Part shown: positions 1-64,000 of the stretch, one piece after another | How positions within the stretch are numbered: position 1 is the stretch's first letter | How the letters are laid out: each line of letters starts with the position of its first letter | Source: Chlorokybus atmophyticus | Lineage: Eukaryota; Plantae; Mesostigma and Chlorokybus algae | NCBI GenBank assembly: GCA_009103225.1 | Contig: RHPI01002990.1 | Coordinates: 834,341 to 898,340 of the forward strand | DNA length: 64,000 nt | Reading direction: 5' to 3' | Position numbers and translations under genes: made by a program | The notes under the pieces: model-generated | What the model was told of the DNA's origin: nothing | Database searches by the model: none | The model's input: the letters and a program-made list of their open reading frames with translations, nothing else

Positions 1-32
<32 letters not shown>
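1..32. repeat. (AT)n microsatellite, cut by the window edge
   Basis: ATATAT... runs from base 1 to 32. Confidence 0.95.
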
Positions 33-35
<3 letters not shown>

Positions 36-1329
36 CGAATTCAACAAGCGCTCATGATACATATGTGTATGTGTATTTATGTTACACATGTACGGTCATT
101 GTTTACAGTCATCTGACAAAGTGTAATACGGTATGTATGATTATGACCCGTGTAATAGCGTGCATCAATGAAGATTTGCAGGTTAGGATGAAAACCAACT
201 AACAAATGTATAAGTGCAATTGTGAACCCCCTTTATGATCTACTCTTCAGAAAATGGGAATGATTGATAAGCGATGCAGAGTGAAAAAGCATAGGAGGTA
301 ACAGCCCTGATATTGTATATATTTAAGCCATGTAACACAGTATTTCATCAATGAACAACTTACATATAATCTCAATCTTTTGTACATCGTGCACTACACA
401 TTAAACCAAATTAGCTGTGAGTAGGAGAGCTCAAATTACTATTGAATGGTGTATGTGAGATGTGTACAACAACATTATATGTGTGCTATATGCATCTGCA
501 TACAGCGTTATTACTTATGTTAATCAATAATCAACGCTCAATTCAGCATGGTGTTACACAACAAGTTCAATAAAAGTTAGATACTTATTTCAACAGCATT
601 TGCAATGCTAGTTTGCTGGTTAAGGCCCCATCATGTATAGTGTTATAACACGTGTTGTATAATCATTATAACATGCCGGCTACAAAGTGCAAAAAACATC
701 AAAGCTATTGCGCTTATAGCAAGCATATCATATGCTAATAGGGTTAGCGAACGTCAAATAAATAAATTTATAAAATGTAAAGAAATATATTTTGCTATCA
801 ATTGCATACGCACGTTATGATGTACGCTTATAATATGGCATGCGTATCGTACTTTGTGCTCTTAAAAAAAAATGGTAATGCATTTTAATACGTTTGCGTT
901 AAAAATAGTCATAAATTGATAGATAGGTTACACGTTGCGCAAACAATCTATTATAAACCCCAATAATAGCCAACAATGCTGGATGCCCTCGTGTTTAATT
1001 GAGAGCATCTTGTTATAAAGGCGTGGCTTCTACATAGCGGAGGAGATTACGTAATGCAATCGGACTACAATCCGCATTTATAGTACAGCCATGTGTGTAC
1101 TACACTCAATGCTGCCATTTAAACGCTTAACAGACGAAAGCGTTACAGAGGTTACCCGGGTATCAACAGCCTCTGAATGCATCTTGTTACCCATGTCTAC
1201 ATAATTATTAGTTGTAAACACTATTGGAAGATTACGATTTTTTCAAACCCGATTATGCTTCGCGTCTAATCGCACCTTTTGATCTAATATATCAGATTTA
1301 ACATCGGAGAACTTAACCTATTTCGTGTG

Positions 1330-1726
1330 CAGTCTGCCCCCGCTATAAGAGCCCTTGACCATACATATCCCCTGTAAGAAGAGCAAGTTCTCGTAACTCC
1401 GACGTGTATGGGGCAAATCTACCTCTAGTCAAGAGCGCTTGTTATAAGAGCGTTTAGAAATGCCGATTGCTCTTACAGCAAGAGCAGCTGTCATTACAGT
1501 CTGCTGACGTTGCGCTAATTAGGCAGCGCAGTATGCGCTGACAGTTGGCGTATAGGATTAGCTGACAACCCAATTGTCAAAAAGTCCACCGACAGTCGCC
1601 AAGTTTAGCTGGACCCTCTATGTAAGAGCAAATTAGGCTGGATGCTCTTATATCGGGTTAAGAGCCCCTTGGTATAAGAGCAAACAAGCGCTTTCCAAAC
1701 GCGGCTCTTATATCGAGGGCAGACTG
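1330..1726. mobile_element. MITE of pogo/Tc1-mariner type (~397 bp, non-coding)
   Basis: Left TIR CAGTCTGCCCCCGCTATAAGAGC (1330-1352); right TIR reverse complement CAGTCTGCCCTCGATATAAGAGC (1704-1726); 21/23 identical. Flanked by TG (left) and TA (right), consistent with a TA target duplication. TAAGAG/CTCTTA motifs recur internally. Confidence 0.75.
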
Positions 1727-4273
1727 TAAACTCATCCACTACCCACAGGTCACAAGACAGCGTCGCCCCCTCAAAGTCATCTTTTCTCATATGCATTGGT
1801 ACCGTATTTCATTGAATACAACCCTCCCACAACCCCCCCCCCNNNNNNNNNNNNNNNNNNNNNNNNNNNNNNNNNNNNNNNNNNNNNNNNNNNNNNNNNN
1901 NNNNNNGGGGGGGGGGGGTGTAAAAATGCTTTACGTTCAATTTGTCCTCTAGGACAACAGCCTCCATTGATTTGGGGGGATGATTTGTAGAGGGTTGTTA
2001 ATTAACGAGATACGGTAGTAATCTGGTTGCATTGCAATGCATCCGCGTAACGCGCACGTCGAGGTCTCACGCTGCGTGACTCAGCGTGAGACGGCTGCAC
2101 GCACCGTGACGTGGGTTGATGCGGACAGCGTGGCTGGTCTGACCTGTGACGACACACCTGCGGGCTTCCCGACAAAAAGCAGTGTCGTCCCCAAACACAG
2201 CCGCTGAGACCTCTCAGCATTGCGCCAGCTGGCAGAAACACTCGAGATGAAACCTTTGATTTGGCTAAGGTTGAAAGTCTGGGGGTTTACTAAGCCGGTT
2301 GGCCCCGTTTGATGAGCCCGCATTGGCGCTCGCACGTTGTATTGCTCTAACTAGTGACTGGGAGACGGTGTCTCGACGGCCGCTGCGAAGACGACGCGTT
2401 TATCGCAGCGCCCGGCAATATCCCGGTCACGGTCACAAAAGTCCTCTGCGGTACAGCCGCACTGGCATTGGCCACCTGGACGGGATGTTGACATGGAAGC
2501 GACCCGCCATTGCCACCAAAGGCGGGTCCCTTACGCGTGGGCTGCACGGGTCCCTCTAGAAACGTCGGGTAATGTTGGCGCCAACCGGTCGACGAGACCC
2601 CTTTTGTCGATTAGCGCACACGCCATGGCCATTGAGAGTTGCACACAGGTTGATGTGCCGTTGGTCGGAGCCGCAGTTATGAACCGGTCTAGAAGCCGGT
2701 TCTTTTTGCTTACGCAACAAGTAGAGCATCCACCGGTCCGCTGATGCGCTTGGACCGAGTGACCCAGTTACGGCGCGGAAAAGAACAATGATTGATGCCT
2801 GCGACCCCTGCCCTATGGATTACACTGCTCATCGCTGGTAACGTCACCCTCAACCCGAGCATCGCACATGGTACTGCCGCGGGAAGCAAACTGCCACACA
2901 GGAAGCTGCCACAGTTACGCAAGTCAGTTCTCCCCGGGTTCAAGCGACACTTCCTCGTTCCCCCCAACCCGTTAAACGACGCCATCCCGCGGTTAACTAG
3001 CCAAGGCTCCGCAGCTCTGGGTCTGCCGCGTACAAGGTTAAGCTCCAAGCCAGCTCAAAGACAACGGCAGATTTAACCAGTCGCGTGTTCTAATGTAGTA
3101 ACAAACTCGTTTAGGCTGGTCCATGCTGGCATGCAGCAGGCCCCTACGGAGGAGATGTAGGTCAAGTCCTTAATTGCACGCCTGCGGTGTCTGCCATTCC
3201 GGCACAGCACAGCAGCAGAGCGCAGCAGAGTGCAGCAGAGCAGCACTCGCGTGTATTTTTCCGTCTTCGGTAGTAGAGCCGTATACGGAAGCCTATACGG
3301 GCACGTTAGACGCCTTGTGATTGACGCGGCGGAAGGCAGCAGAGGAGGGGAGGCAGAAGTGCAGGAGGAGGCGGAGGAGGCGGCGGCGGCCGTGGTCGTG
3401 GAGGAGGCAGCCGGCGTTGGTGCCTCTGAAGCTAGGACCTTTCTCGAAGCTGCATGCTGTGCGGGCGGGTTGAAAGCAGCTGCCTTGGTAGCAGGAGGTG
3501 GTAGTTTCTGCTAGAACAAGCACGGTGGGCAGGTCGTTTTGGCCCTGCTGCTGAGGCCAGATTGCGTGAGTGGCCTCAAGCTGAGGTTGTAAGGGGTCGC
3601 GGAAGGCGGGCGGAGGCGGGGGTGCGGGACCGCCTGGCCAAGGCGGCAATGTCTGCAAGGAGGAGGCGCAGGGGAAGGTTGGGGAGATGATGACAGCAAC
3701 TGCTGCGAGGCTGGGTTGCTTGTCGAACACGCTAGCGGTTCCCCTTCCCCAGGACGACGCTGGGTCACGCAAGGCGGGACTGTGTGTCCATCAGCTGCAA
3801 GCGCCCCGCTGCGTTGCAAGCTGCAAAGTTTTGCGCCTCTTTTGAACTTTCTTTCCTCAAACGTACGTGCCCTTCTACTTCAATGCTTCAGCCTCAGCTG
3901 TGAATTCCTCTCTTACGCTTGTGATGTGATAGCTAGCCAGCATTTTGGTTTGCTGTTACGGTACTGGCATGTCGCCGTATCTCTGCTGCATGAGGATAAG
4001 CATGAAGCAATGCTGCACGCATACGGCTGCTGCTAATGCATGCAGTGTCCATGCTGCGTCCACCATCAGCAAGCTTGCCAGGGGCGTTTGTAGGGCCGGG
4101 TGTAGTTGCAGTGGCGTTGCTGTTGTTGCAGTTGTCGTGTTAGGACGAAACACAGCAAAAGTTGCAAGCGACTTGTTGGCTGCAGCATTGCATGGGTTGA
4201 CCCTCAGCATGCTTGCTTGCTGGTGTTGATGGCAGTCTAGGGCTTTTGCGGCCTCATCCCCATAACACACGGC

Positions 4274-5909
4274 ATGGCTGGGCGTGGAGGTCCGAGCGGG
4301 CAAGACACCACCTTAACCAAGGTGTTCGTTGGGGGTTTGGCGTGGGAGACGCAGACGGAAGCCCTGAGGAGGCACTTTGAGGTGTACGGGGAGATTGTGG
4401 AGGCAGCTGTCATCTCCGATAGGGTGACCGGTCGCAGCAAAGGCTACGGCTTCGTCACTTTCCGTGAGCAAGAAGCCGCCCGCCGTGCCGTTACCGACCC
4501 TTCTCCCGTTATTGACGGACGCAGGGCCAACTGCAACCTCGCAGCTGAAGGCCTCCGCCTTAGACAGCAGCAACAGCAGCGACCCCCACCCACGCCGACA
4601 ACACCTGGTGAGCTACGGTTTTGTCTTTTCTATGACTGTCACTCATTGCTGGTCTCCAGGATCTTTCTTAAACAATTTAGCTGTTGAACCATGCCAGCCA
4701 ACCTTCGAGAACATGTTGAAGCGTAGGCCAGCCAGCTAGTGAACACTGTAAGGGAGTTGCATGCGCTTACGTCTGCAAGTAGGCGCTAGTCACGAGCGAT
4801 GTGTTTAGTAGTCTAGCAGCTGCAGGAAGCATTGCCATTATCCGCGTATCCGCATCTATCCATCCATAGTTTGCATGGACCCTTAGAGCCACAGTGAAAC
4901 CAGCCTCAGTAGCCATGCTGATGGGTGAGTGGGGCCAAACTGATGTAAATGACAATGCGGCTGCAGGAGGAGGCTATGCCTTTCCTCCACCGGGAGCGTT
5001 TGGAGCCTACACCACGCCGCAGGGTTTATCCTACGGCCCATACATGTGAGTCAGCACAATGCCGAGGGGTCATGCATGCATAAGTCGCTCAGTGTGTGTC
5101 AAGACACCGCAGATCTTGCTGTAGAAGTTCAACCATATCAAGCAAGTTGTGCATACTTTGTAACTGTAACCTGCACTGTTGCAACAAGGTTGCCTAGCAT
5201 GCGGATGTACCGCTGGGCAATGTGCCAGAGTGCTAAGTATGTAGGCGAGCTTGTAACCTTTCGCGGTGTTGCACAGGTTTGGCCAGCACTACAGCGGCTA
5301 TCCAGGGTTTGCACAGCAGGTATGCCTCACAACACGGAATGTCAACTGTTGATCTCCGTTTGAACAGGTGCAGTAAGAGCATGTTAACTTCATGCATGCG
5401 GCAAGTTCTAAGCGCAGCCAGACCAATCTGTGCCTTGGCCTCATGCATCACAAGCATATACGCTGATACGCTGTCTTGGTTGGACACGCAGCCAGGGGCT
5501 ACCGGAGCGGAACCAGTCTACTCAATACCTTACGACCCTGCTGTACTTCAGCGGCTGCCATACGACCCAGCTGTTGTTTATCGGGTATGTTTGTGCCTTA
5601 GCAGAGTTCGCATCAGCGTGCCTGGCGCGCCCAATCACATTGCTAGCTGCATTGCTGTCATGCCAGTTGTTATACACTGCTACTGCATTGCAGGGCGCAG
5701 TAACCTATTCTCCCTACGCTATAAACCCCTATGCACAGCAGCCGCACTCGGCACAGCAGCAGCCTTTTGCATGGCACGCGCAGCAGCAAGCAGCCTCATG
5801 GCATTCGCAGGCTCCTGCTGGCCCAGCGGAAGAAGTGCTGCAGCCGCAGCCGCAGCCGCGCAGCTCGCAAACACGATTTGGCGGTGCATCGGCTTCCCCG
5901 TCCGGATAA
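4274..5909 (+). CDS. Single-RRM RNA-binding protein (ARP1/RBM24/RBM38-like) with Y/Q/P-rich tail; about 5 exons
   Basis: DTTLTKVFVGGLAWET (RNP2) and SKGYGFVTF (RNP1), then IDGRRANCNLA. Phase-compatible exons 4274-4607, 4967-5045, 5277-5319, 5492-5584, 5694-5909. Confidence 0.9.
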
Positions 5910-6988
5910 ACCGAGTCCCCTGCACTGCCATTGCTCAGGTCCCCGCAACGCGGTTGTTGAGTGCATGGCAGCTCCAGTCCGACTGTACATGAAGGCATTG
6001 CATGGGGACCAACACATCACTGGTAGGTATCTGGAGGGCACAGTAGGGTAGGCGCAGTCAGTCGCAGTTACAGGAGGCGGGAGAGTGCTTTCATCTACAC
6101 GTGTGGTGGCTTGTGCACTTAGAGCAGCAAGTACACATTCATATGTACCCTCATGTTGACCCTTCCTCCCATACTCAGCAGCAGTTTGGACATGCATGCG
6201 CCTGCAAGTGTCCGGTGATTAGCGTTCAGGTCAGTATTCCTCCAATTGTTAGTTTCAGCTTGTCAGTTTTCATGGGGCGCGGCGGGTTGCGAGTGCTAGT
6301 TTTGTTTAGTTAGTTGTAGCACTCCCTGCTAGTAAGAAAGCTTTGCAGTAGTTCGCCTTGTTGCTGCGAAAATGTTGTCTGGACGGTTGCATGGACTTGT
6401 TGCTGCCAAGGCACACAACTGCCAGCTGATTATGAATTGCGCTCAGTCCGCTGCGCTCAGATTCAGGCTGGTGCTTACTCTTGTGCCATCACACAGCCAT
6501 GGCTGTTGGCTGCGTACAACCGTGCAACAAATTGTATGCACAACTTGTTGCACGCTTGGTCAACATCTTGTGCATACACACTGCTGACTGTGCATGTCAC
6601 CATGCATGTGCATTGCTGTTTCGCATTGTTTGCACATGGGGTGCTGGTTGGCTGCTGTACAGCTTGCTTTGCGGCCCCTCTACTCTAGCCCAGGTTGTGT
6701 GCGCATAAGATAAGAAAGGTCTAGTCTTCAGCAGTATGCTCTGCCACAGTTTGACAAAGGTGCACTTCACCCACTGCGCTTCAACGCACTGTCGAGTTTC
6801 TACCTTTTGCAAACCATGCAAGGCGCTTCATCGCTTTGGTGCGGCTAAGACTCTCTCATATGGATTGGGCATAGCACAGACAAAGTGTAAGGTGTGCCCT
6901 GACGTACACAGAGTTTGTGCGTCGCGTCACTGCTTGTAGCCGCTGGTTGACATTGCTTGGGACAGCAGCGGGTTGTAAGCAGGCTGAT

Positions 6989-7013
6989 CAGGCCAGGCCA
7001 GGCCAGGCCAGGC
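6989..7013. repeat. (CAGGC)5 tandem repeat upstream of the SERAC1-like gene
   Basis: caggccaggccaggccaggccaggc read directly. Confidence 0.9.
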
Positions 7014-7169
7014 TGAAGCTGCGGCCAGGACTGCCTTCATAGCTCAGCCTGGCTGACATGCACTATCGGCGCTGGTCTGGAGGTGGGCGCACGGCGGGCC
7101 AGTTGGGAAGCGGTGGCGGAGGCAGCGGGAGGGTTGGCCAGGGAGCTGCCCGGGCTGTTAGGGTAGCTC

Positions 7170-10100
7170 ATGCTGCTGCGGCGAGCAGCCTGGTGGAGTC
7201 TGGTGGCCACAACAACACCCACAGCGCAGGCTGCTAGTGCTGCGTCAAGGGGGGCGAAAACCCTTGGTCGTAAGCATGCTGGGGACAACAGCAACAGCAG
7301 GCGGCGCTGCTCGACTTCAGCTGCACCTGCTTGTAGCGCCGCTGCTTCTCCCGCAGTTGGATCAGCAACAACGGTTGCTGACCCAATTGCAGGAAGCAGC
7401 AGCGCAAGCAAAACTCGCCGCCTCTACTCTGTGCTGCGAGCTTCCACAGCAGGTCTTGCAGGAGGCGCTGTCGTTGGAGCAGGTCGGTTACCTATGTTGC
7501 AGCTTCATGTTCTTTGTTTCATGGTAACAGTCAAGCATGCAGATCGGTGACTGTTGCGGTGCTTTCCTAAATCAATGATTGTATGAATAGAATGGTCCTC
7601 TTCAACAATAAGTTTGCTGCAGGTTGTGATTGGTGCAACAGATTTGTTGATTGCCATCGCAGTTGGTTGTTGCCATTAGGACAGTACCGCAGGGTATGAG
7701 CCACGCGTCGTATTTGTGCAGTTGATTGCTTGACAAGAAACCTTTATATAAAATAACTTCCAAGTTGGTTTGCACTACTAGCAGCTGTTGCACAATCACC
7801 AGCATGCACGTGTATTGACGGATATGGCAGCCACTTAATCATGGTGACAGCACAACAAACCCTGAACAAGTCAGGACTGTGCAGTTTGATTGAATTCATC
7901 ATTGTTGATATGCTATGTAAGTTACGGTGCAATTCAACATACAACGGAGCCTGCAGAAGTATGTCACATTGAGCGCAAGCCTTGCAAAGTCATATGGACG
8001 CTGTAACTTCACTTCAGTGAAGTTGTCGGTTGCTGCACAGGTTTGGCTGCTGCAGCATGGCCGGGGAGCGACACGGCTGTGGCCAGGTGGATGACAAAGG
8101 CGTTGGAGGCAAGGACGGCTGCGGCCACGCTCTCGCGCTGCTTACTTGCAGTGCTGTGGACGCCCAACGATCACCCCGATGACGAGAATTACCACTGGTG
8201 GGCCGTCAACGTGGCCGCCACCCTCGCCGACTTGGCCGCAAATGACCGCCGTCGCTTCGCCGTGGCTGCCACCGCACGTGGGCAGGCCATCGACTGGCTG
8301 CTTGATGCTGTGTCCTCTTCGCAGTCTCAGGTACAACCACCAACAATATGAACTGCTCGGTGAAATTGCCAGCTAGCTGACGCATTGTTGGCAGGCAGTT
8401 CGTGCTGAAGCCGCTCGAGCGCTGTCCTACATGCTCGATGATGCAAAGCTGTCCAGCACGGTGTTGGCCAGATCTGAAGCGGTTCCAAGGCTGCTGTCGG
8501 CTCTTAAACAGGTGCAATTGGTCAGATATTTCTATATGCACTCAACAGTTCGTAGGCAATCACTTTGTATGTATCACTCAGCTTCGTGTCGAGTAGCATA
8601 CCAGAGTCGTATGCATGCTTCTCGCAGTGTCAATTATTGATAAAGCAAGAGGCTGATAGTAGTTGCAGGAGACGAGCTCTGTGACACCGCTTCCAGTGGC
8701 GCTGACGTTCATCACAGGGACGCCCTCCAGCGCACACAGGTTGCCGAGCAAGTGCACCGCATCGGATGTGAAGGCCGTCGTGGAGGTGCTCAAGCAGGAC
8801 GCGGGCGCGGTTGGGAGGGACGCCCGCCAGATGGCAGCGTGGGCACTGGCGGCATGGGCCGAAGGGTCCCGCATCAATCGCCGTACCATCAAAGATGATG
8901 CGCAGGATCTAAGCAATGCTCTTGTGCACTCAACCACCAATGGAGAACGCACTGTGCGGTGGCATGCGGCCCGGGCCATGGCTGCACTCGCCCAAGATGA
9001 CAAGGCTGAGTACGTTTATGCGTGACATGGCCACGTTGTTGGGTTGTAAACCCACTATCCAGGCTGCGACTACAAACACGCTATGTACGTTTGCAGGACA
9101 CCCTTTTCGTTTAATGGTTGGGTGGACCCCCTAATAAGCATGGCCACCGCTGCCTCAGCTGCTTTGGACATGCGCTCCGTTCGTGCCGCATTGGATGCTT
9201 TAACGGCTTGCATACGGGCGGACGCAGCTGCACGCGCTATGTTGTGCAGTGACAGGCGACTTGCGCAACTGCTGCAGCTTGCAAACAGCAGCGAGGTGAA
9301 GACTTGAAAAAACAACGGACTTGTGTGACTCATGTGACTTATAGACTAGAACAATGGACTCATATCATACGAGTCGTATAACTGATATGACTCATATACA
9401 AACTACTTGCACTACTGTCACTGTATTGTGTGCTGCAGACAGTTGAGCATCATGATACGGCTGTGATGAGAGGGTGCATGCTGTGCAGGACCTATCTGTT
9501 CAGCAAGCAATCGCATGCGCTGTGGCAGCGCTAGCGGCAGATGAGGACGGTCTCCAAGCTATTTACAGAGAGCCTTGGGTGCCGGTCAGTTTACGTTGTT
9601 CCAGTTGCAGCTTGTACTGTGGACGTGTATTTCAAGAGGAAAGAGATCATTACTCTTGCTTGCATGCACCAACATGTCGCGGTCACAGGTGCTGTTGCAG
9701 TGGGCTTGTAAAGAAGGTCACGCCGAACAAACTCGCAACTCTGCCACCAGTGTACTGGCACGCATTGCAAACATTCCTGGGATTGCCGGGTATGTGCGCT
9801 GGGGGTTGTACACAGCAGTTCAATGTGCACACCTGAACCTGGTTCTGTTCTGTGTGTGCACAGGAATGCAGTCGTGCATGCATGGTTGGCTCAGTTGCTG
9901 TTGGCGTTGGCAACCCCTGACAGTTCTGTTCCCGCCAAAAACCGGACCCTTGAAGCACAGGTTCGGTGGACTTGCTGGATGCTTCAACTTGTGCCTTTTG
10001 TTCCGTTGAATGTTGAGCTAGCTAAGCCTTTATCTCCATGGCAGGGTCAGGCACAGGCAAGCGTGGCAGCCGCACAGCTTGCTGCAGTTGCTGCAGCGCT

Positions 10101-12549
10101 GGCAGCTGATGCAGTTCGTGGCGACACAAACAATGGAGAGTTTGCTCCAACGTCATCAGAACCCAGCCCTGATCTGGGACTTGAACGAAAAAAAGATGGC
10201 TGGTTTCGCTCATTGCGTTCCACTACCAGAGTTGATCCTGCCAACACTGCAAAAGTCGCAGCCAACGCTCTGAAGGTCAGCAAACCTCGTTTTGATAGGC
10301 TGCCTGATGTCCTGCCCTGCGTGTGCCATCACTGGTTGTCAACTGCTTTCTCTGCGTGCTCTAGGCCATGGCGGCACTTGTCGCAAGCAGCGACTCAAAG
10401 CAGCAGCGCATCATTCAGTTGGGAGGTGTGTACTTGCTTAGGAGACTTCTGCTGTCGGATGATATAAATCTGGTTGGCTTCCGCTCGGAGCCAAAGGATA
10501 AGGTTTGAATTGTCTCAGCAACCCTCAAATGAGAACAGTATGGACAATTGGCGTATCGGTATCAACTTTCTTGTGGTGTTGTCAGGTCCGTAGGCAGGCA
10601 GCTCGCGTATTGGCGATGGTGGCGGCTCAGCCCGGTGCTCGAGCCGCGATCTGTAATGACGTAGTGTTGTGCGACTGGCTTGAAGCGTGTGCAGACGGTC
10701 GTCAGCAGGCCTCCAACGAGGACAGGAAGTTCCGCAGTTCTGCGAGAAGGGTCCTCTGGAATGTTGCAACGGGGCAGCGGGACTCGCGAGTTGTGTATCG
10801 TGACGGCATTCACCTCCTCGACCCGCAATCACCGCATCACTACGTACTGCGCCGTGACAACCATGGCTCCACAATTGTGATGTATGAACTTGCCAAACGC
10901 TATCTGGCCCTCAATGTGTCATCCACATAAAACCTGCTTGGAATAGTGCTCTCATCAGGAGGGCAAGCTATGCTAGTCACAAGCAAGCAAGCACTTCACC
11001 CTATCAGGTATCGACGCGCGGGGGAGGAGCCGGACATCGACTTAGTGTTCGTGCATGGTTTGCTGGGTGGTGCTTTCAAAACGTGGCGCATCAGAGACGA
11101 TTGCAAGGGCGGCGGCATGGACACCTGTTGGCCTGCCGATTGGATGGCCAAAGACCTTCCATCGGTTCGCTTCTTGTCTCTAAAACACAGCGTGAGTTGT
11201 GCAAGTTTATATCTGAGTTGGTGTGAAATAAGGCCCACTGGTCACATGCCTGGAGCTGTACATACGAGCATACCACACTTGCTTACACAGCTAGTGAGTC
11301 CTTTCAATAAATGCAACTCGTCCGAAGCTGTTCATGGCAAAGGTGGTCTGTCATTGGTTTGATCTCACCTGTTTCACAGACTAGCTTGTCAGAGTGGACT
11401 GGAGCTGCTTTACCGCTTGAGGTATGCATGCGGTCGTAATCCATAACGTCCTGCCTTTCAAACATGTGTGGTAATAACGCTTGTTTTTGTCCCTGTCGTT
11501 GCAATTGCAGCAAATAGGGCGCCACCTACTAGAGGTGTTGGTAGCCGCAGGTGTTGGCGATCGGCCTGTTCTCTTCGTGACACACTCCATGGGCGGACTT
11601 GTTGCCAAGCAGATCCTTAAGCTCGCACTGGCTGATCCGCAGTACAAGCAACTTGCTGACAACCTAAAGGGCATGGTATGCCTCTAGCAGCCCCCAACCT
11701 CAACAGCTGGTATGCATGTTGTCATGTCTCATGTTTCCTTGCCCCGTTATTGCAGGTGTTCTACACGTGTCCTCATTTTGGAAGCCGTCTCGCCCACGTG
11801 CCATGGGGCATGGCGTATGTCCTGCGTCCTGCGCCTTCAGTCAACGAGCTCAGGCGTAACAACCCCGTTCATGATGACCTCAACAAGATCCTACGCACTC
11901 GCCACAGCTCAGGCAAAATTAACATTCTCAGCTTTGCAGAGGTGAATTGATTGCACAAGCCATCCTTGTGCTTGTAACCTTGTGGTTACAACCTTGCGGT
12001 GACAAGTAAAACATTTTTTCCTGCATCAGTCCTCATCATTATGCGCGCAGGGCAAAACCACCAAGCTGTTAGAGACATATGGTGGCGTTGCGGTTTGGGC
12101 TGAGATTGTGCCTTTGGAGTCTGCGTACCCGGGCTTTGGGGAGTTCATTGTACTGCCCGATGCTGATCACGTCAACGCATGCAAACCGTGCACGCGTGAA
12201 GATGTGACGTGAGTTTCAAGCTTGTACAGGATATGCGCGAGACAATTGGCGACATGCATGACATCACAACAGCATCGCATACCAACCAGCATGCAAACAC
12301 AGTCATATATACCTGTGTCGGTTGGTATTGTCACTTGTGTTGTAATATGTTCTGCACCTGCGCTGCAGGTATGCTAAGGTGTTGGAGCTTGTGAAGCAGC
12401 AGTTGCAGCAGGTTGCACCCGTACCAGATGTTGAGAAGCAGTCCAAAGTCGCGCAAGCCAGTGGTGAAAATGAGGCGCGTATATCCCCTGTTGATGCAGA
12501 TCATGTTGATGTGCAGCAGGCTGACAGCAACGCCACATCGACTGCTTGA
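7170..12549 (+). CDS. SERAC1: SERAC1-like protein: armadillo-like repeats plus C-terminal alpha/beta hydrolase; multi-exon
   Basis: Exons encode DIDLVFVHGLLGGAFKTWR, CWPADW, RPVLFVTHSMGGLVAKQIL (nucleophile elbow), VFYTCPHFGS, EIVPLESAYPGFGEF and DADHVNACKP. Upstream exons are ARM-like (VRRQAARVLAMVA, WHAARAMAALA). Last exon ends ATSTA-TGA at 12549. Start codon is tentative. Confidence 0.85.
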
Positions 12550-13130
12550 GCCTGTGTACTTGTATTATTTTTTGCCAAGCATTGGTGGCTTACCGGATCG
12601 CTGGATGTTCACATGTGACTTGTGCTTGTTTCTCAACGCTTGAGTGACATTCCCAATGCAAAGGCTTACATGGACAACCTCACACCTTGCTGATCTGATT
12701 GTCATGAACACCTCAGATGAGCTTTGGCCAGTGTACGGCACAGCAAAAACACATCATCTGTACTCAAGTTCGCCAGCGACTGAATGTCCGCACCCAACCT
12801 CTGACCATCACCGGCCAGTTTTGTTGTTGCACCCATTCACGCGATTGTGAACTTACAGTATGTTGCTTACAAACCAAGGTATGGTATGGTCGAGCTATGC
12901 AAGACTACAGCCAGTAGAAGATGCGCTCCAGAACAGCAACAGTGGAAAGTGTTTGATCAGTTTTCCATTAAACCATCAAGCTTCGGATAAAGACTCCTCT
13001 GCATGCCTACCCATATCATGCAGTCTGCCTGTGTATACTGTACACTCTGAACCGTGCTAAGTGCCCATCTCGTTTCTTCGCCTGCTGCTGCACCTCTGAG
13101 CAGTGACAGTCTGCCGTGCAGAACAGCCGC

Positions 13131-13834
13131 TTACAAATCAGTGCGGTGGCCAGGGATGTCCCTCGGCTCTGTCCGCTTCTTGGCCTCCATGACGTTGGTC
13201 GGCAGGCCGGCCTGCTGTGCGTACTTCTTGAAGTCCTCGTATGCATGCGGGTCAGCGGACGAACCCTGCAAGCATCGCGGCAGTACGTGTGCGTGAATTA
13301 CACATAAGAATGCCCAGTACTGACTTGGTGGTGTCATTCAAGATAAGCAGCATCCATCAAGAATGCAGAGAGGACTTGACTGCTGCAGAAAGATAATGTG
13401 TGCACACACAAACATGCCTACTTGCAAAGTTTGCGCGTGTCTGTTTCACACCTTTCTTTGGGGCTGCTTCTGCTCGTAAACCAACTCCTGAGGTGTAGGG
13501 AACTCCTCCTTTTCCTCCCACTACGTCAACCGCAGTGAATCAGAATAGTGCAACGTCCTACTGCTACGTACTAGTAGCAGAAACAAGGCAAGCATGTGGT
13601 GACAGATGCATGCGGCCCATGCACGTCTCGATTTGGAGAAACATCAATTGTGGTTGATGTACTGTAGCATCCCTGTGAGCATGCCTTTTTATTGGATGAT
13701 CTTGACTGAAAAATTGAAGACACCCATCAAGCCTTGCACAACAAGAACAAACTTGAAAGGAGCTTTGCTCGTACCTTCTTCAAGTTGTGCAGGAAGGGGT
13801 CCTGCTCAGCGGGGTCGTTTCCTCCTGAGGCCAT
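13131..13834 (-). CDS. Small hypothetical protein, spliced; middle exons uncertain
   Basis: Last exon after a TTGCAG acceptor encodes GSSADPHAYEDFKKYAQQAGLPTNVMEAKKRTEPRDIPGHRTDL*, with GC3-rich codons. Candidate first exon MASGGNDPAEQDPFLHNLKK|GTACGA. Candidate internal exon WEEKEEFPTPQELVYEQKQPQRK. Confidence 0.5.
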
Positions 13835-15569
13835 GTCAAGGGACTCTACAACACCGCCCAACAGTTTTGCCAAATGCGGAAGAAAAAGCCAAGTTTCAGC
13901 TGAGCCACACACAGAACCACAACGCGCATGCGTTGCTGTGCATAGGCGTATGGCCACCCACACTAACACAAAGGAGACCAAACCCAAGCACAACCAATTT
14001 AAACGTACAACCAACCAGACTCACCTTTGCGGGTGTCTCACTGACTCTCGGTCAACATCAACCTTCTTTCTCAGATTCTGTATCTACCACTGCAATGTCG
14101 CATGCACAGTGGCAAAGCAGACAATGCAACGCAAAGCGTCCAAGTCCGAGAATTGACCACTGTCATATCCGCCACGTCGGACGAAAGGTGTCAGATCTGA
14201 CGGTTTCTGACAATTGGGTCCAGCGCTGTAGCTATTGTTGTCGTTGCTGGCAGGCGTTGTCGGCAGCGTTGTCGCGGGGGCGTTGACGCTAATCTCGTCT
14301 TGAAACGGTTCGAGTGGAACCCCCTCAGCACTAGCCGTTGAGCCGACGCGGGAATTTTTGAACCTTGTCCTGAACACACTCCGTAGATCACAATTATAGC
14401 ATTCAGACTCCAGCACCCAAGTTGCGCACGCTCGTACTCGCATGAACATTCCTGATTGCGAGCTTGAAGAGAAAGCAGAGTTGCCGGGTTTGGGACTCAA
14501 ACTGCCACTGGTGTGTGGTCTCCCGCGCTTTGGGTATTTTCACGGTTTGCAGGCGTCGCAAGGCGTTGGTTAGGGCCAGGCTAACGCGGTTACATGGGGC
14601 CAGCAAATTGCGCAAAAGCGGCATGCGGAGCACGAGAACACGGGTTAAGTGACTGTTGAGGCTGGCTTTGAGACCGGTTGGGTGCTGTTGTAACAACAGA
14701 GTTTAGCCAAGCAGCGTTAGATTTCGCGCCAATATCGTCTAGGCGGCGGCAGCGGTGGGGACGGCGGCCTGGGCGGAGTGGGCGGCGGACGGGTTGTTGC
14801 AGGCGCCAGGGGACTGGAGGAGGGTATCTGGCAGCCGTCTATTAGCTCCGCCGCATGGATGGGTCGCTTGCAGCGACGGGCGGTGGGCAGCTTGTCTAGG
14901 GTTACGGGCTGACAGCCCAGGCGGGCTTTAGCGGAGCTGAGGCTTGGCTTGAGGCGGAGGCTGGTAGGTCTTGGATCCTGGCAACGCTGTTATCACGCTG
15001 CCCGTCTTGGGCAGCTTGACGCGTTGCCCAAAAAAGAGGGGCTTGATGCCCCATCATACCGCTGAGGGTGCAAGCTGGTATGGCAACTCGGGCGCTGACG
15101 ATTGCTGCTCAGGTCAGCTTTGAACTGTTTACTGCATGCTTGCATTCCTGCGTGTGCCGTGCCCACCGCACGCCACGCGATCTTTTTAAGACCGTATGCA
15201 GCTGTGCGCTGTTTCTTGCCCTCTATGTTCTTGATGGGTACCCTGCTGCTACTGCTTTAGATTCTGGTAAGCGTGCGATCACTTAGCTTGCGATCATAGG
15301 TGTGGCTGCTTCTGCTCATTCCATCGCTGTGGTCTGTGGTTACGTGTGGCATGTAACTTGATAAGCAGCCCAGAGCGTTTGGTCCTCTCAGGCAGTCATA
15401 CAACAACTATTCTGTACAGATTGGCTTCCTCAATGCGATTGCACTGCGTGCATTGTGTAGCATCCAGGTTTCTATTGCGTTCCAGGCTTGTTTGATGTGC
15501 TAACTAGCATGGTCATCCATATCATTGAGGCTTATGTGCCACATGCTGCGCGTGGAATAGAGGTACGCA

Positions 15570-18106
15570 ATGGCGGCACGCAATACCGTGCAAATCAAAG
15601 AAGAAGAGCCGTATTCGGGCAGTCAGTCCAGCGCTGTCTGCGACGAGAACAGCATACTGGAGCAAGAGTTCCTCCGCGACATGGAAGAGCTCGGTGCCCT
15701 CGAACACTGCAATGACATTGGACTCGTGCAGAATGGACACATCCCTTCATTAAGAAGCAATGGTGAGTGAAGAGCCGGTATGTCAACATAGCAACCAAGG
15801 CAAGCAATGTCGATTGTGTTGCGCTGCTACGAGTCCCGTCTGCAGCAGTCCCTTGCCACAAGGATGCATCGGCTGCACACTCTGCCGGCAGAGTAATCAG
15901 CTGCACACTCTGCTGTGCATACTGTGCAGCTGATGCATCCCTGCTGCGTTGCAACAGGGATGGTTCAGCTGCACTCTGCTGGCAACTTCGTCCAGCATAC
16001 TGTGCAGCTGATCACTCCTGCACAGCAGTGGTCAGCTGTGTAAGCAGTCTGCATTCCAACAAGGATTTATTAGCTGCAGTGTGCAGCTAGTAGTGCAGAA
16101 GAGTGTGCAGCAGCGATCAGCTGGTTAGCTGTGTAAAGCCATCAGTTGTCTGTGTGCTGCTGGCAAGAGCCACCACACATTGTATTCTGTGCTGCTTGGA
16201 CTGATGAACCGCATGCTCAGACACAGCGGGCTGGTCGGGCCAGCAACGCGCACGAGTCATACCCTTCAAGGCTCAGCCTCAACGGCTGCATTTGAATCCC
16301 GAGTCTCCCGCTCGCCAACCACCCAGTATTTATGCCCCCTCCCCCGTTAAGGGCGGGTTCCCATTGCTTGACCACGTCGGCAGGGGACCCTACTCGAACG
16401 GAATCAACACTGTTGCCGCCTCGTTGGCCGCAGCAGCTCCACAGTCGGTCATTTCAATGGACTCCCTGACAGAGTCTGCTCGAAGGCGCCTTGACGAAGC
16501 CGTCGATGATCTAGACTCACCGCGTGCAATGGATAGCGACTTGCTGTTGAGCGGCGGCCAGTCTGTCATGTAAGCAGCCAGCTACAAGGTGATGGCCAGC
16601 TAACTGTGATTTTGGGCTGATGAAGGATTACTCTGTATCATTCAGGAACTCGTCAAAGAAACGAGCGGCGCGTTCGTCGCTTCAAGACAAGAATGCTAAA
16701 GGCCTGCGCCATTTTGCTTTGGCAGGCAAGTGTCCTGCTGCACGTGCCGCTAACACAGCGGCTTGCTGGCTGATTTGATTGATACCCTCAGTTGCCAAGA
16801 AAGTTGAGGAGAAAGGGACTACCAGCTATAATGAGGTAAGTCAGTGGCTGACACGCCAGCTTGCGTACAGCAAGTGCCCTCGTTGTCATGGTACCTGGAC
16901 ACACTGCCGTTGCAGTAATGTGTGCGCTATGTGCAGGTTGCGGATGAGCTTGTTGCAGAGGTGTTGAGCCCAGATAACATGATGCACGATGATAAAAGTC
17001 AGGTACTTGGTGGCTGTCGCACATGTGCAGACAGCACGCGTTCTGTCCGTTGCTCTACCAATGCATGCTGGCAGCATAGTGACTGTCGGTATCGTGCAGC
17101 CTTGTGATGAGAAGAACATCAGGCGCAGGGTTTATGATGCCCTCAACGTCATGATGGCCATCAATGTCATAACCAGGGAGAAGAAGGAGATACAGTGGAA
17201 AGGCCTGCCAGTCACGATGAGCGAAAGCGACCTGTCAGAATTGAAGGTCAGTCTGTTCTGCTGCATTGCTCACTGTCATTGTGTCCAATGACCACCTTGC
17301 ATATCTGTTGACATGAACAGGTATTGGCTGATGTTCAGTGTCACTGATGCGCCAACCTGCTTTTGGCTTGCAGGATAGGAAGGCTAAGGCTGAACAAAAG
17401 ATTTCTCGTATGAAAGCCTACCTTCAAGAGCTGACAGCTCAAGTATGGCTAGCATGGTTTTGAATAATTGGTCAAGAAGGGCATGCCTGTGCATTCGTAG
17501 TTGATCGTCACACAGCACTGACCTTGTCGTTGCAACCGTGTTTTCAATGCAGTACACCGCTCTTCAGTGTCTGATAGATAGAAACCAAAGAAATGAAGAC
17601 GAAGGAAAAGCCAGTGAAGGCATTAGTTTGCCTTTCATCCTTGTACAGGTGATACTTATCAACATTTTTCTGCCCTTTGCATTGCCTGCCATGTTGTGCA
17701 GACATGTGTGTATGAAAAGTTGGCACTGAATTGTGTTCACGCAGACCCAACCCCAAGCTATTGTGAAAGTAGAGATGTCTGAGTGCAGGCAAGTCATCAA
17801 CTGTGACTTCTCAAGGTATGAACATCATTAATCAAGTTTGGCGGTTCTTCTGCTGCATGTGATAGCAAGCGGCTGACTGTGGTTGATGCTCGCAGTTCCC
17901 CTTTTCAAGTGCACGATGAACAGTTCGTCCTCAAGTGCATGGGCCTGTGCGATGAACAACGACTGCGCACTCAGCGGCAGCAGCGACAGCAGCCGATACT
18001 GCTGCATCAACAGCAACAGCAGCAACCCGTCTGGCGACCCATCTCAACACTCAACGCCCGGTCCAACGGCGTCACACAGAGCCCTGCGAGGTCCAGAGTA
18101 AGGTAG
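15570..18106 (+). CDS. DP: E2F dimerization partner (DP) transcription factor
   Basis: [29 protein letters not shown]; DEF box [35 protein letters not shown]; DP domain [22 protein letters not shown]...[19 protein letters not shown]. One GC-AG intron at 16726-16791. Confidence 0.95.
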
Positions 18107-18805
18107 AGGTTGACCTGAGCCAGGCTTAGTGCACAATGATTGTACTTGCCTGAGTCTTCCACACTTGCCTTTCACATTGGTTTGCCGCCAATAATGCCGA
18201 GGCGGTTTTAGTTTGTACCTTACTGCGTACTCTTGGTACCAGTCATGCCTAAGTTAAATGATATGAGAATTATTACGACCTGCAGTGTGATGCCTTCATT
18301 CTACAGATGAGCTGTCAGTCATTACTGAAATCGTGTAAGCGCGAGTTGGCAATATTCATTGCTAACATCGGTGCCTAACAGTGGGTCCTATCCTGGTGCA
18401 AAAGCCTTATACAGTAGCGATGTCACTTGTTAACCTCATCAACTTGTTGTTTGCACAATGTGCATCATACCCTTGCCGCGCAGCAGCACCTAACATCACT
18501 CGTGACAGCGGTTTTGTTTATGCACATCCGAAATTCACACTACGCCTGATGAACATACAAACATGACCGCAAGGATTTGAGTTGACATGCGCCACCCTTC
18601 TGAGTATCTCTCAAGTCCCACTCCAATTGTGATCGACCCATACAACACTACTATTGACATGTACACGGGTGCACAGGGGTAAGGAACATGCTCTCAGCAC
18701 AAAACAAGGCTGTAGTCATGCAACGCATTCAGATGACAAGCACTGCGCACTTGTTGCATGGTGTGCAACAAAATCAATTTCAAGGTGCTGCTGTGCCTAA
18801 CTAGC

Positions 18806-20188
18806 TTACGGCTGGAAAGCTTCCAGGATCCTGAAGTGCATTGTGAGACTCGGCCGCTCTCCCTCAAAATACAGGACCTCCTTCGGTCTGCAGCCTGCTT
18901 CAGTCAGCAGTGCAACTGAACGGTTCTTTTCCTCCTCAATCCAATGCCGGTTGCGATCTGTCCACTGCCGGGGCGTGCCATGGAACACCAAGCTCATGGG
19001 TCTCACAGCAGCCGCGTGTGCAATCCCAGCAATCGTCTGCGGGTCAGTCAGGTAAGCCCCGCGGCAGTTTAACCCCACATCCACGTAATGGACCGCCTCA
19101 ATAGACTCAAGCAGCGCTCTCGTCCTTGGCAGCAAACCTTGCGGTGCGTGTGCGTGCTTGGACGCCATCTCATCATTGACCTACAGCAAAGTTGTGGATG
19201 TCGGAAAAGGCAGTGGCGTAGCAATGAAGTATCCAGTAGGTGCATGCGCAGCAGGACGTGTGCGTGTATGTGTCAATACCTGTACATCACCCGAAAGCAA
19301 AGCGAGCTCCGTTAAGAGCTGATTGAGTACCACCCCGCCTTTGCTGAAACCAATACAAATGGTCGGGTCGGCACGTGGACCGTAGTGTTCTGGTGTGTGA
19401 ACCAGCAGCTGCCTCTTGGGACACGAGCGGATAGCTGCCAGCTGCGCTATCTTGGTTGCGGCGTCATTGAGGAGCTCGGCTAAATGTGTTGCAGCAGGGT
19501 ATCTTGCTGGTGAGTAACCCAGAGGGTCCCCATGCTTGGTCATTGCGGGGATAAAGTTGTCGTAGCATGCAAAGCTCTGCTCGTATCTTGCTGGTGAGAC
19601 TACCCATATATCTGATGCTTTGGGAGGTTGTTCCCTGCACGTCAACTTCATCATCCATGCATGCAGGAACAAGAACAAGAACAGCAAAGATGAAAAGGTT
19701 GACTCAGCATTTCAGGGTGCTGGAAACCATGCAGACGAGAAAACTTCTTTATATACACAAGTACAGTACCACAGGTGCCTTCTGTTGCCTCACCATGCAG
19801 CACGAATTGGGCTGGCTGGCACAGTGGGAGGGTTATCAAACTTGGCTGCAAGCATCCTAGCTACATTTATTGGCTGGCGCAAACGAAGAACAGCCTCATG
19901 CGCCTGCAGATCTAATATGTCTTCGGGAATGTCATCACCCATGAAAAACACCACTCTACATGTGGGCCCCTGCGAAGAGCTTCAATACAAAAGAAAACCA
20001 CAACATGCCACCAGGTAGACAGTGTACCAACACGCGTTGGTGATAAGCTGCAACAGATAGCAGGCAACACATCGCACAACCAAAAGCTCTGTCAAACTGA
20101 CCTCGGGATGGAGAGCGTAATGGAGTAAGTTGCTGTGCCCATTTGAGCCTGTTGCCACTAACTGCCCGCACAGGCGCTGCATGGCCAT
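18806..20188 (-). CDS. C2orf69: C2orf69/UPF0565-like protein (hydrolase-like fold)
   Basis: VVFFMGD, WVVSPARYEQSFACYDNF, CIGFSKGGVVLNQLLTEL, IEAVHYVDVGLNCRGAYLTD, FHGTPRQWTDRNRHWIEEEK, RPSLTMHFRILEAF. Exons join in frame. Confidence 0.85.
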
Positions 20189-20379
20189 GCCTGCTGCGGT
20201 TTTCTTCTCTTCTAAGAGGAAGGCCTCACACACACATACACACACTGTAGCATGCCACTTCCACTGTTCAGCAACCACACAGGCAATGCCCTACAACGTT
20301 CCCAGCTGCTCAGTCAATCGATGCCATCTGGATGGATGCTGTCTCGCCCACCTGCCACACCAGTCGCAACATATATCCT

Positions 20380-21065
20380 TCAGCCGAGTTGAGACAAGCC
20401 TTGGGCCACATCAACAATCTGTGGTCATAGCCCAAACACGACTAAACATATGTCTGGATACTGCCAGCTCGCAACGAGAGCGGAGGGTCAACCAGGAACT
20501 GCTTTGACCAGTGACTACATAAAACCAGCATTGCAAGGACTTTACGTCGGAGGATAGAAGATTTGCTTTTCGAGTTGCCAGCAAACCGGCAGACAAAGCA
20601 TAGATGGGCCAAAGCACGACGAGGAGTTGATACTTGAAAGGTTCGACAACCTTGACTGCGTTTAGATCAGACCAATGGTGAATGCATCCCGTTGTGACAC
20701 GACAACTTTAGCCACCATACAGCTGTACATGCATGCATGCATGCATGTATAGATGTATGATGGCTAAAGCCTACAGCACCTGCCAAAGCCAGGAAAGCAA
20801 CCACCCACAAACTGCTAGCACATAATAACGCCACCACACAACTCGCCTTTCCAGCATGTGACGACGCCATTTTGGAAGTGACTTGGAGGACGGAGTCAAA
20901 GAGATCGACAGCCCCGCCTCCGATATCCACCATGCGGTGGCCGGCCTGGACCAGCGGCTCGCCCAGGTCCAGCAGCGCCCCAGCTGCCGCGACCACCAGC
21001 GTCAGCAGCCACAGCGCCGCCGACACGGCGCGCCTCTTCCACGAACGCCACGCCGCCGTCCACAT
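20380..21065 (-). CDS. Possible small membrane protein of unknown function (tentative gene model)
   Basis: ORF from ATG 21065 has hydrophobic stretches (AVSAALWLLTLVVAAAGALL; VVALLCASSLWVVAFLALA) and a phase-compatible next exon (VKVVEPFKYQLLVVLWPIYALSAGLL). No family recognised. Confidence 0.3.
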
Positions 21066-21244
21066 GGGATGGACACGCCTTCACCCGCACAAGCCAGGCG
21101 CCGCCGCCGCCGCCGCCGCCGTCGACCACAACCTCAACCACAATGACGACCAGTTTATCTACAGGCTTGCTTACGAGCTCAGCAATATTCGCAGCTGTAA
21201 GCTTGTTGCTGTGTTTGTTATATTTCTAGGCGCAAGCTGGAGGC

Positions 21245-24104
21245 ATGGCGGAGGTGGGCGTGCTGGCGGAGCAGTACGTCAAGCTGGTGCTGGCGCTGGG
21301 CAAGCACGACGAGAGCTACGTGGACGCCTACTATGGCCCCAAGGAGTGGGCGGAGCAGCCGGCGCCGCCGCTACCTGCTGTCCTGGCCGCCGCCCAGCAG
21401 GTAAGCTTCATGCATTGGACTACTGCTTTGCTGCTTGCCTTTGTCTGCTGCACACATGCATGCAGGCATGCTAAGTCCTGAGGAATGCTGCAATGTATGC
21501 TGCTTCTCTGCAATAGCACGCAGCATGCCAACGATCAGCATCTCATGCAATGCTTCTTCAATGCTGCTGCATGCACATTCAACTTGCACTTGCGAGGCAT
21601 TGTGATTTGATCTTAGCTTCGTCACTCGTGCCAATCAGCAGTGCATGCACTCTATACCATATGCAGACGGTAGCAGTGTCTGGTGTTTGAGTAGTAAACT
21701 GTACGAAAACAGTCCCGCACACTGAACAAGTTCTGGGCTGTGAAAGCGCATGCTCAATGTTTGTGGCACATGCTTTGACATACCGTGCATGGTTGACATC
21801 AAGACATGCGGGCAGTTCCTATTGTAAAAGCTAAGCTTGATGTTAGAGCATTCTATGGTGACTGCAGCTGCTGGCGGATGTGGCTGCCACACCATCAGAA
21901 GATGCAGACTCTTCTTACCGTTTGAAGTTCCTGCTGAAGCAGCTGCAGGCAATGGTCGCACGAGCTCGCATCCTCTCAGGTTTGCTCCGGGGTCAGCTCT
22001 TGGGCGTGTTTAGGTTAAAGTTGATGCTGTATGCTTACAGTGTCTTCTGTTTGTGTCCAATGCCATCTGTAGTGTTATGTGTACTTTACCATCTTCTTTG
22101 GTGATCAGGCGAAACCATGAGTTTTGATGAGGAGGCACGCGAGATCTTCGACACAACTGTCCCTAGGTTCCCTTCTTCAGAGCAGGTGTGACCTATTTGT
22201 TTCTGACGGTATCAGTAGCCTGCCACGTCACCCAAGGCGTAAGTACGACACTGTGCGCACATGTCTGGTTTGCAACGTTAAACGTCCATGCACAGCATCA
22301 AAGCATCATTACATCAAACAAGTCTGACCTGGCATGCATGCAAAGCCTGCCATGTTTTACTGCATGTCTCGTGCGCACGAACAATTAACTGCTGGCTTCA
22401 GTAGGCTGGACAATGCCGAGCATGAGCTTAACTCTACTTGTCATTTGTCAACGGCGTCACCAGCTTAAGGTTTGATTCTCAGTGTCATTCTGAAAGGCAG
22501 GAACCCCCTGAGCTCCAAGCGTTGGATGCTCTGCTGCCTGAGGCCCCGGGAGGATCAAAGGCGGACGAGAGCAAGGCGGAGGGCTTGGTGCGCCGCTGGG
22601 AACACTTCCGCTCACAGTTTCGTGTGCCGGAGGTGAGGACATGCTGCTTGGACCTGGGCTGGGAGAGAAGGCCCTGTTGTTGATTGTCTGTCCCCACAGT
22701 TACATGCTTTGCATGCAGGACAAGCTAGACGCTGTGTTTAGTGCGGCCTTGGACGAGTCGCGCAAAAGGTCGGCCAAGCACATACAACTGCCTGGTACGT
22801 TGCGCTTTGACAACATGTGCAGTATGTTAAGCAACATGCATTTGTCACTGCCATGCTATGTCGTTGCCCATGTTATGGCATCAAAGCATAACATGTCCAA
22901 CAGTACCATTGTTTGTCATGAGCACGGCTGAATTGACCTTTACCACAGCTGACATTGACAACGCCCTGTCGCTTGCAGACCATGAATCCTTCACTGTGGA
23001 GTATGTCAAAAATAAGCCGTGGACGGGATACAACCGGTACAAAGGTAATGCGCGGTCAGTGATTCAGCTGAACACGGACATCCCCATCACGATTGATCGG
23101 GCCATTGATGTGGCGTGTCACGAGGCCTATCCAGGTCGGTGTTGCAGACATCATGTGGTAATCAGCTTTGTTGCACAAAGAACTAACCACCATCACTTGC
23201 AGGACACCATGTATTCAACACGCTGATGGAGGAAGATCTCTTCATAAAAGCGGGATGGGTGGAGTTCACAGTCTACCCTCTGTACAGCCCGCAAAGCTTG
23301 ATTGCAGAAGGAACTGCCGAATTTGGCATTGAGGTTTGTGGTAATATGCGTGACTGAGTGTCAGTGGAGATTTTAGTAACCAACACGTATGTTCAGTACA
23401 TTAATGAATGCAATGCCTACTCTCTCAGGTAGCATTTCCCACAGATGAAGAGAGGCTGCAATTCGAAAAGGATGTGCTCTTCCCTATAGCTGGCTTGGAT
23501 GCTTCACAAGCAAAGGTGAGTGTACTCGCGTCATATGATCAGAGCCTGTGTTTCTGGCATCTGCTTACCATGCTCAACAGTGGTTGTGTACACTGCCTGA
23601 CGGGCGAAGTCATAATGAGGTGTCCTCCTATGAGCAGTTGTACTTTGAAGCGCGGTCGATTGTAGAAAAGCTTCACATGCAAGAGATAGAAGTGGCCCGG
23701 GATTATCTTGACAAGCGCCTTTCACGGCAAGGCGCTGTTGAAGCCATGGTGAAACGCTGCTTGACAGAGCAGGACCGTGCAGGTAAGATATATGGCTGTT
23801 TGCCAAGCTTTCACAGCAAAGTGCGCATACGCTACATCAACAACGCACATGTGGTCACTGCTTTCCGTGTGCTACATCACAAGCTAACCCATCTTGGGCT
23901 CATGCTTTTGCCTCTGCAGAGAAACGACTCTCCTTTATTGATGCGTATCGGGCATACATCATCAACTATGCGTGGGGTCTGGAACTGGTCCGGCGTTATG
24001 TTGCACGTTGCGGTGGGACCCCCGACCGACCCGATGTGAGGTGGCAGCTGCTGAACGCTATGCTGAGAAGGCCGCCTATGCCGTCGGATATAGTGACTGA
24101 GTAG
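21245..24104 (+). CDS. Bacterial-type DUF885-related putative zinc metallopeptidase, about 10 exons
   Basis: Spliced product: YVKLVLALGKHDESYVDAYYGPKEW ... MSFDEEAREIFD ... FTVEYVKNKPWTGYNRYKG..SVIQLNTDIPITIDRAIDVACHEAYPGHHVFN ... EFTVYPLYSPQSLIAEGTA ... FIDAYRAYIINY ... RWQLL. All junctions are GT-AG and phase-compatible. Confidence 0.85.
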
Positions 24105-24683
24105 GGCGGGTCCTGCCTGGAATTTGGTTGGTATGTGCAGTGCATGCATAGGCATTGTGTTTTGAGCAGAAACTTCACGCAGTGCAGTGCGCACAATGAA
24201 ATGGCCTCGTGACATAACGTGCGATGTGACCTGCAGTTGCTCGATGTTCATGTTGTCGGCCCTCCCAAACTTCGCCATGCTCTCGCCGATTGGCCAACTG
24301 TCAGCAAGCATCACCTACCCAGTGACGGGTACAGACAAGATTTTGCGGTGCAACCTCTCAGCGTGATGTATGAAGACCAGCTGCAATGTGCGCGAAAGGT
24401 GACCGCAGCTGAATTTCATCCAAGTGGGTCTGGACTGGAATGTATGCATGATTGAGTGCCCTGCTTGTGCTGGTTGTGATAGGAGTCAGGAAGCAAGGTT
24501 TAGGCCACTGCTTTTGCAAACTTCTTCGTAAAGTAAACAGTACTTGACCTGCGGCAGTGCTTGCAGTATTCGCATAATTGCATGCGAACTGGTGCTGGCT
24601 TCATGCAAGCATTACTACTACAGCAACTTTGCGTCCATGCTATGTGCCGCTCTCCACGCCTACCTCACACCACAAAACAAAGC

Positions 24684-25128
24684 ATGCAACTACACTACAC
24701 GGCTGCAGCCGCCAGCACTGCGCCCAATTTGGTTGTCGGTGCCATGGGGCCCCAGCCTGGCACCGCCGCCACAACTGCCGCTCCCCGCTCTATCGTAAGG
24801 CCTTGGGCACGCTGCAGTTCGCATGCCACGTGTTGCCTGTACAGCGCAAGAAAGCCAGGCAACCTGCGCAGCGACAGGTCACGTGCGGCGAGTGCTCGTC
24901 GTGCACAGGCATCAATGACATCGTGGAAGGCTTGGCCGAGCATGCCGTACGTCCCCGCCGCCAAAGGGTAGAACATGTCGTTCAGCGGGTGGTCCTGGTA
25001 CTTGCGCCGCTTCGCCTGCTCCGCCGCCCTGGCGGCGCCACCCGGTTGCTCGCCGCAGGCGGTGATGGTCACGTCCCACAACATGCGTATGTCGCGACCC
25101 GGCAAGAGTGGGAGGGTGGTAACAGGTC
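24684..25128 (-). mobile_element. 5'-truncated non-LTR retrotransposon fragment; restriction-like endonuclease (RLE) C-terminus
   Basis: ORF 24695-25105: LWDVTIT..AARAAEQAKRRKY..FYPLAAGTYGMLG..RQHVACELQRAQG, matching the D-V-T / AE-x-x-K-x-x-KY / F-x-P motifs of RLE-clade elements. Intronless and GC-rich. Flanked by CAAAGC at 24678-24683 and 25129-25134 (candidate TSD). Confidence 0.75.
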
Positions 25129-25853
25129 CAAAGCTTTGTTGTTCTCTCTCTCTTTGTTAGTGTCTGATCGAGCAGTTCAGCACAAACAAAATCTGACAGT
25201 GTCTGACATCGTGCGAGAATGGGCCACCACCACGCACGCATGCACCAGCATTGCAACTGAATGGCTGGCTGATCTTGACTTCAATTGTTTTCTCTGGCTC
25301 TGGCTCCTGCTTGCCTTCCTCAACCCTCTAACTGTCAAGTACCCGCATACAGCACTGCGTCCTCTTATAGCCAGCTGTAATCAAACAGCCGCCTTTGCAT
25401 CAAAAGGCCACGACAGCGCCAGTGGTGGTACAACCTAGTGATGCCCGGATGCAGGTTCAGGCTCTGTCCACTGCTTGTTGCTTGCTTGGCAGCCAGCAAA
25501 GCCAAGTGCGATTCCGTAATACCTGTAGTACGGCGCGGCATCTCAAGTCAAAAACCTTATCGAATAGAAACTTGATACCCAACAAGACCGCTGTTTGCGT
25601 ACCAAAACCAAACGCCTTCCCAATTTCTAGACCAGCAGTAGAACGATCATGGCCTTGTGAATGACCAGTCATGCGCCACGAGCAACCCTGCAAGTCATGA
25701 TAGGCTGTCAACACATGCAGGAGAGATGTAGCTTGTATTGCCGTTAGCACTGCACACGGGCACAACACGAACCTATGCGATGGAGGCACTGTGGCAGCTT
25801 GTGCGTTGTATCACACAACAATTGCACTACGACTGCTCATCCTGGAGCCAGCC

Positions 25854-27731
25854 TCAGGTAGCAATGTCATAAGGGTTGTCAGCGACTTCAAACCCATAGT
25901 TCCAGAACAAATCAGCATTGCTATGGCACCCATAGCAAATTGTCAATGGCTCGCCAGGCGCAATCTCTCGCAGCGCTACAGCCTCCCAGGTGCCACTGAT
26001 CCTTCTTTTCACCTAAGAACACGCATAGTGCACAATTCAAACGCAAGTCAGCGCAACATACATATTATTCTTGAGCGCAAAATTGCAACTGGACACGAAA
26101 CAAGCTGACGGATACCTCCACGTTGGGTGCAAAGCTGTGGTTCATGCTGTCGATGACAGGAAGCAGAGCCTCAATGCTGTCGTCGAGACCAAACGCTCGT
26201 GAGCGCACAGCACACCAAGCCCATGACATCTCGGCAACTGTTGGGATCTCAAGTTGCAAAAAGAAAGGAGGTGTCCCAGGGGCTCTACAATGAGACCTCT
26301 CCATGAAATGTTGCAGAACCACATCGTCCTCACTCTCCTGCAAAAACGGTTTCACTGCATCAAGCTAGGTGCTTAGTGCGATAGGTGGTTGCTATTGTGC
26401 TCCAGTACGATGATGGACAATTAGAGTAGAAATTCAGACTCGCAAAGGCCACAATGGATATACAATACCACAGAGACAGCTACGTGCGAGAGAGGGACTA
26501 GCAGCCAGTATGTTAATAAGGTGAGTCCAGCTCGCACTCACCATGACTGCAGGAAAGTCTTCTGGCAATAGCTGTAGATAAGGGAGCCAAAATGAAAAAG
26601 GGTTGCCGCGCTCGACTAACAGGTAGCATGCAAGCTTCAGACTTGGCTGGTACTCTGGCTCAATAGGCTCGAGCGCTTGAATCAGTGACGCCCCTCGCTC
26701 GCGGCTGGCAACTGGTGATGACAATGTCCATGACTCCTCAGAGAATGCCAGCTCGCGAGGCAAGCGCAAAAGTACCTGCCATGGTGCATAGCAGCATTGG
26801 CGCCATGCACAAGCACTGCACGACCACTCCCTCTTGTCAGCCAATGCATTTTGTGACTGATCAGTGCTGTAAGAGCTCTCTGATCAGACACTACAGCTGC
26901 AGTATAGAGTGAATCCCCTTGTCGTGTGTATGCGTTCTGCAACTTGTTTCAATGTGATGTTACAGGCATCACAGCCTTCCATCAGTTCCGTTAGCTTGCA
27001 TATATCGTCAGGATGAAAAACAAAATGACACTATACTCAGCAGACCTGAGTAGTGAAAGGAGACTGCAATGCAAGTGGATCACTGCCTACGTCAAGTTGC
27101 TTGCCAACATGCATGCATGCTGAAGCAGGACTGTCTGGTGTCAACTTGCAAGCGCTGAACTCAAACATGATGAATATGTGTGCTGCAACGCAACGCAACG
27201 CAAGTGCGCAGGGGCACACTGTGCTGCACAGCCTACTCACTGCGCCCTCACGAGAAATGCACACAACATAAACATGACACTAATGCCAGCTTGAACAGCC
27301 TGAGCTTGACGTACGCAATCAACCACTTTGAGTGCTGCATTGCAATCACAGACGACTTGAGGGCACAGCTGTTGACTAGCTGACCGACGCCAGAATACAA
27401 GCTAGTGAGGTTGCACAAATGTACTGGAAGAACATGCTAACGCATGTACCTCTCCTTCGTAGGCATGCGGCGGTGCAAGCGTAAGCCCACGCCCCAGGCC
27501 AGGTCCAGCAGGCCCGAGCAGGACACGGTTGCCGCCCCGCCCTCCGCCATCGTCCAGCCAGCGCAGGAGCCGCTGGTCAGCACTGCTGCCGGAGACAGAA
27601 GCTGCTGCTGAGCGAGCGCAGCTCCACGCCACTCGCCGCCGCTCCAAGCCCCTCACCGCCCAAACCCGTGACGCCACCACCCTGCATGTTGCCGTCCTCA
27701 AACCTCCGCTCAACACCACCGCCGCCGACAT
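25854..27731 (-). CDS. SET-domain lysine methyltransferase (Rubisco LSMT/SETD3-like), probably organelle-targeted; ends just after the SET domain
   Basis: GLGRGL (motif I), VLLRLPRELAF, LLVERGNPFSFWLPYLQLLP, WAWCAVRSRAF, ALLPVIDSMNH, REIAPGEPLTICYG..SNADLFWNYGFEVADNPYD. One internal junction (~26360-26540) is unresolved. Confidence 0.75.
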
Positions 27732-27932
27732 CAACGCTTGCCGCAGCTCAATTGAAGCAGATAGTCTAGAGTTTTGGAGCGGCGGCGGCGGCGGCGGCGG
27801 TTGAGGCCAAGGCGGACCCGGAGGTGGGGGTGGAGGTGGGGAGGTGGGGGTTAGCGGCAGGAGGAGGAGGGTTTGCTGCGGGAAGTCTGTGAGCAAATTC
27901 CCTCTGGTAGTGTTGAGGTCTGGTTGTGCAAG

Positions 27933-30900
27933 ATGGCGGACACGGTGCAGCTCATGCTAGAGGAGATGGTTCCCGAGCTAGAGGACTTAGAAAAGCGGGG
28001 CTTATTCACAAGGTGCGTTGCAACGTGTGTGGAGATTAACGCCGAAATGTGTGAAACAAACATGGAGCATGCACTTCAACTGGCAACTGATGGCATGTAT
28101 TTACTGCATACCTGTGCGTTTTGCATAGGCATGCATGTTTGCTGAGATTGCGCATCTATGGCCGCAATGCGGCACTGCGACGGATTTATATTCTAAATGG
28201 GTTTACTGGTATTGGCGTTTGCCCTGTACATAGTTATCGTTACTCAGGTAATAGTGTTGCCTCCGCCTACTGCATGCTGTCAATTGTTTTGCGTACAAGG
28301 GCATTGTACGTCTTGTGTGTTTTGTGTCAGACAACTCGACTCGCTGCCATGGTAACCGTTCAGCTTTCAGCATATGAGTGCCATGCCAAAGCAGCAAACA
28401 TGCGCGTAGTAGTATTGCAGTGCTTGACAGCATCTGCTTGCAGAAAGGAGCTTAAGGAGATTATCCACCAGCGCCGCGATCATGAGTACCATCTGAAAAG
28501 GCGTGCTGCGCTGCGCAAGGACTTTGTCCGCTACATTGACTACGAAATTAAGCTGAATCAGCTGCGGCTACTGCGCAAGAAGGTTGTTCACATGCACGAT
28601 AGTACGACACTAGTTATCATGCACAAGGTTGACTTTACGATGCTCATGTTGGCTTATATGTCAGCCAGGCTATCGGTGGAGCTGAGGCAGTTGAGCAAGG
28701 CACCGCTGACCATGCGGCTGTGAAACGCATACACTACATTTTTGAACGCACGCTGCGCAAGTTCAAAGGAGACTTGTCGCTGTGGCTTAAGTACTTTGCA
28801 TTCTGCAAAAGCCATGACGGCAACCGGCAAGTGGCAAATCTTACCATGCTTGTTGTGTATATATGTACCTGTCATACTGCTTGATGTGATGTGCTGTTTC
28901 TTGCAGGGCATTGCAGAAGGCCACGACAAAGGCGCTGCGGCTGCATCCGACTGTGCCCGGCCTGTGGGTTTACGCTGCGCAGTGGGAATTTGAGCACAAC
29001 GCTAACATAAAGGCTGCGCGCGCGTTGATGCAGCGAGGCCTGCGAATGTGTCCCAAGGTAACAACAATGCACTTGCACACCTTACACACCTTCGCAGCTT
29101 CAATACTTCCAAGCGACTCCTCACTGATTGCTTGTTGTCTCACCAGAGTGAGACGCTTTGGCACGAGTATTTTCGCATGGAGCTGCTGTACCTCCAGAAG
29201 CTACGAACTCGTCGCGCTGTTCTGGGTGTTGATAACAGTAACAGTAATGGGGATGCCGATGCGGGTGAACCGGAACTTGCCATTGCGGTAGCTGTCGCAA
29301 CAGCCATATACAGAAACGCCATAGCTGCTGTCCCGGATTCATTGGCGTTCAGAGTCAAGTTCCTTGAACTACTTCAACCCTTCAACGGCACCCAGAGCGT
29401 CGCCGATGGGGTGTATGACAGCCTTGCAGCTGACTTTAGCCGAGACGAGCAGGCCTGGGATTGCCGAGCCAGGCGTTACATCCAACCCGGCAGCACTATC
29501 AATGGCAAAGCTCTCAAACCTAAGAAAGCCCTAGCACTCGCTGTGAAGGTGAGACACATGCCATTGACTATGTGTGATGTTCATTGTCTTTTGCGTCAGC
29601 AGGGAGGGGACTTATTCACATGGAGCTCTTGTTGTTGCAGGTGTATGAAGAATCCTTGGTAGAAGTGGGCTCTGCGCGCATGTTTGAGCTGTACGTGCAG
29701 TTTCTTCAGGAACTGTTGCCAGCGAGGCAGCTTGATGGTGGCAGCGCTCAACCCGCACTGCAGCGTTCTCTCCTACACGACTTGTTGCTGGACGTGTTGT
29801 CGCGCGCTTCGCAAGCCAACATACACTCCCACTTTCTCCTACAGACCCGTGTTAATCTATTGAAACAGCTGCAGAGGCCAGCCTATGCTCTTGATGTGTT
29901 GCGGACAGCATGCTCGCAGCAGCCAGCAGATGCCAGGGTTTGGATACTAAGGCTGGAGTTGGAGGGTGAACAGCTTCCTTCAGCTGTGATAAATGCTACG
30001 GTTGTAGCCAAGTTGTTCACAGAGGCTTTGAGGGCTGTTGCAGCCAGCGATGCTTCACATATATGGTCCCAAGTGAGTCAATTGGCAGTCTACACGCACT
30101 GTTCGTGGCTGATGTGGCATTTGTCTATTGCTACTTTGCTTAGGCTTCCCTTCTTGTTCATGTGTGCATGCTCCTTGGTGTGCTACTGCCGTCTCCTTGC
30201 TGCCAACTAACCGACACTGGGACCTTTGCAGGCAATCAAGTTCTACAAGCAGCATGAGCAGCCGCTCGACAACTTAGCACCTACTGTGGAGCGCGGGCTG
30301 GCCGCAGGTCCTTCAGGAAGACATGATGAAATAGCAACTACATTCTTGCAAGGTTTCGCGGATGCAAACGGCGTTGAGTCGACACGGATGTTGTACAGCA
30401 GGTGCTGTACCTCAGCGTGCTTATTGGCCTGCTTTGGAGTACGTCACTATAAGCGGGACTTATGAGTGACGGGCTTTGGCGCACTGCTTTCTGTATGTCC
30501 TACAAGAAGCAATCATCATGGCGACTAGTGCCGAGTTGCTTTTGAGCCTGGTGCATGTCTGAACATGATTTATGCGTGCAGGTTATTGGCGCTTCCTGGA
30601 GCCGGAGTGTCTCTATACCGATGGTGCATACAGTTTGAGAACACGCATGCAGATCCTGGTACCGAGAGTAGAGTGCTGCGGTTGTTCGACAGCGCAGCCG
30701 ATCGCTTTGGCGCTTCAGACTCGGAGCTGTGGCTGGACTTCTGCCGTTGGCAACTCTCAGTAAGTATAAGAGTTAACCGATTGCATCTGAGCTGATATGA
30801 ATCCATGTTACCAACACTTTAAGCATGGACGCAGTTGACACATATGCTTTTGCAGGTTGGGCGTCCCAACGGCGCAGGTGAGGTGTATTGGAGGGCAATG

Positions 30901-30966
30901 AAGGCTTTGTTGGACCCCAAGCACTTTGTTGAGCAGTATCACATGCTGCAAGGGTTATCAGCGTAG
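27933..30966 (+). CDS. UTP6: U3 snoRNA-associated protein 6 (HAT-repeat SSU processome factor)
   Basis: MADTVQLMLEEMVPELEDLEKRGLFT; KEIIHQRRDHEYHLKRR..LRKDFVRYIDYEIKL; ALRLHPTVPGLWVYAAQWEFEHNANIKAARALMQRGLR; LWHEYFRMEL; C-terminal GEVYWRAMKAL. GC-AG intron at 28827-28906. Confidence 0.95.
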
Positions 30967-33443
30967 TGCCACCATGTACAAGAACCATGTGCATGCCAAG
31001 CTAGATAATGCTGCCAAGGAGCGGGCATGCTGTTCGCATGCCTTGCGGCTTTTCGGTTGATCTTTTGGAAAGGTGTGCAATGTTCATTGTCTGTTATGTA
31101 TCTGCACATGATTGCACTGTAAATTGTTGGTATGGATGCGAGATTGCAATTGCTTTGATTGGGCGTCAGACTAAGCCATTTCGCAACAGCCAGCTGAGCT
31201 GGCAGCTAGCGTGCAGCTGGCGCTGTGCCAGACGCGTGACATTGTGATGTTCGAGAGTCACAAGACTGCACATCTGATTGAGATGTCTGCCATTATTGCA
31301 TCCTTTGGGTGTGCATGTGCAAAGCCAGTCAACCAACCACCAACAGCAGTAGCAAACATCCCACCCATGAAGGAGAGTCTATTCTGCGGCGCGCAGGGTA
31401 GACGGGGTGTTGGGTAGACAGGGTGTTGGGCGAATGGGGGGTTTGCAGTGTTTGTACAATGCAGCAAACGGCAGAAGGGTAAAGGAAAGCACTGAACCCC
31501 TCAGCGCTATGCTGGGCAGATGTAGTGGCAAGGGGAAGCGAAGGCAACGGTTCACCTGCCTCGCAAGCGCCCAGCCAATGCCAAGGGGCCAAAGCTGCTG
31601 GGGCCGCCATGTGCTGCAATATACCGCCAGTGCCGTTAGGAATGCTGCAATCGGTTCAGCGCAGACATCACCGCTGCTGTGCAGGTCTCTTGCCTGTCTG
31701 CCTGCGCTGCCTTCTTGCTATGGTCGAACGGTCGGGTCTAGCTGGTCTAGCTGTCTTAGGCGTTGACGCGCTGGTCTGGGCTCTTAGCACACTTGTTGAT
31801 ATCTGCCTTGCTGATATCGCTGTGGTGTGTGTGCGTTTCGTGGCACATTGCATGTTGCATTCTTCAGCATCCATCCAGTATACTGGCACAAGAAGGCAAT
31901 GCCAGTGAGAGGGCTATATGCAGAGGGGAAAGTGAGTAAGGCGCCCCTGTTGGTTGTGGGGAGGCGAAAAGGAGCGTAAGGGGACACAAGAGAAGTGCCG
32001 TGCTACTTCAGTATAACCGCGACACCCCCGCCGCCGACGCCGCCCACGCTGCCGCCATTGAGGGGTACTCCGAACGCAAATTTGAACATTCAAAATCTGC
32101 AGACTGAATGCACCTCAATTCCGATCACTCAACCCCGTTCTGGTCCCGTCACTGATTCGAAAGAGCGCATGTGACGCGAACACACAAACAGACGTGTTTG
32201 CATACCGTCGATGTCAATAACGTCATTCAACGAACACTACGGCCCGCTCCATTTCCACACAAGGTTCCGAGTCACCTAACGTAACTCTTGCTGCTAACGT
32301 GCAGGCGTACTGTCTCCATTGAGCACGGTCAGCGCAGCACAGGACTGCACTGTTCAAGTGGCACAGCCTCAGTGGTGGCGTAGCCGCCGCCGCAGTAGGC
32401 CGTGGAGCTTGCGCTTTGCGGCTGTAGGAGGACGACAAGGAGGACGAGGAGGATGAGGAGAAGATCGAGGAGAAGATCAGGTAGGCAGCTTTAGGGTGGC
32501 GGGATGGAGGGCGATGGACTGGTAAAGCTGAGGTGAGTGTGCTGTGCTGGTTGGAGCAGCCAGGCAGGCAGCTAGCCTGCCGCGGGTTTTGCTTTCGACA
32601 TTTAATGCGTGCAAGCTATTCATCAATTGTTGTCGTCTTTGCGCATATGCTGCTGAAACATATTTTAGATGAACATGGCACGGCGGGGGACACATTAGCA
32701 ACAAGCGGTTTGGATCTGGGTCTGTTGTGAGAAGCACATCCCAAATGCGCTTAGTCCAGCATAAAACCCCAATTTATACCCTACATGCGTAGCTTTGTGT
32801 GACAGACTGCTCACAACGGACTGAATTGTCAAGTAGTAGTTGTGTGAGATCATAAGCTACTTACGCTTTCCAGTCGTGCTACCACAAGCATACAAGCATG
32901 TTGTGATGCTTGATATCATATGAACTTAGCATGTTTGGGCTGCAGTGTGCCTCTATTACTGCAGAGCGTGAATTGGATTTGTCTTCAACTTACTTAAAGT
33001 AGGCTGAGCTGCTTGTGCTCCTATCAATATCAATCCAATACTGTCGTTGGCACGCAAAACTTGTACGTCAATTCATGTTTATCTAGTGTGTTGAGCCCCA
33101 ATGCTCGCAACAATTTGGGGTGGGTGATTGCACGCAGCAGCAACATATATGATTGTGTGTAGCAGTGCTAACCAGATTTATTGCCTGCCAATGCAGCAGG
33201 CTGCAGCGCTAGATGAACAGGTGACGCTGATGATGGCAGCGCCATCCATGCGTAGCAATTGCTTACGATAATGGTGCAAGAGCTGCTGCCGCGCCTGAGT
33301 TTCGCAGCTTTGAACGCTGCAGACCACCATCACGATGGCGAAGACACACTGTGAGTGACTGTAATCTACTACCACTCATTGTATAAATCCATCCACTGAG
33401 ATTTATGCGTTTAGATGCACTGACACTTGAATGTTACTCACAG

Positions 33444-36400
33444 CAGCCAGCGTCAGTTTCAATCTGAACGCGCTTCGTGGCTATCTTCGCCATCGGAGCC
33501 GACTGCGGAGTCACAGCTGCAAGCAGCAGCGCAAACTGCTCGTCCTGCGGGACTCCAGCAGCGGCGCACCAGCATTGAGAGCCACTTTCGGAAGGCCCTT
33601 GCGCTGGTATAAGAAGCAACTACACACAGACAAAGTCGATCTCTCACAATAGTGTGTGAGTGTAAAGCTATACCGCTTTCATTGCTGCGCAGGTGCACTC
33701 TGCCTCTGCCTTTCAGAACTCGCCGGGAGCTGAGCTAAGGAGGCTGTGTAAAGACAATCTTGAACTCTATGCGGAGCTTTCATACCTACAAAAGGTCAGA
33801 GGCTTGTCACGTCCCTTGTATATGTGTGTGTGCGTGCGTGCGCATGTGGGCATGCATGCATACATGCGGCTTCAAAGTGGGTTTGAATGCTTGCATACTG
33901 CGGATGCTTTGCGCAGACTTCTCGGCCGGGAGATCCGTTTGTGGCGAAAGTGGCCGAGCTTGAGGCGCTCAACGTGCAGCTGCGCAAGAAGCTAAGCGAA
34001 GCCCATGTGCTGGTTGGCAGCAGAGAGCGGGAGCTCGTCGACCTTAACGACCGATCTCAAACGCTTCCAACGGTGAGAGACAAGTTGTGTATGCCGTGGG
34101 TCAATATATGTATGTATGTTGCACCTTTCTACAACAGTTGCTACCAATTGATCAACTTGTTTGTCATGGCTGGTTATTGGATACAACAACAACAAGCACT
34201 CTCAATGCTGCTTGATATAAAAAGTGGAAGGTGTCTCCCAATGGCGGTGGTATGGTGTTAAACACCACATCACGAACGGATAGGGTGCAGAGTTGTGTTG
34301 AGCATCTGTTGGCACACAGCAAGAGTAAGTCATAGGATGGCGACTGATACACACATCCGTGTTGTGTTTTGCAGGAGGGCGAGTCAGCTACAGAGAAAGC
34401 AACGCAGAGCAGCAAAGCCGATAATGGTCAGTATGATATGCAGGTCGACATCAGATGCATGCATGTGTACAAGCCGCTTAACACTTGTCGTTCTCGGCAG
34501 CTGCTGACTTGGGACGGTTGCAAGAATTGTACCCTCGCGTCAATACAGCTGAGGCAATTGGCTCTTTCGCTCATTGACATTGCGATTGTCTTGCGACCGA
34601 TTGTCACTCTGTCTCACCATTATAAGTGGATAATTGTAACTGTGCGCAGGAGGAGTCCTTACTTGTGGAGCAAGATGTGGTCATGCACAAGCGCATGTTG
34701 TACCGCTTGACGGTGAGTTCCATCGGTATGTGTGAATGAAACAACAACGAATAAGTCTTGCATGGCGGGATCCCGCATGGCAGGCAACATAGTATGCTGA
34801 TTTGCTTGCATATGTGCCTACAGGAATACAAGGCCAAAGCTGTGGCTTCGATGCAACGACTGCAGTCGCACGTGTCGAGCATAACAACTCGTATAGCTGG
34901 CGCAGAGGGTAGCATTCGACAATGCGAGCAAGTGGAACTCAACACGCAGGTGTGGGCTTGTGAACATGTTGCGCACATCACGCCACAACTTGCAGACTTA
35001 CGTGTATCTTGCCATTGTTGGTGCAGAACGCTATGGTTGCATTGAGACAACACATCACAGAGTTGAAAGACGCGAAGCAGAGGATGGCAGAAACCGGACA
35101 GCACCAAGCACTAGTCTTGAAAGAGGTGCCTGCCTTCAATCCATCTGTAGTCTAACTTACGTCACAAGCTTTGCATGAACATCTCTCCTTTGCCTCAGCT
35201 GGAAGATTACAACTTGCAACGCGAGCAGCAGCGTGGAGAACTGCGGTGCCAATCGCCCTCTTTGAATGCAGTGAGTGACCTTTCAGTGCCACACGCAATT
35301 GATTCAGATGCTTTCTTCTGTCTCACCAATTGGCCCAACCTGTCCTCGCAGTTGCAACACCGTCAGTTGCATCAGACCAAGCGCATAGTCGTGACGACCT
35401 TGCGGACGGAAGCGGACAAGGCCAAACGTGCTGCTGTCGGACCCGTGAACGGGACTGATGAGATGAAGCAACAGCTTGCCATGGTAGCCTTATTGGTACG
35501 TGATTCGTCATTGAATGTGCGTTGAGCCATCAGCACATCCGAGTGGCTGATTGCATACACATACGCGTGCATGTGCGCAAACATGCACACATGCACAAAC
35601 ACAAAAGCATGCAACCGTGCATGTGTGCGCGTACACACATGCACGCACATGCACACACGTAAACCCCCACCCACACCCAAACCCAAGTTCTCTCCTGTAC
35701 GCACGCACACACGCACGTACACACACACACACACACACACTGCGATGACAGAACGCCAAGGCGGATGTGGAGGCTTTGAGGGACAAGCGTACGCACGAGC
35801 GCGATGTGCTAAAGGCTCAGCTCCAGTCCATTTCTCTGATGGGCATGATGGGAGCTGACTTCCTTAATGGGAGAGCTCCGCTCATCCAAACAGAACAAAG
35901 GTTGGTAACATTTACGTTGTCTTGACCACAGCATATATAAGCATGTGCATAAGGCAACCCTGGACGTTGAGCACTGAGAACGGCGGCGTGCAGGTTGGCT
36001 GAGGCTGAGGGCAGTGCTGAGTCAGTCAGGCAGCAACTTGCACGCACCCTTTTGCGTGTTTCAGAAGTTCAATTCTGCCTGGAAGCCATTCGCCACCGCG
36101 TCGACCTCCTGCCACTACCTCCAAAGGTAGACACTGAGTTCTTTGCAACAACACACGGTCACGTTGTGACCATGTCGGCGTGTGGTCTACTGACTGTTAT
36201 TGACTCGTTTGGCAGCCCAAGCCTGAGGTTGTGCAGCCGCTGTTGTCGCCCTCCATGCTGGCCAAGCTACCGCATGTACGTTTCAGCAAGTGCTTCCTGG
36301 TGTAGTTGCTTGCAACATGCATTGCTCATGCAGAAAGCCGTTTGTGCTTGCAGGCGAAAGAGAGAGAGAAGTTGTTGGCTGCTGCGAAAGAAGCGGAAGA

Positions 36401-37502
36401 ACCGTCCCCACCAAAGGAGCCGGTCATCGAGAGTATGGAGCACGTGCAGGACGTTCTCAGCAGGGTCAGTGCTTGTGCCCATTGCCCTCAGGGGTGTTCT
36501 ATGCAACTGTTTTATAGTCCCCAACAAGGTTTCTCAACAGTGGCTTTGCACCACAGGTAATGGACATGTTGCAAGATAAGGAAGTTGTCCGCCGTCCATC
36601 TCCGGTAAGGGAGCCCCATAGTAAAGTTGCGGAGTCCCACAGCAAACTTGCACTCCTCGTGCCGCCCCGTACTCCCGACCCTGTAAGCACGCTTATTACA
36701 ACTTGTCATCTGAATGTGCGGTACCAGCCTGCACGCACGCGCAGAAACATGAGTGCACACAGTATCTCTATTCCTAAGCGCGAGCTTACCCTCAAGCAGG
36801 TGACCAGCCCTGTGAGCCCATACAACTGTCGCGTGCGAGACTCAAAGTCTGCAGAGACCACAACGGCAGGTCAGCAAGCACAATGCTGCTTGTGCACCTT
36901 GCTTGCTGTAGACTCGTTCCACCATCACAGCGCGATGATCATCTTCAGCATGAGCACTTACAACTCCTTTCTTGATAGATGTGGACGACGAGGACGTGGC
37001 AACCTTTGCGCTTCGCAGTCCTGCATTCCAGCGATACATCCAGATTGCTGGTACACTTCACTTGTGCACTTGAACAAGAGATCATCATCAAGCTCAGCAT
37101 GTCAGTACACACTGCCACAACTCACGCACTCCATATACTCCTTATGTAGGTTCGCACGCGCGGGCCAAGCAGGAGAAGTCCCTCCGCACTCCCGACTTCC
37201 GCCGTCACCGTCCCAGCAGCAAGCAGCATTCCCCTAGCAGCAGCAGCGCCGCCAAGCGCAGCACTATCTTGGGCATCACCACTTCACCCGGCCGCGCGCG
37301 CTACAACAAGCAGCCTTCAGGACTTCACGACAGGTCCGTCTCGCTCATGTGGACGCAGAGGGGATCTACCTCCTACGAGGCGTTTGGGCCCTCAGGACCG
37401 AGAACGCCGGTCGGGAGAGGGGGTAGTGTTGTTGTGGGGGTGAAGGGAGTGAAGCAGACGCCGGAGTTTCACTTGCTGAGTGGGAGTGGTCCTGCTGACT
37501 GA
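33444..37502 (+). CDS. Long multi-exon coiled-coil protein of unknown function; 5' end unresolved
   Basis: More than 14 GT-AG bounded exons with heptad-rich translations (VAELEALNVQLRKKLSEA; NAMVALRQHITELKDAKQRM; LEDYNLQREQQRGELR; NAKADVEALRDKRTHERD) and an S/P/R-rich tail. A tentative acidic exon at 32428-32480 is phase-compatible. Confidence 0.7.
35563..35740. repeat. Intronic CA/GCAC alternating purine-pyrimidine low-complexity tract
   Basis: acacatgcacac...cacacacacacac lies between two exons of the coiled-coil gene. Confidence 0.8.
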
Positions 37503-37924
37503 GGGTGTGCAGCAGATGTTGTGTGTGCAAGTTTTTAGGCTCCTGTTGCGGTACACAACTGGTATAGGTAGGGTTAGCCTATAGGTTGTTGACGCCAGCG
37601 CTTGGCGTTGCTGCCAATTCATCCATTGGTGCCCTCACAACCGCACGGCTTGGTTGTATGCACCCTTGAATGCTGTGTGCACTGCAACTATGACTGATAC
37701 ACAGCCGTACAGACGCTCGCAAGGCAAGCACAAGAGCTGAAAGTCAAACGTGCTTGCTTAATGGATGGACAAAGCATCATATTGCAAAGCCTAGCATTAG
37801 CAGCCATGCTGCATTCTCCGCCATGCAAACTTCGAGGCGATTTGTATAAAGCTTCCCCTAGCCTGATGCAAGTCTGCACTGTACGATAGTGCTACCATAG
37901 TAAGGGCTGATGCGTTGCGCTTAT

Positions 37925-39461
<1,537 letters not shown>

Positions 39462-40141
39462 NCCCTCTGTCTCTATATGTATTGTATGTGTGGATGTATG
39501 TGCGGAGGTGACCCTTGGTTTGTTGATTACTTACTGTTCTCTTTCTTGCTGGCTTCGGTTCCTGATCTACTTTTCTGTGATTGAGCTCTTTTTAACTCGT
39601 TCCCATGCTGAATTTTCTCGCCAGTCCCATCACTCACGGGTACTGTTTTCCCAGTCACTGAAAAAACATGGGGGTGTTGCAGATGCAACTGTGCAGCACA
39701 GGCGCGTGGCGTATGTCACAGGGCGCAGTCACTCTTGTCTAATGCACATGGCTACCTTTGCGTTGTTAAGTTGGTAACAGCCATACAGCCTGTGTGAATG
39801 ACGCGGCCATGACTCAGGAGCAGGCATTACCGCAGCCTGCGCGTGCAGAGCACAGTGACTGTACAGGTTGGTGTGGTGGTAGCTATGCATACAGCAGGGC
39901 AGAGAGGTGGCAGGGTGTACTGTACCAACAATGCGGAACGGAAATGCACACGCATAGTGGCATGCACCGTCAGCAGTGCGTATTGTGCTACAACGAGACT
40001 GTGTGAGTGTGCGAGTGAGCCAGGGTGAGAGAAAGTTGAGAAAGAGGTTTGTGCTGGTATCATGCCCTCACCCAGGGCACACAGGATGAACTCTCAACAG
40101 GTGCACAGCTACGCTGAGATGAGCATGGGCGAGATGAAGGT

Positions 40142-41002
40142 ATGACTGGGTAAAGCGTGTTGCTTTTTGCGGCACTGGGCGCTTGTGACACCATCTAATA
40201 CACATGGCCACTTTGAGACATGTGCACATGCGCACGCACGCGCACACACAGGCGGAGGCACACCCCGGACAACAGGCGCGACTACATGATGGTGTGGGCC
40301 GGCACCCGCAGTGTCAAGGACCTCGATCGCCTCCTCTCTGACGACTACATCGGTAGGTGTGGTCTATATGTTGTGTCAAGACTTTTGTACGCAGAAACTG
40401 CTCAACTTCTGTGTATGTGTGTTTGCTGCGCAGCGATTCACCCTTTGGCTCCCAAAGATGAGCCCATCGAGGGCCGCAAAGCCCTGCAGGACTTTCATCA
40501 AGAGTTACACAATGTCTTGCAGCCCTTCAACAAATCGTGAGAGCAACACCATCATCTCCTCATCATACGCACGCACACGTGCATGTGCACACATGTTTAT
40601 GTGTGCACATGCGCAGGTATGAGATGATGGAGGGTCCCATGTCCAACGAGTGCATGTTCGGGTGGACGGTGCGCAGGAAGATGATGAACGACTTCCGCGA
40701 TAGCAAGGCTTCCAAGGACTGGGTGACCATCTCTGGCTGCGAAAAGCATACATTCAATGACCAAGTAAGGCTGGCATGATGAACAATACATGCATACATG
40801 CATCAACAGGCACGCACACGTGCTCATGCGCGTATGCGTGCAAGCATGCACACATGCACATACACAGGGGGAGATATGTCGCTCGGAGGTCTGCTATGAC
40901 GGGGATTACCTGCTGAAGCTGAGATGGAGGGCAAGGTCAAGCACCCCACATACTTTGATGACGAACGCGAGCGCGGGCACGGGGGTTTCTTCAGCAACAT
41001 AA
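40142..41002 (+). CDS. SnoaL-like / NTF2-fold protein (ester-cyclase-like), about 5 exons
   Basis: Spliced translation ...VKDLDRLLSDDYIAIHPLAPKDEPIEGRKALQDFHQELH..YEMMEGPMSNECMFGWTVRRKMMNDFRDSKASKDWVTISGCEKHTFNDQGEICRSEVCYDGDYLLKL follows the SnoaL pattern (L..LL.DD...H.P; GR..L..F; W; V.ISG...F..G.I....YD..LL). Start and stop are tentative. Confidence 0.7.
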
Positions 41003-41049
41003 TCTGAAGAGTGTAGAGAAAGACAGTACGCGAACAAACACTTGCTTTC

Positions 41050-41260
41050 TTTCAGTGTATGTGTGCGTGTGGGTGGGTGGGTGGGTGGGTATACGTGACT
41101 GATGGCATGTTGTGTTGGGTTGTGCTGGTGGTCGTTAGCAAAAGGCACAGCTGTGTGTGTCGCGGTGCTTTGTGAATGCCATAAGCAAGGCACCGCTCCT
41201 TGACCGAACTTCTCTCAGTTGTGCACAGGCATGCACACGTACACGCACGGACATTGTCAT
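41050..41260 (+). repeat. Partial copy (3' block) of the local repeat family
   Basis: gctggtggtcgttagcaaaaggcacagctgtgtgtgtcgcggtgc...agttgtgcacaggcatgcacacg aligns by eye with 44265-44400 and 46545-46670. Confidence 0.6.
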
Positions 41261-41583
41261 CAAGCTTTATCGAGATTGAAGTTCAATAATTACGGGGCAT
41301 GCGTGTTGTGTTCGACACGCATGCTGTAACTTCCAACAACAATGATGTCGACGTGCCGGCGGGGTGAGGGCGTGACTACGTGTGCCGTCTGGTAGTGAGC
41401 GCTGACACGGTGATGGCACTTACGCATATGTATGCATAGTTACTGTATGTTAGACTGCATTGCCTATGATGAGTATATATATTCACCTTGTCGTAATGTT
41501 GCTATGCACGAGCTAGAACCAAGGCAGAGCAACAGATTGTGTACATGTTGTTCATAGTATGTTGCATGCTGCTGGTTCAACCT

Positions 41584-42718
<1,135 letters not shown>

Positions 42719-43509
42719 NGGCTCCTATACTACTATACTGGCCAATGACGGCATCTCTGAAACTCACAGCAACTTCAGGGCCTTGGGTGTGCAGAACAAG
42801 ATGCATTGAGTTGCCATAATGATGGTACGCTGTGAGGTTGTTGACGGTGCTGCTTTAGTGTCAACAGCAGTGCGAATGAGCTTCAAGAGAGCCCAACACA
42901 CTACAACATGCATCACCATATGTGACTAGTTCGGTTTGGTGGTTGGTTCAACCAAGTACGACGCTGCTTGAGAAAACCCATACATGCAGGTGCTTCAAAC
43001 CGCCTCAAGAAAGTGAAGAGAACCACATGTATGAGAGTCCTTACCACCAAGGTTTGCTTTGACTATGGAGTTGCAGCTGCATGATGTCAATGGACTATGC
43101 ATGATGCGTTGAGCGTGCAAGAAGCGAACCTGCGAAAGGAGATTGAAGGCCCCAGGGTACTGAGTTTCTGAGTTTTTGTTGTTTTGTTTTTGCTCGTGTG
43201 CTTGTCAGGGAGACTAAGTCATGATGATGGCCCAGCAGCGTGGGCAGCATACCAATGTGTGGTCTACCCTGACCAGGCAGGAGGAGGCCTTGTGCTTTGC
43301 GGTCCTGCTGGGCCATCATGTTACTGAGGTCACCAGAGACAATGTCTCAGCAGAGAGCTGGGGAGAGAAGGGCCTCAGCTCTCAGCTCTCTGTCATTCAG
43401 TGTGTTGGCGACGGTGGTTGGCAGCGCCAGGGCTCAACAATAAAGAGCCTTGGTAAATCAGGGTCTTTTTTTCTTCAAGGCTCCAAGACGAGAACATGAG
43501 AGGTCAATA

Positions 43510-44420
43510 ACATGCAGCAAGCGCTGGTTCAAACGGGGCAGGAGGCGGGGACCTCAGCAGCAGGGCCGGCGGCGTGGGCGTGGGCGTGAGCGTGGGCAAT
43601 TTCATCACGGACACATCTCCTCGCTTCGTCTTGAAAGACAGTGCAGCCGGCGGCTGAACCCCTAGCCCATCCCAGATGAACAATGCTACACCTCCTCCAC
43701 CCCCTCCTCCTCGTCCTTCTCTCACAGACAGAGCAGCAGTGCTGCACCCCCTTCCGCTCCGTCCCGTTTGGCATAAGCTCGTGCTGAAGACACTCAATGG
43801 GCCGCTGTACTAGCTGCTGCGTTACCATGCGTTCGTGCACGGTCTTAAAGGGAGCAAATCTGGAAGGAGGAGCAGGTCACCGGAAAAGAAGAAGAGGCAT
43901 GACAAGAGTAAGTTCAAGATCCGAAATTTGTTCACAGACGTCCCACCAGCCATGTGGTGTGTGGCAATTTCATCATCACAGTGGCACTCGTGGGGGTGGT
44001 CCCAAGAAAGTAAGCTGTACTGGCACATCATACTCCCCCGTTCTTGCTCTAGGGTTTATGTTTGGCTGATCGCTGATCTTCGTGTGAAATGCTTGCAGCA
44101 CGGTTCAATTGACTATACCGTTGTCCACGCTACTAGCGACAACCACCTGATGCAGAAAATGATAGAACACAAAGAAACACTGGCTTATAGTGTTAGTGTG
44201 CTTGTGCGTGTGCGTGTACGCGTATGTGTGGGTACAGTAATTGTAGTGGCTGATTTGAGCTGGACTTTGCTGGTGGTCGTGAGAGAAGGCAAGGCTCGGC
44301 TGTGTCACGGTGCTGTGCGAGGCCCATTGTCAAGAAGCTGTGCCTCGCAACAGACACTTCTTCCAGTTGTGCGCACGCACGCACACACGCGCTCACACCA
44401 AGTTGAGCAGCAACATACAC
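43510..44420 (+). repeat. Local repeat family copy A (~0.9 kb)
   Basis: Shares blocks with copies B and C: ggaggcggggacct, gtgctgcacccc, agctcgtgctgaagacactcaatgggcc, gttaccatgcgt, aggcatgaca, tgcttgcagca, ggtggtcgt..aaggca. Confidence 0.8.
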
Positions 44421-45089
44421 TGTCTTCACACATGTCCCAGTTGGCAGCTCGGGGTCAGTGTCTTTTACCCTATGCCCAATGCCCACCACATGAGTACATG
44501 TGCAGCTTGTAGAGATCGCAGAACGATTGTCATTGGCATTGTCGTTGATGTTGCGTCGGTTGTGTTACTTGTTATTGTTGTTGGCACATGTATGTTTATA
44601 GTGGTAACAGGACCTGTGGCTTATGCTTGCACCCACGAGAGAGAAAGAGAGAGAGAGAGAGACACCTACTCTAACCGGCCGCCAATTCAGTGAAAGGCTT
44701 GACACGCAGTCTACAATATAAATAAATGTGTATACAGTCCGTTGCTTGAGGTCATCTTGATGGCGGAGCGACGCATGCGCAGCAACTTTAGAACCAAGCG
44801 TGACTACACGCTTATCACAGGCAATGCACACCAACATCATGGTTGTCAGTGGTGATAGGGCATGCGTACAAGAGATGCGAGGTAGAACTCGGACATGGAA
44901 ATCTAGGTGCACATGTTATGCCAACACCACCACAATCACTCACCAACTTGACCAACGGGCTAAGGCATGCGCTTGCATGCTATCCACCAACTACCCGTTA
45001 CCTTAACACTGCCCTCTGTTAAACATGCATGCATGCATAGTGGCAGTCACCTGCACCACCGTCTGGTCAGAGTGGACCGGTGTAAAATC

Positions 45090-45930
45090 AGTGTTGATCT
45101 TGTTGGGATTGTTGTGTGCCCGCGTGCGTACACAACTTTCATAATGTCCGTTGCAAGGCATAGCGTATTAACAACGGGTCCCACAAAACACCACGACACG
45201 CAGCCGTGCCTTACGTAACCCAGCAGCACAATTACCTGCTTAAAACCACAATCACTCTACTCACACATACGCACGCACACTCTAAGCGTTTGTTCGGCCG
45301 ATGTCAACGTTAGCAAATAGCTGCAGCTGGGTTTGTCCAGAGTTGCCGCAAGTGCGTTCACAAAAGCATCACCAAGCAAACCATGCTGCAAGCAATTACG
45401 CAGATAAGCCAACCCAAATACAAGCAATAAAACAAGGATGGGGCGAATGAGACGCAAATCTATAGTTCATCTCCTGAGGGCCACGCCTTGTGTTCCACGA
45501 CCACTAAGATGTTACCATCATGGCCCAAGTTGGTAAAACTGTTTTGAACAGCTACTGAATCCAACTATGTCATGCCTTTTCTCTCCCTGTGACTGGATCT
45601 CTCACATTGTCTAGCTTTTCTAAAAGAGTGGCTGAAGATTCTAGTGGACGCATGGTAACACATCAGCCAGCACAGTGGCCCAATGGCGATCTTCAGCACG
45701 AGCTTCTACAAAAAGGACGAAGGGGAGGGGGTGTAGCACTGCTTTCTCTGTGAGGACGAGGAGGAGGGGGCGGAGGAGGAGAAGGCGGTGTAGCACTAAT
45801 TATCGGGGATGGGGAATCAGCTGCCTGTTGCCCTTGCACGATCAAGCGAGAAAACGTGTCCGTCGAACGCGCCCGCCCACGCCACCCCTGCCGCCGCCCC
45901 TCCAAGGTCCCCACTCCGACGAACAATAAA
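45090..45930 (-). repeat. Local repeat family copy B (inverted)
   Basis: Reverse complement is colinear with copy A, e.g. agtgctacaccccc...agaagctcgtgctgaagatcgccattgggccactgtgctggctgatgtgttaccatgcgt...aaaaggcatgacatag...tgcttgcagcatggtt...gtgtgcgtgcgtatgtgtgagtagagtgattgt. Confidence 0.75.
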
Positions 45931-45974
45931 GGCCCTTCGACTGAAAGGCTGTGTGCCAATAAACAAATGAACAT

Positions 45975-46700
45975 ATAGCAGGCTTGTCTAAACAAGCCAG
46001 GAGGCGGGGACCTTAGCTGGGGCGATGGCAGGGGCGTGGGTGCGCGGGTGTTGGGTATTGCTGGGAATGAGGTAGGAGGGAGGAGGGGTTAACGCATGTA
46101 GGCAAGGGTTTCAGAGGTTGAGTAAGTAAAGCCAGGGCACGGGGGGGCATTGTGTGCGCATGTAGGTCCACCGCGCCACACTAGCATGGCTGATGAGCAC
46201 AGATCTCCTCTTCCTTTGATCTTGCAAGGGCAAGCGGTTGCAGCTGACAGCCTAGCGCACATTAGTGCACCTCCTCCTCCGCCTCCTCCTCCCCCTCGAC
46301 CTATTTGCAGACAGACCAGTGCTGCACCCCCTCCTATTCCTTTTTGGAAGGAGCTCTTGCTGAAGACACTCAACGGGCCAGCGGTTACCTTGGGTTCAGG
46401 ATAGGCTAGAAGCTATGTCGTTTATTTCAAAAAGACCTCGAATGAACCCGTCACCATAGAGGCATGGAAAGAGGCATTGACTAGATTTGTTGAAATTGCG
46501 TTGAGTAAATGCGGTCGCTGTTTTGAACTAGCAGTTGTTGTGCTTTGGTGGTCGTTAGGGAAGGCACCGCTGCGCGCGTCACAGTGCATCAAGAGGCCTG
46601 TTGTGTGAGACGCTGCGCCTTGCAATACACATTGTTGCACACGCATGCACACACGCTTGCACGCGCACACCAGATTCCAACATGGTGTTCACATGAACTG
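45975..46700 (+). repeat. Local repeat family copy C (middle part deleted or replaced)
   Basis: ggaggcggggacctt...gtgctgcaccccc...gagctcttgctgaagacactcaacgggcc...ggtggtcgttagggaaggcacc, colinear with copy A. Confidence 0.75.
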
Positions 46701-46944
46701 TTGTTGCAAGAACCAGCTGACAGCTTGGGCCAGTGTCTCACAAGGCACGCATGCCCGCCAACCACCAGCCATGATGTTGGAGTGAATTGCCTGTGATGAT
46801 GTGTGTACAGAAAATGCAATCGGGGTATGTATTCACACCTTGTTTCAAGGTTGGTATGCATGCATTGTTTGCACCGTGATTAGCAGAGCAACCTACTGTG
46901 TACACATTGAGGATTCTCTGTTGCATACTCGTCGCAACATCCCC

Positions 46945-47460
46945 NNNNNNNNNNNNNNNNNNNNNNNNNNNNNNNNNNNNNNNNNNNNNNNNNNNNNNNN
47001 NNNNNNNNNNNNNNNNNNNNNNNNNNNNNNNNNNNNNNNNNNNNNNNNNNNNNNNNNNNNNNNNNNNNNNNNNNNNNNNNNNNNNNNNNNNNNNNNNNNN
47101 NNNNNNNNNNNNNNNNNNNNNNNNNNNNNNNNNNNNNNNNNNNNNNNNNNNNNNNNNNNNNNNNNNNNNNNNNNNNNNNNNNNNNNNNNNNNNNNNNNNN
47201 NNNNNNNNNNNNNNNNNNNNNNNNNNNNNNNNNNNNNNNNNNNNNNNNNNNNNNNNNNNNNNNNNNNNNNNNNNNNNNNNNNNNNNNNNNNNNNNNNNNN
47301 NNNNNNNNNNNNNNNNNNNNNNNNNNNNNNNNNNNNNNNNNNNNNNNNNNNNNNNNNNNNNNNNNNNNNNNNNNNNNNNNNNNNNNNNNNNNNNNNNNNN
47401 NNNNNNNNNNNNNNNNNNNNNNNNNNNNNNNNNNNNNNNNNNNNNNNNNNNNNNNNNNNN

Positions 47461-47490
<30 letters not shown>
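46945..47490. other. Assembly gap (N 46945-47460) abutting a (CT)n tract
   Basis: A run of N followed by ctctct... Confidence 0.95.
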
Positions 47491-47498
<8 letters not shown>

Positions 47499-48306
47499 AT
47501 CCAATGCAAGCATAGCCCCATTTGTCCTTTTGTATCATCTCCATCATACAATCGCCAACGACAACGACAACAACAACAACAATTCCTACGATGATGATAA
47601 CAATCCGTGATGAGGGCTTCACAAGCTACACGTTTGGTGGGCATCAAGTCGGGCACAGTGGTGGTGGGGACCTCATATTGAAGCACGGGTTTGCTACCTC
47701 GATACTCTTCAGCGTATCGAGGGGGTTCAGTCTCCTTTTCTTGCTTTGGACTGACGAGCATAGCCCAAGTATTGATTGCAAACTATAATAGGTACCTACC
47801 ACTACAAGCTGCAGAAGATCCACAAAAGCTGTAGCATGTCCTCATTAGCAGCATACGTGCGCACACAGCACAAGCGGTCAGCATAGGTGCGTGGGCAACA
47901 GGCGTGGGATGCGTGTCGAGCAGGGGCTACCGGCTTGACATAGCAGGTACGGCACCTACTTAGTACCTTTTCATGAAACAGGCACGACTGCGTGTTAACT
48001 TCTTTCATCTAGCATGAATATGACACAACAAGGTTGTAAACAATGGCAGCAAAGTCGTATAAGAAACGGAAAGCCACATTCAGAATTAGCTGAGACATGC
48101 ATAAACCTGCTTATAGCAATGGCCTGTAATGATGGCTAGGACAGTTAAGGACACGCCAGGATGGATCTCCTCCAAGACAAGGACTGTACTGCTCTGCACT
48201 CCATGCCAGTATAACCAGGCTCGTTTGCAGCAGTCAGAATGCTGCTGATAAATCGATTGCACCAAACAAGTAGTGGTTTCAATACAAAGGTGTGGCGCAA
48301 CCAAGT

Positions 48307-48351
48307 TAGCGGTTGAGAGAACAGTGCCGAGCACTGTTCTCTCAACCGCTA
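48307..48351. other. Perfect 21-bp inverted repeat with a 3-nt loop in the TLK 3' flank
   Basis: TAGCGGTTGAGAGAACAGTGC-CGA-GCACTGTTCTCTCAACCGCTA. Confidence 0.95.
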
Positions 48352-48377
48352 CAGCTAATGCTTGCAACAAGGGGAGG

Positions 48378-51300
48378 TCAACAACTCCTTCGCGCCTTGG
48401 CAATGGCCAAATAAGGGTCCGTGGCAGCAGCCAACACGTCAGGGCGATCCTGCTGCTTGCTCGTCAAACACCGCCGGATGAATTCCTAAGACATCACGGT
48501 TGTTGTTACGCAAAGCCAACCCCACCAACCCATAGCATTATGCCGTCACCACTATCTACTGAGCACCTTGCAAACAATAACTGTGGCAACACCAACAGTG
48601 ATGGTTACAGTGTGTTAGTGCTTGACTGCTCAGCAAGGTCTCATTTACCTTTGCTTCATTTGACACAACTGGTTTGGGAGGAAACTCCACGCCGCGACTG
48701 CGAACGATGGTTTCTTCCCGCAAGATCTTTTCTTGGGATAGGTCGTGCCCAAATGGTCTTCGACCATACAGCATCTGATAGAGGATGACTCCAGCCGCCC
48801 ACACATCCACCTGCCAAGGCATCCAAGTTCACAATCTCACGCTGCCGAACACAGCTCTGCTTACATCCTGCATGACTGTGCATACCTTAGATGATATTCG
48901 CGGTGGCTTCCCACTCATCTCAAAGCACTCTGGCGGCAGATACCTGTCAATAATACTCTTTAGCTACACAAGTATACTATCCACACAGTCTTATGTGCCT
49001 CAACCTGCTGCATGCCGTCACTGCCGGGCATAATCAATCTTACCAGTAAGTTCCAGCTCCCTGCGATGTGAGCTCCATGCTATCAATGCCGATTTCTTCC
49101 ACAATCTTGCTTAACCCAAAGTCGGTGAGCTTTGCTCGTCCGTTAACATCGAACAAGATGTTGCCAGGCTTGAGATCGTAGTGTATCACTCGGCGAGACG
49201 GGTCGTTCAGATAGGCCAGTGCTGAAAACACCTGAGATTCCAGCCAGATGGACATCAGCTTCACGCCTGAGTCCAAACATGTGCTGTGTCATTGACAACA
49301 CGCAAGACCATGCTTGCCTGCATTACGATGGTGCGCGCTTCACGTTCTGACAGCATATGGTTGGCCTTCAGATGCGCATCCAAGTCATTACCTACATCAG
49401 CAAAGTGTCAGCCAGGGACCTCAGAAAGCTTTACAAAACCACTGATCAAGCACCGCCAACACACCTTCACAGTACTCCAGAACTGTGGCAAAGGTGTTGG
49501 TGTCAATCTCAAAGATGTCATGCAGGCGCACTATGCTTGGATGCTCCAAGTTGCGATGGATGTTGTACTCTCGCATAGCATGCCGCACGTAGCTCTGCTT
49601 CTTTGCTTCATTCCATTGCATATTCAGTTGATGAATCTTGCAGGCAACCTCTCGCAGGTCAACAAGATCGTAAGCCTGCGTTCAACAATGCAAGCAACAT
49701 CGCGTTGGTGAGGACTCAATGGCCAGGGTGTGCAACAAGGGACAACAACAGCAATAACCACCAGAGAGAGTGCACACCTTGTACACTTCACTGAATCCGC
49801 CCTTGCCAAGCAGATTCAACATCACATAACGCTTGTTCAGCACACAATAAGTGTTGAACCGTGAAGCATCCTCATCCCTGACTCGCTTCAACTCTCGTAT
49901 GTGCTTGCTCTTTGCCGCGTCAAGCCTTTCTCTTTCTTTGAGCAAGTAGTCTTCTTCCTGATATGACAGTCATACTTAGTATCGTGTACACCATATACCA
50001 AAGATACTGTGACGGCACAATAGTCACAACTTACCTTTTTCAAGTTCGCTAGTTTAATTTTGTAAATCTCCTCTGCTATCTGCTGATCTTGGCCGGTCAT
50101 TGCTCCGTTCTCGTCAACAGCTTCTCCATCTGCAAAGTTGGCTTGGTCAAAAGCCCTTAACAATAAGCGACAGCTGTTCACAAGTGTGGTTAAACGTGCT
50201 CACCTACAACAGTGGGAGGCTTCTTGAGCTGTTTGCGCAACCGTTCCACTGCTTCGCGCTGTTGCGTGAGGGCTACCTGCGCAAGGGCGTCAAGTGCTGA
50301 TACACGGTTTCTACAAAGCAGATGTGGTGTCAAGGAAGTTGGAGAAAATCGTACACATAGCGACTACTGTACCTGTTTTGCATTCAGGTCAACAAATGAT
50401 TGACCGTCTTCCCACACCTCTGACAGAACTGGCCCAGCTCTGGACATGGACACACTGCCGATGAGCCTTGTTGTCAACAAAGTGTAAGAAAGGGTGCACG
50501 GTTGCTCACCTTTGCACACCAATAGTACCAAGCATGACTTGGTCCTGCCTGAGCTTCACTCGGCAGGCCATGCGCTCCTTCTTTGCCGCCTCAACGACCA
50601 AGTCCGCCAGCATTCGGCAAACCTGTTCGCACCCACCATAAGACACACCACATGGGAGGATGTAATTGCCAAGCATGCCCAACAAAAACGCACACCTTCA
50701 ACTCTCGGCACTGCTCACGCTCTGAGGCTTTCTGCAGCTCCTGCAAGTTACAACAGCTGGTAAGCACCCTAATTGCAGACTCAACAAGGTTGCTGTGATT
50801 GATGGGCAGCATTATTGTTAATTTTGTCATACAGCTGCTGCCCTTGCGAGGTAATATAAAAGTAACTTCTTGCCACCAGATGGCATCTAAACACTTTTTA
50901 ACTAGAACCGTACCGCAACAAGCTTCTGGTTCTGCTGCTCAGCCTCCTGCAGGGCCTCTTGAGCCCGTGTGCTTTGTTGCTGGGTAGCCTCCATTTGCGA
51001 TCGCCATGATAGACGCTCTTGCTGAACAAGTACACAAGAGATTGATACGGTTTTCGTAATACAAGCAGTTCCGACACAAACGGCTTGCTCACAAACGGCG
51101 GGGGCTTACCTCAAAAGCCTGGCGCTGCTGCTCCAATGAGGCATGCGACTTTTCCAGTGAGACCTGTCGTTGGCAAGTTAACAAGTAGTAAGCAAAGTTG
51201 AGATAAGCTGCATTCATGCATGGCAAGTATTGTGAAGTTCAATGACCGGGGCATAAGCATACCGTAGTTTGGCAACCCTTGGCCGTGCTTGGTGCGCAAA

Positions 51301-52663
51301 TGCGCGTGGTGATAGATGCAACTCGCACATCTGTTTCCGTGGAGTGCCGTGATTCCTCATTCAACTGCATGCAGCATATAAACAGCCTTCAGAAATGGTT
51401 GAACACCTTACAATGTTGCACACTGCGCTTACCATGCAACCAATTACCTGTGCACTGAGCCTTGCTTTTCGACTTCTGGTCAGCCGAGCATCCCCGCTAT
51501 CGTCATGCTGGATGCCAACGCTTGGAGGCGTGCTCAAAACACCATCCCGTAGCAAACGCTTGTAGCGGCGCTTCAATGCTGCCGGCGTTCTTTCTGGCAA
51601 GCACGACGATGACACTACATCCCAGTTTTGTCCATTATTTCGCACGCCCTGCGCACATTATTACAACTACTTGATTGCCAGTCAATGTGCGGACACGCAA
51701 CTTGGCACATTCAGTGCTTCAATGCGAACCTCAAGCAATAGGCAATCCTCTTCCTTGCTGAATGTACGTTTGCTCATTGTCCTCTTTGTGCCTCGCTGGG
51801 CATTATGTGCCATATGAAAAGCCGCGCCGCTATCCTGCACGGTCTTGCTGTGATCAGGCCAGCGTACATGGGCAGTGCTCACCAATCCACACGCAACCAA
51901 CGTGCTCGGTGATAACACTGCAGTCTAGGACATCTGATGCGTGCCAGTTCGGGCAACATGCAACAAATGTTGCCCGAACGGTTTACTGTTTCTTATCATG
52001 ATGAACCACGACGTACGACCACAATCGAGGCTTTCAAATGAACCTGAAGTGACCACAGTGCTGCAGCTCGCTGCGACCAGCAGCTGACAGCAACCGCTTA
52101 TAATTCATGCTATAGTCTTGCAGTACCATTGGACAACTGGCATGCTTGCATCGCTAGACTGCAGCATCGCTGTGGTGACCAGCTCTCGCCATCGGCGTCC
52201 GTGCGCATTGCATGTATGCTTAAAGTAAGTACAACAAGCTCCAATTGTCCTCATTTTGCATGCGCTGTTCACACTATTGTTTGGTACCCCACCCCGCAAC
52301 GAAGCGGTGGTAGGGCTTGAGAAGGATGAAACACATAGCTTAGGCTATCAGCAACCCGTGCGCCCATGTGACCTTGACTGTTCCAATTACCAACCACTTC
52401 CACAGCTTCAATTCGCCACAATTATAATGCTGTACTAACACCATTAGGGTTTGAGAGCAAAGTGCAAACGACAAGCTTACATCGTCGGAGTCGGAGGTGG
52501 ACGGCAGCTCGTCGTCAGCCAAATCAGGGAGGACGAGGCCACTGGCGTCGGGAGCAGCAGCCGTCTGGGCCCCAGTCAGCCTGGCCTCCAGCAGGCGCAG
52601 GCGCTCGGAGGCGCCATTAGAGTTGGCGCTGTTGGACAGCTGGAGCATGAGCGCCTCCGCCAT
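48378..52663 (-). CDS. TSL: Tousled-like Ser/Thr kinase with an inserted Myb/SANT-like domain
   Basis: Plant TSL-type start ([26 protein letters not shown]), coiled coil with EVWEDGQSF, kinase [88 protein letters not shown], ending [17 protein letters not shown]. Confidence 0.95.
52444..52452 (-). promoter_or_regulatory. Telo-box-like AAACCCTAA in TLK intron 1
   Basis: TTAGGGTTT on the + strand, about 28 nt inside the first intron (donor at 52480). Function is inferred only. Confidence 0.35.
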
Positions 52664-53062
52664 CGGGAGGAACGCCAATACAACTGCTGCAGCACAGCAA
52701 CACAACCAACACGACCCCGAAAGAAACTTCAATCAGCTGAGAGCTCACATCATGCCACACCCACAAGTTCAACAACGACAACGACCACCTCGCCCACAAC
52801 CAGCACGCTGCCCTCCACCCGCCTACCACCCGCCGGATGCAGCACAGCGCTGCTGCTGTGCACACTTGTGTGCGCAAGCAAGCGGCAGGCGCCGAATTAC
52901 GTGAATACGAACGCAGCAACCTGAATTGGCCGACCCGGGAAAACCCGCGAGACCCCGCCAAAAAAGCGAGTTGCGAAGCATTTGGGTGGTTGCGCAACAT
53001 GACCTGAGGTCATTGACCCACACGTGTGCATGCAGAATGTGAAATGTATACCTACATCCAAC

Positions 53063-53739
53063 CAGGGGTGCAGCTAAGGATCTGAACCTCAAGCCATTGG
53101 CTGTTTTGTGAGTAGGGTCGCATAAGTCCGAGCCACTTGATGGCTAATTCAGTTGAAAACTTGAACGCACCTACCAATATGTTTATGCATGTGTAGTTTT
53201 AGCAGCAATGCATGCAATGTGCTTATCTGAATATGCAAGTCAGCAAGCGAGCAACAATGTTTTTAGATTACGTGACATAAAGCTCACAACTTGCAATGCA
53301 GCTAGTCTAAGCGCTAACATGGCGTGTATCCTTATTGAGTTAGACCTTTGAGGCAGCCTTGTAGTTGAATTCGTCATGCGCGTAGCCGCTACGCGTTGCG
53401 CGCACACAGATTTTAAGATGCGGCTCCACGAGGCTATTGCTTGGCCTGTTTTTAATAATATTCATTGTTCAGAAGAAAGACGCTCGTTATGAACGCTACC
53501 TATTGGAAGCACTAGCATGATGCGAGCTAATATCAGATATTCGATGATGCGATCAGCTTGCAACACATTGCTAACCAACTGCTGCCAAAAGTTGAACGCC
53601 ACCGCCAGGCGAGCCGCCGACTCCATCACCTGAGCAAAAGAATGCTATTGCGCATCAGTTGGTTGCACATCCACCAACGCAGAGACTGTGCGGGCGCCTG
53701 CATGAGTGTTTAGGACATGCTCTACTCTGTAGCAGAGAG

Positions 53740-53785
<46 letters not shown>

Positions 53786-54300
53786 TCCCGCACAAATGCT
53801 CCAATATAATATTAGAAGCAGGCATGCTTGCTAAGAAGCTTCGCCGTGGCAAAGCATTGCAGCAACTTGACGGATGGAAAGCGTGTTTTTAAGTTGCGCA
53901 TCAGCTCAGCCGCTTGCTTCGCTTGCTTCCTTGCAGCGTCCAGGACCTTATCAAAGGACACAGGTGACAGCATGCTTGTCATCATGCAATACGGGCCGTA
54001 TTACATGACACAGCCTGCCTGACAAGAGCAAGAAGACAACTACTAGTCCATGTTTACTGCGTCCTCATGACTTCGGTATGTGTAAGCTCAATTGATGATC
54101 TCTTGCTTGCAGACAAATGGTATTAAGCGGAGAGGTGATGACCTTGATTGTGCCCGCCTCCTCAACACTGGCATCAATGGCAGACGTGCATGTAGCACAG
54201 CATATGAGCTCTCCAATGAGAGAAACATCTATACTTACAAGCTTGCGACAAAGCACTTACTTGCTCAAAATGAGGCGATTAAATAAACTTTGAAAGCCTC
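53063..54300 (-). pseudogene. Degenerate hAT-superfamily transposase (C-terminal part) with one candidate terminus
   Basis: Minus-strand frames give LMRNLKTRFPSVKLLQCF, then FWQQLVSNVLQADRIIEYLILARIMLVLPIGSVHNERL / MNIIKNRPSNSLVEPHLKICVR (hAT dimerisation SxxxERxFS region), with an in-frame stop and a frameshift. CAGGGGTGCAGC at 53063 resembles a hAT TIR start. Confidence 0.75.
53734..53782. repeat. (GA)n tract acting as the polypyrimidine tract of an apparent intron in the hAT relic
   Basis: On the minus strand (CT)n is followed by GCTACAG and then resumed transposase-like coding. Confidence 0.7.
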
Positions 54301-55169
54301 TAGCTGCAGCGGATGATCAAACATGTAATAAGTTTAAATAGCGTGCGTGTCAGTATCATTCATCACTCACCCTTCATGCGGAGTAAATGAATGGTTTTAT
54401 GACCTCGTGCTGCGGTAAGTTATAAAGAGAGTTGATTGATAAAACTTTTTGAGAAAAAGGTCTATTATAAGAGAAGATCTTTTGTTTCAAGGTGATTAAT
54501 AGAGATTATGAACAATAACAACAACCATAGCCCATTGCTTCTGGCAGTAGCAACGGGCTGGCCCAGGTCCCAATCAGTAAACAATACAAAACAACACGCA
54601 AGCACACGCAAACACGAAGGCAAAAAGGCAGGCAAAGGCTGAGGCAGGCAGGCACGCACGGGCAATGGTGAAGATGACTGATACACAAGCGCCATGCGTT
54701 AGCAACTGCGAAGCGTGGGCAATGCTGACTGTGGCAATGCTGAGTTTTATGTTGCTGACGCTGCAATCGGCTGCAAGGCACTCACAACCTTCTGAAATGG
54801 CTGCCAACGGTCTGAAATTAGGTTAGGCATAGGCAATGCAACAATGACCAAAGAATAGCGGGCAATCATGCTCCCCACAATGTGCCCACCTTCGATGCAC
54901 GTATGCTTGTGTAATGCATTACATGTGTTTTGTAATACAATGTGCATTGCTTTATGGCACAAGAGTGCCTGACTTCAACACCTGCCACGCTTTTAGTGGT
55001 AAGTTTGCGTGAACAAAGCACTTTCAGATGCTGGCTAAAGTGCAATAAGTACAACAACCACTTTTGCCTTGTTAGCAGCAGCTGCCTTGTGGTGCTTAAT
55101 AAGCAAACATCTATAATGCACTCGTTCTAGTCACAAATCTGCACTTCGCGGGATGGAGACCTGCGGCCG

Positions 55170-55865
55170 GAGAGAGAGAGCGAGCGAGAGAGCGCGAGAG
55201 AGCGAGAGCGAGCGAGGGAGCGAGAGCGAGAGCGAGAGCGAGAGCGAGAGCGAGAGCGAGAGCGAGAGCGAGAGCGAGAGCGAGAGCGAGAGCGAGAGCG
55301 AGAGNNNNNNNNNNNNNNNNNNNNNNNNNNNNNNNNNNNNNNNNNNNNNNNNNNNNNNNNNNNNNNNNNNNNNNNNNNNNNNNNNNNNNNNNNNNNNNNN
55401 NNNNNNNNNNNNNNNNNNNNNNNNNNNNNNNNNNNNNNNNNNNNNNNNNNNNNNNNNNNNNNNNNNNNNNNNNNNNNNNNNNNNNNNNNNNNNNNNNNNN
55501 NNNNNNNNNNNNNNNNNNNNNNNNNNNNNNNNNNNNNNNNNNNNNNNNNNNNNNNNNNNNNNNNNNNNNNNNNNNNNNNNNNNNNNNNNNNNNNNNNNNN
55601 NNNNNNNNNNNNNNNNNNNNNNNNNNNNNNNNNNNNNNNNNNNNNNNNNNNNNNNNNNNNNNNNNNNNNNNNNNNNNNNNNNNNNNNNNNNNNNNNNNNN
55701 NNNNNNNNNNNNNNNNNNNNNNNNNNNNNNNNNNNNNNNNNNNNNNNNNNNNNNNNNNNNNNNNNNNNNNNNNNNNNNNNNNNNNNNNNNNNNNNNNNNN
55801 NNNNNNNNNNNNNNNNNNNNNNNNNNNNNNNNNNNNNNNNNNNNNNNNNNNNNNNNNNNNNNNNN

Positions 55866-55901
<36 letters not shown>
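55170..55901. repeat. (GAGAGC)n, N gap (55305-55864) and (GA)n downstream of Miro
   Basis: Hexamer and dinucleotide repeats flank the gap. Confidence 0.9.
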
Positions 55902-55905
<4 letters not shown>

Positions 55906-56004
55906 TAGTGTGAATGCAATCACAATGATTATAAATGCAAACAAACACTTGGCAAAGATGGAAGCCGCCACCATGCTTGCTTCAATTCCAGGTCCCAGAT
56001 GCAA

Positions 56005-59000
56005 CTAGCTGGACGATTGACGACGAGCACTATAAATCCTGAATGCAATGATGCCGACAGCGGCAACCGCAACGGCTCCTGTGGCATATGCGGCAGTGAC
56101 ACGTAATCGGTGTTTTCTTTCGTGCAAGGCTCTGCTTGCTTCAGAAACGGCTATTGAGCCTTGAGGTTCGGTTGCAACCGCCGCGACCTGCTTGTAGACC
56201 TCTGCAGTGTCACCTGATCTCAATGATAACGACAGCGGTGGTGGAAGCATTAATGATGCGCAAAACTGCTGCGACTCCTGCAAAGGCTCTGGAGGAGTGC
56301 CCAGATCGTCCTTTGTAGCCAGGACTATGCACGGCACTTGTGCGCCACTATCAGCTACCATGCTAAGCAGCGCTGCTGTTGAGTCGAAGGAAGACATGGA
56401 GGAGCTGTCAAACAAAAATGCAGCAACATCGCAATGCGCGAGCGCGTCTGCAGAGCTTGCAAGGTCCTCAGCCTGCCCAGCTGGTACTTCTCTCATCACC
56501 AGAGTCTTCTGGCCATCCTCCTCTGTTCGCACTTGGTTTGCAACAACCCGCTCCAACCCACTGCTACTGGGTTTCTCATTGAACGCTGCAGCAACAGACA
56601 ACATGAGGACATGAAACCGATGACTGACCTTAAAGCAATGTGTGAGCCAATCAGGTCTGCGCTACCAAAAGCAATGTACAGGACAGCTGCGAGTGATACG
56701 ATACAAGTCTTGTCAAGGGGTTGCACCTCACCTCTTCCAATCAACCCATCCAAGAGCGCGCTTTTTCCAGATGCTGCAGGCCCAAACACATAACAGTAGA
56801 TAACCTCACGTGCACGGGCGCGGCGCTTCTTGTCTACACGTCGCTTGACCGGTCGCAACAACACACTTGGATCGCCCGTATAGCAGAGGTACTGGAAGTA
56901 GGTCAGTGTAATTATGGGATCCAGGATTGCAGTCATGGCCCAGTATGATAGCCAGCCACTGAAGGTGAGTGCACCAGCACTGGTTTCCACGACTGAGGCC
57001 CAATCTTGACCTTCCATCGGAGAGCAAGGAGCAGTGGAGAATACATCTTCCAACTCGCTGCTGTTCAGGGCGCCATCTCTATCACGATCGAAGTCTTCAA
57101 AAGCTTTCTTCAGAAACTCATTGGCTTCGCTGGAGAGCTCAAGTACTTGGTCGGAAGAGTGCCTAGGCAGTGAGGATTGCACCAGCTCTGGCCTCAAGTG
57201 CAGTTCATTGTTGTACCCAAACTTGCGAAGGACCTGCAGTAGTCAGCATGGCAGGTGAGGTCGCATAAAGTTGATAGCTGTGAGACAGCTGCGCACTGCT
57301 GAGGATGTGCAGGCCAGCCTGCTGATGACGTCGTCATGCTCACCTGCCAGGTTGTTTCAATGCGCCCTCTCTCAATGAACAACGCATGAAGTAGCAAGAA
57401 CCCGGGAAGAGCAAGACCGCGCTCTGTGACTGCTCCAGATGGCATCTTTTCTGCCACAACACGCTTCACACCATCCAGCTCGTCTGGTTGCAATGGTGCG
57501 TCAAAGCAGATCATCTGAAACTCGTTCAACTCTGCATCACTCAGCACTTCGTCATGGTCACGGTCACATAGAGTAAATATACGCTTCAAAGCCTTCACAC
57601 AAGCTGGGTGCAATGCGCTCTGCTGTACATCAAAAAGAGGCGCCACTGGATGAAGGACCGCCTGCAGCACAGGTCAGGTAAGCATACTGGAGCAACAACT
57701 GACTGGTCTACAAGCAAGTAGGCATACAATTTATCTCGACAATTGGCAACTTGTGTCACTTGATTGGCCTGGACTGAACAGTTGACAGTACCACGAAATG
57801 CTTCATATAGCTCACATGACCAAGGAGGTCAACTGGGCAAACACCATCGGTTGACGGCAGGCAAGCACATACCTTTTGTGCATAGTAGAACGGTTCCACC
57901 GTGTGCCTCAACTCGCGCGCAGAGCAGGCAAGCGTGGTGTCAATCTGTCTCCATTCGTCCATGACTGGCCCAACAGTCCGCTCTAAACTACCTTGCGGGT
58001 CTGGGGTCAGGTCATGCTTGCAGGCCACCAGAATGACTGGAGCGGTGATGCTTAATCGCCGCAGTTCCAGCATCCAATGCGTGCCAATGCGCACCAGTGT
58101 CTCTGGCCGGTCTATTGCATAGCAGACAATAACGGCGTCTGCTAACTGCAACTCTTGCTCGAGCTGTGCTTGATCTTCCCGCCTACTTGACGTATCAACA
58201 ACCAAAAGCGGCATCCGCTCGGTCATCGTCTCTGCTGACAATCGGGTGTACGGCAGCACCTATAACATTGACTGATGAGTGCATGTGTTCATGAAACCGA
58301 CACTGAAAAGAATGGGTGATGTCGAGAACTGCTGTCTGAAGTTTCTTGTCAATTCATGCATGCACCGTTACTGATGTCTGCAACAGGGATGCAGCCAACA
58401 CGGCCGTGCAACGCATGCTGACTTACAACATTGCTGAGCTAACAAGCATGAACTGCAAACAGCTTACGTGTGGCAATCGAAGTAAGCTGACCATGAAGCT
58501 CACTACGTACTGATGTGCTGCTGACCCTAGTTGGGTACATACCTAAGCCTGGTAAACATTGAGACGGCCTTACAAACACACAGCAAAACTTCCAGAGCGA
58601 TGACAGAACATGACTGCATGGCGTAAACCAATTTGCTGTACGCTGTGAAAGAGCTGACTCACGGAGGACGCAGGCTTGATGATGTCAGTGACGTGCTGCA
58701 TATGCGTAAGCCAATGCGGAGCAATGGCAGCAGACGTGTGTTAGTATGAAACCGGACGCTGCCTGTTATACAACAAAGAAATAATATCTGGCGGCGCAGA
58801 AATCACCTGACTGGTTAACTCTTCTGCTACCCAAGTGGACTTGACTAGGGATGGGTGTGCATACAGCCACGTGTGAGGTGCTGCTAAAATTAGGGTTTTA
58901 ACCACCTCCTGCATCATACCGGTGGCGGGTTGTCTGGGAAAGAGTCAGTGGCAGCCGCAACAATCAAGGAGGTCTTCCCAACGCCTTCATCACCAATGAC

Positions 59001-59060
59001 GACAACGCGAACAGTTTGGTCCTCCCCTGCTCCGGAGGACGACGAGGAGGACGACGCCAT
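56005..59060 (-). CDS. MIRO: Mitochondrial Rho GTPase (Miro): GTPase, EF-hands, GTPase, C-terminal transmembrane anchor
   Basis: VRVVVIGDEGVGKTSLI; FYYAQKAVLHPVAPLFD; LKRIFTLCDRDHDEVLSDAELNEFQ; FLLLHALFIERGRIETTW; FEDFDRDRDGALNSSEL; YVFGPAASGKSALL; TM GAVAVAAVGIIAFRIY. Confidence 0.95.
58890..58898 (-). promoter_or_regulatory. Telo-box-like AAACCCTAA in Miro intron 1
   Basis: TTAGGGTTT on the + strand, about 21 nt inside the first intron (donor at 58919). Function is inferred only. Confidence 0.35.
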
Positions 59061-59446
59061 GCGGACTAGCTGTCAACAACAACCGTGACAACCGCTGGGA
59101 CAAGCAGCAAATCCGCCACCAGCTGACAGGAGATGTCTTTTCACCAGCAAGCCGAACCTAGAGTTCTCCCTGCCTCTGCTCCAGCCCGCAATCCACCCTC
59201 GGCCAGGCGGCCACCTCCCCCGCCACCAGCGCCGCCGCCGCCGCCGCCGCGGTGGACACTGCCTGCATGCATGTGACAGCAGCGAGGTAGAAGCTGTTTG
59301 CGAGCCAACAATAGCGACGTTTGCTTGGCCGCAACCCGCAGTGATCTCGGCTTCCGATGTGATTGGTAACTTTGGCTTCTACTGCCACCAACAGCAGCGA
59401 CGTGTCAAGTATAGCTGTGCTCGTGATTGTGCTTGTGCTTGCGGCG

Positions 59447-61105
59447 ATGGCAACGACGGCGCGAGGCGGGCGAGGACGCTCATCGACATCAGCGCTTGCC
59501 AAGGCTTACTTGTTTCTGTACAACGCGGTTCAAGCGGCTGGATGGTGAGTGCTGCATTGCATGCTTGCTGCGAGCGGTGATTTGTGGGTGTGGACACACG
59601 AGCTTGAGCTGACTTACACATACACATATACATGCAGGGCGTATGCACTAGTGCTGCTGGTGACGGAGCTGCTGTCGTCTCGGTCGCATTACGGCACGTA
59701 CGCAGCGGCTGGTGGTGTTATAAGTAAGGTGGCGAGGCAGCAAGTGCTTGCCAAGATGATTGCAAGTGCTTGGCTATGATGCAAGCTGAGCATGAAAAGC
59801 GCCATTTTTTTGTTCATTATCCCCGACAACGTGCATGTTTTACCAACACTTGTACCGACAGCCTTCTACTCTTGCCTGCTTGCAAGAGTTCGTGAATGCA
59901 TAGCACTCGACATAGCATGCGTCTGCACAACAATACACTGATCACCCTTTGTGCTGGCAGATGCGTTTCAGCTTGCAGCTTTTCTCGAAGTGATCCATGC
60001 CGCGTTAGGTGAGTTGGTTGCTTGCTGTTGACCAGTAACTTTAACCACAATAGTGTTGAGGCTGGCATGCTGGTTAGTCACTTCAAGTCTGCACAGTCAG
60101 TCGTACTGGGTAACCGTAACGGTAAGCTGGCAATGCAGGTCTTGTAAGGAGTAACCCTGCATTAGTATTTCTTCAATGGCTTGGCCGCAGCCACGTGCTA
60201 TTTGCGTGCGTGTACAGTGTTGATGAGGTACGTAGTGCATGTCTGCATTGTTGCATATGACAAAGCCAGATTGTCAACACTTTAAGCCTGTAGGGTATAT
60301 AGCGAACTGGCAGTGGTGCATACAGTCTTGTTGAGATCGTCAATCGGCTAAGAAGCCACACAACTGTATGCCTTCTCACTCCAGGTTAAGGTATCCCCGG
60401 CCTTGCCAGTGATGTTCGCTGCGTGGGCACTTACAGAGGTGGGCACTCGTGAGCAGTCTGCACGACTCAGTTACTGCCTGCGCTGCTGCTTACTGGTCAC
60501 ATGATTCCAGGTAGTGCGTTACCCTCAATATGCGCTTTCCACCATAGGTGCATCACCAGCCTGGCTAGATCAATTGAGGTAGGTCAGCCGGTCAGCTGTT
60601 GGTCTGACGAAGGATTGGTGGCTTCTTATGACAAGGATATGTTGTTTGGTTTTCAGGTATACCATATTCATTCCACTTTATCCCATCGGCGTGTTATCCG
60701 AAGGTAAGTGGGTTGTTACTAAACTCAGCCTGTTTTTTGAGTTTCAGGGCTGAACACATGCATATCACTGAGCTTGCATGTTATATACCTGTTTCTGACT
60801 GTGTCTTGCTTGCCAGTTGCACTGCTATATCAGGCCATTCCTTACGTGGCAAGGCGACAAATCCATTACTACAATACTCAACTTGCTGGCACGACACTCA
60901 ACTTTCAGTATGACAAGTTCATCAAGGTAACAGACACTCAACACCGCAATTGTGTGCACCGTATGCTTCAGCACTTGCTCTCAAAAATGACTTGTTTCTT
61001 TGACCGCAGCTGCTGCTTGTTCCCTATTTCCCGGCTTGGGCCGTGCTGTATGTGCACATGTTCAAGCAGAGAGCATCCAAGCTGCGACGCAGCAAACGAG
61101 AGTAG
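59447..61105 (+). CDS. PAS2: Very-long-chain 3-hydroxyacyl-CoA dehydratase (HACD/PTPLA/PASTICCINO2 family)
   Basis: AYLFLYNAVQAAGW; FQLAAFLEVIHAALGLVRS; AWALTEVVRYPQY; LRYTIFIPLYPIGVLSE (catalytic Tyr and Glu); YVHMFKQRASKL. About 9 exons in phase. Confidence 0.92.
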
Positions 61106-61441
61106 ACGAATACATGGGAGCTTAGGGGGAGACATTTTTGGCGTAGCTACATCACTGTTATGTGCGCACAGGAACCAGTAGGATATATCAACTATGCGAG
61201 TTGTAGAAGCACAGAACCACAGTTCTGTGTTTGGCACAGCACCAAGGTGCTATGTTTTGCACAGTACGAGGGTACTTGCCAAGGCAGTCTTGTCTGCAGT
61301 GCGCCAAAACTGAGGCAATCCGTGCAAAGCTGCTTGACCAACGTGATTGCACGTATGTTGGTGCATGTCATCCCACTCACTTGGGCACTGCTGCTGGCAT
61401 GACTTGCGAGCCTGGCGGCAGCCGGCCCAACCCTGGCATGA

Positions 61442-62910
61442 TCACCTTGAAACTCCTTGGCCTACACAAAGGACGCGACATATCAGCAACCTGAGACTCA
61501 TACGCCACACAGCCTGCTGGCCAGTAAGCACAACGTGTTGGTTACTTACATGGGAGTGGGGTCGTAATTGACACCAGACAGAATGATTCCTGTGCGCAAG
61601 GTGCACAATATCAGCAATTCTGGCACACACAACAGTATTCTGCCAATTTGCTTTTGGCGCAACATACGTGCTGCAAGGCTGGTGATCGCCGTATATACTG
61701 CGACCATGTGAGACAAATACACACATGCTTTCAAGCTCGCTCTCACCATGGCTGCGTATTCCTTGGATCTCTTTGGGCTCCGAGTTGGCGATCACTAGGA
61801 CCTTCTTCCCAACAGCGTCCTCCACATCCCAAACAAACCTGCATTCCGAGACAATCGTGCGCTGCTCTGCGCCAAGATTTACCTGCAGACAAAGGCTTCA
61901 CTGTTGTGTGCAGTGGTCATAGACAAGCTGGACCTGACTTGGACCTGCCGTGCACAAGTTGACTGCCATTCTGTAATATTACCACAGCTTGAGTATGAGT
62001 ACTACTACCTATACATCATTACCTTGAGCTCAAGAAGGGTGCGGCTCATAGTGGGCTTGCCACGCTTCTCCGATATCTCCTTGTCGTGCACTTGTTTTGC
62101 ATCCACCTGTGCGTGCAAGACAACTAAACTCGTAAGCACGCAAGAAGCCGTGTACGCTGTGTAGCTGCTGAGTAGCACAGGGCTGCATGTCCTCACCACG
62201 ACACCGACTCGAAGATCAAGCGCCGCCACAGCCGCGTCATCGATGTTTGGCTTGATTGCCGGACATGTGGACACGTCAATCGCTTTTTCAGCAGCAGCAG
62301 CTTCAACATGTGAGACTGTTGCTGGCCTTCGGTGCGCGCGAAGCGGCCCGTTGCAACCGTTACTAGACTTTGCCAACCTGCATCCTGCGTGCGCCAGGCA
62401 ATCAAGGACAAACTCAGCTACGCAGCGCATGTGTCTGCTGACGCTTTGCATATTGCACACATTAACATGCCCGTACTACACCATGACCTCAACCAGCATG
62501 ACTGAGCAATCAGGCGTCTGTTATTGCGCTTCTGTGTTGCACTTTTGGTGCTCTTTCATGCACGAAACTGACTCACATTGTGTCCACTCATGTCTTGAGT
62601 CAAACCATTACAAATGAACGCCATGGCACGTATTGTGACAATGGGAGGTTTGTTAGCACTGGTTTCTTCGCAGCAAGAGTACAAAATGGTATTCTACACA
62701 CAAGTTTCAGCAAGACCCTCAACAGCAATGCGGACTGCTGCACACGCACACAGCACATGACAATGCAGCAGTGTCCTTGCCTGAGCCGCTGCATTGCGCC
62801 TTCCCGCTCCCAGCTTTGCGCAGCAGCAACGTGGTGCAGGCTGCAGGTTGCACAGGGCTGGACACCGACGCCGACGCTGCCGACCACACCGACGCCGCCG
62901 ACGCCGACAT
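61442..62910 (-). CDS. Stand-alone tRNA-binding OB-fold protein (CsaA/Trbp111/EMAPII-like); start uncertain
   Basis: ALDLRVGVVVDAK..H...TLLELKVNLGAEQRTIVS..VGKKVLVIANSEPKEIQGIRSHGIILS. An S/A-rich candidate N-terminus (MSASAASVWSAASAS) resembles a transit peptide, but its splice to the next exon is unresolved. Confidence 0.75.
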
Positions 62911-63127
62911 CGCCGCCGCTGGCTGCCCACAAACACCTCAGGGCTCACTGCAGCTTAGCGGCGGCAGTGTTGGAGTTGAAGCCTGGCTCTCTGCGGCGGC
63001 GGCGGCGCCGGTAGGGGAGGCGGTGGCTGAGGTGGTGAAGGAGGAGGACAAGGCGAACGAGGAGGAGGTGGTGGTTGCGTGGGCGTGCTGGCCGGGGCGG
63101 CTGAGGCTGTCGGGGTGGGCGGGCGGC

Positions 63128-64000
63128 ATGGGCTCGCTGCGCAGCCTCAGCGTCGTCCGGGAAGCGAGTCATGCCGGCACATGGTACACCGCTGACGGTA
63201 AGAGAGAACATAAGCTAGGACCTTATTCGCGTGCACACACGTTTGTCAACATGATCACCTCTTCATCAACCTCGGTCACTGTTTGTCCAATCAGGACTTT
63301 GATTGGAGGCAGAGTTACGTTGTAGTTGACTAGGGCAGGCTGTCCTGGAGTGCTGTTGTGGTCTCAGCTTCGCCAAGCTTTGATGCATGCCGTTGTGCGG
63401 GGCTGCAGTGATGATGACCGCAGTCATTCAGTCCGTTGCATTGCTGCAGCTTTTGACAACGTTGGGATGCGTGTATAACATACATCAATTGGAATCCGCA
63501 TGCATAGAGCAGTCGCTTGAAATCTGCACACTTCTCCCTACAACAGTGCTCAGCAACACGCATCAACACTCTTGATTGTTTCGAATTCTGCAGCGGAGGA
63601 ATTGCAGCAAGAGCTAGACGAGTGGCTGGCAGCAGCAGAGAAGGTCCTGGAGCCGTCGCGCGTGATCATTGCACCGTAAGTTCCTATCTGCTGCTGCTGC
63701 TGCTGCTGCTGTTTATCCAGCTGGCATAGACAATGTGTATACAAATTGTTGGTGCGGTGACAGTCCCTCAGTCACGCAGGATATCGGTACTCGGGACGGT
63801 GCGCAGGTCACGCGTATACTCACCTCGACACTGAAACGACGTACGAAGCTGCTTGCAAGTTGACAGTTCATCACATATCCTGCGTGCACACAGCACTTCT
63901 GTTACTGTTTTGCTTAGCTTGCATCGTTTCTGTTGTGCTGTCGTGTGTGCGCAGCAAGCGAGTGTTCCTGTTGGGACCTTCGCATCACCACTACACGCGC
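63128..64000 (+). CDS. MEMO1: MEMO1 (AmmeMemoRadiSam protein B family); continues beyond the window
   Basis: Spliced VREASHAGTWYTADAEELQQELDEWL..SRVIIAPHAGYRYSGRCAGHAY..KRVFLLGPSHHHY. Confidence 0.93.

Follow-up and report, generated by a model that had tools for sequence, protein, structure and literature searches.

A Tousled-like kinase with a predicted built-in Myb repeat in the streptophyte alga Chlorokybus atmophyticus

Does a Tousled-like kinase (TLK) gene of Chlorokybus atmophyticus encode a kinase with its own Myb repeat and, if it does, what could such a repeat do there? TLKs are ASF1-directed kinases with cell-cycle regulated activity. They have a conserved role in regulating the chromatin assembly that is coupled to replication, and the route that takes them to chromatin is understood only in part. 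C. atmophyticus is a streptophyte alga belonging to the earliest-diverging streptophyte clade. A first-pass annotation of the window (the whole 64-kb stretch of DNA analyzed here) had noticed two short exons lying between the TOUSLED (TSL)-type first exon and the coiled-coil exons of a TLK gene, and had read them as a single in-frame Myb/SANT domain of TRF-like or telobox type. Here, we examine the gene model, the domain and its possible role in turn.

The gene model turned out to be public already. Exons were searched singly, and exon 3 alone, in an exhaustive HMMER search, found a 705-aa protein (EukProt EP00898_Chlorokybus_atmophyticus_P002224, the same as jgi/Chlat1/3001/Chrsp2S04716, hereafter P0001) that is identical to the exon over residues 97–163; all analyses of the joined sequence were run with P0001 as the query. 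When threaded onto the window by script, P0001 matched exactly, residue for residue, as 18 GT-AG exons spanning 48378–52663 on the minus strand (ATG at 52663, TGA at 48380–48378), with no N gaps in the span inspected (48300–52800). Exons 1, 2 and 3 are joined to each other and to the kinase in this model, just as the first-pass annotation had proposed, and the translations of the two exons in question (51834–51730 and 51648–51448, both in phase 0 with AG/GT borders) are identical to those it had given.

All features of the gene lie on the minus strand. Exon 1 (52481–52663, residues 1–61) encodes what its translation and the TSL profile described below mark as a TSL-type N-terminus with an acidic SDSDD end. 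It is followed by intron 1 (51835–52480), which at 646 nt is far longer than introns 2–8 with their 70–173 nt. Intron 1 also holds a hairpin at 51947–51979, in which the arms GTTCGGGCAACAT and ATGTTGCCCGAAC, 13 bp each, pair perfectly around a 7-nt loop. Exon 2 (51730–51834, residues 62–96) is separated by the 81-nt intron 2 (51649–51729) from exon 3 (51448–51648, residues 97–163). The first three exons measure 183, 105 and 201 nt and are each in phase 0; the acceptors of exons 2 and 3 read gtgcag and gcgcag, and the donors of exons 1 to 3 read gtaagc, gttcgc and gtaatt, the second of these being unusual in its T at +3. After exon 3 the open frame runs via six more GT-AG exons into the coiled coils, and then through the kinase exons to the TGA.

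The gene is a TLK, as had been claimed. Pfam Pkinase matches P0001 with 187 bits over residues 427–696 (exons 12–18, 48408–49825), where the motifs HYDLKPGN and DFGLS are present, and the best named matches are TOUSLED proteins, with residues 300–705 being 61–65% identical to land-plant TOUSLED proteins over 99% of the region. Exons 4–11 (50035–51364, residues 164–382) encode, by translation and mapping to P0001, a linker and the coiled-coil region; exons 5–11 are heptad-rich, contain the TLK motif EVWEDGQ and are collinear with the TSL and TLK homologues. The N-terminal TSL motif, the basic NLS-like stretch, the EVWEDG coiled coils and the C-terminal kinase of plant TSL and of animal TLK1 and TLK2 are thus all found in the Chlorokybus protein, and on its sequence the kinase is the C. 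atmophyticus orthologue of TOUSLED/TLK. TLKs as described are made up of an N-terminal part, three coiled coils, of which those of TLK2 mediate dimerization, and a kinase domain, but no Myb (PMC6023931); it is the Myb repeat that sets the Chlorokybus TLK apart from them.

One detail of the kinase region deserves mention in its own right. In P0001, exon 14 ends at 49327 (minus strand, donor gtaatg) and three residues of the kinase domain are missing. Extending the exon by 9 nt leads to a GC donor (CAG/gcaagc), an intron at 49317–49232 and an acceptor reading tctcag, and yields TIVMQ/VFSALAY, in agreement in both length and sequence with the TLK homologues (IMAQVFAGLAY, ILVQIFAGLAY). Probably, a GC-AG intron after exon 14 was overlooked by the public annotation.

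Is the segment between the first exon and the coiled coils truly a Myb repeat? The first-pass annotation had named a profile search of this segment as a check, and the search scores it as Myb: Pfam Myb_DNA-binding (PF00249) matches P0001 with 30.9 bits at residues 84–129, covering profile positions 2–46 of 46, where the gathering cut-off is 24.4 bits. With residues 60–170 alone as the query, the score is 34.3 bits. Exon 3 by itself gives E-values of 1.3e-3 for Pfam Myb_DNA-bind_6 and 4e-3 for Myb_DNA-binding, and covers only positions 16–46 of the 46 in the latter profile, i.e., the C-terminal two thirds of the repeat, while exon 2 adds the missing positions 2–15, corresponding to helix 1, in the correct phase. 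The coding bases of the domain are accordingly split between 51730–51768 (residues 84–96, helix 1 with the aromatic residue F86) and 51550–51648 (residues 97–129, with W105, Y125 and the basic helix 3, LKRRYKRLL), in agreement with the interval 51550–51772 originally assigned to it. The sequence formed at the exon junction, LLLE/GV, is also present in P0007, an unrelated Myb protein, there as an unbroken LLLEGV. A chance open reading frame can be ruled out, because the match to the Myb profile becomes complete when the exons on either side of an intron are joined in the right phase.

The predicted structure tells the same story. An AlphaFold2 model of residues 76–140, built from a 20-sequence Myb alignment, consists of three helices with a mean pLDDT of 82, and 42 of its 65 residues reach a pLDDT of at least 90; its best structural matches are all Myb/SANT domains. 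Helices 2 and 3 are encoded by exon 3 and followed there by a basic linker that is probably disordered. The aromatic triad of the repeat is F86, W105 and Y125, spaced by 19 and 20 residues, so that the first and third tryptophans are conservatively replaced by F and Y. By profile score and predicted fold, then, exons 2 and 3 of the TLK gene encode a complete repeat of the Myb/SANT fold, which upholds the original reading of a single Myb repeat that follows the TSL-type first exon in frame and precedes the coiled coils.

How might this repeat act? As we picture it, the Chlorokybus TLK would have gained, as a lineage-specific event, one three-helix Myb repeat (residues ~84–129) placed directly after the N-terminal acidic and basic NLS-like motif and ahead of the coiled coils. 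Because TLKs dimerize or oligomerize through their coiled coils, the assembled kinase would carry a single Myb repeat on each of its two or more subunits. TRF1 and TRF2 are single-repeat Myb proteins that bind duplex DNA as dimers, and the paired repeats of the kinase may bind duplex DNA in an arrangement like that of the TRF1 and TRF2 homodimers. The Myb repeats would in this way hold the ASF1-directed kinase at DNA or chromatin, close to its ASF1–histone substrates. Taken as a whole, the likely explanation is in our judgment a TLK orthologue that gained a Myb repeat, by which the coiled-coil dimer is probably held on DNA or chromatin. Its two parts differ in strength: an architecture in which the TLK has its own Myb repeat is very probable, whereas the tethering role is a tentative assignment that we would place slightly short of an even chance. 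Behind the explanation stand the exons with their phases and splice signals, the Pfam match, the predicted fold, the basic nature of the repeat and the lack of a Myb in about 120 other TLKs. We infer DNA binding from the charge of the repeat alone, and the F and Y in place of two of the three tryptophans speak against it.

Which kind of Myb repeat is this? The likeness to telobox-type domains that had been pointed out, GV+..G..W and RT...LK, is real, but the pattern is common to many Myb repeats and the TRF-like subtype finds no support. By sequence, the closest solved domains are those of Trichomonas Myb21, c-Myb and Myb3; TBF1, a telomere protein of yeast, is roughly level with one c-Myb repeat at 20.8 bits, and TRF1 and TRF2 are not among the sequence matches to solved domains at E ≤ 10. 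By structure, TRF2, CDC5L, tvMyb2, c-Myb R1 and TRF1 lie no more than one Z unit apart. With c-Myb, CDC5L and TRF domains matching about equally, we could not confirm the TRF subtype; the Asp and Trp of the telobox signature (LKDKW+ type) are replaced in helix 3 (LKRRYKR). Single-repeat telomere proteins of the TRF1, TRF2 and TBF1 type have a C-terminal Myb domain along with a TRFH or other dedicated dimerization domain, whereas the repeat of the Chlorokybus TLK is N-terminal and Pfam finds no TRFH domain in P0001; nor does the AlphaFold2 model contain a fourth helix of the plant Myb-extension type. The proteins of the c-Myb, Trichomonas Myb R-type and CDC5L kind differ in another respect, as they have two or three tandem repeats instead of one repeat fused to a kinase.

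The strongest competitor to DNA or chromatin tethering is a SANT-like role, in which the domain would bind proteins or histone tails, or offer partners of the kinase a place to dock or a pseudosubstrate, mirroring in cis the pairing of Arabidopsis TSL with the Myb/SANT protein TKI1. SANT domains that bind histones are typically acidic. The Chlorokybus domain has a pI of 9.3 and the region of its strongly basic third helix a pI of 11.6, values that differ from the acidic surface and non-DNA-binding helix 3 of a histone-tail-binding SANT domain, though as an indication only. Among the structural matches, moreover, SANT domains are 14–16% identical to the repeat, compared with 24–33% for DNA-binding Myb domains. 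We regard the SANT-like role as unlikely.

The second competing explanation concerns the gene model or its isoforms: both exons, or exon 3 alone, could be skipped or belong to a minor isoform, leaving the main TLK protein without an intact Myb domain. Several features would permit this. Exons 2 and 3 are both symmetric (phase 0-0), so that skipping either or both preserves the frame; the gttcgc donor of exon 2 is weak, with its T at +3, and has two in-frame alternatives 21 and 33 nt farther downstream. Since it is probably wrong at exon 14, the public model is not purely transcript-derived, and the protein collection searched held no short transcript-derived protein fragments matching residues 62–197 of P0001. 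The genome's models come from MAKER, which combined transcripts, homology and ab initio prediction, and the genome paper counts 9,066 predicted coding sequences of C. atmophyticus with transcript support, against about 9,300 gene models (~97%) (PMC7027972), which speaks against a mistaken model here.

The content of exon 2 likewise speaks against skipping. Its 5' half encodes a conserved, basic, NLS-like TSL motif (DSG..F....N.Q+..K+), found by translation, alignment and profile, and only its 3' half encodes Myb helix 1. The acidic end of exon 1 and the first ~18 residues of exon 2 align with the motif of land-plant TSL proteins, an acidic run followed by G.F.I..N.QKR.K. A profile built from 107 land-plant TSL N-termini picks up the open reading frame fragment of exon 1 with an E-value of 2e-4 among 88 local fragments, and scores residues 1–130 of P0001 with 27.9 bits. 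The protein has the plant-type N-terminus, with SNS.N, LEAR, an acidic run and a basic NLS-like stretch in this order. Exon 1 alone scores 16.4 bits. Shuffling exon 2 brings the score down to 15.9 ± 1.55 bits, with the real value being reached in 1 of the 200 shuffles, and joining exon 1 to exon 4 onwards, as if exons 2 and 3 were skipped, leaves 9.0 bits. Exon 2 thus adds to the TSL profile score, which argues that it is an ancestral TLK exon and that Myb helix 1 sits within this ancestral exon. In addition, an intact, gap-free Myb match spanning an 81-nt intron would be unlikely to persist if unused, and the introns on either side of exon 3, with 81 and 83 nt, have a size usual for the TLK gene. 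On this indirect evidence, we consider skipping of the Myb exons quite improbable.

If the repeat is a genuine part of this kinase, how widely is it shared? A search with residues 300–705 of P0001 gave 3,827 proteins at E ≤ 1e-60. We examined the best 120 of these, which are land-plant TOUSLEDs, the TLK of Mesostigma viride (P0097) and a few others, and in the precomputed Pfam assignments only P0001 among them carries PF00249. A lenient Pfam scan of eight TLK N-termini gave no trace of Myb, a local Myb HMM run over 124 TLKs found no Myb outside P0001, and the four relatives retrieved with residues 1–425 (P0029–P0032) contain none either. The original statement that other TLKs lack a Myb domain therefore holds for the roughly 120 plant, algal and animal-like TLKs examined, and the Myb domain in a TLK is seen in one genome only, in a protein collection where C. 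atmophyticus is the sole Chlorokybus species. In the 885-aa Mesostigma protein, the first ~350 residues are Ala/Thr/Pro-rich, of low complexity and without the TSL-type N-terminal motif, which suggests that this N-terminus may be mis-predicted. Because it is doubtful, the absence of Myb from the sister lineage Mesostigma is weak evidence.

As for where the repeat came from, the closest relatives of the Myb segment are multi-repeat fungal Myb proteins and metagenomic open reading frames at 33–45% identity, and since these are so scattered the source is untraceable. Exons 1–4 and intron 1 match only themselves in the 64-kb window by tblastn and blastn, and we thus rejected a repeat, a transposon or a paralogue as the origin. 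That the Myb is a recent neutral accretion, an exonized transposon-borne or duplicated Myb piece with no role in TLK biology, would fit its occurrence in a single genome and its scattered relatives, but is very improbable for a complete, in-frame domain with a well-folded model, one that has no repeat or paralogous copy of its exons or of intron 1 in the window, and whose divergence from every other Myb speaks against recent capture.

In human TLK1 and TLK2, a non-canonical PIP box in the N-terminal part binds PCNA and brings the kinases to damaged chromatin (PMC11879137). A PIP-like motif of the form phi-x-x-Y-F is found in the Mesostigma TLK (P0097, residue 247) and, at residue 141 of P0029, residue 170 of P0031 and residue 210 of P0033, in two other algal-type TLKs and one animal-like TLK. 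It was found neither in residues 1–312 of P0001 nor in 118 land-plant-type TSLs; in this the Chlorokybus TLK resembles the land-plant TSLs and differs from the four carriers. Because the PIP-like motif is absent from the Chlorokybus TLK, the Myb repeat could be an alternative tether, a suggestive but unproven idea.

The first-pass annotation had also noted that Arabidopsis TSL binds the SANT/Myb protein TKI1. The literature confirms this and adds that TSL phosphorylates TKI1 (PMC4081062). In Arabidopsis, a Myb/SANT module is thus physically associated with TOUSLED as a separate protein, whereas in Chlorokybus the module would be present in cis. It is tempting to go further and regard the repeat as a direct anchor with specificity for DNA sequence or structure that replaces the PCNA-binding PIP-like motif, with paired repeats as in TRF, and the gene as a "Rosetta-stone" fusion for TSL and TKI1; in this strong form, we find the proposal doubtful.

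Our literature search found no description of a TLK with a Myb domain and no paper linking Chlorokybus with tousled, and the main text of the genome paper names neither MYB nor kinase (PMC7027972). The architecture had been put forward as one not described before and, although the gene model is public, the Myb-TLK architecture is indeed undescribed in the literature found. The weight of the case is modest: it comes from one genome and one gene model, and concerns what is so far a single-species variant with a function that we infer. With this in mind, a natural TLK that carries a Myb repeat in cis would offer a simple system in which to ask whether direct tethering of the kinase to DNA or chromatin matters, and its presence in Chlorokybus would hint at a coupling of Myb and TLK that is older than land plants.

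Lastly, the window shows some features of its own outside the TLK gene. An unbroken (CT)n/(GA)n microsatellite of ~1.2 kb lies at 41600–42790, and a strong strand-compositional skew is seen around 38–44 kb. In the stretches 46945–47460 and 55305–55865, two assembly gaps (N runs) are bordered by more GA/CT dinucleotide repeats.
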